A DNA stretch of 64,000 nt from the human T2T-CHM13v2.0 reference genome, Homo sapiens. The translations under genes were made by a program, and so were the position numbers. Location: assembly GCF_009914755.1 (NCBI RefSeq), contig NC_060931.1. One strand, written 5' to 3'. Positions 1-64,000 of this stretch are shown here, one piece after another (the stretch's first letter is position 1; each line of letters opens with the position of its first letter). The notes beneath the pieces were generated by a model. That model had not been told where the DNA came from. It was given only the letters and a program-made list of their open reading frames with translations, and did not search any database.

Positions 1-654
1 TCATTTTTATATACCTAGACCTAGCACTATGGCTCATTACATAGACACTTCATGTACTCAACCAGTATTTTAAACTCCTGAATATTTAAAATTTCTTTCT
101 CCCTTTGATTCTTACAATGCTTCCTCCTAAAAATGATGATGGTAATAATAATATTTTATTTGCATTTTAAGAAAGGAAAACATTTGTACTGACCCTCATT
201 CTGTCAGTCATCCAGTAATTTTTAATTCACATATTTTGCCTTTAGAATTTTAAGGCTGTCACATCCATCTTCTCTACTTCTCTACAGAACCTAACTTCCT
301 CTTCTGAAAAGAAATTACAGAACCCTAACCAAATTCCATGTATTATTTTCTTAAAATGTCTGTTCCTCAAATCAGATGGTAGTTTAAAGTTTAATGTGCT
401 GGAAAGAAAACTACAGTATTAATTCCTTAGCATCACCCTCAGAGCATACTTCTCTACTTGGATTGTGTTGGTGTCTATGTGTTATCCCACATATATTCAC
501 ATATTTCTGTCCCCTGTTGTAGTATGTGTACATGGTTATGTTGCTCACCTTAAGCCCAATGTATCTTGCCACCTCATATGGTTAGCTCCTCAAAGGCAGG
601 GCCCACCCACATTTCTCCTGCTCTACACCAGAACAAATATATAGAATGCTATGA

Positions 655-978
<324 letters not shown>

Positions 979-1107
979 TAAGCCCTTGTCTAATCACTGG
1001 TTATGAAAGCCTCAATACCAGATAATTTCCCTTCCATATTTTTTAAAATCAGCTTGAGATATTCTTTGTATACAATAAAAATTGTCCATTTAAAATGTAG
1101 AATTCAG

Positions 1108-1470
<363 letters not shown>

Positions 1471-1940
1471 TCAAGATCTAGAACATTTCCATAGACATGT
1501 TACAGAAAAAGTTCTGTCATGTCCCATTGCAGTTAGTCCTTTTTCTCCTCCCATTCTCTGTGATAATGCAACAGATCTACTTTCTATCATAAAATGCCTT
1601 TTCTAGACTTTTATTAAGAGGAATCATATAGTATATAGTTTTATATCTGAATTATTTTACTTTCCATAATGCTTTTAAGATTCATTCATGTTATTGTATG
1701 TATCAGTAATTTGTTTCTTTTTATGACTTAGTAGTAGTCCCTTGTATGGATATACCACAGTTTGTTTTCCATTCATTTTTTGAGTAAATGTTTAACAGTG
1801 GGGTAGTTGGGTCAGATGGTGTGTGTGTGTAATTTTACAAGATACCATTTTTCCAAAGTGGTTATACCATTTAAATTCCAGCAATGTATACGATGAGTTC
1901 TAGTTGTTTCACATCCTAGCAAGCACTTGTTATCATCAGT

Positions 1941-2256
<316 letters not shown>

Positions 2257-2391
2257 TATCATCAGTCTTTTTAAACTTAGCCATTCAAATGAGTATGAAG
2301 TGGTATCTCACTATTGTTTTTATTTGCATTTCCATAATAAGGTTGAGTGTCTTTCTATGTGCTCATTTTCCATTAGAGTACATTCTTCTGA

Positions 2392-2745
<354 letters not shown>

Positions 2746-2959
2746 TTAGTTTTAGTTATGAGAGTTACTTATATAAACTGGATACAAATTCTTTATCAGA
2801 TATACATTTTACAGATATTTTCTGTTAGTCTGTGGCTTGCCTTTTTATTTTCTTAGAGGTGTCTTTCAAAGCAGAAGCTTTAAATTTTGATTAAGTCAAA
2901 TTTGCAACTTTTTCTTAAATGGTTTGTGCTTTTAGTGTCTTATCTAAGAAATCTGTCTA

Positions 2960-3254
2960 GGACTAGCACAGTGTCTCACACCTGTAATTCCAGCACTGTG
3001 GGAAGCCAAGGCGGGAGGATCACTTGAGGCAAGGAGTATGAGACCAGACTGGGCAACATGGCGAGACTCCATCTCTACAAAAAATAAAAAAAAATAGCCG
3101 GGCATGGTGGCACGTGCCATAGTCCCCACTACTTGGAAGGCTGTGGTGGGAGGATCACTTGAGCTCAGGAGTTTGATACTGCAGTGAGCTGTGTTTGTGC
3201 CACTGCATTCCAACCTGGGCTACAGAGCGAGACCCTGTTTCAAAAGAAATGAAA
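2960..3254 (+). mobile_element. AluJ-type SINE
   Basis: Diverged dimer; TSD aagaaatct(g/a)tcta at 2946 and 3255. Confidence 0.9.
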
Positions 3255-3271
3255 AAGAAATCTATCTAATC

Positions 3272-3485
3272 CAGTGCCTCAGCCTGGGGTAATCCCTCTG
3301 TCTGCCAAGGGACATTTGGCAATGTCTGAAGACATTGTTGATGGTTATAACTGGGAGAATGCTATTGGCATCTAGTGGGTAGAGGCCAGGGATGCTGCCA
3401 AATACCCTGCAGGGTACAGGATAGTCCCCCAGAACCAACACTATCCACCCCAAAATGGCAACAGTGCCAAGGTTAAGAAATTCTG
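3272..3485 (+). mobile_element. MER20 (hAT-Charlie) DNA transposon relic
   Basis: gggacatttggcaatgtctg...ggcatctagtgggtagaggccagggatgctgc matches the recalled MER20 consensus. Confidence 0.85.
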
Positions 3486-3656
3486 GTTTAACTCAATGTG
3501 GCAGATATTTTTTCTTAGAAGGGTTATGGTTTTAATTCTTACATTGAAGTCTGCAATCCAATTTGAGTTAATTTTTGTGTACAGTGTGAGGTGAAGGTCA
3601 GAGTTCATTTTTAAATATGAATATCCAGATTTTTCAGCACCATGTGTTGAAAAGAC

Positions 3657-3693
3657 TGTTTTGTTTTGTTTTGTTTTGTTTTGTTTTGTTTTT
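3657..3693 (+). repeat. (TTTTG)n microsatellite
   Basis: Read directly. Confidence 0.9.
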
Positions 3694-5459
3694 CCTGGAG
3701 AACTACCTTGGCACCTTTGTCAAGTATCAACTGACCGTATATGTGTGGGTCTACACCTAGATTCTCTGTTCTGTTCCACTGATCTAAATGTCTGTCCTTA
3801 CATCAATACCACACATTCTTGATTATGTTTAAATAACAAAGCACTTCATATACGTGTGCTTATACAGGCAACAGTATACTTCCATTAACCCCCGCATCCT
3901 TTGCATTATTTTTATTATGATTTCAACTTCTATATATGTTATAAATGGCACAATAAGTTACTATTTTTGCCCTAAACAGTTAAAAAATAGACTTAACAGA
4001 CTTAATAGATGAAATAATTTTTAACTATTCACCTACATATTTACCATTTTTGGTACTCTTTATTGCCTTATATCGGTCCACATTTCCTTGAGCTTCTAAC
4101 ATCTTTTCTACTGCAAGTTTGCTGACAATAAATTCTTTCAGCTTTTGTTTATCTGAAACACTTTTTATTCTGCTTTCATTTTTGAAAAATATTTTCCCTG
4201 AATATGGAATTCTAGATTGACTGGTTTTTTTCTTGCAGTAACATTTTTTTCTGGCTTGCATATTTTCTGATGATGAGTCTTATCTTTGATTGTGTCTGCA
4301 TAATACGTCTTTTTCCCCAGGCTGTTTTTAAGATTCTTTTTTATTTCTGGTTTTCAGCAATTTGATTATGATGTACCCTGGTATGGGTTTCCTTTGTGTT
4401 TAGGCTGCTGGAGTCTATGGAGCTCCTTGAATTTGTGAGTTTATAGTCTATCAAATTTGGAAATTTTTCAACCAATTTTTTATGTTGCCTCTTTTCTCTC
4501 CTCTCTGAGACTTCAGTTACAGTAATTTAGACTGCTGGACTCTGGGCTCAGTCTGGATTTCCTTCCTCTGTGCTGTAGCCTAGAAACAGCCCCCAGGCAG
4601 TAATCTGGGGCAATTACAGGGCTCACTTCATTTGTCTTCCTTTTCTTGGGGATCACGGACCTACACTGCCTGTTCAATGTCTGAAAAGAGTTTTATATAT
4701 TTTGCATAGTTTTCTAGTTGTTTATGGCAGGACGGCAACTCCCGTAGCAGCGAAGCCACATGAGAAGATGAGGAAGTTCTTCCCCTGAATGTTTAATTTT
4801 ATATACAATTACCAGCAAACTGGCCCTATAGTAAAAGCACACACTATCCACTGTCCATTATTTAAAGATTGGTAGGAATTATGACATATTAATACAGTTT
4901 CAAATTGTGTTTGCTTCTTTAAATGACTACATCACAATTTTGATCTGTGGTGAACTCACCTTTGCCTGAAACACCTACCTTTTTTATGTTTAAGTGAGTA
5001 ACTGCCAAGCCACATTTCCCCTGCCTTGAATTTATTTAGATGTATGAGGTTTAGGGGGAGGGCGTGTTGTACCTAAATGCCAGATTTTCCATTTATTTCT
5101 GTTAAATTTCATCTGCTTAGATGTAGCCTATTGCATCTGATTCTGCAATAATAGTTTTTTTGACATTGTGGTAGCATTAGAATTCTTTTTTCAAATTAAA
5201 TCTCAGAAGGCGGACAAATATAATAGCCAGGTTGCTGTCTATTAAAGAGGATGTGGGAGTGTCAGAGCTCTGTGTGCGTGGGGAGGGTGAGATCTGCCAT
5301 ACCTCTTAGGCACTTCCAAAGACTCTTGTGGTTCTTTGGAGCACAGTTTGAGAGGCACTGGTTTAAGAGTTGTGAATTCGCTCTCACATGGCATTTCCAG
5401 ATTTGCTCAAAACAACTTCTGTATTTTTACCCAAATATTGAAAATCATTCTCCAACTAG

Positions 5460-5720
<261 letters not shown>

Positions 5721-6710
5721 TAATTTTAAGATTGTTTTCAATTATCTGAAAACAATTCTATATTACATCAAAAACATGCTTTCTCCTACTGGCTCTATTC
5801 CCACTCTCTTCTTTCAAGTGATGAATTGTGATCAAATATTACATCATAGAGAGTTTTCACTTGGGGAATTTGGCTGCAGACTATTAGATATGCAATCTAA
5901 TGAGCATTATGGTTCTGTCCAAGTTGCATATCTAACACTCCCAAGTAGCCAGATATACCTCCCTCACCTAATGTCTTTTTTATACACCCCATTCTAAGCT
6001 TGATAACATAGAAAATAGCCATATTTATCCCCAGCACTCACTTCATTCCTGCCCATAGACATGTCTGCACATCTCTAGGCACTCTTTTAGATACATCTCC
6101 TCTGATGCACATAAACAAATCAAGCAAATGATTTTATGGGAAGGAGAAAGATGAACAAGTAGGTCACCACAGAAATCCTGCAGGTAAGTGACAAGAGTGA
6201 AGTACTGTTAGGGCAGAAGGTGAATGGTCAATATATCAGTGCTAATTATTTTCATATTTTCTAACATTTCTAGATAAACTTTAGCTTCACAAGTCTGTAA
6301 AGTAATATTCTCCAGATTCTAGTTGGTCAGTGTTGTAGAGGTAATAATTTCTAATACTTAATATGGTTTATTTGAAGTAGACAAATTACATTGATTTCAA
6401 GGTAGCCTATTTAAAACTGGTCATGTTTCCAATTGTAAGTTTCTGTTTTTACTTATTTCTAATATAGAAACAGGAATACCTTTGCTTTGCCTTTGCTTTG
6501 CTTTCAAGAATGATCTATGTTTTGTCCAGGAGGTATTTTAGAAAAGAAAAAGAGAAATCCTTCAAACTTTTTGCAAGTTTATTAAATTTCAAATAAATCT
6601 GTAGAATATTTTGAATTGTTTGAAGATGGACACTTTAAAAACACAAAAATTACCCTGTTGGTCCTCTCATTTTGAGTGAAAGTTTGCCTTTGCCCTTTAT
6701 GTACTTTGTG

Positions 6711-7277
6711 GTTTTGTTTTTTTTTAATTTTTTTAAGATGAGGCCTTGCTTTATCGCCCAGGTTGGAATACAGTGGCACGATCACAGCCCACTGCAGCCT
6801 CAAACTCCTAGGCTCAAGCAATCCTCCTGCCTTAGCCTCTGAAGTAACTAGGACTATAGGTGTGCACCACCATACCTGGCAAATTATATTTTTTGTAGAG
6901 ATGGGGTCTTGCCATGTTACCCACGCTGGCCTCAAACTCCTTGGCTCAATGAATCCTCCCACCTCAGCCTCCCACACAACTTTCACAGTCTTCTCCTTTT
7001 CTTTCCCTTCCTCATAAGAAAACCAACAGTGTGGACCTGGAAAATAGCTCTCTGGTCAAAAAAAACCTCTCTGCCCTTCACTCAACAAAAACATAGCCTT
7101 TCCTTCTCTGGGCCAGGCACTAGCCCACAATCTCCATTAGACTCTTCATCCTTCTATAGGAATGATCAAGATTGTGAAAGACACCATGACAATTGCCAAA
7201 ATTGCTGGGATTCTAGGCACGAGCCAGTTAATCGCCAAAATTGCTGGGATTCTAGGTGTGAGCCATCATGCCCAGCC
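6711..7277 (-). mobile_element. AluJ-type SINE split by a templated insertion
   Basis: Alu sequence to 6974, resuming at about 7204; TSD tactttgt at 6702-6709 and 7278-7285. Confidence 0.9.
6970..7203 (+). pseudogene. Duplicated fragment of PIK3CG intron 7/exon 8 (copy of 8868-9115) embedded in an Alu
   Basis: Direct alignment by eye; 7160-7203 matches exon 8 nt 9072-9115 at 41/44. Confidence 0.95.
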
Positions 7278-7299
7278 TACTTTGTTTATTTGTTGGGGC

Positions 7300-7440
7300 A
7301 CATAGTTTGGCAGCTAAGGGCAAGTTATTTAAGCTCTTTAAGGCTTTGTTCCTTCACCTGTAGAATGGGAATAATAATCCTATCCACATTATAGGGCAAT
7401 GCAAGGATCACACATAAAGCAGCAATCAGTATATATTCGC
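7300..7440 (+). mobile_element. MIR fragment
   Basis: gggcaagttatttaa...ttccttcacctgtagaatgggaataataat MIR core. Confidence 0.65.
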
Positions 7441-7577
7441 TATCATTATCATCATTGTAGTTACTGCTGCTTTGGTTATTGCCTTTGATAAATATGTGTA
7501 AGGATGTTAGAGTTTTGTGGTAAAATAGACACAAGTAAAGCAGAACATTTGAACAGAGAGGTGATGAACCACAGCTA

Positions 7578-8078
<501 letters not shown>

Positions 8079-8130
8079 CTATTTTTAAGGGAGAAGAAAA
8101 ATATATTAAGTTAATATATATATAATATAA

Positions 8131-8250
<120 letters not shown>

Positions 8251-8932
8251 TAGTTACCTCAGGAGATGAATAGACCTCTCAGCTCGTTTGAAAAGATTAT
8301 AATTCCTTCAGTGTAGACATTTAATAACTGAAAAATCATAATCTTAATCTGTATAAAAAGGAAGAAAACATTTCTATGCTGGTGAATGTGACTCTCAATT
8401 TAATGTGGATATATTGAAAATACATGAATGCATGATTCAAATCCCTGTGACTATACATGGAAATGATTTTAGTAAGAACTTGTTCCCTCCTCTTTCCTTC
8501 TCCATCTCTAAACTTTAACTCATTTCATTACACATTAAACTTTTCTCTCACAAAAAACATTTAAAAATAGATGGAAAGATCTGTCACTTATTTTAGTATT
8601 CCAGAATTCACATTATCAAAGCTATTACACACTCTACTATCAGGTATTTTTATAGACATTCAGCATTAGTTTCAGTCAAACATATGTTTATTCAAGTTTC
8701 TGATCTGAGAACTCTACAAAACCATTTACATTTAACCCTGTAATTTAAAAAAGGAAAAGGCACAGATTGCCATCTGAGGAAGGATATGCTCAGCATATAA
8801 ATGCTTTTATTTATTACTATTCAAAACCAGCCCTTTCCTCTTGTCATTCTGGGATATTGAAAACATATCCCACACAACTTCCATATCCTCCTTCTTTCCT
8901 TTCTATTCCTCATAAGAAAACCAATAGCATAG

Positions 8933-9226
<294 letters not shown>

Positions 9227-10193
9227 TAATGGCTCCTTACAAGTTGTCATTTATATAGCAGTAGTGGCTTCAAGTTTTCAGAGAATCTGCCAGTGTCTTG
9301 CCTCCTGACATATTAGTGAAGTTTTTTACTTGTGAAATAATGGAGGTTTTAAGTACCCTCCCGTGGTGACAGCATATCTGTGTGAAACAGAGGCACTCAG
9401 TTCAGGACTCCATGAGCATTTGCTTCTCTTTTGATTATCAGGCATACTTTGCTTAAAATTTGGTTCTGTAAAATAATCTGTTAGCACTTTTTATGGCTAT
9501 CTATTTTTGTTGTTCAGCCAAGATATTTAGTTACCATGTATAAACTCTTACGTACCTGGGAAATACAACATACACAACAAAGTAATTTATAATTTACTGC
9601 TGAACTCTAATCTAAATGGTAAATCATGGATGCTGAAAATGTCACTTCCACCATTCCTTGGAAGTGCATATGCTCAATCCTTCACAAGCTGTGTTTTAGC
9701 TGTTTGGCTGTCGTTTAAAGTTCTGCTGCACAGGATTAGCACTTCTCATTTGCATGGTTAGCAGCCTTTTGGGGAGGAAATATAATGAGTAGCACTTATT
9801 AATCTGTTATACATGGGGATCTGTGAACCCAAGCATACTCTTAGTGGTCACAAGCAAAACATGTTCACAAATGAAGGAGAAATTACCATGGGTTCTATAT
9901 AGTTGTTGGCAAGTGATGCATGGAGAGGAAGTGAACCCTTTGATTAAATTACTGTTGCCCTTTGACTCTTGTTTCTTCCTCATGCCATTGTGATTCACTG
10001 AATCTTCACCTAAAATATAAGCAGAGCAATGAGAAAGTTGGCAATTCATAGATATAATGCTAATGAAATCAGGCACAACTAACTTGCTCTCTGAAAATGG
10101 TTTCCAGAATATTCTCTTTTTAGAAGTCATTTGTAGATTCATGATGCTTTTTGTAGTTAGAAGACAACTAATATTCAAATGCATTTTAATTAG

Positions 10194-10316
<123 letters not shown>

Positions 10317-10329
10317 TAGTGCAGAATAA

Positions 10330-10530
10330 ACTTTTATTGTGGTAAAATATATATAACATAACATTTACTATTTTAACTCTAATTAACTGTAAGTGTTCAG
10401 TTCAGTGGCATTACATATGTTCACCTTGTTGTACAACCATCATCACCATTCATCCCCAGAATTTTTCCATCTTCCCCAGCTGAAACTCTGTACCCATTAA
10501 ACACTAACTCCCCATGCCTCCCTCCTTTCA
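10330..10530 (-). mobile_element. L1MB-type 3'-end fragment
   Basis: Typical antisense L1M 3' UTR text (gttcagtggcatta...aaactctgtacccattaaacactaactcccca). Confidence 0.7.
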
Positions 10531-10620
10531 GAACGGAGTAGTCTTTAAATGGAGTTTAAGACTGGAGCACATATTTAGAAGTCATTGTGTAGGGACACTG
10601 GTGCTTCAGTTACTCTAGAG

Positions 10621-11204
10621 CAGTGGCCCCCAACCTCTTTGGCACCAAGGACCGGCTTCTTGGAAGACACCTTTTCCACGGACAGGGGTGGGGGAGCAAG
10701 GATGGTTTCAGGATCATTCAAGAGCATTACGTTTATTGCACACTTTTTTTTCAACTCACTTGCCACTATAAAGCCTGCCACCAGATGCAGCTCAATTTTC
10801 ACTTGCCACTCACTGAGAGGGTTTTGATATGTAAGGAATTGATTTATTATGGTCTCTGTGCAGTGAAACCTCTCTGCTAATGTTAATCTGTATTTACAGC
10901 CACTGCCCAGTGCTAGCATCACCACCTCAGCTCCACCTCAGATCATCAGGCATTAGATTCTCATAAGGGGTGCACAGTCTAGATCTTTCTCGTGCACAGT
11001 TCACAATAGGGTTTGTGTTCCTATGAGAATCTAATGCTGCAACTGATCTGACAGGAGGTGGAGCTCAGGCAGTAATTCAGGCAATGGGGAGCAGCTGTAA
11101 ATACAGATGAAGTTGCTCACTTGCCCATCGCTCACCTCCTGCTGTGTGGCCCAGTTCCTAACAGGCCATGGACCTGTCCATGGCCCAGGGGTTGGGGACC
11201 TCTG
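10621..11204 (+). mobile_element. MER1A-type (hAT-Charlie) element
   Basis: Terminal inverted repeats cagtggcccccaacc / ggttggggacctctg; perfect 8-bp TSD ctctagag at 10613 and 11205. Confidence 0.9.
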
Positions 11205-11711
11205 CTCTAGAGAGACCACCTCACTTGAGGACTAAGGTGTGAGTGAAGGAGGAAGAGGCAGGAAATGAGTCTTAAGAAGGCAAAGTTAGAGGGACCGCTG
11301 GAAAACTAGGAGAGGGTCATATCCCAGAAGCTGGCGAAGGTGGGAGTGATCACCAGTGACAGATGTTGCAGAGAAAGAACAGAAAGAACTCATAGATATC
11401 CTTAAATCTCCCTAACCCACTCCACTTTAGTGGTTCACTGTCCACTCTGACAGTAGTCAGTAGTGGCCACCAAAGCATGAGATTTTTCTCTATGAATTTG
11501 GGCCATTTTAAGAGTAGAGTCTGGAAAAGGCATCAGATGGGGACAGATTGCTTACTTCCTATGAGAATTAAAAGAGATAATATATTTATGGACAATAGAA
11601 ATGATAAAGGGCTAAACAAATAAGATGATGATTATTGTGGTGGTGATAGTAGTAGTGGTAGAAATTGACCCAAAGGAGACTCAAAATGATTTGCTTCTAT
11701 CATGCTGCCCA

Positions 11712-11764
11712 AGTTTCTGAGATCAGATGAGCTTAGATACATTCAGGATGGTATGGCCGTAGAT
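11712..11764 (-). pseudogene. 5S rRNA pseudogene fragment (5' ~53 nt)
   Basis: Reverse complement atctacggccataccatcctgaatgtatctaagctcatctgatctcagaaact versus human 5S gtctacggccataccaccctgaacgcgcccgatctcgtctgatctcggaagct. Confidence 0.85.
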
Positions 11765-12172
11765 GGCTACTCAAAAGGAAAAGGTGAATAACCCCTGCCC
11801 CCAAGCAGAGTGAAACATCAGTCTATCCTGAGTTGCGTAAAGAGCATAAGAGAGTCTTAGGGATAATGATGACATAGTGGCCAGAGAGTTTGATTTATGT
11901 TTCTAAGAATAATTTTGAGATGAGAATCTTATAGTGGCATCTGGCTGTCATCTAAAGAACACCAGAAGGATATCAAAAACATACTTGGTTCAAAGAATGT
12001 TTTGTGGCTACGACTTTCACACACCTGCTAAGACGAAAAATATCACAAACTGACAAACATTGTAAAAAATGCTTTCAACACAAGATAGCTCATTTTTAGG
12101 CAACTCAAAGAAATATTTTAAGGAACAAAGTGCTGTGCCACTGTAATGATGTCAGATACTTTCTTCTCTTAA

Positions 12173-12541
<369 letters not shown>

Positions 12542-12940
12542 TAAAACCAAACAGAAGTAGAAATATTTCATAAGCAGTGGGATGGGCAAATGTGGAACAC
12601 CAGGATGATGCTGGCACTAAAGAGGGCTTTCAGGAAGGGTGTCTGCTGAGCAGGTTAGCCACTAGATATTTGTCTATTCAAGACCTTAGCTAGAAGACTC
12701 AAATTTTACACATATTTTTCAGAACTCACAAAAGGTTGTGAGCTTCTCTTGGTTTTTGCTACAGGTGAATTCTCGATGTGCCAACTGGGCTTATCTCATT
12801 TTTATAAGGCAGAATACCCAATATTTCATTTGAAATCTTGTTGGTTTGACCACAAGTTCTACTAAGACCTCTAGCTTTTCCTGCTTACCTGTAAACAAGC
12901 TCCTACATGAGTCTGTCCATCTCCCTGAGAGTGTGTAGAT

Positions 12941-13137
12941 CAGGGGAGTCCAATCTTTTGGCTTCCCTGGGCCACATTGGAAGAATTGTCTTGGGCAACA
13001 CATAAAATACACTAGATAGCTGATGATCTAAAAAAAAAAATCACAAAAAAGCCTCACAGTGTTTTAAGAAAGTTTATGAATTTGTGTTGGGCCACATTAA
13101 AAGCCATCCTGGGCTACATTCGGGTTGGATGAGCTTG
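12941..13137 (+). mobile_element. MER30 (hAT-Charlie)
   Basis: caggggagtccaatcttttggcttccctgggccacattggaaga; 8-bp TSD g(t/c)gtagat. Confidence 0.88.
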
Positions 13138-13963
13138 GCGTAGATTCTACTGGCTTTCCATTCCTTCCTGGTCTGTATCCAGTTTTGACTATCAAATACT
13201 TCAAATACCAAAGAGAATTAAATACTGGCAAAATTAATAACTTAATGAACATAATTCATAACAGTTGTAACTACTACTGTAATATACCTATGTTATAGCA
13301 ATACAAACACAAAACAAAGACAAGGAATAATTACTTTTATGTACATTTGCCTTGGGTGCCCTTTAAATAGCCACCTCCCTTAGTACATCTTAAACATGAT
13401 TTGCTTTGCATTGCACATCTCAGACTTGCTCTCTTTTCCCTGAGTCTCTTCTTGAGTCCAAGGTTACCCTTGGGAGACGACATGACCCTTGAAGTTCAGT
13501 AGAACAGGAAGTAGGATACATTGTTTTGAAACCTGTCTGTTCTTGTTTGTTCTCCTGACTGATTTTCAATTTGGTGATTACAAGACTTACCCTCCCACAG
13601 TTCCAGTGGTGTTGTCAGAGAAACTGAGATCTCTGTGGCCAGATGGTCTTGTGATTTTTTAGTGTGTGTTTTTCTGCATAAACTCAATTGAGTTTCAGGC
13701 TATTTCCAGGGACTTGACACATTTCAGTCCTGTTTTTCTTTAAAGTTAAAAATCACATGTTTTGACAACTTCCTGGAACAGAGAAATGGTTCCAAAAAAA
13801 AAGAAAACCCTGGAAGAATTTCACCATTTAAAGGGGGGAAAACACTCATGTCTTCTCTCCTGTCAGCGGGGTTCATCTGTTTGTCTGTTTGCTTCGGACA
13901 AACAGAGCAGCAATGAACTGCAACTTAAAGATCAGACATACGCAAGGAATTTGGCCTCATTGA

Positions 13964-14278
<315 letters not shown>

Positions 14279-14804
14279 GACTCTCCTTCTTTTTGTATAT
14301 ATGTTATCTTCCTTTTTGCCAGTAATTTTTCCTAGAATGACTGCACATCTGTCCTGTTGCTGACAACATTCCCATAGACCCCCTGGTGCCCATATCACCC
14401 CGTCAGATCCCAGCAGTACTTCTCTTTTTTTGCTGTTGTTGCTATTTTTAAGTTTCAAAATATGCTTTCACAAAAAGGTTTGCAGTATAGGGAGGCCAAG
14501 GAGAGGTTTCTTCCCACTATCGGCATCTTCCACCCAAAGCAACAAACCTTTGCGGTGAGGCTTTGTGCAGTCTGTCCTCTCAGTCTGGAGTATTTCTCCA
14601 TCCTTAGTGACCAAAGTTTGTTTCTCAAGCCATTAAAACCTTTTTTACTAAAGCAACGTTTAGGCAGTGTGCTCCACTAAAAACACACTTTTGTACATTT
14701 GTTGTACTTGTGTGTGTCCGTGTTTTGGAGTACTGTTAAACATACGTGTTAAGCATACATGTTAAATGCCTGTGAATCTGTGCACGTTGAGCCTTAAGCA
14801 CACA

Positions 14805-15055
14805 TACAGCATAACAAGGTGGTTGAAAGGATGGGCTTTGTAGCGGAGAAACTTGAGTTTGAATGCTGGACCTGCGACTTAATAACCACATATATGATTA
14901 TTATTCATCCTTTCATAACATCAGTTTCTTCATCTGTAAAGTGGGAATAATAAGACCTACTTCCTGTGCTTTTTCTAGGGATTACTTAAATGAAATATTC
15001 AGAATGCTTAGCCCAGTGCCTAGATCATAGCAGAAAATCAATAAATGGTAGCCGC
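14805..15055 (+). mobile_element. MIR
   Basis: cagtttcttcatctgtaaagtgggaataataa core; tgcttagcccagtgcctag 3' part. Confidence 0.75.
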
Positions 15056-16171
15056 CATTGTTGTAGTCATCACAGTGTGTCTTCAAACTTTGAAAACTTT
15101 TAAGTTGAGAAACCATTTTTGAAATGAGATCTCAGGTAATATATAAAACAAAGTAGCATGCTCTGCTTACAGAGTAAGTGGGGTTCCAACTCCACTTACA
15201 CCTGTTCTGCTTCCCCTTCCCCAACCCCTCTCTGCTTACTCTCTCCCTGTGTTCCCTCATCCTTCACAACAGGAAAAAAACCTGAACACCACAGCTTTAA
15301 CATACATATATGCAGAATTTCCAAAGTTTACAGCATGACAAAGATGGACAGCAGAGTTTTTCATCATTTGACTATGACCTTGTGGTAATTTTTTTTTCTT
15401 TTACATACTGCTAAGCCTTCCAAAAAGATTTTCTGTTTCTTGGTTTTATGTTTTCTTTTAGAATTGAAGTTCTTCAAGATCAGGGACCACATCTCTAAAT
15501 TCTCCAAATAATGTCTCAGAATCTTGTATAATAAAGGCTGCCATTTTTAGGGAAGCTGGGAAATGTTGTATACATTTGCATTTTGAATTAAAGGTGTCCT
15601 CATTTCCAGTGAATCACTTATTTTGAATTGATAAGGTTAACTAATACATGCTGCGTATTTGAATAACCTGTTAGGAACAATGGAGAAAAATTGACCCACT
15701 TTTTTGTTAAGGGTGGGGTGAGCCTGGTCCACAAAGAAAAACATACCTAACTAGTGGCTTGAGCATGGAAGTAAGAGGAACTGAAATAAGCTCTACTGCA
15801 TCCCACCTCTCTGCTTCCCAAGGGAGCTACTTTAGCCTAGGACCATAGTCACACTTACTTCTAGAATAGGGGAGAGTTCAGGAACAAGCTATAATTAGAT
15901 AGAGAAACACAAAACCAAGGCCCAGCGTTTGAACCCAGGAGTATCTATTAGCCATTGGAGCAGCATCCTACAAACAGGTGCTAAACAAACACATTTCAAT
16001 GGTGACAATTTTGATAAATTCTCCACAGAAAAATCTCCCTTATGGGAGGAATAAAAAAGAAAAGTGTTTTTACTCATTGGTAATTTATTCTAGACCATGT
16101 TATTTTAAATTTCACTGAACAGTTATAGAATATATATAATAAACAAATGTATTTATATCATTGGCAAATGA

Positions 16172-16521
<350 letters not shown>

Positions 16522-16779
16522 TGAATGTGTTGTTTTTTAAAATTTTAAAACTAGTAAATGTTGTTTATTAAAATCAAGAGCCAGCAAAATATTGAAAATA
16601 CCAAAAGACATAAAAATTCATTATCCTGCTTTCCAAAGATAATACTGTCAACATGTTAGTTTCTAGAAGATTGTAAATTAATCAGCATTTGCTTAAAAAC
16701 TGAACTTAAGAAATAGATATGTTCGTCTCTTCAAATTGAGTAAGGCTGATTAACATCCATGAGATGGTAGTTTGTCATT

Positions 16780-17200
16780 CTGAATAAAATCTAAATATCC
16801 AGGCTTGGCCTGCTAGGCCCTGTGTGAGGCTGTCCCTCCAGCCTCATGCCACACTGTTCCCCTCATCTGCTCCCTCATCACTGTGGCCTTCCTCCACATC
16901 TTCCCCCATCCCAGCTACCCACTGCTTTCTTCCCAGAATGCTCTGTGCTGCCCTGTGGTCTCAGCATAAATGTCATTCTGCAGAGCAGTTTTCTAAATCA
17001 GGTTCCCTCCTGTTACCCTTTGCCACAGTCCCCTGCCAGGTCCTTCATTGCATGTATCACAAAATACATTTATTTGTACTGGTTTTCTGTTTGTCTTTCC
17101 CTATCCCAACTGTGAGCTCTGTGCAGCAGGGCCACATGTGTCCTGTGTCCCTCACAAGGGGCTGAGCCACGGTAAGCACTCAGTAGGTGTTTGCTGAGTG
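16780..17200 (+). mobile_element. L2-type fragment
   Basis: Pyrimidine-rich L2 3' region ending gcactcagtaggtgtttgctgagtg. Confidence 0.55.
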
Positions 17201-19778
17201 GAGTAGTGGAGGGACAGCACCTTGTAGGGGAGGAGCTGGATCAAACTGGATAACCTCTGGGGTGTCTTCCTTCCATATCATACATTGTATTCTGTGAGTT
17301 TCACAATAACTCAGGCCCAGATTGACAGACCATCATCACATGGAAGGTAATAAGCCTTCAGGAGGCAGGTTAACATGCGTACATTGGATGAGGAACTAAA
17401 TCCAACTGTGAAATCTAATGTTTCATTAAATAATACAAATATGTGAGTGTAATATGGTACATATTCACATTTTTGTAGAGATTTCCTTATTGACATAAAT
17501 CTTACATATTTCTTTCCAGTCAGAGCTGTACCTTTTGCCAAGAGAACAGGGCATGGAGTATATACACATAGTGTACATTCAATACAGGACAGTGGATAAA
17601 GGGCAGGAACAACTCGTTCTTTTATAAACAAGCATTTTGGAGATGCTCTGTGCACACAGTAGGCACCAAGCAAATCTGAAGTCATCAGGGGAGCCAAATA
17701 ACACATCTACAGACAAATCTATGCAAAGCAGGTCGTTTGAGGACTGTCTTTAAAAGGCACTTGCCCCTAGATGTCACTCTTAAGAAGCATTTTATAGGAG
17801 AAAAGTCTGGAGCCCATTCGTTGTGTTATTTTAATCTAGGATGACTGTGGAAATTTTCTTGCCAGTTTTATCAGGCCCACCCTGTTTCCAGTTCCGCAGT
17901 CTTATCCCCATGCCAGCGTATACCCAAGCCTCCAACCTGGAGGCTCAGCCACATGCCCAGTCTCTATGCAGGGTCCTGACTCAGGAGGTTTTTAAGAACC
18001 TTTATTCAACCAGAGTCCATCTCTTCTGTGGTCTAGCTCTACTCTTGGGTCCCACATTGTTTTAACTGCTTCTGTTTCAGTTTCTCCACCAGAGGTCTCT
18101 CTGTTTGTTACCCAGCTGCTAGAACTAGGGCCCTAATCCCTCCTGTCATTTTTCTTGCTGGAGACTTGAGTATTCTCCCAAGCCCAGCCACAGGGACCAC
18201 AGAGACCTTGTAATCTGACATTCTTCCAAGGGCTGCAGCCATCTCAGCATCATTTCCGGTCACTATTCTCTACCTCCCCTTCCTTTGTGTGATAACCCTC
18301 ATCCTTGTCTATACTTATAACCTGCTAGGCTGGATTTTCTCAGCCTCCTGCTCTAGCCTGTTATAGTTACCAGGCCTTATTCACCATATCCAAAATAGGA
18401 CACTAATTCAACGCACACTGACTAAATACATACTACAGTTTAGGCACCGTGCCAGGCATAAAGAAGGATCAGGTACTGCCTTTGGCAAGGCAAGATATTT
18501 TCCCAGTTTGGTCCCTTTCAAATACAGTTGTTCCCTAATTCATCCTGATTTTAAAGTAGTGAATCTTGTCCAATATTGAACTTGGCTTCTGAACATTAAG
18601 CATTCATCCATCTTATATATGCAGATTATCTGTAGTGTATCAGACACTGCATTGGGCATAGGTGAGACAATAGAGCATGGCCCCAGAACATGGCAAGAAA
18701 GCTACTTACACAACTTTGTGCCAAGAAATACCTTGTGCTAAGAGTGTCCACAGTGGTTTGCAGAGGGAGCAATTAATCCTGCCCTAGAGGATAGAAAAGG
18801 GCTATTCAGAGAAGCATGTGTTTTTCTCAGGCCTTAAGGGATGAATTCAGTTTCATTTTTCCAGGCAGATACAGGGAAGGGAGGGAACATCCAGACAGAA
18901 AGAACAGCACGAGCAAGTGCATGAAGTTAGAAAAGTACATACAATCAGTATTTAGGAACAAGAAGTATATTTACCTGGTATGGATAGAAAGTGGTATTTC
19001 TGGAAGTGTGTAGTAGAATTTGAGTCAAGAAAGGAAATTTGGGTCCAACTTGAAGCAGTACATAGGCTGGATTAGAGAGGTGGAGGGTAGAGCAAAGCAA
19101 AGAAGTCATTTGGAGCTCATTCGATTAATCACAAATAACCATAATTAAGGTCTATTATAGGTCAAGCAGGAGATGACCAGTTCATCTGTCACCCATAATG
19201 TACTGAGCTGATAAAGGATTCCGTCTTGGGATCTGCACCCCGACCCACTGACTAGGCCAGGCTCAGGCTCCCCTGTCTCAGTGTGAAGACTTTCAGTACT
19301 CACTATCTCTCCATGTTATGCACTGGAAGATATCCTCAAAGAAGGGTCTGATTTCAGCCATTTGTAGGAGTTTGAATATGTTGGTGTGATATCTCCCCCA
19401 TATGCAGACTTGTGCGGCTTGTCAAACTGTTAGGACTTTATTAAGCTTGTCAAATTTAAATTACTATTCTGGAAAAGATACGAATCCAAAACTGGAAAGA
19501 TAATAACCTTTTAATTGACATCATTCTCTCAATATTTAGTTTCTTTCAGAACATTTTGTCTAACATAGAATATTGTCAGGGACATTGTTTACCATATTAC
19601 AAAACATACTCTCTCTATTAAGATCTTCTTGTGAAAATTCTACTGGTCTCAGTTTCTAGAAAAGCTGTGCTTCTCCTAAATAGAGATGTTTTCTTTTAAA
19701 TTTTCTGAACATTGACTACAGTTAACAGATTATGTCCTTTTAGCTAGAGATATATTTGAAGACTTCCTATAGCAAGTA

Positions 19779-20119
19779 CTGTCATGCATTGCTTAACAGT
19801 GGGGATACATACAGAGAAATGCATCATTAGGCAATTTCGTCATTGTGTAAACATCAGAGTGAACTTACACAAACCTAGGTGGTAGTCTTCCACACACCTA
19901 GGCTATATGATATAGCCTATTGCTCCCAGGCTCCAAACCTGTACAGCATGTTACTTACTGAATACTGTAGGCAGTTGTGACACAATGTTATGCACTTGTG
20001 TATCTAAACACATCTGAACGGAAAAGGAACAGTAAAAATATGGAATTATAATCTTATGAAACAACTATGATAGATGCAGTCCATGGTTGACCAAAACATT
20101 GTTATGCAGTACATGACTG
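19779..20119 (-). mobile_element. Tigger3a (MER7A)-type TcMar DNA transposon relic
   Basis: Terminal inverted repeats c(t)gtcatg...catgactg flanked by TA dinucleotides. Confidence 0.82.
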
Positions 20120-20284
20120 TATATAGGACTTGTGATGTACAGTTTTAAATTAGCCTCCTTCCCCAACCCATTGTGGATTGTTTCCTTTCCTTTTTTCAGC
20201 CAATTCTAACTAATGCTATTTTGACTTTTGTATCTCCAAATAGTCCACCTTAAATCCTTTTTGGAACAAGGCTGAAGGATAAAT

Positions 20285-20316
20285 CACACACACACACACA
20301 GACACACACACACACC
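20285..20316 (+). repeat. Interrupted (CA)n microsatellite
   Basis: Read directly. Confidence 0.9.
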
Positions 20317-23300
20317 CCTACGTGCACGCTATCAGAATATTGACTAAAGTAGAATAGCTTATTGTAGCATTTAGGTTTCTAATGTGCTTCTAGCTAAATA
20401 TTCGAGAAGATGACAGTACAGCCCTTCTCCTGGTAAACAGAGCTAGTCTGAGAATCACTTTTCAAGTACTTACAGATAAAAATCCTAATTCAAACTCATC
20501 AAATGCATGGCCAAGTACCAGACACACTCCTCTTTTGGATTTACCAGAAAGTGTGCTCTCATGCACTGTTAGGTCTAATAATCAGTGACCTTCTCTGTTT
20601 TGCCAAAATAATTCCTAAAGACTGGCTAGCCAATGCATTGATTTTTATTAAAAAAACAAAATAACAAAATAAAATTCTCTGCCTTTGACTGGAATGATTT
20701 TTATCCATTGTCTCCTTCCTCTAGCAGACAGAGGCAACATTACTATTTAGGAAAAGTAAGTGGAGGTTCCACTTCATTTCTAGATGAAAATGGAGGATTT
20801 TGATGTTAAGTATTTCATGTGACCTCAGACAGTCTGTAGCAGCCACAGCTCATCAGTGGTTAATAAATTAGTAGATTGTATATAAAAGTAGTTTGTTTTC
20901 AGTTTAGTGAACTGATAGTTGGGGCAGTTAGCAAATCAAGTAAAAGTTTGGGCCCTGAAATGATAATGAATTCCTTTGTTCCCAAGACTTCTAAGGGCAG
21001 TAGCTTTGTAAAAACAATTCTTTCTGTTAGTACTAGATGCTATAATTAAGGCATTTGAATCAACAATGAAATTGAGAGCAGATGTACTACGTAGGCTCAA
21101 TCTATTTATTAGCTACTAATGGAGAATGTTCTAGCTAATGGCATTAATAATAATGTAATGTTCCCCACATTTGTAGTCATTAACAAGTGCATTAAACCAA
21201 GTCCTCGAAGTCAGATTTTTCCCTTACTCTTCTTCTCTCAATAATACAAATCCTTCAACAGTCAGTTGAGAAGGAGAGAATGAGGATGTTTGAGGTCAAG
21301 GAGAGGCAGCCCTGGCAGAAGGGAAAATTACAGCCAGTAACTTCTGTGTTCTGTGTTTTCCCCTGAGCTCCCCAGGCCACATCCTCATAGTCCCTGAAAC
21401 CACAGGCCTCTAGGCCAAGGTAGTGTCAGAACACTCCCACAGACCCTGTGGCTGAGTCCAAAAGGCAGAAATGAAACTTCTGGGACTGAGCGGGCAGGGC
21501 AGGTGCTCGGCTGTGCCCCCCAGGGTGAGAGAACCACCTGCAGGAAGCCAGTGTTGCTGTATGCTTCCATCCTGCCCACCTCAGTGGGCCAGCACCATGA
21601 CAGCCTCCCTTTGACACTGGTTGGAGTGAGGCTTATCCCCAACTCCAACCTACCTCACCCCCTAGGCCTTTACTAAGAGACCTTGTGGGCAGATGGTCTA
21701 GAGGGACAGTGAGCCCCTTAGCGTTGAACAGTATGTGTATTCAATAATGCAGCTCCTCGTGGTATTGATTAGTAATCATAGCCAACTACTTATGTAGCAC
21801 TTAAATCTCACCACAACAACATGAAATGGGTATCATTCTTATTATTCTTAATCTATATTTAAAAGAGGTTAAGTGACTTCTCCAGTGATATATAGTTTAC
21901 CAGTAATAAAGCCAAAATTAGAATTCATTCAGCTTGATGTGAATCTGTGTTGTTAACCACCACAGCACACTGCCTTTCAGCAAAGGCTGATTAAAGCTGC
22001 ACCAAGTCTCTAAGTGTGTACAGCCCATCAGAATCTCGACACTGTGTTTGACAAGCATGGGACGTGCAGTTAAACTGGGGAAGAAATTTCTTTCTCATAG
22101 AAGAGATCCTTGTGTGTGAAAATTAGAACTATCTGAATAAATTAGAATCAACAGAAATTCTTTATGTGAGTGAAATAGCCTTCGAGAAAAGCAGGACAGT
22201 TATTTCCTTTAACGCCTCTCCTTGGGTACAGCAGGGATAGGTGAATTCCTGCATCACTGCTTAACAAGTATTTACTGAGCACCAGTGGATTGGTGTTATA
22301 ATAACTTGGCCTCAGGTTAATTTCCCTCCTTGAAAATGTTCTATTAAAAAGAGTTTGACCACACAGTGGGCTCACACAGCAGGGGATTTATGTGGATCCC
22401 CCAGTGTATGGAAGGACAGAAAATAATTAAAAATCAGAATGTACTCTAATTCAAAACCAAAAGGCGTCCCCATCTATGTCCTTGTGAAAATTGTGCAAGT
22501 TGGCAAATTAATGAGGCTGTTGCCTGGGGTGAAGTCTGCACTTAGCCTGTATAATTACTAAGAAATGAGAGAGACCTCAGTGGGTCCTACGGATGAGCAA
22601 AAGAAAATAATTTCCGGACATAAGTGGAGTCATTAAGAATGCAAGAGCACTAATGCACTGGGGCCACTTCCAGGGGACAAGTGATGGCTGGGCAGCAGCA
22701 GCAACAGCCCACACAAGTCTCCCGCTTCTTGGTGAACAGGGAGGAAATGCAGAGGGGATGGTAGGCAAGGGAGAGGACTGACGTTTATTGAGCCTTCACT
22801 ATGTACCGGCCTCCATGCTGGGCGCTTTATGTATATTGTCTCACTTAGAAAATGCCAGAATATTCCATGGGTTTTGTATTGCTTAGGATGATGTGTACCC
22901 TGCCCAGCCTTGACATACAGAATGACACAAGCCTGACCTCAATTATCATTGCAGTTACCCTACCACACACAAATGTCACAGACAATATCAGCTAAAAGCA
23001 AAAGAAAACTCACTATTAATATTTTGTCCTATAAATTTATATTCTTTTTTCTATATAAATATTTTGTGTTAATTTACCAAAATGGGATGCATTGTTTTAT
23101 ACCTACCTCTTAAACACTTTTACATGTTTATTAAATATCCTTCTACAGTATCTTTCTAGTAGTTCCAGGACATGCAATTTTAAGTACTTTTTGTGAATCT
23201 TTTTTTATCAGTCCCCTATTGTAGGACATTATTAATAGATTGCTTTCAAGTTTCCACAATTTTAAACCATGTTCTAATGAACATCCTTATAGATAAATCA

Positions 23301-23428
23301 CTGCAAAATTATTCAGTATTTTTAAAGATAGATTCCTAGCATGGAAGTTGCTGGGTAAAAGGATATAGATGTTTTTAAAGCCAGGTTTATTGAGGTATGT
23401 TTTACATAGAGTAAAAATCACCCTTTCT

Positions 23429-26400
23429 TTTATTTTTGGCTGGGGGTACATGTGAAAGTTTGTTACATAGGTAAACACATGTCACAGGGGTTTGTTGTAC
23501 ACATCATTTCGTCACCCAGGCATTAAGCCCAGTACCCAATAGTTATCTTTTTTGCTCCTCTCCCTCCTCTCATTCTCTCCCCTCAAGTAGATCCCAGTGT
23601 CTGTTGTTTCCTTCCTTGTGTTCATAAGTTCTTATCATTTAGCTCCCACTTATAAGAGAGAACATGCAGTATTTGGATTTCTGTCTCTGCATTAGTTTGC
23701 TAAAGATAATAGCCCCCAGCTCCATCCATGTTCCCGCAAAAGACATGATCTCATTCTTTTTTATGGCTGCATAGTATTCCATGGTGTATATGTACCACAT
23801 TTTCTTTAATCAGCCTATCATTGATGGGCGTTTAGGTTGATTCTGTGTCTTTGCTATTGTGAATAGTGCTGCAGTGAATATTTCTGTACATGCGTTTTTA
23901 TGGTAGAATGATTTCTATTCCTCTGGGTATATACCCAGTAATGGGATTTCTGGATCAAAATGGTAGTCATGCTTTTAGCTCTTTGAAGAATTGCCACATT
24001 GCTTTCCACAATGGTTGAACTAATTTACACTACCACCAACAATGTATAAGTGTTCCTTTTTCTCCACAACCTCGCCAGCATCTGTTACTTTTTGACTTTT
24101 TAGTAATAGCCATTCTGAGTGGTGGGAGATGGTATCTCATTGTGCTTTTGATTTGCATTTCTCTAATGATCAATGATGTTAAGCTTTTTTCATATGCTTA
24201 TTGGCTGCATGTATGTCTTCTTTTGAGAAGTATCTGTTTGAGTCCTTTGCCCACTTCTTAATGGGATTGTTTTTCTCTTGTAAATTTGTTTAAGTTCTTT
24301 ATAGATGCTGGATATTAGACCTTTGTCAGATGCATAGTTTGTAAATATTTTCTCCCATTCTGTAGGTTGTCTGTTCACTCTCTTGATAATTTATTTTGCT
24401 GTGCAGAAGCTCTTAAGTTTAATTAGATCCCACTTGTCAATTTTTCCTTTTGTTGCAGTTGCTTTTGGTGTCTTTGTCATGAAATCTTTGCCCATTCCTA
24501 CAACCAGCATGGTATTGCCTAGGTTGTCTTCCAGGATTTTTATAGTTTTGGGTTTTACATGTAAGTCTTTAATCCAACTTGAGTTGATGTTTGTATATGG
24601 TATAAAGAAGGGGTCCAGCTTCAATCTTCTGCATATGGCTAGCCAGTTATCCCAGCACCATTTGTTAAATAGGGAGTCTTTTCCTTGTTGCTTGTTTTTG
24701 ACAGCTTTGTCAAAGATTAGACAGTCATAGATGTGTGGCCTTATTTCTGGGCTCTCTGTTTTGCTCCTTTGGTCTCTGTGCCTGTTTTTGTACCATTACC
24801 ATGCTGTTTTTGTAGCCTTGTAATATAGTTTAAAGTCAGGTAATATGATGCCTCCAGATTTGTTCTTTTTGCTTAGGATTGCCTTGGCTATTTGGGCTCT
24901 TTTTTGGTTCTATATGAATTTTAAAATAGTTTTTTCTAGTTCTGTGAAGAATGTCATTTGTAATTTGATAGAAATAGCATTGAATTCCTTTGGGCAGTAT
25001 AGCCATTTTAATGATATTGACTCTTCCTATCCATGAGCATGGTATGTTTTTCCATTTGTTGGTGTCTTCTCTGATTTCTTAGAGCAGTGTTTTATAATTC
25101 TCATTGTAGAGATCTTTCACCTCCCTGGTTGGCTATATCCCTAGGTATTTTATTCTTTTTGTGGCAATTGTGAACGGGATTGCCTTTCTGATTTGGCTCT
25201 TGGTTTGGCTGTTGTTGGTGTATAGGAATGCGTGATTTTTTACACTGATTTTGGATCCTACAACTTTGCTGAAGTTGTTTATCAGCTGGAGGAGCTTTTA
25301 GGCAGAGACTATGGGGTTTTCTAGATATAAAATCATGTCATCTGCAAACAAAGATAGTTTGACTTCCTTTCTTCCTATTTAGATGTTCTTTATTTCTTCC
25401 TCTTGCCTGATTGCTCTGGCCAGGACTTCCAATACTATGTTGAATAGAAGTGGTGAGAGAGGGGTTCCTTGTCTTGTGCCAGTTTTCAAGGGGAATGCTT
25501 CCAGCTTTTGCCCATTCAGTATAATGTTGGCTGTGGGTTTGTCATAAATGGCTCTCATTATTTTGAGATATGTTCCTTCAATACCTAGTTTATTGAGAGT
25601 TTTTAACATGAAAGGGTGTTGAATTTTATCGAAAGGCTTTTCTGTGTCTATGGAGATAATCATGTGGTTTTTGTCTTTAGTTCTTTGTATGTGAGAATCA
25701 CATTTATTGATTTGCGTATGTTGAACCAACCTTACATCCTGGGGATGAAACCTACTTGATCATGGTGGATTAGCTTTTTGATGTGCTGCTGGATTTGGTT
25801 TGCAAGTATTTGAAGATTTTTGTATTGATGTTCACCAAGGATATTGGCCTGAAGTTTTCTTTTTTGTGTGTTTCTGCCAGGTTTTGGTATCAAGATGATG
25901 CTGCTCTCATAGAACGAGTTGGGGAGGAGTCCCTCCTCAATTTTTTAGAATAGCTTATATAGGAAGGGTACCAGCTCTTCTTTGTACATCTGGTAGAATT
26001 CAGCTGTGAATTGATCAGGTCTTGGGCTTTTTTTTGGTTGGTAGGCTATTTATTACTGATTCAATTTTGGAGCTCATTATTGGTCTGTTCAGGGAATCAG
26101 TTTCTTCCTGGCTCAGTCTTGGGAGGGTGTATGTGTCCAGGAATGTATCCATCTCTTCTAGGTTTTCTAGTTTGTGTGCATATTTGTAGTAGTTTCTGAT
26201 GGTTGTTTTTATTTCTGTGGGGTCAGTAATAACATTCCCTTCTTCATTTTTAATTGTGTTTATTTGGATTATATATATATTTAGGCTACTTTATATATAT
26301 ATTAAGGATAGTTAAGTCTTCTTGTTGAATTGAACCCATTACCATTATGTAATGCCATTCTTTGTCTTTTTTGATCTTTGTTAGTTTGAAATCTGTTTTG

Positions 26401-28374
26401 TCTTAAATTAGGACAAACCCCTGCTTTTTTTCTGTTTTCTATTTGCTTGGTATATTTTCCTCCATCCCTTTATTTTGAGCCTATGAGTGTCATTACGCAT
26501 GAGATGGGTCTCTTAAAGACAGCATTACCATTGGGTCTTGCTTTTTTATTCAACTTGCCACTTTGTCTTTTAAGTGGGGCATTTTGCCCATTTACATTCA
26601 AGGTCAGTATTGATATGTATGGATTTGATCCTGTCATTGTGCTATTAGCCGGTTACTATGTTAGCTTGTTTGTGTGGTTGCTTTACAGTGACACTGGTCT
26701 GTGTGTTTAAGTGTGGTTTTGTATTAGCTGATAGCAGTCTTTCCTTTCTATATTTAGTGTTCCTTTCAAGGTCTCTTGTAAGGCAGGTCTGGTGGGAATG
26801 AATTCCCTCAACATTTGCTTATCTGAAAAGGATCTTAAGTCTCCTTCACTTAGGAAGCTTAGTTTGTCTGGATATGAAATTCTTGGTTGAAGATTTTTTT
26901 CTTTAAGAATGTTGAATATAGGCCCCAAATCTCTTCTGGCTTGTAGGGTTTCAGTGGAGAGGTCCGCTGTTAGCCTGATGGGGTTCCCTTGTAGGTTACC
27001 TGCCCTTTCTCTCTAGCTACCTTTAACATTCTTTCCTTCATTTCGACCTTGGAAAATCTGATGATTATGTATCTTGGGGATGATCTTCTTGTGTAGAATC
27101 TTGCAGTTCTCTGTATTTCCTGAATTTGACTGTCAGCTTCTTTAGCAAGCTTGGGAAAGTTTTCATGGATGATGTCCTGAAATGTGTTTCCAAGTTGTTT
27201 GCTTTATCCTCCTCCCTTTCAGGGATGCCAGTGATTCGTAGATTTGGCCTTTTTACATAATCCCATACTTCTCAGTGGTTTTTTTTTTCATTTCTTTTTT
27301 TTCTTTTTTCTTTATTTTTGTCTGACTGTCTTATTTCAGAGAACCAGTCTTCAAGTTCTGAGATTCTTTTCTCAGCTTGGCTTATTCTGCTATTAATACT
27401 TGTGATTAAATTGTGAAATTCTTATATTGTGTTATTCAGCTCTGTCAGACCCATTAGGTTCATTTTTATACCAGCTATTTCATTCTTCAGTTCCTGCATC
27501 ACTTTATTGTGATTCTTATTTTCCTTGGATTGGGTTTTGCCATCCTCCTGAATCTCAATGATCTTTGTTCCTGTCCATATTCTGAATTCTGTGTCTGTCA
27601 TTCCAGCCAGTTCAGCCTGGTTAAGAACTCTTGTTGGAGAACTGGTGTGCTTGTTTGGAGGACATATGACAATTTGGCCATTTGAGTCACGAGAGTTCTT
27701 GTGTTGGTCCTTTCTCATCTCTGCATGTGGGTGCTCCTTTAACCAGTTGTAGATTGAGAACAGTCAACAGAATTCTTTTCTGGATGTTTTCACCAGGCCA
27801 AGGCTTTGTGCAGGGTCTTTATTTGAAGCTGACTTCTTGTCCCTGGTTTCAGAGGGAGGTATGTTAGTGAGGTATTTTTGGTGTTGAAGCTTTGGGGTAT
27901 GATCCAGCAGGTGGCACTTAGGCTTATTGGTCGGTTGGTAGACTCTTGCTTGGTTGTGTGGCTCCCCCATGTTAACTCACAGTTGCAGCCATGTTCTCTC
28001 TCAATGCTCTGAAAGTGTGGGTTTCTCTCCCCCTTGAGTGCTGTCTGTAGATCATGACTTGGCACTCCTCGGATGCCCACTGCAGCTCTTGTGTAATCTC
28101 AGTGTTTATGTTCCTTTCCCAACTTGGAGGCAGCAGAGGAAGGGACTTTGGTATTGGTTGTGGCCAAGGGTCATTTGCTTGTCACCTGGGGACTCCACCC
28201 CAGAGAGATGCAGGTCAGCAGTGGCTCAGTGCAAGCAGCCCAGGATGGAGAGTCTGTGCTGTGGGCCCAAGCCAGGGGTTTCCTGTCGTGTCAAGCAATG
28301 CGGGGGGTGTGTGGGATGCACGGGAGACACACTGGCCTCCTCTCCTTGGGTCAGCTGCAGCTTGCTGGAGGTGT
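23429..28374 (-). mobile_element. Old primate L1 (~4.9 kb; 3' UTR, disrupted ORF2, ORF1, partial 5' UTR), antisense in intron 10 and nested in an older L1M 3' end
   Basis: ORF2 peptides at 24190-25729, ORF1 peptides at 26707-27718; 15-bp TSD aaaatcaccctttct at 23414 and 28375. Confidence 0.93.
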
Positions 28375-29756
28375 AAAATCACCCTTTCTAGGTGTACAGT
28401 TCTGTGAATTTTGACAAATGCATCAGTCATGTAACCACCATCACAATTAAGTTATATAACATTTATAAGCACTTTAAAGCTTTTGATGCATGTTAATCAA
28501 ATTACCTGCTGGTAACATTATATGTATTCCTATCTACCATCAGCTTATAAAATGTGAACATTGGGTATTGTCCTTAAAAGACTAAAAAAAAAAAAGTCCA
28601 GTTTTTAGGTAAATTTTCCATCTCATTTTAAGTTACTTTTTTTAATATTAATGAAGTTGCATTTTTTTTGTAGGTTTATCTGTTTTTATGTCTTACAGTG
28701 TGAATTTTTGTTATGTTTTTGGCCTGTATTTCTGGCCAATTATCTCTTTCTTATTGATTTTTAAGAACTATTAGGGGGCTGGGGTTGAAAGAGTGATCTG
28801 TCATGTCGCAAATACATTTTCTTTTGTCATTAAGCCACTTTTAATATTATGTATAGCTTTTTTTCTCTCAAAAGTTTTAAGTTCCTGTAGTCTCACCATC
28901 TTTTCCTCATAGAGTCCACCATGGAAGTCATCTTCATAAAGTCCTTTCCCACTCCATGATTATTTAAATGTTTTCCCTTTTTAAATTTAATTCATCTGGA
29001 ATTTATTTTTGGTATATCACATGGAGTAGAATTTTATTTTCTCCCCCAAATGATGAGCCACTTGTCCTGGTCCCATTTATCAAATAATAGATCTTTTCCC
29101 CACCAATTTGAAAAGCCACCTGTATTATATATCATATTTATATACTTAAGTATGTCTCTGAACTTTCCCTTCTGTTCCACAAAATTCCTTGTCTTTTTGG
29201 GAGAAGACTACTTACTGGTTCGCACTGTTTTTAATAATGTAGTTTTATAAAATGGTTTAATATCTGGTTTGGCAAGTACTACTTTTCATTATTATACTTT
29301 TTCAAAATGTTCTCTCAGGCCCTAATTATTTCAGATGAACTTTAAACCATATCTGAGTTTAAACACCCAATAAGAATTTGTATTGAAATTTTATGTTTAT
29401 AGATTAATCTAAGAATAATTTATATCATTATAAGCAGTCTTGTCACTGAGGGATGTTCAAAAACTGACTCATTGCTCTTCAGAGATTAAAGTTTTATAAT
29501 TTTTTAAGAGTATAAAAATTATAAATTATAAAAATTATAAAAGCATAGGTTCTACATGTTTTATGTGTTCATCCTAGGAATCATGTTATTGTTGTTACCA
29601 TTGATTTTAGCATCTGTTTTTGCATTTTACTTTCCAACTTGTGGATCCTATTTACAGCATTCTATTTATTAATTTTTATAAAAACCTAGTTTATTAAAAA
29701 CTACTTACAGTAATATTTGATTTTTTAAAGACAATTAGGTCATTTGTAAATAATAA

Positions 29757-30227
<471 letters not shown>

Positions 30228-30923
30228 TAGATGTTAATGCAGTACCTTATGGTGAATTAATCCCTCAGCTTTAGAATAAACCTTATTTGGCTATGGTGTA
30301 TTAATCTTTTAACATTATGCTCAATATTTATTATTTGAAATATATATATAATCACTAACTTTAGTTTTCTTTAATATACTATCTTTGTCAAGTTATGGTA
30401 TTAAGGTTGGATTATTCTCATGTTGTAAAATTGAGACTCTTGCATTTTTCTATGCTTTGGAACAATTTAAATGGCATAACCATACCTGTTGCTTAATAAG
30501 CAGACTTAGCTCACCTGTATCACCTGCTCCAAAGCTTTTTGGGGGACCATGAGCCATAGCATTTTTTAAAGCCCTCTCTCTCACTCAGTGTTCAGAATTT
30601 GTATTAAAATTTCAAAGTTCATTTAACAATTTTGATTATCAGAGTGAAAAGCTAATGCATCTGTTTTCTTAGACTTGAACAGAGTATAAAATAAAGATGA
30701 AAACTAAATCTCAAACACATTTCCATCAGTGCTTTGGATTTCATTAGTTCTTGGCAAACATTATTTACACTTACATAAAGTTTATTGATTCCAGTATGAT
30801 GTTCAAAAGCTGACTCGTTGCTCTTCAGAAATTACAGAAATGTCTACCCTCAATCTCTTGGGAAAGAAACTGAATTAAAAAGGTAGAGTAAGAAATAAGC
30901 TGAAACTTGTCTGTATCAATTAG

Positions 30924-31421
<498 letters not shown>

Positions 31422-32962
31422 TACTTTAGGCTAGAATCAAAAACAAGTTAGTGTTCTATGGTTTAAATTAGCATAGCAATCATCGAACTTGGATTTCAAA
31501 TGCAATAGACATTGTGAAAGCTGGCATTTCAGAAGTATAGCTCTTTTCCTACCTGAACTCTTCCCTGGAGAAAAGATGTTGGCATTGCTGATTGTTTGGT
31601 TAAGCAATGTCCAGTGCTAGGATTATTTGCAGGTTTGGTTTTTTCTCATTTGTCTGTGGCATTGGAGAATATTCTCGGTTTAAACAGACTAATGACTTCC
31701 TTATTGTCCCTGATATTTTGACTATCTTACTATTGAGTGCTTCTGGAAATTCTTTGGAATAATTGATGACATCTATTTTCATCTGGGTTTAGTCTCAATT
31801 TTGGTTATCTTTGTGTTCCTCAAGCTCTTTAAAGAAAAAGATGTAATCGTTGTAACCTTTGTCTCATTCCTTAAATGATGCTTCCAAACATCTCCTTAGT
31901 GTCTGCAGGTGTTAGTGGTGTGCTAAAAGCAAGGAAAGCGAGTTAGTCTTTTCAGTGTCTTTTGCAATTCAATTCTTTTGTCATGTATAACTGAGACACA
32001 CAAACACAGCAGGAGAAATCTAAACCGTTGTGCCTTGACCTTCCTCTGCTGGTCTTGTTCCAGGGTTATGAATATGAAAAAATAGAGATGAGACTTTTTG
32101 TGTCAACTCTGTCCACAAGAGTGAGTTATCTAGTATGATTAGTATAGCTTTCTCCAGCATGGCAGCAGGAAGTAACTACAGGGCCTCTTTTATGCCTGAC
32201 ATTTCTTCCCTTCCTTTTTCCCTGCCTCCCTTTTTCATCAATTGCAATGCTCCCACAACTCTTTACAGACTTGTGAAATCTTCAAGAACACCTTTACTCT
32301 ATAACTCAAAAATTAGTTGAAAAATAATTACTTCTCAAGGATTATTAGAATCTTAGGTACTTATTTGTAAAGATGTTTAGTGACTTTTTTTTCAAGTATC
32401 TTATTAAAGGAGGCATTCTAGAAAATATGAATTAGTTTCCAAATGCCTTAATTTTAAACTTTGGCCTGAACAGTTTTTTCTTTTTCTTAATGGAAGAAGA
32501 TATTTAATATCTTAAAAATATTCCAAGTTAGGAAGAACACTACTTGCCTTATCCATTTCCCATTTAAAGGACTTTTAAACTTTGACACATCCTTCAGATT
32601 TCCTGAAAATAATTGAAATATCTTACTTTAAAAATATTTTCATCTCTGAAATATCTCGTTATTTATTGGAGGTATTGTTTAACCTTAGAGAGACCATTAA
32701 ATTATTTATAAAATATTTTGTAATTACCTGTAGCTAATACATTACATAGAAAAAAACTATGTTAACAGTGTCTCTGTTTAAGTATAATCAGATATAAATA
32801 TATACTTAATTTTTTAATTTTAAAAATAGATACCTGTTTGACTTTGAGGTAGTCCAGACCTTTTCTTTTTTTTTTTTTTTTTAATGTGTGCAAAAGCCCA
32901 AAGGTTCCTAAGCCTGGCTGCAAAGAAGAATCAACAGGGACACTTTTTAAAAACACTCTTAT

Positions 32963-33173
32963 CAGCCTGGGCAACACAGTGAGACTCCATCTCTTAAAAA
33001 AAAAATTAGCTGGGTATAGTGGTATGTGCCTGTAGTCCCAGGTACTCAGGAGGCTGAGGCAGGAGGATTGCCTGAGCCCAGGAGGTGGAAACTGCAGAGA
33101 GTCATGATCATGTCCTTACACTCCAGCCTGGATAACAGAGCGAGACCCTGTCTCAAAAAAATAAAATAAAAAA
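32963..33173 (+). mobile_element. 5'-truncated AluJ in the 3' UTR, nested in a MER5-like relic (~32900-33300)
   Basis: Right arm plus part of the left arm; TSD taaaaacac(t/c)ctt at 32948 and 33174. Confidence 0.85.
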
Positions 33174-33754
33174 TAAAAACACCCTTGCCTGCGCTCCATT
33201 CCCAGGTTATAATTTAATTACTGTGGGATGAGACCCAGACATCAATATTTTTCTAGATTCTTCAGGTGATTCTAATTCACAGCCAGAGTTGGAAGCCCTG
33301 CGTGGCCTTTGAAGGTCTAGATGATTCTTCTTCCTTGCCCTTTGAGCTTTTCCCCATCTCACAGGTATCTAGAAAAAAACTCCTCTTCTTTGGCAACCTG
33401 TCCTTTTAAAATCACACTCTACCCACCTGTACAGAAGACCATGCCCTATAATGAAATGTTTATTCCTATCTATAAATGGAGGATAAACATTTTGTGGCAC
33501 TTCTGGACCAACTATTCCCTACTATTCTTTTGAAGAAAGGCAGGAAGAGTACTTTCTAATTCAGAAGAGGATGTTTTCACTATTCTGATAAACAATAGCC
33601 AAGTTCAGACCTTGTACAGATTCTTTTTATTTGAATTGCTGAAATAATTTATTGATGATGAAAAAAAGATTAGAGAGGAATACATTTATATTTAGCTTAT
33701 TGGCACATGTGCATACATATTTCCTCTTCAAATGAACCAGTTCTTTCATTTCAT

Positions 33755-33897
33755 TATGCTAATATATATATATAACATATATATGCTAATATATATATAA
33801 CATATATATGCTAATATATATATATCACACATATATATCACAGTTTTATATATATATATGTATGTGTGTGTGTATATATATATATATATATCACAGT
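33755..33897 (+). repeat. Compound (TA)n/(TG)n repeat with a higher-order atatgctaatatatatataac unit
   Basis: Read directly. Confidence 0.9.
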
Positions 33898-34156
33898 TGG
33901 GCTTGATTCTTCCGTATTCCAAAGAGCATAATTTCAGTTCTATAGACTTATAGATAAATAAAAATCATCTTTGTGGGCTTCCTTCCTTTACTGTTCGCAG
34001 TGAATTACATGACGAACAACTTCTATACCTTTGAAAATGTTCTAGAACTAGAATCATCCTGCTACTGGGAACTACCCACAGCTCTATCTTCAATGCCAGG
34101 TGAAAACACAGATCACAAGTCAGATGAATCAGGCCAAAGCAACTTTTATGTATATC

Positions 34157-34325
34157 TAGGACTGGCGACATAATTTGCAGAGCCCAGTGAACAGTGAAAA
34201 TGCAGTCCCATCATTCAAAAATTATTAAGAAATTCGAGATGGCAACAGCAGTTGTCACACCAAGCACAGTGCCCTTCTGAGCATGAGGCTCTGTGTGACT
34301 GCATGGGTCCATGAGACCAGCACTG
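34157..34325 (-). mobile_element. MER45A-type hAT relic in the 3' UTR
   Basis: acataatttgcagagcccagtg...ttcaaaaattattaagaa...gcccttctgagc matches the recalled consensus in reverse. Confidence 0.75.
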
Positions 34326-34882
34326 TGTGGGTCTGAATGATGGCTTTGGTGTTCAGTTTAGCACACGCGGTCTACCACGTCTGCATGAGTGGTAAATGTA
34401 GTGCCTGGGTCAAAATGTTCCTTCTGTTCAAATCGAAATACCTCATCTCTATGGCTCTATGGCTGTACATTAGGACCTAGAACAGTGGCCCATTGCTCTT
34501 AGACTGGAACCATGTCCACTAAAATAAACCTAAGCAGATGTTGTAGACCTAGCCCCACAGGACTGCATTTAGCTGCTTCAGTGACACTTTGATGAAAGTA
34601 TGGAGAAGTGGAGACATTATAGATAAAATATATCAATTCCCAGAGAAAACTCTTGACTTAAAAACTTAACTGTAGTAAATATATCTTTTTCAGGTGATGA
34701 ATTATTTTTTTAAAAAAGGTTACATATAGGAATTCTGCAGTATAATTTGGAGGCTATTAGTGCTATATTAATGGAAATTAATTATTTTTTAAGTAAGTCC
34801 AAAAAATAATCTAGAAAGTAAGTTTCCAGAGCAAATCTGACCTAGCATTTGGTATGCTAGGCTCTGCTTTTCATGATTTTGA

Positions 34883-35015
34883 AATAAATCATAATTAGAC
34901 TTAACAATATGGAGAAAATAAACTTGTATTTTTAAGTGTTCTGTTGGCTTATTTTCTGTTTCATCCAACTCAATAATTCTGATAAATAAATTTGGTTCTA
35001 GTTTGGTGCTTGTCT
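34883..35015 (+). terminator. Candidate distal polyadenylation region
   Basis: AATAAA at 34883, 34917 and 34985; downstream tttggttctagtttggtgcttgtctg is GT-rich. Confidence 0.6.
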
Positions 35016-35034
35016 GCATAGTCTCAAAGATTCA

Positions 35035-35381
<347 letters not shown>

Positions 35382-35523
35382 TCACTATTGAGGGCCCACC
35401 ACCTACCAGACACTGCACTAAGTACTGGGGATTCAAATACGGAGCAAGATTGACCTAGTCCCAGTCTTTACCATGTTTATAATATGTTAGCGATAGCTGA
35501 TACTTCATAATGGGTGCATGTTT

Positions 35524-35920
35524 GTTGTGGGTTGAACTTTGTCCCCCAAAAAGATATGTTGAAGTCTCAACCCTGGTGCCTGTGAATGTAACCTTATTTG
35601 GAAATAGTTTCCAAATAAGGTTATAACAGATATAATCAAGTTAAGGCAAAGTTATGAGAGTGGCCCCAACCCAAGTAACATCCAAGGTGAGTACCATGTG
35701 ATGGAGGCAGAGATGCATCTACAAGCCAGGGAACAACCTGGGGCAACTAGCAGCTGGAAAAGGCAAGGAAGGATCCGCCCCTAGAAGCCTCCAAGGGCTC
35801 ATGCCCTGCCAGTGCTTTGATTTTGGACTTCTAGCCTCTGGAAGTAAAAGAATATGTTTCTATTGTTTTAAGCCACCAGTTTGTGGCACTTTGTTATGGA
35901 TCTCTAGGGAACTAAAATAG
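35524..35920 (+). mobile_element. MLT1 (MaLR) solo LTR
   Basis: tgttgtgggttgaac...gtcccccaaaaagatatgttgaagtc start; ttttaagccaccagtttgtggcactttgtta end. Confidence 0.85.
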
Positions 35921-36734
35921 TGTCAGTACCCAAAAATTTTGTGGAGGCTTTTATTTTTTAGTAGGGGGATCACAGAGTTTATGTAAATACATCTCTTTTC
36001 TGCTGTTAACAAAAAGATTTAATTGCATGCAAAATATGTGAAGGGCTAATATTCTTAATATATAAAAAGGTCTAATAATTCAATAAGTAAAAGATAAATA
36101 CCTTATCAAAAAATAATTCACAAGAAAAGAAATATGTGTGGCCAATAAACATATGACAGCAGACCCCAAGTCATGATTGATTAAACAAATGCAAATTAAA
36201 GTAAGTTTATTTTCCCTATCAGCTTAGTAAAGACTGGTAAAGTCCAGAGCGAGTACTAATTTTAGAGAAAGGGCACTCTATCAAACTGTTGAAAGCAGTG
36301 CAAGTTGGGAAATTCATGCATGGCATTTTGACAAAACATCAAAATCAAGGTATCTATTCTCTGACCCAGCAAGTCCACATTTAAGAATTTATCCTTTAGA
36401 AATTATTGCACAAGTGTGGGAAGACTTATGGTCAAAAATAAGTTGTCAACATTCTTTATAATAACCAAATTTCAAAATAGCCTAAAAGTCCTTCAGTAGG
36501 AGACTGAAATTACATTGAAATTACATCCATACAGTGGACTCACAATGAAGCCTTTGAAAAGATAAATTAGATCAAAATGTATTGAGATCTATGTAGATAT
36601 CTATGACATACTGAGGAGTGAAAAAGGTGGTTACAGGACTGTATTATGCTCCGATTATATTTGAGTTAAAATGTAGGCTTATATATGCATGAAAAGGCTG
36701 GGAGGATGTATTTACACCACACTGTTAATAGTAA

Positions 36735-37025
<291 letters not shown>

Positions 37026-39569
37026 AATAGTGATTTTTTTTCTTTTTTACCTCACATTTATTTTTTTCCATTGAGTTTTAGGAAATGACTTTATATTATT
37101 TGAATTTATAAGGGGAAAAAGTTATATCTTTTCATTTTGAAAAACAACACAGTCTGCATAATAATTATATCCTTTAGCTTACATCATGACTCATTTAAAG
37201 CTCAGAAAATTTGGTTTCTCAAAGGAAAAAAAATTATGTGAAGTCAATAATTATTAAGTAGTGGCATCAAAGCTATTGTCAGAACTTCTTGGTGTAAAAA
37301 TGTCCATGTAAAAGTTTCCTGCTTTACCAGCCACACCTGGTTTTGATCTGTTGTACTGCTAAGGCTGGCCTTGATTTCTCCCCTAAAATAGCAATGCTTT
37401 TGGAGAAGGGCCTCTAAGGATGTTGTCTATTAATCAGTGAGGGATGCCTTGGCTCGTGCAGCTCTTCTCAGATCTGCAGACCTCATGCAGCCAGTTGGCC
37501 ATGCGGAGCTCTCTAGCTCACATCTGAGGTCCCCCTTGGAGGTGCAGACAGCCTCATTTTCACTTCTCATGAATGTCAGATTCTTTTCTAAGCATTTGCT
37601 CATTAGTATGAGTAAAGCTCATTGCCTGCTGCTTGGGTAAGAATTTTCTCTCTGGGGCTGGACTCTGAGTCTGCATCCATAATGCACTTGGCATCTGTCT
37701 TGGGGACCGTAATGGGGCACAGGGATATACCAAGGAACACAGAGTCCATTTGCAGCACCTCAGTGGCGATTCTCTACCTCTCACAGCAGATGGACAGCCA
37801 TCTGAGAAGTTTTATACTCGGAGAATCAAACTCAGAATCTTTTGATTACACGTAAAAGTTAAAATGGGTCCTTACTACCTGGCAGAGATCCACCCATCAT
37901 TATCACCACTGTGTGCAAGGTCTGTAGCTACACAGCACCTCCCATCACCAGAGATGTGTATGGTGGCCAAAGCTATGCTGGTCCCCAGCACCCTCCACTC
38001 TGCACCTCTCCTTTGCATCACTAAGCACCCTGTTCTACAAAAACAACAACAACAACAATAACAAAAACAGAAAAAAAAAACAGCCCTGTTACTACTGAGG
38101 GCTTCCTCCGGTCAAATCCCATGGCCACACATCACTGCCAAATCCCTGACCTCTCCCAGGATCTGCTCTCCCCAATCTATGGTTCAGAGAAGACAGTTCC
38201 TCATTTTTGAAGCAACTCCTTGCTCAGGCACTACCTGCTTAAAGTGGCAGGGCACATTCTACAGGCTTTCAGCAGGTAGATGGATTTGATTACTTTAATC
38301 TGTGCAGATTTAAAGGAGTATGAGACTCGTGAGATCCTGGAGAAAACTCAGAGTGAGCATGTGTGGCTGTGGACACAAGGTGACCTTAAGCCAGCAATTC
38401 GGGGATAATCTATTTTAGAGCCTGAGCAAGACACTGCAAGGGCAGTTAATAGGTAAGATAGAAGTAAAGAGTGGTTTAGGTGGCTTTGGCATTAGATCAT
38501 TTCAAATTCAAGTACCAATTGTCACTTGAACAAGCTGCCAAGTTTCAGCCCTCTCCTCTGTAAACTAGGGAGGACAGTATAGTACCTGCTTTACAGAATT
38601 ACTGTGCTGATTAATTGAAATAATGAAAGTGAAGCATTAAGTAGAATTCTGGCCAAGAGTTACTGCTCAATAAGTGATCACTATCATTTCTATATTCTTT
38701 TTAAAGAAGGATAAAAAATCTCAAGAAATTAAAGCCAAAAGTTCAATGGCATCACCCTTGGAGTGTGACTTTTAGGAGTACTTTAAATGATGAAAATCTT
38801 AACAATTTTCTAAGTACAGTATCTTCTCAGTAGGACTTCAAAGGAAAAATAATTTCCATTCTCTGTCAACATCAGATACCAAGGAATCTTCTAAATAGCA
38901 ACCTTCTCTGATGAGTTATTCTAATCAATGCAAATTAGTTCCTGGGTCTGGGCTTAAAGAAAATTAGAGAAGCTAGAATCAATTGACAATGCTACCAACT
39001 CCCATTTGCTTTTTGAATCAGCTTTATGGAACATTGCATGAATAACTTTCACCAATTTTAAATGTAGAATTTGAGGAGTTTTAATAAATACATAAACCCA
39101 TGCACCTACCACTATGTTCAAGATAAAGAACAATTCCATCACGCCAGAAAGTTCTCTCATACCTCTTTGCAGCCAATTCTAACCCCTAAGAACCACTGAA
39201 TTGCTTTCTATCACTATAGTTTTGCATTTTCTAGGATTTTATATAAATGGAATCCTACAATATGTGGTCTTTTGTGCCCAGCTTCTTTCACATAGCATAA
39301 TGCTTTTGAGATTCATCTATGTTGCCTAAATAAAACATAATTTAGGAAGGCTCAGTTTCTGGACAGATTTGCTGCAGTTCATTCTAGAGCCAAATGCCAA
39401 GTTTCATTTTTAATTGTCTGCTGTGTATGATTATCCGTACCAGTGGCTCCTGCTCCATTTTAGAGTATTAAGAGACCTCATTATTATTACATTACCTTGT
39501 TGCTATTTATACAAGATATTAATAGTAGGTGATAAGAAGCTTTCATTTCAGAGGCTTTATTTTCTCGGA

Positions 39570-39898
<329 letters not shown>

Positions 39899-40019
39899 TA
39901 GGAATAGAACACATTCTTCACTACTGCTAAAAAAAAAAAAATCCCCTCACAGGGCCAGCAGACAGAAGAGCACAGGAACACTTGAAGTCAGCAGAGAACC
40001 TTAAAGAGAACTTGTGGAG

Positions 40020-40172
40020 CAGTTTCTCAAACTTCACCATGTACATGTATCACCTGGGGTTGCAGACTCTGATTCCACAGGTCTAGGGTGGGCTCTTAGG
40101 TTCTGCATTTCCAACAAGCTCCCAGGTGAAGCCAATGCTGGCAGTCCCCAGGCCACACTTTGCATAGCAAGG
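40020..40172. mobile_element. MER5A-type hAT relic
   Basis: cagtttctcaaactt...ctgcatttccaacaagctcccaggtga...ccacactttg. Confidence 0.75.
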
Positions 40173-40387
40173 CTCTGTAGGACATAGAGGCAGATTCAGT
40201 GAATGAGGAAAGTCAAATCAACAAGAGGGCTGAAAATATGTACCAATCTGTGTTGCGCAATACTTCTCAGAGACATGAATTGTCATCATACATGATGAAC
40301 TACACACATACATGCATCATCAATCTCTTTTTTCAAATGGTGCCTCAATTTTCTCAGCCATAAAAGAGGCCTGATAATACCTAGCTC

Positions 40388-40905
40388 TGTGGGAGGTAGA
40401 CCCCTAATATGGTCCTCATGATCTTAGCCTCCTGGTTCTCATGCCTTTGCGTGATCCCCTTCCTTTGAGTATGAACTGGACCTGTCAACTTGCTTCTAAC
40501 AAATAAAACATGACAAAGGCGGTACAATTTCACTTCCAAGATTAGGTTATAAAAAGCCTGTCACTTTCACCTTGCAGGCATTCTCTAGCTCTCTTTTGAA
40601 CCTGCTCAGCTTGATGGAGGCCCTTGCCATGTAGTGAGATGCTCTGTAGAAAGATCTATGTGGCAAGGAACCCAGGGAGGTCTCCAGCCAACAGCTCGTG
40701 AGGAATAGAATTCTGCCAGCACCCGCACTGGTGAGTCGGGGTGGGTATCCTTTCAAGTCAAGCCTTGGGAGAGACCCAGAGCTATATCATCCTGCTAAGC
40801 CATCCCTGGATTCCTGACCTATGGAAACTATGAGATAATAAATACTGTGGTTTTAGGCCACCAAGTTTGGGGATAATTTGTTATGTGGCAATAGATAACT
40901 AATAC
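40388..40905 (+). mobile_element. MLT1-family solo LTR
   Basis: Ends ttttaggccaccaagtttggggataatttgttatgtggcaatagataactaataca. Confidence 0.8.
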
Positions 40906-41205
40906 ATTTCAGAGTTTTCATGAAGATTAAAGAAGACAAACACATTAATGTATGGGTAAGAACTTAGCATAGCGCCTAGCACATGGGAGTTACTTGATGG
41001 TGTCAGTTAAATCTAAAAACAGCCAAGTCACAAACATCACCAGTACTTGTAAACAGCACCTGCAGCCAGTAAACTAAGGATAATCCATGTGTATAAAGTT
41101 TGCTAGTTTCCCCTTGTCAAGAAACTTTCAGACCCAAAAGTCTGACTAATACAAATAAGTAAAAAGAAACAACTAAATGTCCACAGGTGTGTTACATATA
41201 TGTAG

Positions 41206-41540
<335 letters not shown>

Positions 41541-41611
41541 AAAATGTAAGATTGTTTTTTTTCCCCCTAGATCTTGGAGCAAGATCAAGTGCCCCAGCAG
41601 GTACTCAGGCA

Positions 41612-41629
41612 ATGATGATGATGATGATA

Positions 41630-41662
<33 letters not shown>
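41612..41662 (+). repeat. (ATG)n trinucleotide microsatellite with one interruption
   Basis: Read directly. Confidence 0.95.
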
Positions 41663-43110
41663 GTGGAAGGGAAGCTCCCACTCAGCTGTGTTTTGTAAAA
41701 TGATGATCCCACTTTTTCTTCTCATTTCCCCTCTCCTAACTTCTAGTTTATTCAAAGAAGCAAGTTCAATCGCAAGCATCAAGCTAAATGGAAACTATCA
41801 AGAAACATTTAAGGGAAGTCAGTCCCAGGCTTAAAGCTGCTACTCTCTTAATAGCAATAACAGCCATTCATCCTCAGCTAGAAAGAAAGAAAAGGATCAG
41901 CATTCAGACAGCTCTTGCAGAAGCCCTCAAAAGGCCTGAATGATTGTTAGCCATGCTTTTGCTTCTGCCTTCATTTAGATTTTAGCAAACACTGCCACAG
42001 ATCACTCAGAGGTAGCTAAAACTGGCTAGGGTGGCTAATAAGATGTTGCCGAGAGCTGGAGTGAAGTCACAGATGAGAGCATTGAAACCAGTGGTTGAAA
42101 CTGGCTCAGTACCACCAAAACCTCTACGAAAATCACTGTGAAAGCCTCTAAAACCAAATCCACATTCAGCAGACATTTATTCAGCGTCGATTATGCATGT
42201 GGCCCTCACCCATACTAGATCATCCTGTGGAAACAAAAATAAGTCAGGCACTGTCTGGTGGAGGGAACAGGCTCATGCACACTTGACTATAATAGAAGAA
42301 AATCTGTGATAAATCATGATCTACTGATGCCCACTCTGTTCTAGGCTTGAGCATGGGGGCAGGAATATAAACAAGACCTCTTGACTAGGAACACAAGACA
42401 GATTGTGATGTGTTATATTCAAGGTATAAATAAAGAGCTCTTACAAAGGTGGTAAGAGCTTTTCCAACTAAGGGACCAGGAAAGGCCTTCTAGAGAAAGT
42501 AACATTTGAGGTAGGTCTTGAGGTATGACTAGGATCTCAACGTGTGGGTCAGAGCATTCCAAATGGGGTGAGAGTGAGAGCAGCAAGACAAAGACAGCAA
42601 GGGGTGAACATGCAAGGTGAGTCAAGAAATACCAGTAGAGCACTATGGCAGGAAAGCCAGCTTAATGCTGAAAAGTAGAAGCAAAGGTTACAAGGACCTT
42701 GAAACTGAGGAGAGGAGGCTGGATTTATTCTGCATGTAATAGAAAGGCATTAATAACTGTTAAGAACAATAGTGATATGGCCATTCGTTAGTAAGAACAC
42801 TTTAGGTGGCTAGTAACTGAAACCTAATTCAAATTGGCTTAAGCAACAAAGAATGTATTGGTTCATTTAACTGGGAAGTTCAAAGATGCATCTGGCTTCA
42901 GGCTCAACTGATGCCAAGGAATAAAATGATGTCATCTCTTGGCTCTACTTTCCTCTTCTTGATTTCTTTCTCAAGGGAGTTCTTTCCAAAGATGTGGCAA
43001 AGATGGCAAATCAAATCAGCTTAAGGCTTAATCCTAATAGCTTAGCCTCTCTTGGGAGAAGAGATTGCTTCTTCCCCAATAGTTCCATCAAGATCCTGGA
43101 CTGAGTCTCA

Positions 43111-43780
<670 letters not shown>

Positions 43781-44838
43781 TCACATAGAGTGTCTAGTGA
43801 TCAAAAGAGAAGTAGATTTCGGAATCGTCTTTGTAATAAATATGATCTGGGGGGGCATATGGTACAAAGTCAAAACTTGATTTCTTCTATATAGCATGCT
43901 TCTACCCATGTTAACTAAGTTCAGGTGACCTTAATGGGTTATCATGGTTTACCGGATATCAGAACAAGCACAACCTAAGACAACTTGGGTTGAAGTCAGA
44001 CAAACATTATATACACAGGTCTACTGAAAGAAAAAAAAAATTATTCTTTCATATTACCTGTGGATTTACATTTCTCTTCAATTTCCTTTAAAAAGAAATG
44101 ACTTAAATTTCAACACTAGGATTATAAAATCCATAGCCATATATGTGACATAAGAACTCTATTCTGTGTATTACTACCATAGCCCAAAATGGAAGAATGC
44201 AGGATTCTCTTTTCATCAAGAAAGTACTAGAAGCAGATGGGATGGGGAGAGAATCTGGGACATGGGGAGTCCTGGGTCCACCCTGGGGCAAGACATGCCA
44301 GCCTCCTGGCTTCCTGATTCTTATCTGGACAAAGAAGAAGTAGAGCTGGACTTTGCCAAAGGTCCCTTTCTTGTCTACCATTTTATGATCCTAAACCCAA
44401 AAGTTCCCCAAACCTGGGAGTTTCCTTCACAGGGAAAACTTTGAATCTCCCTGACTCTGTTTCCCTAGCCAACCTGCTCTGTGTCAGTTCTACAAAAAGC
44501 CCTATGGTCACTGTCATCAAAAAAATATAATACCACATGGTTGGGAAGCAGCATTCCTGGATAGGTCACCAGCCACCTCCAGTGTGAAGAGCATGGCCAC
44601 AGTCATGCCACCCACCCCTCAGATGGCCAGGGCAGGAGGAAGCCGCCATTGCAGTCCTATAATGTAGAACATGGAGCACAGCACAGCTTAGTTCAGAAAT
44701 GGCAGGCCCAACAACCAGCAAGCCCTGCCCATTTGGAAAGAAATGGGGTAAAGGATGGTTCTAGCAAAGCTCAATGTTTTTATGAGGGGCCTTTTGGTTG
44801 GAAATAATGGAAAATCACTCTCATGAAGAACAAAGATG

Positions 44839-51039
<6,201 letters not shown>

Positions 51040-51482
51040 AAGAACGAAGTTGAATTTGTTTTGAGGATATCAATCTGTCTCACAAAATCTTGCAACAGAG
51101 AGTACACCCAGGCTTCCCAGGCAAAGAAACAGGAACTAGAGAGCCAACACAAGTTCTTCCAATCTCTCTTTTCTCTCTCTCCCTTCCTCTGCTGTATCTT
51201 TCTCTGTGTGGACTCTAATCTCTTTCTCTCTCCCTGCATATCAGCTTTCCTTCTTTGAGTGAGTAGGTGGTTAAGCATGGATGCCTCTCAGCTCTCCTCT
51301 GATTTGATTACCTAGTTTAAACTTCCAGAATCTTTTGTTCGACTTCAAATGGCATTGGCTGAGCTTTGGTCAAGAGTCCACATCACGGCCCATCAGTTAT
51401 GATCAGGGATGTGGGATCGCATGGGGGAGACAGGGCTGCTGGGATCTACCCCTATGACACTGGAAATATGGCAGACCAAGTA

Positions 51483-51705
51483 TAGTTGACCCTTGAATAA
51501 CATGGGTTTGAATTGCATGGGGCCACTTATATGCAGCTTTTTTTCAACAAAACAGTACTCACAAATGCAAAACCCCATATACAGAAGGCTGACTCCTCAT
51601 GTATCCAGGTTCTGCAAGGCTGATTGTAGAACTTGAACATGTACAAATTTTGTTTTATGCAGGGGGTCCTGGAACCAAACTCCTGCAGGTACCAAGGGAT
51701 GGCTA
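51483..51705 (-). mobile_element. MER8 (TcMar-Tigger) relic
   Basis: agttgacccttgaataacatgggtttgaa...gggggtcctggaaccaa. Confidence 0.8.
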
Positions 51706-51819
51706 TATCTCAAACTCTTTGGTCATTAATGCAGATATGTAGATATAGAAATATTTCAGCCTAATTTTCTGTAATTTTCTTATTCAAATATTTATTTGCA
51801 TATTAAAAAATGTACATCA

Positions 51820-52096
51820 GATGGCTCATGCCAGTAATCCCAATACTTTGGTAGGCAGAGGCAAGTGGATTGCTTGAGCCCAGGAGTTTGAGATCAAACT
51901 GGGCAACATAGTAAGACCCTGTCTCTACAAAATATTTCTAATAATTAGCTGATTATGGTGGTGCACAACTGTGGTCCCAGCTACTCAGGAGGCCAAGGTA
52001 GGAGGATCACTTACGCCCAGGAGGCTGAGGGTGTAGTGAGCTGTGATCACCACTGTACTCTAGTTTGTGTGACAGAGTGAGGCCTTGTCTAAAAAA
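51820..52096 (+). mobile_element. AluJ-type SINE
   Basis: TSD aaaaaatgtacatca on both sides. Confidence 0.88.
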
Positions 52097-52124
52097 AAAA
52101 AATGTACATCAAGATATTCTCTGG

Positions 52125-53491
<1,367 letters not shown>

Positions 53492-54440
53492 AACACATTC
53501 TCTGGTATTCACGTTTTCTGCATAGCCTAGGTACATAGGGTCTCCCTGGGAAGACACCACTGCTCAAACTGAACATCACTATCATTCATTAATAGCCATC
53601 ACAACCACACGAAAGAAAAGCAATTCAACTAACAGAAGTTAAACCTCCTTTCTTTCACCCCTTAAGTGAACTCAGGTCATTAGTTCTCCCCAGTGGAGTA
53701 TGCAGCTGACATTTAGTGAAGGAAGCATAAAAATGATTTCTGGGTATGTGGGTGTGTTTCATGCAAACGCTTTTCTTCAGCAGCTTCTGACTTCAAATGA
53801 GAACTCCAGGCACTAGCAGGCATGTTTAGTGCTTAATAAATTTCAGAAAAGAAGAATAGAAGTTATATGGTTTCCCTGGAAACCTTTTCTAAAGAGCTTG
53901 CACATGCACCTTCTCAAGAAGCAGGTGCTGCAGCTTGAGGACTCTTCCCTGTCCTAGGCTATCCACTAAAGGGTCAAGGCCAGGGTTCCTCAGTTGCAGC
54001 TCCAGGAACAGTGGTTGGGCTTATTTCGCTTAAGGTTATTTAATGTCAAGTCTCTCTTTAGCAGCTTGTTCAGTGAGAAAAACATGCTCAGGTAGCTTTT
54101 GACATCTTTTGAAGGATTTGCAAGTTCTGGCTTATCAAAGAGAAGCAGAGGAAGTCCTATAGTGTATATCAGAATGGGTGATGAGGATTTCTCAGGGAAC
54201 AAGAGGAGATTGCTTACTGATTATTAAAAATTATTTGAATCTGAATTCTCAATGCAGTCGTGTTCAGACCTCATTGCAGATTAGAATAAAAGTAACCTGG
54301 AAAAGGGCAGGTCTCTCAGGGCCTTTTCCAATAGCTGTGACCTTACAGAGTCTTGGGTAAGGTAAGAAAGAGAGAGAGAGAGACAGGAGGGAGTGAGGGA
54401 GGGAGGAAGAGAGACAAAGAAAAGAGAAGAAAAGAAAGAG

Positions 54441-54805
54441 GGCTGAGTGTGGCGGCTCACAGCTGTAATCCCAGCACTTTGGGAGGTCGAGGCAGGCAGA
54501 TCACTTGAGGTCAGGAGTTCGAGACCAGCCCGGCCAACATAGTGAAACCCTGTCTCTACCAAAAAGTACAAAAATTAGCCGGGCTTGGTGGTACATACCT
54601 GTAGTCCCAGCTACTCAGGAGACTGAGGTAGGAGAATTGCTTGAACCTGGGAGGGAGGTTGCAGTGAGCCAAGCTTGTACCACTCCACTCCAGCTTGGGT
54701 GACAGAGCGAGACCCTGTCTGAAACAAAGAAAGAAAAGAAAAGAAAAGAAAAGAAAGAAGAAAAGAAGAGAAGAGAAGAGGAAAGAGAGAGAAAGGGAGG
54801 GAGGG
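54441..54805 (+). mobile_element. AluS-type SINE with (GAAAA)n tail in a purine-rich tract
   Basis: Full dimer, GA-rich on both sides. Confidence 0.9.
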
Positions 54806-54929
54806 GCAAAGAACTATCAGGTTTGCAGAATTTCAGAGATTATTGATTCCTTAATTCCCAAAGTGCCAAGGGAGCTAGGTTGAGAATGATTCTTATCTGG
54901 CATAAGGGGATATATTATAGACAACCAGG

Positions 54930-55265
54930 CTTATATCTAAGTCCATTTGGGCTGATATAACAAAATACCATAGACTGTGTAGCTTATAAACAACAGAAAT
55001 TTATTTCTTACTGTTGAAAGGCTGGGAAGTCCAAGAACAAGGCACCAGCAGATTCAGTGTCAGGTGAGGGCCTATTTCATAAATGGTAACTTCTTGCTGT
55101 GTCCTCACATGGCAGAAGGGACAAGGAGTCTCTCTTGGGCCTCTTTTATGAGGGCATTAATTCCATTCATGCGGGCTGCACTCTCATGGCCTAATTATGT
55201 CCCAAGGGCTCCTCCAAAATCATCACATGGGGATTAGGGTTTCAAAATATGAATTTTGGAAAGAC
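54930..55265. mobile_element. MLT1A-type solo LTR
   Basis: ataacaaaataccatagactg...aaacaacagaaatttatttct...ggctgggaagtccaaga. Confidence 0.8.
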
Positions 55266-55470
55266 AGAAACATATAGATCATAGCATTAAGGACCCCTCC
55301 TTCCATTGCAATATTTCAGTCATCTTCCTGTTTCCTCCTCACTTCCATCTCCTTAACACCCAGGGTTTTTATCAGGAAGGAATCAGCCTGCCTCTGTGAT
55401 CTTAGCCTCTAATATAAAGATGCTTATCTTGGAAGCTCCATGTTATTTCTTCCTTGGAAACTCTTGATAT

Positions 55471-55913
55471 GTTTTTTTTAATTATTATACTTTAAGTTTT
55501 AGGGTACATGTGCACAACGTGCAGGTTAGTTACATATGTATACATGTGCCATGTTGGTGTGCTGCACCCATTAACTTGTCATTTAACATTAGGTATATCT
55601 CCTAATGCCATCCCTCCCCCCTCCCCCCACCCCACAACAGGCCCCGGGGTGTGATGTTCCCCTTCCTGTGTCCATGTGTTCTCATTGTTCAATTGCCACC
55701 TATGAGTGAGAACATGCGGTGTTTGGTTTTTTGTCCTTGCAATAGTTTGCTGAGAAAGATGGTTTCCAGCTTCATCCATGTCCCTACAAAGGACATGAAC
55801 TCATCCTTTTTTATGGCTGCATAGTACTCCATGGTGTATATGTGCCACATTTTCTTAATCCAGGGCACTATTCACAATAGCAAAAACTTGGAACCAAGCC
55901 AAATGTCCAACAA
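55471..55913 (-). mobile_element. Short young L1PA (PA2-4-like) insertion with a 5' inversion
   Basis: 3' UTR on the minus strand to 55863, inverted piece 55864-55913; 15-bp TSD ggaaactcttgatat at 55456 and 55914. Confidence 0.93.
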
Positions 55914-56870
55914 GGAAACTCTTGATATTTTAAGGCATGAGTCCTATATCTCGGTATCAAGGTCTTCTCCCATGTCCAACATCAATATAGCAGATGAAAA
56001 TCACATAGGACAAGGCAGTATCATTCTAAGATATGGAAGAGACTGCATGACTCCATTTAATAGATCAGAACAGGCAGTACAACTATAACACTGACAAGTC
56101 TTGAATAGGCAATGGAAAGAAATAATAGCCCAAGCAGTGCTTACTCCAGTCTCCTTTACTAATCAAAGCCTCCAAAACAGCATCCCTCTTTCTACTTGAA
56201 ACCATCCTCAACACTTAGGATGCCAGGAGGTCAAAGCTGAAAGTACCCAATCTACTTTCAGGATAATGTCCCTTCTCTTTCAATATGATTTTCAAACATT
56301 TCTATGCCAGACACCATGGAATATTTGGAATTCAGAATAACACACAATTTCTTCAGAGATAGGGTAATTTTATGTCTTCTACCTGTATCTTTTCCTGGCT
56401 CACTTTAAGGAAAAATTTAATCATGTTCCCTAATTAGTCTGGATGAACTGTTATTTAGGAAAAACTTTCTCATATAAACTTAGCTTTCTAATTTTTTCTA
56501 ATACACAAGAGCTCAAGTTCTTCCAATGTTTATCACTGATGAATGATTCTTATCCTTCCTGGCCTTTGCTCTTCTTAGCCCTAAAGTGAAGCCAGCAATC
56601 CAAATGAACATAGGATTTGTGTGAGCAAGAACTGCCATCAACTCTCCTGCAAAGATCAGTGAGGGCTTTTCATTCTGTTAGTGGCTCTGCCCTCTAAATT
56701 CACTGCTCTGTGTCTGCAAATCACAAATTAAAAATGTGTTGGTTCATAACTAAAAGCTGCATTCCCTTTTTCTCGAAATTTCCAGAATGCTCCTAAAATG
56801 TTATATTTATGGTAAGGCAAATATGTAAGGCAATTTTGAATACTTGGAATATTTTGTCTTTACTAAGTAC

Positions 56871-57461
<591 letters not shown>

Positions 57462-57842
57462 TAAGTATTTGAATTGACTTGAGAATATTTTGAAGTTACA
57501 CAGATCTAGATACAGAAACTATGAAATAGAATGAAAGATTTCTGGGTGTGTAATTAATTGGATGAAATAATCAAATGATTAATATTATTATGACAATTAG
57601 AATTACTAGAATCTAAATGTATGTAGATTTTTAAAAACCTTTCATTAACATCCCTGAGACAACCACAAAGTAGAGCATAGACACTTGCAGATCTAACAAC
57701 CAAGAACCCAACTATTGAAGAGCAAATCTGAAGGTTTATGGTTAGTACTAATAGTACTAATTGATCATTTTTTGTAGGAAACTAACTTTGAATCCAGGCT
57801 TTGAGGCTGATGTGAGGGTTGAAGTATTTAGCTAATGGGTGA

Positions 57843-58179
<337 letters not shown>

Positions 58180-59079
58180 CTCATATCTGTACAGTTCTTT
58201 GGAGTGTACATCAGTCCTCACGAAGTAATGTCTTTTAATTGGGTTTTGTAAAGTTAAAAATTGCCACCTAAAGAATATCAAACACTAGTGCTTGAGGTGG
58301 AGAGTAAAAAGTAAAGAGGACTTAGGTAGTGATGGTTCTCATCCAAAATTATAGACACAGATATAAAATTAAATTTAGCATTGGATCAGATATGTGATAT
58401 GAACAAGTCCATGGCTATATTCGATATTCCACTATTTAAACCTGAATGTGCCAAGGACCTAGCTCTCCCTTGTATTATAGAGGCAAGGTTTCTTTTAGAG
58501 GCTTCTAGCTGTAACTCTCAAATGTTTTCAGATTACTTAATGTGATGATGAACGAGTCAAGTAATATGTAAACTTAGGCTGTGATAAATTGGTAGGCTTA
58601 TTTACACTCTGTGGAAGAGAGAGAGAGAGAGAATAAACAAACCAGATAATTATGGATTGTAATAAGTGTCATTAAAGAAATAGATGATGTGTTACCGAGT
58701 AAATACAAGAAGGCAACCATACATAGATGAGTCAGGAAAGACTTTCTGGGGAATTGACATCTGAGTTGAGACGTGAAAGGAGAGCATTAGAGTGCCAGTA
58801 GTTAAATTATTAACTGCTGCTGGTGAAAATTATGTAAATACAGAAACAGACGATGCTATTCACATATTCTGGGGTACTTGAGCATTAAAAGCTATCTATG
58901 GGATTGCTATGATATATTTAAATGCCTTTGCATATGTATCTGCTTTTTAATTAGATATTTTCATCCTTAGGACACAACGAAGCTACTGTTCATGCTATAA
59001 TATTCTATTTCATTAGCATAATCTATTTAGAACAAACAGTATTTCTTGCAGCTAGATTTTCTGTTACGAGCTTAATTAT

Positions 59080-61905
<2,826 letters not shown>

Positions 61906-62510
61906 TACTGAAAGTAAATCAGAGACAATACCAGGAAATACCAATTCTTGTATCATTGAACCCTAAGATCAGAAGACTCACCAAGAATTTAAGCTGACTT
62001 ATCTATGTTGCTTTTAGCTACAACCTCTGTGTAATAACACTGAATGAAAATCTGCTCTGTTTGCAGGCCCTTAAGAAAAAGTGAATCCATCAGGTCTTCA
62101 TTCCAATTCTAACAACTCCCTTAATCAACCCAGTCTTCCCTAAGACCAACCTCCTGTTAGATTTTAAGCTAAGATTAATTGCCCCTGAGGAGAAAACATT
62201 AAAATAGTAATTACTGTTGCCTATTTTTCTGGGTATTTTTCTTTCTATTCCAAAACTAAGACTCTGGTACTAATATGCCTCTTGTTCCCCTGGTCTTATC
62301 CTACTGCAAGTATTGATTCAGTCTCACATCTTAATTTAGGACAAAAGTGATGCTATACAAATGAATTAATTTCTCCGTGCTTTCATCTCTCCCTACTGTG
62401 ATTTCTAAAATGAAATCACCTGATCCTATCAATTTCACGGGCTACTGTGTGGTAACTATGTTCATATAGAAAGAGAAAGGTATTGCTCAATATCAACAGC
62501 ATCTTTTTCA

Positions 62511-62821
<311 letters not shown>

Positions 62822-62979
62822 GTATGATATTGATTACTATTTTACAATATTGCCAAACCCAAAAGGTCTTTTTCTTCTGTCCACGGGTGCTTTTATGTGC
62901 CTTAAATTGAAGGCATTAACTTCTTTTTGACTGATGCCTTTAGCACTTTGGTACCAGCATATTTTTAAATACCACAGAC

Positions 62980-63272
62980 TTTTTTTTTTTTTTTGAGACA
63001 GAGTCTCACTCTGTCGCCAGGCTGGTGTGCAGTGGCGTGATCTCAGCTCACTGCAACCTCCGCCTCCCCAGTTCAAGGATTCTCCTGCCCCAGCCTCCCG
63101 AGTAGCTGGGACTACAGGAGCCCACCACCACGCCCATCTAATTTTTGTATTTTTAGTAGAGATGGGGTTTCACCATGTTGGCCAGGATGGTCTCAATCTC
63201 TTGACCTCGTGATCCGCCCACCTTGGCCTCCCAGAGTGCTGGGATTACAGGCATGAGTCACTGCAGCCAGCC
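62980..63272 (-). mobile_element. AluSc-type SINE
   Basis: TSD tttaaataccacag at 62964 and 63273. Confidence 0.92.
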
Positions 63273-63291
63273 TTTAAATACCACAGCTTTC

Positions 63292-64000
63292 CTACAGTAA
63301 CCAAAACAGCATGGTACTGGTACCAAAACAGAGATATAGACCAATGGAACAGAACAGAGCCCTCAGAAATAATACCACACATCTACAACCATCTGATCTT
63401 TGACAAACCTGACAAAAACAAGCAATGGGGAAAGGATTCCCTATTTAATAAATGATGCTGGGATAACTGGCTAGCCATATGTAGAAAACTGAAACTAGAC
63501 CCCTTCCTTACCCCTTATACAAAAATTAATTCAAGATGGATTAAAGACTTACATGTTAGACCTAAAACCATAAAAACCCTAGAAGAAAACCTAGCTCTTA
63601 CCATTCAGGACATAGGCATGGGTAAGGACTTCATGTCTAAAACACCAAAAGCAATGGCAACAAAAGCCAAAATTGACAAATGGAATTTAATTAAGCTAAA
63701 GAGCTTCTGCACAGCAAAAGAAACTACCAGCAGAGTGAACAGGCAACCTATAGATTGGGAGAAAATTTTTGCAATCTTTCCATCTGACAAAGGGCTAATA
63801 TCCAGAATCTACAAAGAACTTAAACAAATTTACAAGAAAAAAATCAAACAACCCCATCAAAAACTGGGCGAAGGATATGAACAGACGCTTCTCAAAAGAA
63901 GACATTTATGCAGCCAACAGACACATGAAGAAATGCTCATCATCACTAGCCATCAGAGAAATGCAAATCAAAACCACAATGAGATACCATCTCACACCAG
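63292..64000 (+). mobile_element. 5'-truncated L1PA ORF2 segment running off the window edge
   Basis: Near-collinear with 49602-50309 of the full-length L1. Confidence 0.93.

What the first reader, a model, noticed from the sequence alone, without database searches (positions are those of the whole stretch)
6970..7203. Copy of the intron 7/exon 8 junction inserted inside an Alu 1.9 kb upstream
Seen: 6970-7203 duplicates 8868-9115 (about 200 nt of intron, the acceptor, and the first 44 nt of exon 8). It interrupts one antisense AluJ bounded by a single TSD (tactttgt), at the Alu phrase cctcagcctccca|aagtgctgggatt. There is microhomology at both ends: tccca on the left and ccaaa(a/g)t on the right. 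Because intron is included, it is not a processed-mRNA copy. Its orientation requires the minus strand as template if it was made during Alu cDNA synthesis, so it was not copied from sense pre-mRNA in that scenario. Inference: a DNA-templated switch (polymerase-theta end joining/MMBIR-like repair, or capture during Alu integration).
Basis: partly seen in the sequence, partly recalled or inferred. Interest (0 to 1): 0.8.

Follow-up and report, generated by a model that had tools for sequence, protein, structure and literature searches.

The report
Old repair patch inside an Alu
A 230-base copy of a PIK3CG intron-exon junction sits inside an old Alu repeat 1.9 kb upstream and is most likely the fossil of an ancient chromosome-break repair, a known kind of event with no sign of function.

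Summary
Window 6970-7203 copies 8868-9115: 204 nt of PIK3CG intron 7, the acceptor and 44 nt of exon 8. The match is 204 of 230 aligned bases plus two indels. These are the only two places in the whole assembly.

The copy splits one antisense AluJ, which is bounded by a single 8-bp target-site duplication. Only 3 Alu bases are lost. There is 5-nt microhomology on the left. The right junction has a perfect 1-nt overlap and a 6-of-8 imperfect match. The insert has no target duplication, poly(A) tail or poly(A) signal of its own.

Local Alu clocks put the insert at about 6% divergence per lineage, like AluS copies. The host Alu is at 12%. This favours a break in an already resident Alu over capture during integration, but does not prove it.

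Best reading: microhomology-primed copying of a patch from 1.9 kb downstream. The template was probably DNA, but unspliced pre-mRNA is not excluded.

This is a new instance of a known kind (templated insertion, class-2 TSI, MMBIR-like). No function is evident. Interest is low to moderate.

The parts
6702..6709 (.). Left target-site duplication of the host Alu (TACTTTGT)
   Evidence: the 8-mer occurs only twice in the 64-kb window, at 6702-6709 and 7278-7285.
6710..6974 (-). Host AluJ, 3' portion as read on the Alu's own strand: tail complement, right monomer, linker and most of the left monomer, ending in ...CCTCCCA
   Evidence: Metazoa_SRP match 6733-6880 (-), 57.8 bits, E 2.8e-13, below the gathering score of 70; aligned with 104 local Alus; 7 of 7 J-core states; 26 of 216 non-CpG differences from the local J consensus.
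6970..6974 (+). Left junction microhomology TCCCA, shared by the Alu and by the source (8868-8872)
   Evidence: Chance of 5 nt or more at a random junction is 0.0046.
6975..7202 (+). Inserted patch (228 nt unambiguously source-derived): copy of 8873-9114. Copied acceptor AG at 7158-7159. Exon-8-derived 44 nt at 7160-7203.
   Evidence: No CpG left in the copy. No poly(A) signal, poly(A) tail or flanking duplication.
7203..7226 (-). Right junction (T at 7203 is shared) and the first copy of the Alu segment that follows the break (GCTGGGATT...GAGCCA)
   Evidence: The local Alu consensus shows that only 3 Alu bases (AAG on the + strand) are missing between 6974 and 7203.
7227..7229 (.). 3-nt filler GTT between the two copies of the junction
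   Evidence: No template for it was found within 5000-11000.
7230..7265 (+). Second copy of the right junction: 13 nt exon-8-derived (7230-7242) plus 23 nt Alu. It duplicates 7191-7226 (32 of 36 identical).
   Evidence: family D5 (spacing 39). TRF did not report it.
7243..7277 (-). Host AluJ, 5' end (head of the left monomer)
7278..7285 (.). Right target-site duplication of the host Alu (TACTTTGT)
8868..9115 (+). Source: last 204 nt of PIK3CG intron 7 (8868-9071), the acceptor, and the first 44 nt of exon 8 (9072-9115)
   Evidence: Hub gene table for the exon bounds; the annotated coding pieces join into one open frame with a single terminal stop; three CpGs (9079, 9094, 9099) are intact here and decayed in the copy.
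7591..7927 (+). Neighbouring sense-strand AluS (7603-7915) with its 12-bp TSD AAGAAATGTATT (7591-7602, 7916-7927). It is head-to-head with the host Alu across a 325-bp spacer. Context only; its role is unproven.
   Evidence: (I1, I2: 72-79% complementary); 11 of 224 non-CpG differences from the local S consensus.

Best explanation
This is a repair scar. An AluJ had already integrated, antisense, into PIK3CG intron 6. Later, in the germ line, a double-strand break or collapsed fork opened that Alu between ...CCTCCCA and AAGTGCTGGG...

Proposed steps:
1. One 3' end annealed by the 5-nt microhomology TCCCA to the same chromosome 1.9 kb downstream.
2. It was extended for about 230 nt, through the end of intron 7 into exon 8.
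3. It then came off the template and re-annealed to the other side of the break through a weak match (6 of 8, last base perfect).
4. It was sealed with the loss of only 3 Alu bases.
5. The 36-nt duplicate of the new junction, with its 3-nt filler, is either a further slip in the same event or a second small end-joining event at the same spot.

The template was most likely DNA in cis. The process resembles synthesis-dependent, polymerase-theta or MMBIR-like template switching.

The patch has since drifted neutrally, at roughly the age of the local AluS copies. It has no evident function.

What is shown: the anatomy, the uniqueness in the genome, the junction features and the relative divergences. 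What is inferred: the break, the order of steps, the enzyme and the nature of the template.
For: 1. **Anatomy.** One Alu with one TSD is split by a unique-sequence copy, and only 3 Alu bases are missing. Two ends of a broken duplex explain the return to the same Alu position without further assumptions.
2. **Left microhomology.** 5 nt, chance 0.0046. The right junction has a 1-nt perfect and 6-of-8 imperfect match.
3. **No retrotransposition marks on the insert.** No flanking duplication (only a 4-mer is shared by the 30-nt flanks), no poly(A) tail, and no AATAAA or ATTAAA signal on either strand.
4. **Donor intact and in cis.** There are only two copies in the whole assembly, and this is the only local direct low-copy pair in the window.
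5. **Dating.**
   - Host Alu: 26 of 216 non-CpG differences (12.0%) from the local J consensus.
   - 17 J copies average 10.2%; 82 S copies average 6.2%.
   - Insert versus source intron: 23 of 187 (12.3%) pairwise, about 6% per lineage.
   - Equal age with symmetric neutral drift predicts 19-22.5% (binomial P 0.008 to 0.0003).
   - The distal 135 intron nt alone give 17 of 135 (P 0.028 to 0.0025).
6. **Direction.** All 3 exon differences are CG in the source and TG or CA in the copy.
7. **Second rearrangement at the same junction.** The 36-nt duplication plus filler fits iterative template switching or end joining.
8. **Break position.** It lies inside the Alu segment that published compilations find enriched for rearrangement junctions. 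[quoted passage not shown] My placing of the break within that core uses the core's position as I recall it.
9. **Precedent.** Templated insertions of 7 bp to 13 kb with microhomology are reported at human germline junctions (PMC5120786, passages). DSB patches of 73-414 bp with microhomology or microdeletion and no TSD or poly(A) are also described (PMC5110952, sections 4 and 9).
Against: - **No orthologue could be examined**, so the order 'Alu first, patch later' rests on a molecular clock with wide errors. The per-lineage estimates are 0.062 +/- 0.012 for the insert and 0.12 +/- 0.022 for the Alu.
- **The clock test depends on an assumption.** If the source intron had been frozen by constraint, the test no longer rejects equal age (P 0.56-0.84).
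- **The exon-only one-lineage clock is weak.** There are 0 of 38 non-CpG changes but 3 of 3 CpGs decayed. The likelihoods are 0.032 (S-age), 0.014 (J-age) and 0.0066 (host-Alu age).
- **Mismatches cluster at the left end.** It is 9 of 34 against 17 of 196, permutation P 0.048. If the rest had been homogenised by an old gene conversion, the event could be as old as the Alu. No long identical tract supports a recent conversion (longest run 23 nt, P 0.82).
- **Departure from typical polymerase-theta insertions.** The template is 1.9 kb away and the patch is about 230 nt. Both are far beyond the short, break-proximal templated insertions I recall as typical of polymerase theta. That is recalled, not read here.
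- **Template unresolved.** Nothing in the sequence tells a DNA template from unspliced pre-mRNA.
Confidence: 0.55

Rival explanations
1. Same break in a resident Alu, but the patch was reverse-transcribed from nascent, unspliced PIK3CG pre-mRNA. That would be a class-2 templated sequence insertion made in cis, by LINE-1 ORF2p acting without its endonuclease or by polymerase theta. The minus-strand 3' end on the right side of the break would prime on the ...GCCAAAAUU stretch of the transcript. It would copy back to ...UCCCACAC and then join the left end through TCCCA.
For: - The donor lies in a transcribed gene, and the copy is collinear with sense pre-mRNA across an unspliced intron-exon junction.
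- The size (228-234 nt) falls within the 73-414 bp (median 191) range of experimental DSB patches.
- Those patches show microhomology or microdeletion and no TSD or poly(A). They were reduced more than three-fold by reverse-transcriptase inhibitors (PMC5110952, sections 4, 5 and 9).
- Human polymerase theta can reverse-transcribe RNA and promote RNA-templated repair (PMC8195485; title and abstract seen in the listing).
Against: - Described TSI donors map to distant regions, not to 1.9 kb away in cis (PMC5110952, section 4).
- PIK3CG would have to be transcribed in the germ line or early embryo. I recall it as chiefly leukocyte-expressed; this was not checked here.
- There is no RNA-specific mark. 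No excess of source-A to copy-G changes is seen (2 such changes against 5 of the reverse).
- A DNA template in cis is the simpler reading for so close a donor.
Confidence: 0.2
2. Capture of a free DNA fragment. A roughly 240-bp piece of extra DNA from the intron 7/exon 8 region (for example an over-replicated or displaced flap) was ligated into a break in the Alu by end joining that used microhomology. No priming or synthesis took place at the break.
For: - The same junction features apply: microhomology, 3-nt loss, no TSD or poly(A).
- The donor is intact.
- Capture of filler DNA at breaks during primate evolution is documented for mitochondrial fragments (PMC2567098; title and abstract seen in the listing).
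Against: - It needs an extra free copy of a specific nearby segment.
- Microhomology at both ends and the junction duplication are explained at least as well by priming and template switching.
- No sequence feature singles out this model.
Confidence: 0.1
3. Co-integration. The patch was made while the Alu was being inserted, by ORF2p switching from Alu RNA to another template and back. During first-strand synthesis that template would be minus-strand DNA or antisense RNA. During second-strand synthesis it could be sense pre-mRNA.
For: - A single TSD encloses Alu plus patch.
- There is microhomology at the switch points.
- If the source intron were strongly constrained, or the copy was later partly converted, the clock does not reject equal age (frozen-source case).
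- The left-end 34 nt are 26% diverged, close to the 19-22.5% expected for Alu age.
Against: - Intron divergence is about half that expected for the host Alu's age (P 0.0003-0.028).
- The switch would have to leave the Alu RNA internally and return within 3 nt of the same position. The template jumps of ORF2p that I recall occur at RNA 5' ends (recalled, not read here).
- The first-strand version needs single-stranded genomic DNA 1.9 kb away.
Confidence: 0.07
4. Chance similarity, a dispersed repeat family, or an assembly artefact.
For: None found.
Against: - E 6e-73 in the window and 1.2e-65 genome-wide, with exactly two places.
- There are 26 substitutions with directional CpG decay and two indels. 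These are incompatible with a recent mis-assembly duplicate.
Confidence: 0.01

Closest known systems
Class 2 templated sequence insertions (TSI/TSIP; Onozawa and Aplan; PMC5110952)
   Same: - A patch of a few hundred bp copied from an intact donor into a break.
- Microhomology and microdeletion at the junctions.
- No TSD, poly(A) tail or poly(A) signal.
- The donor is transcribed and may be intronic.
   Different: - The donor here is 1.9 kb away in cis, not a distant locus.
- The event is ancient and probably fixed rather than a human polymorphism.
- RNA origin is not shown.
- There is an added 36-nt junction duplication.
FoSTeS/MMBIR templated insertions at germline rearrangement junctions (PMC2621351 seen in the listing only; PMC5120786 passages read)
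   Same: - Microhomology-primed copying of a nearby segment.
- Copy-number gain with the donor intact.
- A hint of iterative switching (the junction duplication).
- A possible error cluster next to one junction.
   Different: - This is a simple insertion, with no larger CNV or rearrangement attached.
- Replicative origin cannot be tested from sequence.
- The mismatch cluster is only marginally significant (P 0.048).
Polymerase-theta-mediated end joining with templated insertions (Schimmel et al. 2019, cited in PMC7615360; not read)
   Same: - Microhomology use.
- A templated insert.
- Small loss at the break.
- A small tandem duplication with filler at the same site.
   Different: - The insert is about 230 nt and its template is 1.9 kb away.
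- As I recall, the typical signature is a short insert templated from the immediate flanks.
Filler-DNA capture at breaks in primate evolution (numt insertions; PMC2567098, abstract only)
   Same: A fixed evolutionary insertion that patches a break with little loss of flanking sequence.
   Different: The filler here is nuclear, local and unique, not mitochondrial.
LINE-1-mediated retro-insertions (class 1 TSIP, processed pseudogenes, chimeric retrocopies)
   Same: A copy of transcribed gene sequence found inside or next to a retroelement.
   Different: - No TSD, poly(A) tail or poly(A) signal around the insert.
- The intron is retained.
- The insert is internal to the Alu rather than at its 5' end.

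Membership tests
AluJ SINE (host element) | Dimeric 7SL-derived element of about 300 bp with an A-rich linker and A-tail | tested here: met
   The right monomer matches Metazoa_SRP (57.8 bits, E 2.8e-13, below the gathering score of 70). With the insert and duplicate set aside, it aligns along its full length with 104 local Alus.
AluJ SINE (host element) | Flanking target-site duplication | tested here: met
   TACTTTGT at 6702-6709 and 7278-7285, the only two occurrences in 64 kb.
AluJ SINE (host element) | Subfamily-diagnostic positions of the old (J) group | tested here: met
   7 of 7 J-core columns, as defined from correlated states in the local sample (17 J-like, 82 S-like, 5 intermediates dropped). 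The columns were derived locally, not from the published consensus.
Class 2 templated sequence insertion | Insert copied from an intact donor; size about 73-414 bp | tested here: met
   228-234 nt. The donor is intact and is the only other copy in the genome. The size range is from PMC5110952, section 4.
Class 2 templated sequence insertion | No TSD, no poly(A) tract, no cryptic poly(A) signal; microhomology or microdeletion at the junctions | tested here: met
   (none of the three). (5-nt microhomology, 3-nt loss).
Class 2 templated sequence insertion | Donor in a distant genomic region | tested here: not met
   The donor is 1.9 kb downstream on the same strand.
Class 2 templated sequence insertion | RNA intermediate | not testable with these tools
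   The donor is transcribed and the strand logic allows it, but no sequence mark discriminates.
Class 1 TSIP / LINE-1 ORF2p retro-insertion (for the insert itself) | TSD of at least 5 bp, poly(A) tail, poly(A) signal, TTTT/A-type site | tested here: not met
   The flanks share only a 4-mer. There is no A-tail (the insert ends ...GCCAAAAT) and no signal on either strand.
FoSTeS/MMBIR | Microhomology at the template-switch junctions, with copy-number gain of the copied segment | tested here: met
   5 nt on the left and 1 nt (6 of 8) on the right. The donor is retained.
FoSTeS/MMBIR | Iterative template switches / complexity | tested here: inconclusive
   The 36-nt junction duplication with 3-nt filler fits, but it could be a later independent event. 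The two copies differ at 4 of 36 positions.
FoSTeS/MMBIR | Replication-coupled origin and error-prone synthesis near junctions | tested here: inconclusive
   The mismatch cluster at the left end is 9 of 34 against 17 of 196, permutation P 0.048. Without an outgroup, the lineage that carries the changes is unknown.
Polymerase-theta-mediated end joining | Short templated insert copied from sequence immediately flanking the break | tested here: not met
   The insert is about 230 nt and its template is 1.9 kb away. The 'typical' values are recalled, not read.
Polymerase-theta-mediated end joining | Dependence on POLQ | not testable with these tools
   Needs experiment.

The most novel reading that the evidence does not exclude
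The patch is a fixed germline fossil of RNA-templated break repair in cis. A break in the intronic Alu was mended by reverse-transcribing the host gene's own nascent, still-unspliced transcript. The retained intron-exon junction is the tell-tale. The error-rich first 34 nt and the stuttered junction would record a low-fidelity, low-processivity polymerase such as polymerase theta.
Probability: 0.2. Interest if true: 0.55.

Novelty: new member of a known kind. Interest (0 to 1): 0.3.

Why it matters
The locus is a clean, datable natural specimen of patch repair. Both junctions, the intact donor, the host repeat and a secondary junction slip are all preserved within 2.5 kb of one gene.

With primate orthologues it could give three things:
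- the order of events;
- the polarity of the 26 substitutions, and therefore a rare evolutionary estimate of how error-prone the patch synthesis was;
- a test of whether Alu cores are natural break sites.

In practical terms it places a decoy copy of a real 3' splice site in PIK3CG intron 6. A plausible donor lies 96 nt downstream, and a stop codon follows almost at once. A variant that strengthens it could therefore create a poison exon. No RefSeq transcript uses it (hub table).

It does not open a new mechanism.

Tried and rejected
- **TRF.** Tandem Repeats Finder did not report the 39-nt-period junction duplicate. It was found by the repeat finder (D5).
- **First Alu clustering.** My first automatic J/S clustering mixed decayed S copies with J copies. 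I discarded it and redid it from correlated non-CpG columns. Five intermediate copies were dropped.
- **Pfam.** The 43-aa exon 8 translation alone gave no family. Coding status therefore rests on the hub's RefSeq table and on the single open frame of the joined coding pieces.
- **Template for the filler.** No template for the 3-nt filler GTT and its context was found within 5000-11000.
- **Recent gene conversion.** The longest identical run is 23 nt, P 0.82, so there is no support. An old conversion is not excluded.
- **Inverted Alu pair as the cause of the break.** This is not supported beyond co-location:
  - The neighbour AluS (4.9% non-CpG divergence) cannot be ordered in time relative to the patch (about 6%).
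  - The spacer is 325 bp and the arms are now 72-79% complementary.
  - Abstracts seen in the listing (PMC10164571, PMC3215922) say instability falls with distance and divergence.
- **A-to-G excess in the copy as an RNA-editing mark.** None was found.
- **Literature.** The search for PIK3CG with 'cryptic exon', 'pseudoexon' or 'intronic duplication' required at least 2 of the 4 terms. None of the 8 listed papers contains PIK3CG. I found nothing in print on this feature in that one search.
- **Not possible here.** Primate orthologues and other human assemblies could not be consulted with the tools at hand. Supplementary tables of the cited papers were not seen.
Full report
**1.

Reading both regions and aligning them shows that window 6970-7203 is a direct copy of 8868-9115, 1898-1912 bp downstream (families D1-D3). 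The self-BLAST of the window gives 83.9% over 248 columns, E 6e-73.

A global alignment of 6974-7203 with 8872-9115 gives 204 identities and 26 mismatches (21 transitions, 5 transversions). There are two indels: 12 A in an A-run (21 A in the source, 8 in the copy) and 2 bp.

By the hub's exon table the source is the last 204 nt of PIK3CG intron 7, the acceptor, and the first 44 nt of exon 8. The annotated coding pieces in the window join into one open frame with a single terminal stop.

A search of the whole 3.1-Gb assembly found exactly these two places (2 of 2 candidates scored). In the window's self-comparison this is the only local, direct, low-copy pair. The other five low-copy pairs are long, 75-90% identical, inverted matches that look like LINE fragments and were not followed.

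So this is not chance and not a repeat family. With 11% divergence it is not an assembly artefact either.

**2. The host.**

The copy lies inside an antisense Alu. TACTTTGT occurs only twice in the 64-kb window, at 6702-6709 and 7278-7285, immediately outside the two Alu ends.

Rfam's SRP model matches the right monomer on the minus strand (6733-6880, 57.8 bits, E 2.8e-13, below the family's gathering score).

To classify and date the Alu without typing any consensus from memory, I built a local sample:
- I collected 104 near-full Alus from the window plus 200 kb of flanking sequence and aligned them.
- I separated an old group from a young group by seven correlated non-CpG columns: 17 J-like, 82 S-like, 5 intermediates dropped.
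- A first automatic clustering was discarded as mixed.

The host Alu carries 7 of 7 old-group states.

**3. The junctions.**

*Left.* The Alu reads ...CCTCAGCCTCCCA and the source reads ...ATATCCCACACAAC. TCCCA (6970-6974 = 8868-8872) is common to both. Five or more shared bases at a random junction have probability 0.0046.

*Right.* The copy follows the source through ...GCCAAAATT (7203 = 9115) and then continues as Alu, GCTGGGATT. In strict register only the T is shared. Allowing mismatches, the last 8 source bases match the Alu bases at that point in 6 of 8 positions.

Measured against the local Alu consensus, only three Alu bases (AAG on the + strand) are missing between the two junctions.

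The insert has none of the following:
- a flanking duplication (the 30-nt flanks share only a 4-mer);
- an A-tail;
- an AATAAA or ATTAAA signal on either strand.

**4.

The right junction is itself duplicated. Positions 7191-7226 and 7230-7265 are 32 of 36 identical (D5) and are separated by GTT (7227-7229). Each copy begins with 13 nt of exon-8-derived sequence followed by 23 nt of Alu.

The duplication therefore came with or after the patch. The three bases after the first copy (GTT) do not match those after the second (TCA). It is thus a 36-nt duplication with a 3-nt filler rather than a clean 39-nt slip. No nearby template for the filler was found. TRF did not report this repeat.

**5. Dating.**

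On 224 usable non-CpG columns:

| Element | Non-CpG divergence |
|---|---|
| Host Alu vs local J consensus | 26 of 216 (12.0%; K2P 0.134) |
| 17 J copies, mean | 10.2% (range 6.2-15.6) |
| 82 S copies, mean | 6.2% (sd 1.8) |

The insert and source differ at 23 of 187 intron positions (12.3%, K2P 0.137). Neither has a CpG in the intron part. If both drifted equally, that is about 6% per lineage, the level of the local AluS copies.

Equal age with the host Alu would predict 19-22.5% pairwise. The observed value has binomial P 0.008 to 0.0003. For the 135 intron positions at least 50 nt from the acceptor, it is 17 of 135, P 0.028 to 0.0025.

Caveats, stated in full:
- If the source intron had been frozen, the test does not reject equal age (P 0.56-0.84).
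- The exon part is a one-lineage clock because the source is coding. It shows 0 of 38 non-CpG changes, which favours a younger age. But 3 of 3 CpGs are decayed, which favours an older age. Calibrated on local Alus (71.5% of CpGs decayed in S copies, 94.5% in J copies), the combined likelihoods are 0.032 (S-age), 0.014 (J-age) and 0.0066 (host-Alu age). That is only a 2-5-fold preference.
- Mismatches cluster in the first 34 nt, a pyrimidine-rich stretch: 9 of 34 against 17 of 196, post-hoc Fisher P 0.006, permutation P 0.048 for the best split. That could be local hypermutability, error-prone patch synthesis, or an old gene conversion that refreshed the rest.
- There is no long identical tract that would indicate a recent conversion (longest run 23 nt, P 0.82).

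Translating 6% into years uses Alu subfamily ages that I recall (AluS roughly 30-40 My, AluJ roughly 55-65 My). No call supports these numbers.

**6. Direction.**

The copy is the derived member for two reasons. It is the one flanked by the two halves of a single Alu. And all three exon differences are CG in the source against TG or CA in the copy.

**7. Mechanism.**

The anatomy is what a broken duplex repaired with a copied patch looks like:
- both Alu ends are kept;
- three bases are lost;
- there is microhomology where the patch starts;
- there is a weak match where it ends;
- the donor is intact;
- there are no retrotransposition marks on the patch.

I therefore favour a break or collapsed fork in an already resident Alu. 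One 3' end primed on the same chromosome 1.9 kb downstream, was extended for about 230 nt, was released, and was captured by the other end. The duplicated junction with filler fits a further slip in the same event, or a second small end-joining event at a fragile spot. The sequence cannot tell which.

[quoted passage not shown] That the break falls inside that core rests on my recollection of the core's position.

**8.

The argument that orientation excludes sense pre-mRNA is valid only for first-strand Alu cDNA synthesis. In a break-repair scenario the minus-strand 3' end on the right side of the break could be extended on sense, unspliced pre-mRNA. So 'DNA-templated' is not established.

Supporting literature:
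- Experimental break patches of 73-414 bp (median 191), with microhomology or microdeletion and without TSD or poly(A), are described as class-2 templated sequence insertions.
- They were enriched for transcribed donors and were reduced more than three-fold by reverse-transcriptase inhibitors (PMC5110952, sections 4, 5, 8 and 9 read).
- Polymerase theta can reverse-transcribe RNA (PMC8195485, abstract in the listing).

Against RNA here: those donors are distant, whereas this one is 1.9 kb away in cis. No RNA-specific mark is present.

Capture during Alu integration is disfavoured by the dating. It is also disfavoured by the need to leave the Alu template internally and return within 3 nt.

**9. 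Context noted but not shown to matter.**

A sense-strand AluS (7603-7915, 12-bp TSD at 7591-7602 and 7916-7927) lies head-to-head with the host Alu across 325 bp. The arms are now 72-79% complementary. Its non-CpG divergence (11 of 224, 4.9%) cannot be distinguished from the patch's roughly 6% per lineage.

Inverted Alu pairs are reported to be under-represented when close, and less destabilising with distance and divergence (PMC3215922, PMC10164571; abstracts in the listing). This is a lead only.

**10. Function.**

None is evident. The copied acceptor is intact (...CCTTCTATAG|GAATG at 7159|7160). A plausible donor (TAG|GTGTGA) lies at 7255|7256, which would make a 96-nt exon. Spliced between exons 6 and 7, it would bring a stop codon in its second codon. 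RefSeq lists no exon there (hub table). In one literature search, none of the 8 listed papers linked PIK3CG with cryptic or pseudo-exons.

**11. Comparison and verdict.**

The event works like a templated insertion at a break. The closest described categories are class-2 TSI, MMBIR/FoSTeS templated insertions (7 bp to 13 kb at human germline junctions; PMC5120786 passages), and filler-DNA capture in primate evolution (PMC2567098, abstract).

How it fits each category:
- It meets the size and junction criteria of class-2 TSI but fails 'distant donor'.
- It meets the microhomology and copy-gain criteria of MMBIR, but iterative switching and error-proneness are inconclusive.
- It does not fit the short, flank-templated polymerase-theta signature as I recall it.

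It is a new instance of a known kind: real, old and tidy, but not surprising to a specialist. The decisive test is the state of this locus in other primates, which could not be run here.

Noticed in passing
window 7191-7265: A 36-nt tandem duplication of the patch/Alu junction (32 of 36 identical) with a 3-nt filler GTT. Each copy starts with 13 nt derived from exon 8.
   Followed up: yes
window 7591-7927: A sense-strand AluS with a 12-bp TSD (AAGAAATGTATT) lies head-to-head with the interrupted AluJ across a 325-bp spacer. Its non-CpG divergence (4.9%) is similar to the per-lineage divergence of the patch. A possible but unproven source of fragility.
   Followed up: partly
window 7160-7255: The copied 3' splice site is intact and a plausible donor lies 96 nt downstream in the Alu. 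If spliced between exons 6 and 7 it would introduce a stop in its second codon (a potential poison exon). Not annotated in RefSeq.
   Followed up: partly
window 8956-8976 versus 7058-7065: The A-run in the source intron has 21 A and the copy has 8. Either the source run expanded or the copy contracted after the event.
   Followed up: no
window 6974-7007: Mismatches between copy and source are concentrated in the first 34 nt next to the left junction, a pyrimidine-rich stretch: 9 of 34 against 17 of 196, permutation P 0.048.
   Followed up: partly
window 23597-27338 versus 46254-50830; also 24120-24813 versus 63300-63999, and 50614-51002 versus 55470-55863: Long inverted low-copy matches of 76-90% identity, probably LINE fragments. 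The family was not identified.
   Followed up: no
window 6755-6814 (+), 6831-6882 (-), 7808-7867 (-): Sub-threshold Rfam matches to mir-3135 and mir-1268 inside the two Alus (33-43 bits against gathering scores of 80-83). These are likely just Alu-derived similarity.
   Followed up: no

What the first reader, a model, noticed from the sequence alone, without database searches (positions are those of the whole stretch)
7160..7257. The duplicate plus the Alu forms a complete candidate poison exon in intron 6
Seen: the copied acceptor is intact (ctcttcatccttctatAG at 7158-7159). The Alu remainder supplies donors AG|GTGTGA (exon 7160-7255, 96 nt) or GT|GTGAGC (98 nt). Intron 6 is phase 0 while the copied exon start is phase 1, so after Gln846 the message reads GAA TGA: an immediate stop before the hinge, DRH and DFG motifs. 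Inference: inclusion triggers NMD, making this a possible dosage switch or a site for deep-intronic loss-of-function variants in an immune kinase. Aligners could misassign such junction reads as exon 6-to-8 skipping.
Basis: partly seen in the sequence, partly recalled or inferred. Interest (0 to 1): 0.75.

Follow-up and report, generated by a model that had tools for sequence, protein, structure and literature searches.

The report
Unused-looking pseudoexon in PIK3CG intron 6
A copy of the start of PIK3CG exon 8 landed inside an Alu repeat in intron 6 and forms a stop-containing exon look-alike, but nothing here shows that cells splice it in.

Summary
The sequence observation is correct. Window 6970-7203 is a 90% identical copy (210 of 233 aligned bases) of 8868-9115, which is the last ~200 nt of intron 7 plus the first 44 nt of exon 8. 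It sits inside an antisense Alu in PIK3CG intron 6. The copied acceptor AG (7158-7159) and two Alu-derived GT donors (7256, 7258) delimit a 96/98-nt pseudoexon. After exon 6 it reads ...LILQ-E-stop.

The poison-exon reading is unsupported.
- Both donors are weak. Their U1 duplex energies are -5.2 and -5.4 kcal/mol, against -7.2 to -12.2 for all six real donors.
- In a fold of 6700-7920 both donors are fully paired to an inverted Alu 350 nt downstream.
- Sixteen unannotated AG..GT pairs in the same 35 kb match or beat the candidate at both sites. A pseudoexon with a consensus donor outranks it within intron 6, and all five others translated also contain stops.
- None of the 10 RefSeq transcripts contains it.
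- Literature searches pairing PIK3CG with poison exon, cryptic exon or pseudoexon found nothing relevant.

Best reading: a neutral relic of a 25-54 Myr-old templated insertion, silent or spliced at trace level. It could become a loss-of-function site if its donor were strengthened. No RNA data could be consulted.

The parts
6705..7281 (-). Antisense Alu, recalled as AluJ-like, flanked by the direct repeat TACTTTGT. It is split by the insert.
   Evidence: Rfam Metazoa_SRP hits at 6733-6880(-), E 1.1e-13, and weakly at 6896-7027(-). The reverse complement of the sense Alu aligns to 6705-6964 and resumes at 7238-7277. The flanks were read. The subfamily name is recalled, not tested.
6970..7203 (+). 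Copy of the intron-7 3' end plus the first 44 nt of exon 8 (parent 8868-9115).
   Evidence: 210 of 233 aligned bases identical; 20 transitions and 3 transversions; K2P 0.1085. Only these two copies exist in the assembly.
7140..7159 (+). Copied 3' splice site: pyrimidine tract and AG.
   Evidence: Read. Crude PWM score 5.61 against 4.66 for the parent; 41 of 2248 AGs score at least as high. Pyrimidine fraction 0.78 in both copy and parent, and the longest T run is 2.
7160..7257 (+). Candidate pseudoexon, 96 nt (to 7255) or 98 nt (to 7257). GAA is at 7160-7162 and TGA at 7163-7165.
   Evidence: translation ...LILQE*.
7191..7268 (+). 39-nt tandem duplication spanning the copy/Alu junction (units 7191-7229 and 7230-7268). 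Unit 1 has no GT.
   Evidence: family D5: 36 nt at 89% identity, spacing 39. Sequence read.
7256..7263 (+). Two overlapping Alu-derived 5' splice-site candidates, with GT at 7256-7257 and at 7258-7259.
   Evidence: PWM 2.29 and 0.87. U1 duplex -5.2 and -5.4 kcal/mol, which 202 and 176 of 1960 GTs equal or better. p_unpaired 0.00 across 7254-7270.
7603..7921 (+). Sense Alu, the predicted duplex partner that covers the donors.
   Evidence: Rfam hits at 7604-7720(+) and 7742-7889(+). In the MFE structure 7245-7270 pairs with 7635-7610.
8868..9115 (+). Parent segment: the end of intron 7 and the first 44 nt of exon 8 (9072-9202).
   Evidence: and the hub annotation.

Best explanation
The feature is a structurally complete but functionally weak pseudoexon. 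It is a by-product of an old intragenic rearrangement, not a working poison exon.

Inferred history:
1. About 25-54 Myr ago, a ~230-nt stretch (the end of intron 7 plus the first 44 nt of exon 8) was copied 1.9 kb upstream into an antisense Alu in intron 6.
2. Short shared sequence at both junctions (TCCCA on the left, CCAAA on the right) points to microhomology-mediated templated insertion.
3. A 39-nt tandem duplication then spanned the 3' junction.
4. A C-to-T change at a CpG of the Alu (GGCGTGAGCC to GGTGTGAGCC) created the AG|GT donor next to the Alu's own GTGAGC.

The outcome is a good inherited acceptor, two weak donors and an immediate TGA. In normal cells it is most likely skipped or included only at noise level. 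The donors pair poorly with U1 and can be sequestered by the inverted Alu downstream. Any product would be removed by NMD.

Shown here: the anatomy, the frame, the uniqueness of the duplication, the relative site strengths and the predicted duplex. Inferred: the mechanism of origin, the age and the lack of use.
For: - The duplication is real and unique.
- The Alu is split, with no Alu sequence lost around the insert: (alignment resumes at 7238).
- Junction microhomology: read, with the neighbouring Alu as proxy for the pre-insertion sequence.
- Neutral-looking decay: 3 of 44 exonic and 20 of 189 intronic positions differ, and all three CpGs of the exonic piece have decayed in the copy.
- Donors are weaker than all six real donors and the annotated alternative donor at 8644 (-5.2/-5.4 against -7.2 to -12.2 kcal/mol). 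Their PWM scores of 2.29 and 0.87 lie below five of the six real donors, whose range is -0.08 to 8.77.
- Donors are buried in the fold: p_unpaired 0.00 for 7254-7270 (MFE).
- The candidate is not exceptional. It ranks 60th (96-nt form) and 109th (98-nt form) of 25,487 AG..GT pairs in window 1-35014. Eighteen pairs have both sites at least as strong, and two of those are real exons. It ranks 4th of 1407 pairs within intron 6, behind three pairs ending at 6183 that share a CAG|GTAAGT donor. The five other intron-6 pseudoexons translated also contain stops.
- It is absent from the 10 RefSeq transcripts in the hub table.
- Literature: 0 papers hold PIK3CG with 'poison exon'. Three hold it with 'cryptic exon', all prostate-cancer papers judged by listing only. 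One holds it with 'pseudoexon', a retinal review judged by listing only.
Against: - The acceptor is inherited from a constitutive exon and scores higher than its parent (5.61 against 4.66).
- On the PWM sum, three of the six real internal exons rank below the candidate (ranks 260, 272 and 2808 against 60), so strength alone does not exclude use.
- The acceptor has no U-tract (longest T run 2). The hnRNP C block on Alu exons described by Zarnack et al. (PMC3629564, passages) would therefore not cover it.
- The first 44 nt come from a real exon and may carry enhancers. This was not tested.
- The donors are transcribed ~350 nt before their duplex partner, so U1 could bind first.
- NMD targets are under-represented in annotation, so absence from RefSeq is weak evidence.
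- The PWM frequencies and the U1 5' end sequence were recalled, not taken from a curated model. MaxEntScan and SpliceAI were not available, and no RNA-seq data were consulted.
Confidence: 0.7

Rival explanations
1. Latent disease pseudoexon. It is normally silent, but a single substitution that strengthens the donor or weakens the Alu-Alu duplex would cause inclusion. That would give a deep-intronic loss-of-function allele of PIK3CG, relevant only in trans with a second hit because the known disease is recessive.
For: The acceptor is good. The donors are only a few matches short of real ones, so a single substitution could plausibly reach the range of the real donors; no mutant was scored. The stop is immediate and 582 nt upstream of the last junction. 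Biallelic PIK3CG loss is pathogenic, and a PTC allele shows low mRNA (PMC6761123, passages). Activation of pseudoexons by donor-creating deep-intronic variants is a well described class, as the titles and abstracts listed show.
Against: No such variant was found in the searches made. The same could be said of the better pseudoexon ending at 6183 and about ten others in the gene. Population variation was not examined.
Confidence: 0.2
2. Regulated poison exon. Inclusion is tuned in myeloid or lymphoid cells to set p110-gamma dosage through NMD.
For: Complete exon anatomy with an immediate PTC. The acceptor escapes the U-tract/hnRNP C logic.
Against: Weak and sequestered donors. Neutral-like divergence of the copy, including loss of all three CpGs. 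It is not annotated. The gene already has an annotated PTC-introducing 73-nt alternative exon in intron 7 (8571-8643). Nothing was found in print.
Confidence: 0.05
3. Decoy exon. The copied acceptor and weak donors engage U2AF/U2 and U1 without productive splicing. This promotes retention or slow removal of intron 6.
For: A strong acceptor is paired with weak donors. The decoy-exon concept itself is recalled from the literature and was not read here.
Against: No data on intron 6 retention. This is purely an analogy.
Confidence: 0.03

Closest known systems
Pseudoexons: intronic AG...GT pairs that look like exons but are not spliced. The class is as reviewed in PMC8819188, of which I saw only the listing and abstract. 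Their abundance in human introns is recalled.
   Same: Deep-intronic, of plausible exon length, with canonical AG and GT, full of stops, and unannotated.
   Different: Its acceptor is not a chance match. It is a copy of the acceptor of a real constitutive exon of the same gene.
Alu exons. Zarnack et al. [quoted passage not shown]
   Same: Both candidate donors lie in an antisense Alu. One was created by a CpG C-to-T change, which I recall as a typical route to Alu 5' splice sites.
   Different: The 3' splice site does not come from an Alu U-tract, so hnRNP C competition with U2AF65 is not expected to apply. No junction read is known, so the definition is not met.
Unannotated intronic copies of neighbouring exons (intragenic or tandem exon duplication). 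Source: Ivanov and Pervouchine 2022, PMC9013439, abstract, Results and passages read. Letunic et al. 2002 is cited there.
   Same: An intronic sequence ~90% identical to a nearby exon of the same gene, with its upstream splice site.
   Different: Only the first 44 of 131 exon nucleotides were copied. The copy sits two introns upstream, in an intron of a different phase, so it cannot act as a mutually exclusive or substituting exon. It lies in a repeat, and that study filtered out such targets. PIK3CG occurs 0 times in its main text.
Poison exons (NMD-coupled cassette exons) such as SCN1A 20N. I saw PMC11981616 in listing and abstract only.
   Same: Inclusion would introduce a PTC well upstream of the last junction.
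   Different: Inclusion, regulation and conservation are all undemonstrated here.

Membership tests
Poison exon (NMD-coupled cassette exon) | An in-frame premature stop more than ~50-55 nt upstream of the last exon-exon junction when the exon is included | tested here: met
   TGA is at 7163-7165, the second codon after exon 6. It lies 582 nt upstream of the last junction.
Poison exon (NMD-coupled cassette exon) | The exon is actually spliced into transcripts (junction reads, cDNA) | not testable with these tools
   No RNA-seq or EST resource was available. The exon is absent from the 10 RefSeq transcripts in the hub table.
Poison exon (NMD-coupled cassette exon) | The inclusion isoform rises when NMD is blocked, or inclusion is regulated | not testable with these tools
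   This needs an experiment or public NMD-inhibition RNA-seq.
Poison exon (NMD-coupled cassette exon) | Sequence constraint on the exon and its flanks (common in this class but not obligatory) | tested here: inconclusive
   Only copy against parent could be compared. 3 of 44 exonic and 20 of 189 intronic positions differ, and all three CpGs are lost in the copy. This looks neutral, but the numbers are small and there is no outgroup.
Alu exon (definition of Zarnack et al. 2013) | At least one splice site lies inside an antisense Alu | tested here: met
   The donors at 7256 and 7258 lie in the antisense Alu 6705-7281.
Alu exon (definition of Zarnack et al. 2013) | The Alu-derived splice site is supported by a junction-spanning read | not testable with these tools
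   No expression data were available.
Tandem or intragenic exon duplication able to give alternative or mutually exclusive exons | Significant similarity to a neighbouring exon of the same gene | tested here: met
   41 of 44 exonic bases are identical, within a 233-base aligned stretch at 90%.
Tandem or intragenic exon duplication able to give alternative or mutually exclusive exons | The whole exon with both splice sites is copied, in a compatible phase | tested here: not met
   Only 44 of 131 nt and the acceptor were copied. The host intron is phase 0, whereas the exon start is phase 1.
Microhomology-mediated templated insertion (origin of the duplicate) | Short identical sequence shared by donor and target at both junctions, with no target loss | tested here: inconclusive
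   TCCCA at 6970-6974 is shared by the Alu and the parent. CCAAA at the 3' junction is shared by the parent and Alu-type sequence. The pre-insertion Alu is known only by analogy with the neighbouring Alu, and the later 39-nt duplication blurs the 3' junction.

The most novel reading that the evidence does not exclude
A primate-specific hybrid poison exon born in one step. A templated insertion carried the working 3' splice site and first 44 nt of PIK3CG exon 8 into an Alu that supplied the 5' splice site. Because its acceptor has no U-tract, it escapes the hnRNP C surveillance that silences ordinary Alu exons. Opening of the inverted-Alu duplex, for example through ADAR editing or helicase activity in activated leukocytes, would then expose the donor. 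That would couple dsRNA metabolism to NMD-mediated down-tuning of p110-gamma.
Probability: 0.04. Interest if true: 0.65.

Novelty: new member of a known kind. Interest (0 to 1): 0.25.

Why it matters
If the exon were used, it would be a lineage-specific brake on an immune kinase that is a drug target. It would also be a blind spot for exome-based diagnosis of PI3K-gamma deficiency. As it stands, its practical value is modest. It is one of about a dozen intronic sites in PIK3CG where a donor-strengthening variant could make a null allele. Its 44-nt similarity to exon 8 is a small mapping hazard for short junction overhangs. Its origin, an exon's acceptor pasted into an Alu, is a tidy example of how exon-like units can be assembled from unrelated pieces.

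Tried and rejected
They also lie in an external repository.
- Literature searches gave 0 papers for PIK3CG with 'poison exon'. They gave 3 for 'cryptic exon', all prostate-cancer papers judged irrelevant from the listing. They gave 1 for 'pseudoexon', a retinal review judged from the listing.
- PIK3CG with 'nonsense-mediated' and 'splic' gave 21 papers, 20 listed. I opened two. PMC11147767 names PIK3CG only as a down-regulated gene in SF3B1-mutant monocytes, not as mis-spliced. PMC6761123 was used as cited.
- Two multi-term searches could not force PIK3CG. None of the 25 and 10 papers they listed holds the term.
- I considered that the copy might be retro-derived from RNA. I rejected this because it contains intron sequence and has no terminal poly(A).
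- I considered a recursive splice site at 7159/7160. I rejected it because the sequence after the AG is GAATGA, not GT.
- I looked for other donors for the copied acceptor. None within 300 nt scores above -2 in the PWM apart from the two named.
- No outgroup genomes were available. states that the assembly has no relatives held, so presence or absence in other primates could not be tested.

Full report
**Observation.**
- The tract ctcttcatccttctatAG ends at 7158-7159. TAG|GTGTGA puts a donor GT at 7256-7257, giving a 96-nt exon. GGT|GTGAGC puts a second at 7258-7259, giving 98 nt.
- Exon 6 (5568-5714) is 147 nt, in frame, and ends TTA CAG.
- Joining it to 7160 gives ...LILQE*, with TGA at 7163-7165 and five further in-frame stops in the 96-nt form.
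- The annotated CDS has 256 residues after that Gln, with DRH at +100 and DFG at +118. This fits Gln846/D946/D964 if the protein has 1102 residues, a length I recall. The stop lies 582 nt upstream of the last exon junction.

**The duplicate.**
- Window 6970-7203 aligns to 8868-9115, the last ~200 nt of intron 7 plus the first 44 nt of exon 8. 210 of 233 aligned bases are identical. There is a 13-nt difference in an A run and three 1-nt indels.
- The 23 substitutions are 20 transitions and 3 transversions, giving K2P 0.1085. That corresponds to 25, 36 or 54 Myr at 2.2, 1.5 or 1.0e-9 per site per year. The rates are assumed.
- The three exonic differences (7168, 7183, 7187) are all CpG decay in the copy.
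- A search of the whole T2T assembly finds only these two copies.

**The host and the donors.**
- The insert sits in an antisense Alu. Rfam's SRP model hits 6733-6880(-) at E 1.1e-13.
- The reverse complement of the neighbouring sense Alu aligns to 6705-6964 and resumes at 7238-7277, so about 270 nt are foreign to the Alu. The same 8-mer, TACTTTGT, flanks the Alu on both sides.
- The Alu's left piece ends ...CCTCCCA, and the parent shares TCCCA there. The copy ends ...GCCAAAATT, where Alu-type sequence has CCAAAGT. This suggests microhomology at both junctions. The suggestion is an inference, because the pre-insertion Alu is known only by analogy.
- A 39-nt tandem duplication (7191-7229 / 7230-7268, D5) spans the 3' junction. 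Unit 1 reads TAGGCACGAGCC and has no GT. Unit 2 reads TAGGTGTGAGCC. Against the neighbouring Alu's GGCGTGAGCC, the first donor arose by a C-to-T change at a CpG, and the second is the Alu's own GTGAGC.

**Is it a good exon?** I used a position-weight matrix built from recalled, approximate human frequencies, so these values are relative only.
- The acceptor scores 5.61, against 4.66 for the parent. 41 of 2248 AGs in 1-35014 score at least as high.
- The donors score 2.29 and 0.87. 67 and 117 of 1960 GTs score at least as high. Real donors range from -0.08 to 8.77.
- As a pair, the candidate ranks 60th (96 nt) and 109th (98 nt) of 25,487 AG..GT pairs 50-250 nt apart. The six real internal exons rank 1, 8, 9, 260, 272 and 2808.
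- Eighteen pairs have both sites at least as strong as the candidate's. Two of them are real exons.
- Within intron 6 the candidate is 4th of 1407 pairs. It falls behind three pairs that end at 6183 with CAG|GTAAGT.
- A second measure is the duplex energy with the recalled U1 5' end. The two donors give -5.2 and -5.4 kcal/mol. All six real donors and the annotated alternative donor at 8644 give -7.2 to -12.2. 202 and 176 of 1960 GTs are at least as stable as the candidates.
- The five other intron-6 pseudoexons that I translated all contain stops as well. A stop is therefore not distinctive.

**Structure.** Folding 6700-7920 as RNA pairs the split antisense Alu with the sense Alu at 7603-7921 (MFE -484.9 kcal/mol). 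In the partition function every base from 7254 to 7270 has p_unpaired 0.00 and pairs with 7626-7610. The acceptor region sits only in a small local hairpin. Such a duplex would compete with U1. The partner is transcribed ~350 nt later, so kinetics could still allow binding. This argues against efficient use but does not prove it.

**Points in favour of use.**
- The acceptor descends from a constitutive exon.
- Copy and parent have the same pyrimidine fraction (0.78), and neither has a T run longer than 2.
- Zarnack et al. (PMC3629564, passages) showed that hnRNP C blocks U2AF65 at the U-tracts of antisense Alus. This acceptor has no such tract, so that safeguard would not act on it.
- NMD targets are under-annotated.

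**Literature.**
- PIK3CG with 'poison exon' gave 0 papers. With 'cryptic exon' it gave 3, all prostate cancer, judged from the listing. With 'pseudoexon' it gave 1, a retinal review, judged from the listing.
- PIK3CG with 'nonsense-mediated' and 'splic' gave 21 papers. I opened two. PMC11147767 lists PIK3CG only as down-regulated. PMC6761123 reports biallelic loss-of-function disease and low abundance of a PTC allele.
- Ivanov and Pervouchine (PMC9013439; abstract, Results and passages) describe the general class of unannotated intronic exon copies. They removed targets that overlap repeats and do not mention PIK3CG in the main text. Their supplements could not be seen.
- These searches cover only the held open-access library.

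**Verdict.** The object is a hybrid pseudoexon: the acceptor and 44 nt come from exon 8, and the remainder and donors come from an Alu. It was made by an old templated insertion. The NMD logic is sound, but it applies equally to many other pseudoexons in this gene. An annotated 73-nt alternative exon in intron 7 (8571-8643) already introduces a frameshift and stop. With weak, duplex-masked donors, neutral-looking decay and no annotation, I rate silent or trace-level use at 0.7. A latent mutational target gets 0.2, and a regulated poison exon 0.05. What remains open is expression, which needs junction-level RNA data that these tools do not hold.

Noticed in passing
window 8571-8643 (+): The RefSeq alternative 73-nt exon in intron 7 shifts the frame and gives a stop after 8 new residues (...GDKIDGKICHLF*). 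It is an annotated PTC-introducing cassette in the same gene. In the crude PWM its acceptor is very weak (aaaaatag, -8.37) and its donor is CAG|GTATTT (1.54).
   Followed up: partly
window 6035/6059/6079-6183 (+): An unannotated pseudoexon in intron 6 with a perfect consensus donor CAG|GTAAGT (PWM 8.61) and three candidate acceptors. It outranks the finding's candidate within intron 6 and also contains stops.
   Followed up: partly
window 6705-7281 (-) and 7603-7921 (+): An inverted Alu pair ~320 nt apart is predicted to form a long intramolecular duplex in the intron-6 RNA (MFE -484.9 kcal/mol for 6700-7920). It is a likely A-to-I editing substrate. Editing was not checked.
   Followed up: partly
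window 6762-6859 (+): A right-arm Alu-exon candidate in the same antisense Alu: acceptor ...atcgcccag|GTT (PWM 4.40), donor TAG|GTGTGC (2.85), 98 nt, with stops.
   Followed up: no
window 8956-8977 (+) vs 7058-7065 (+): The parent segment carries an A run about 13 nt longer than the copy's A8. This is the largest indel between the two copies. The direction of change is unknown.
   Followed up: no
window 8246-8253 and 9159: The alternative RefSeq exon ends at 8253 and 9158 are not followed by GT. They are probably transcript ends or model artefacts rather than splice donors.
   Followed up: no
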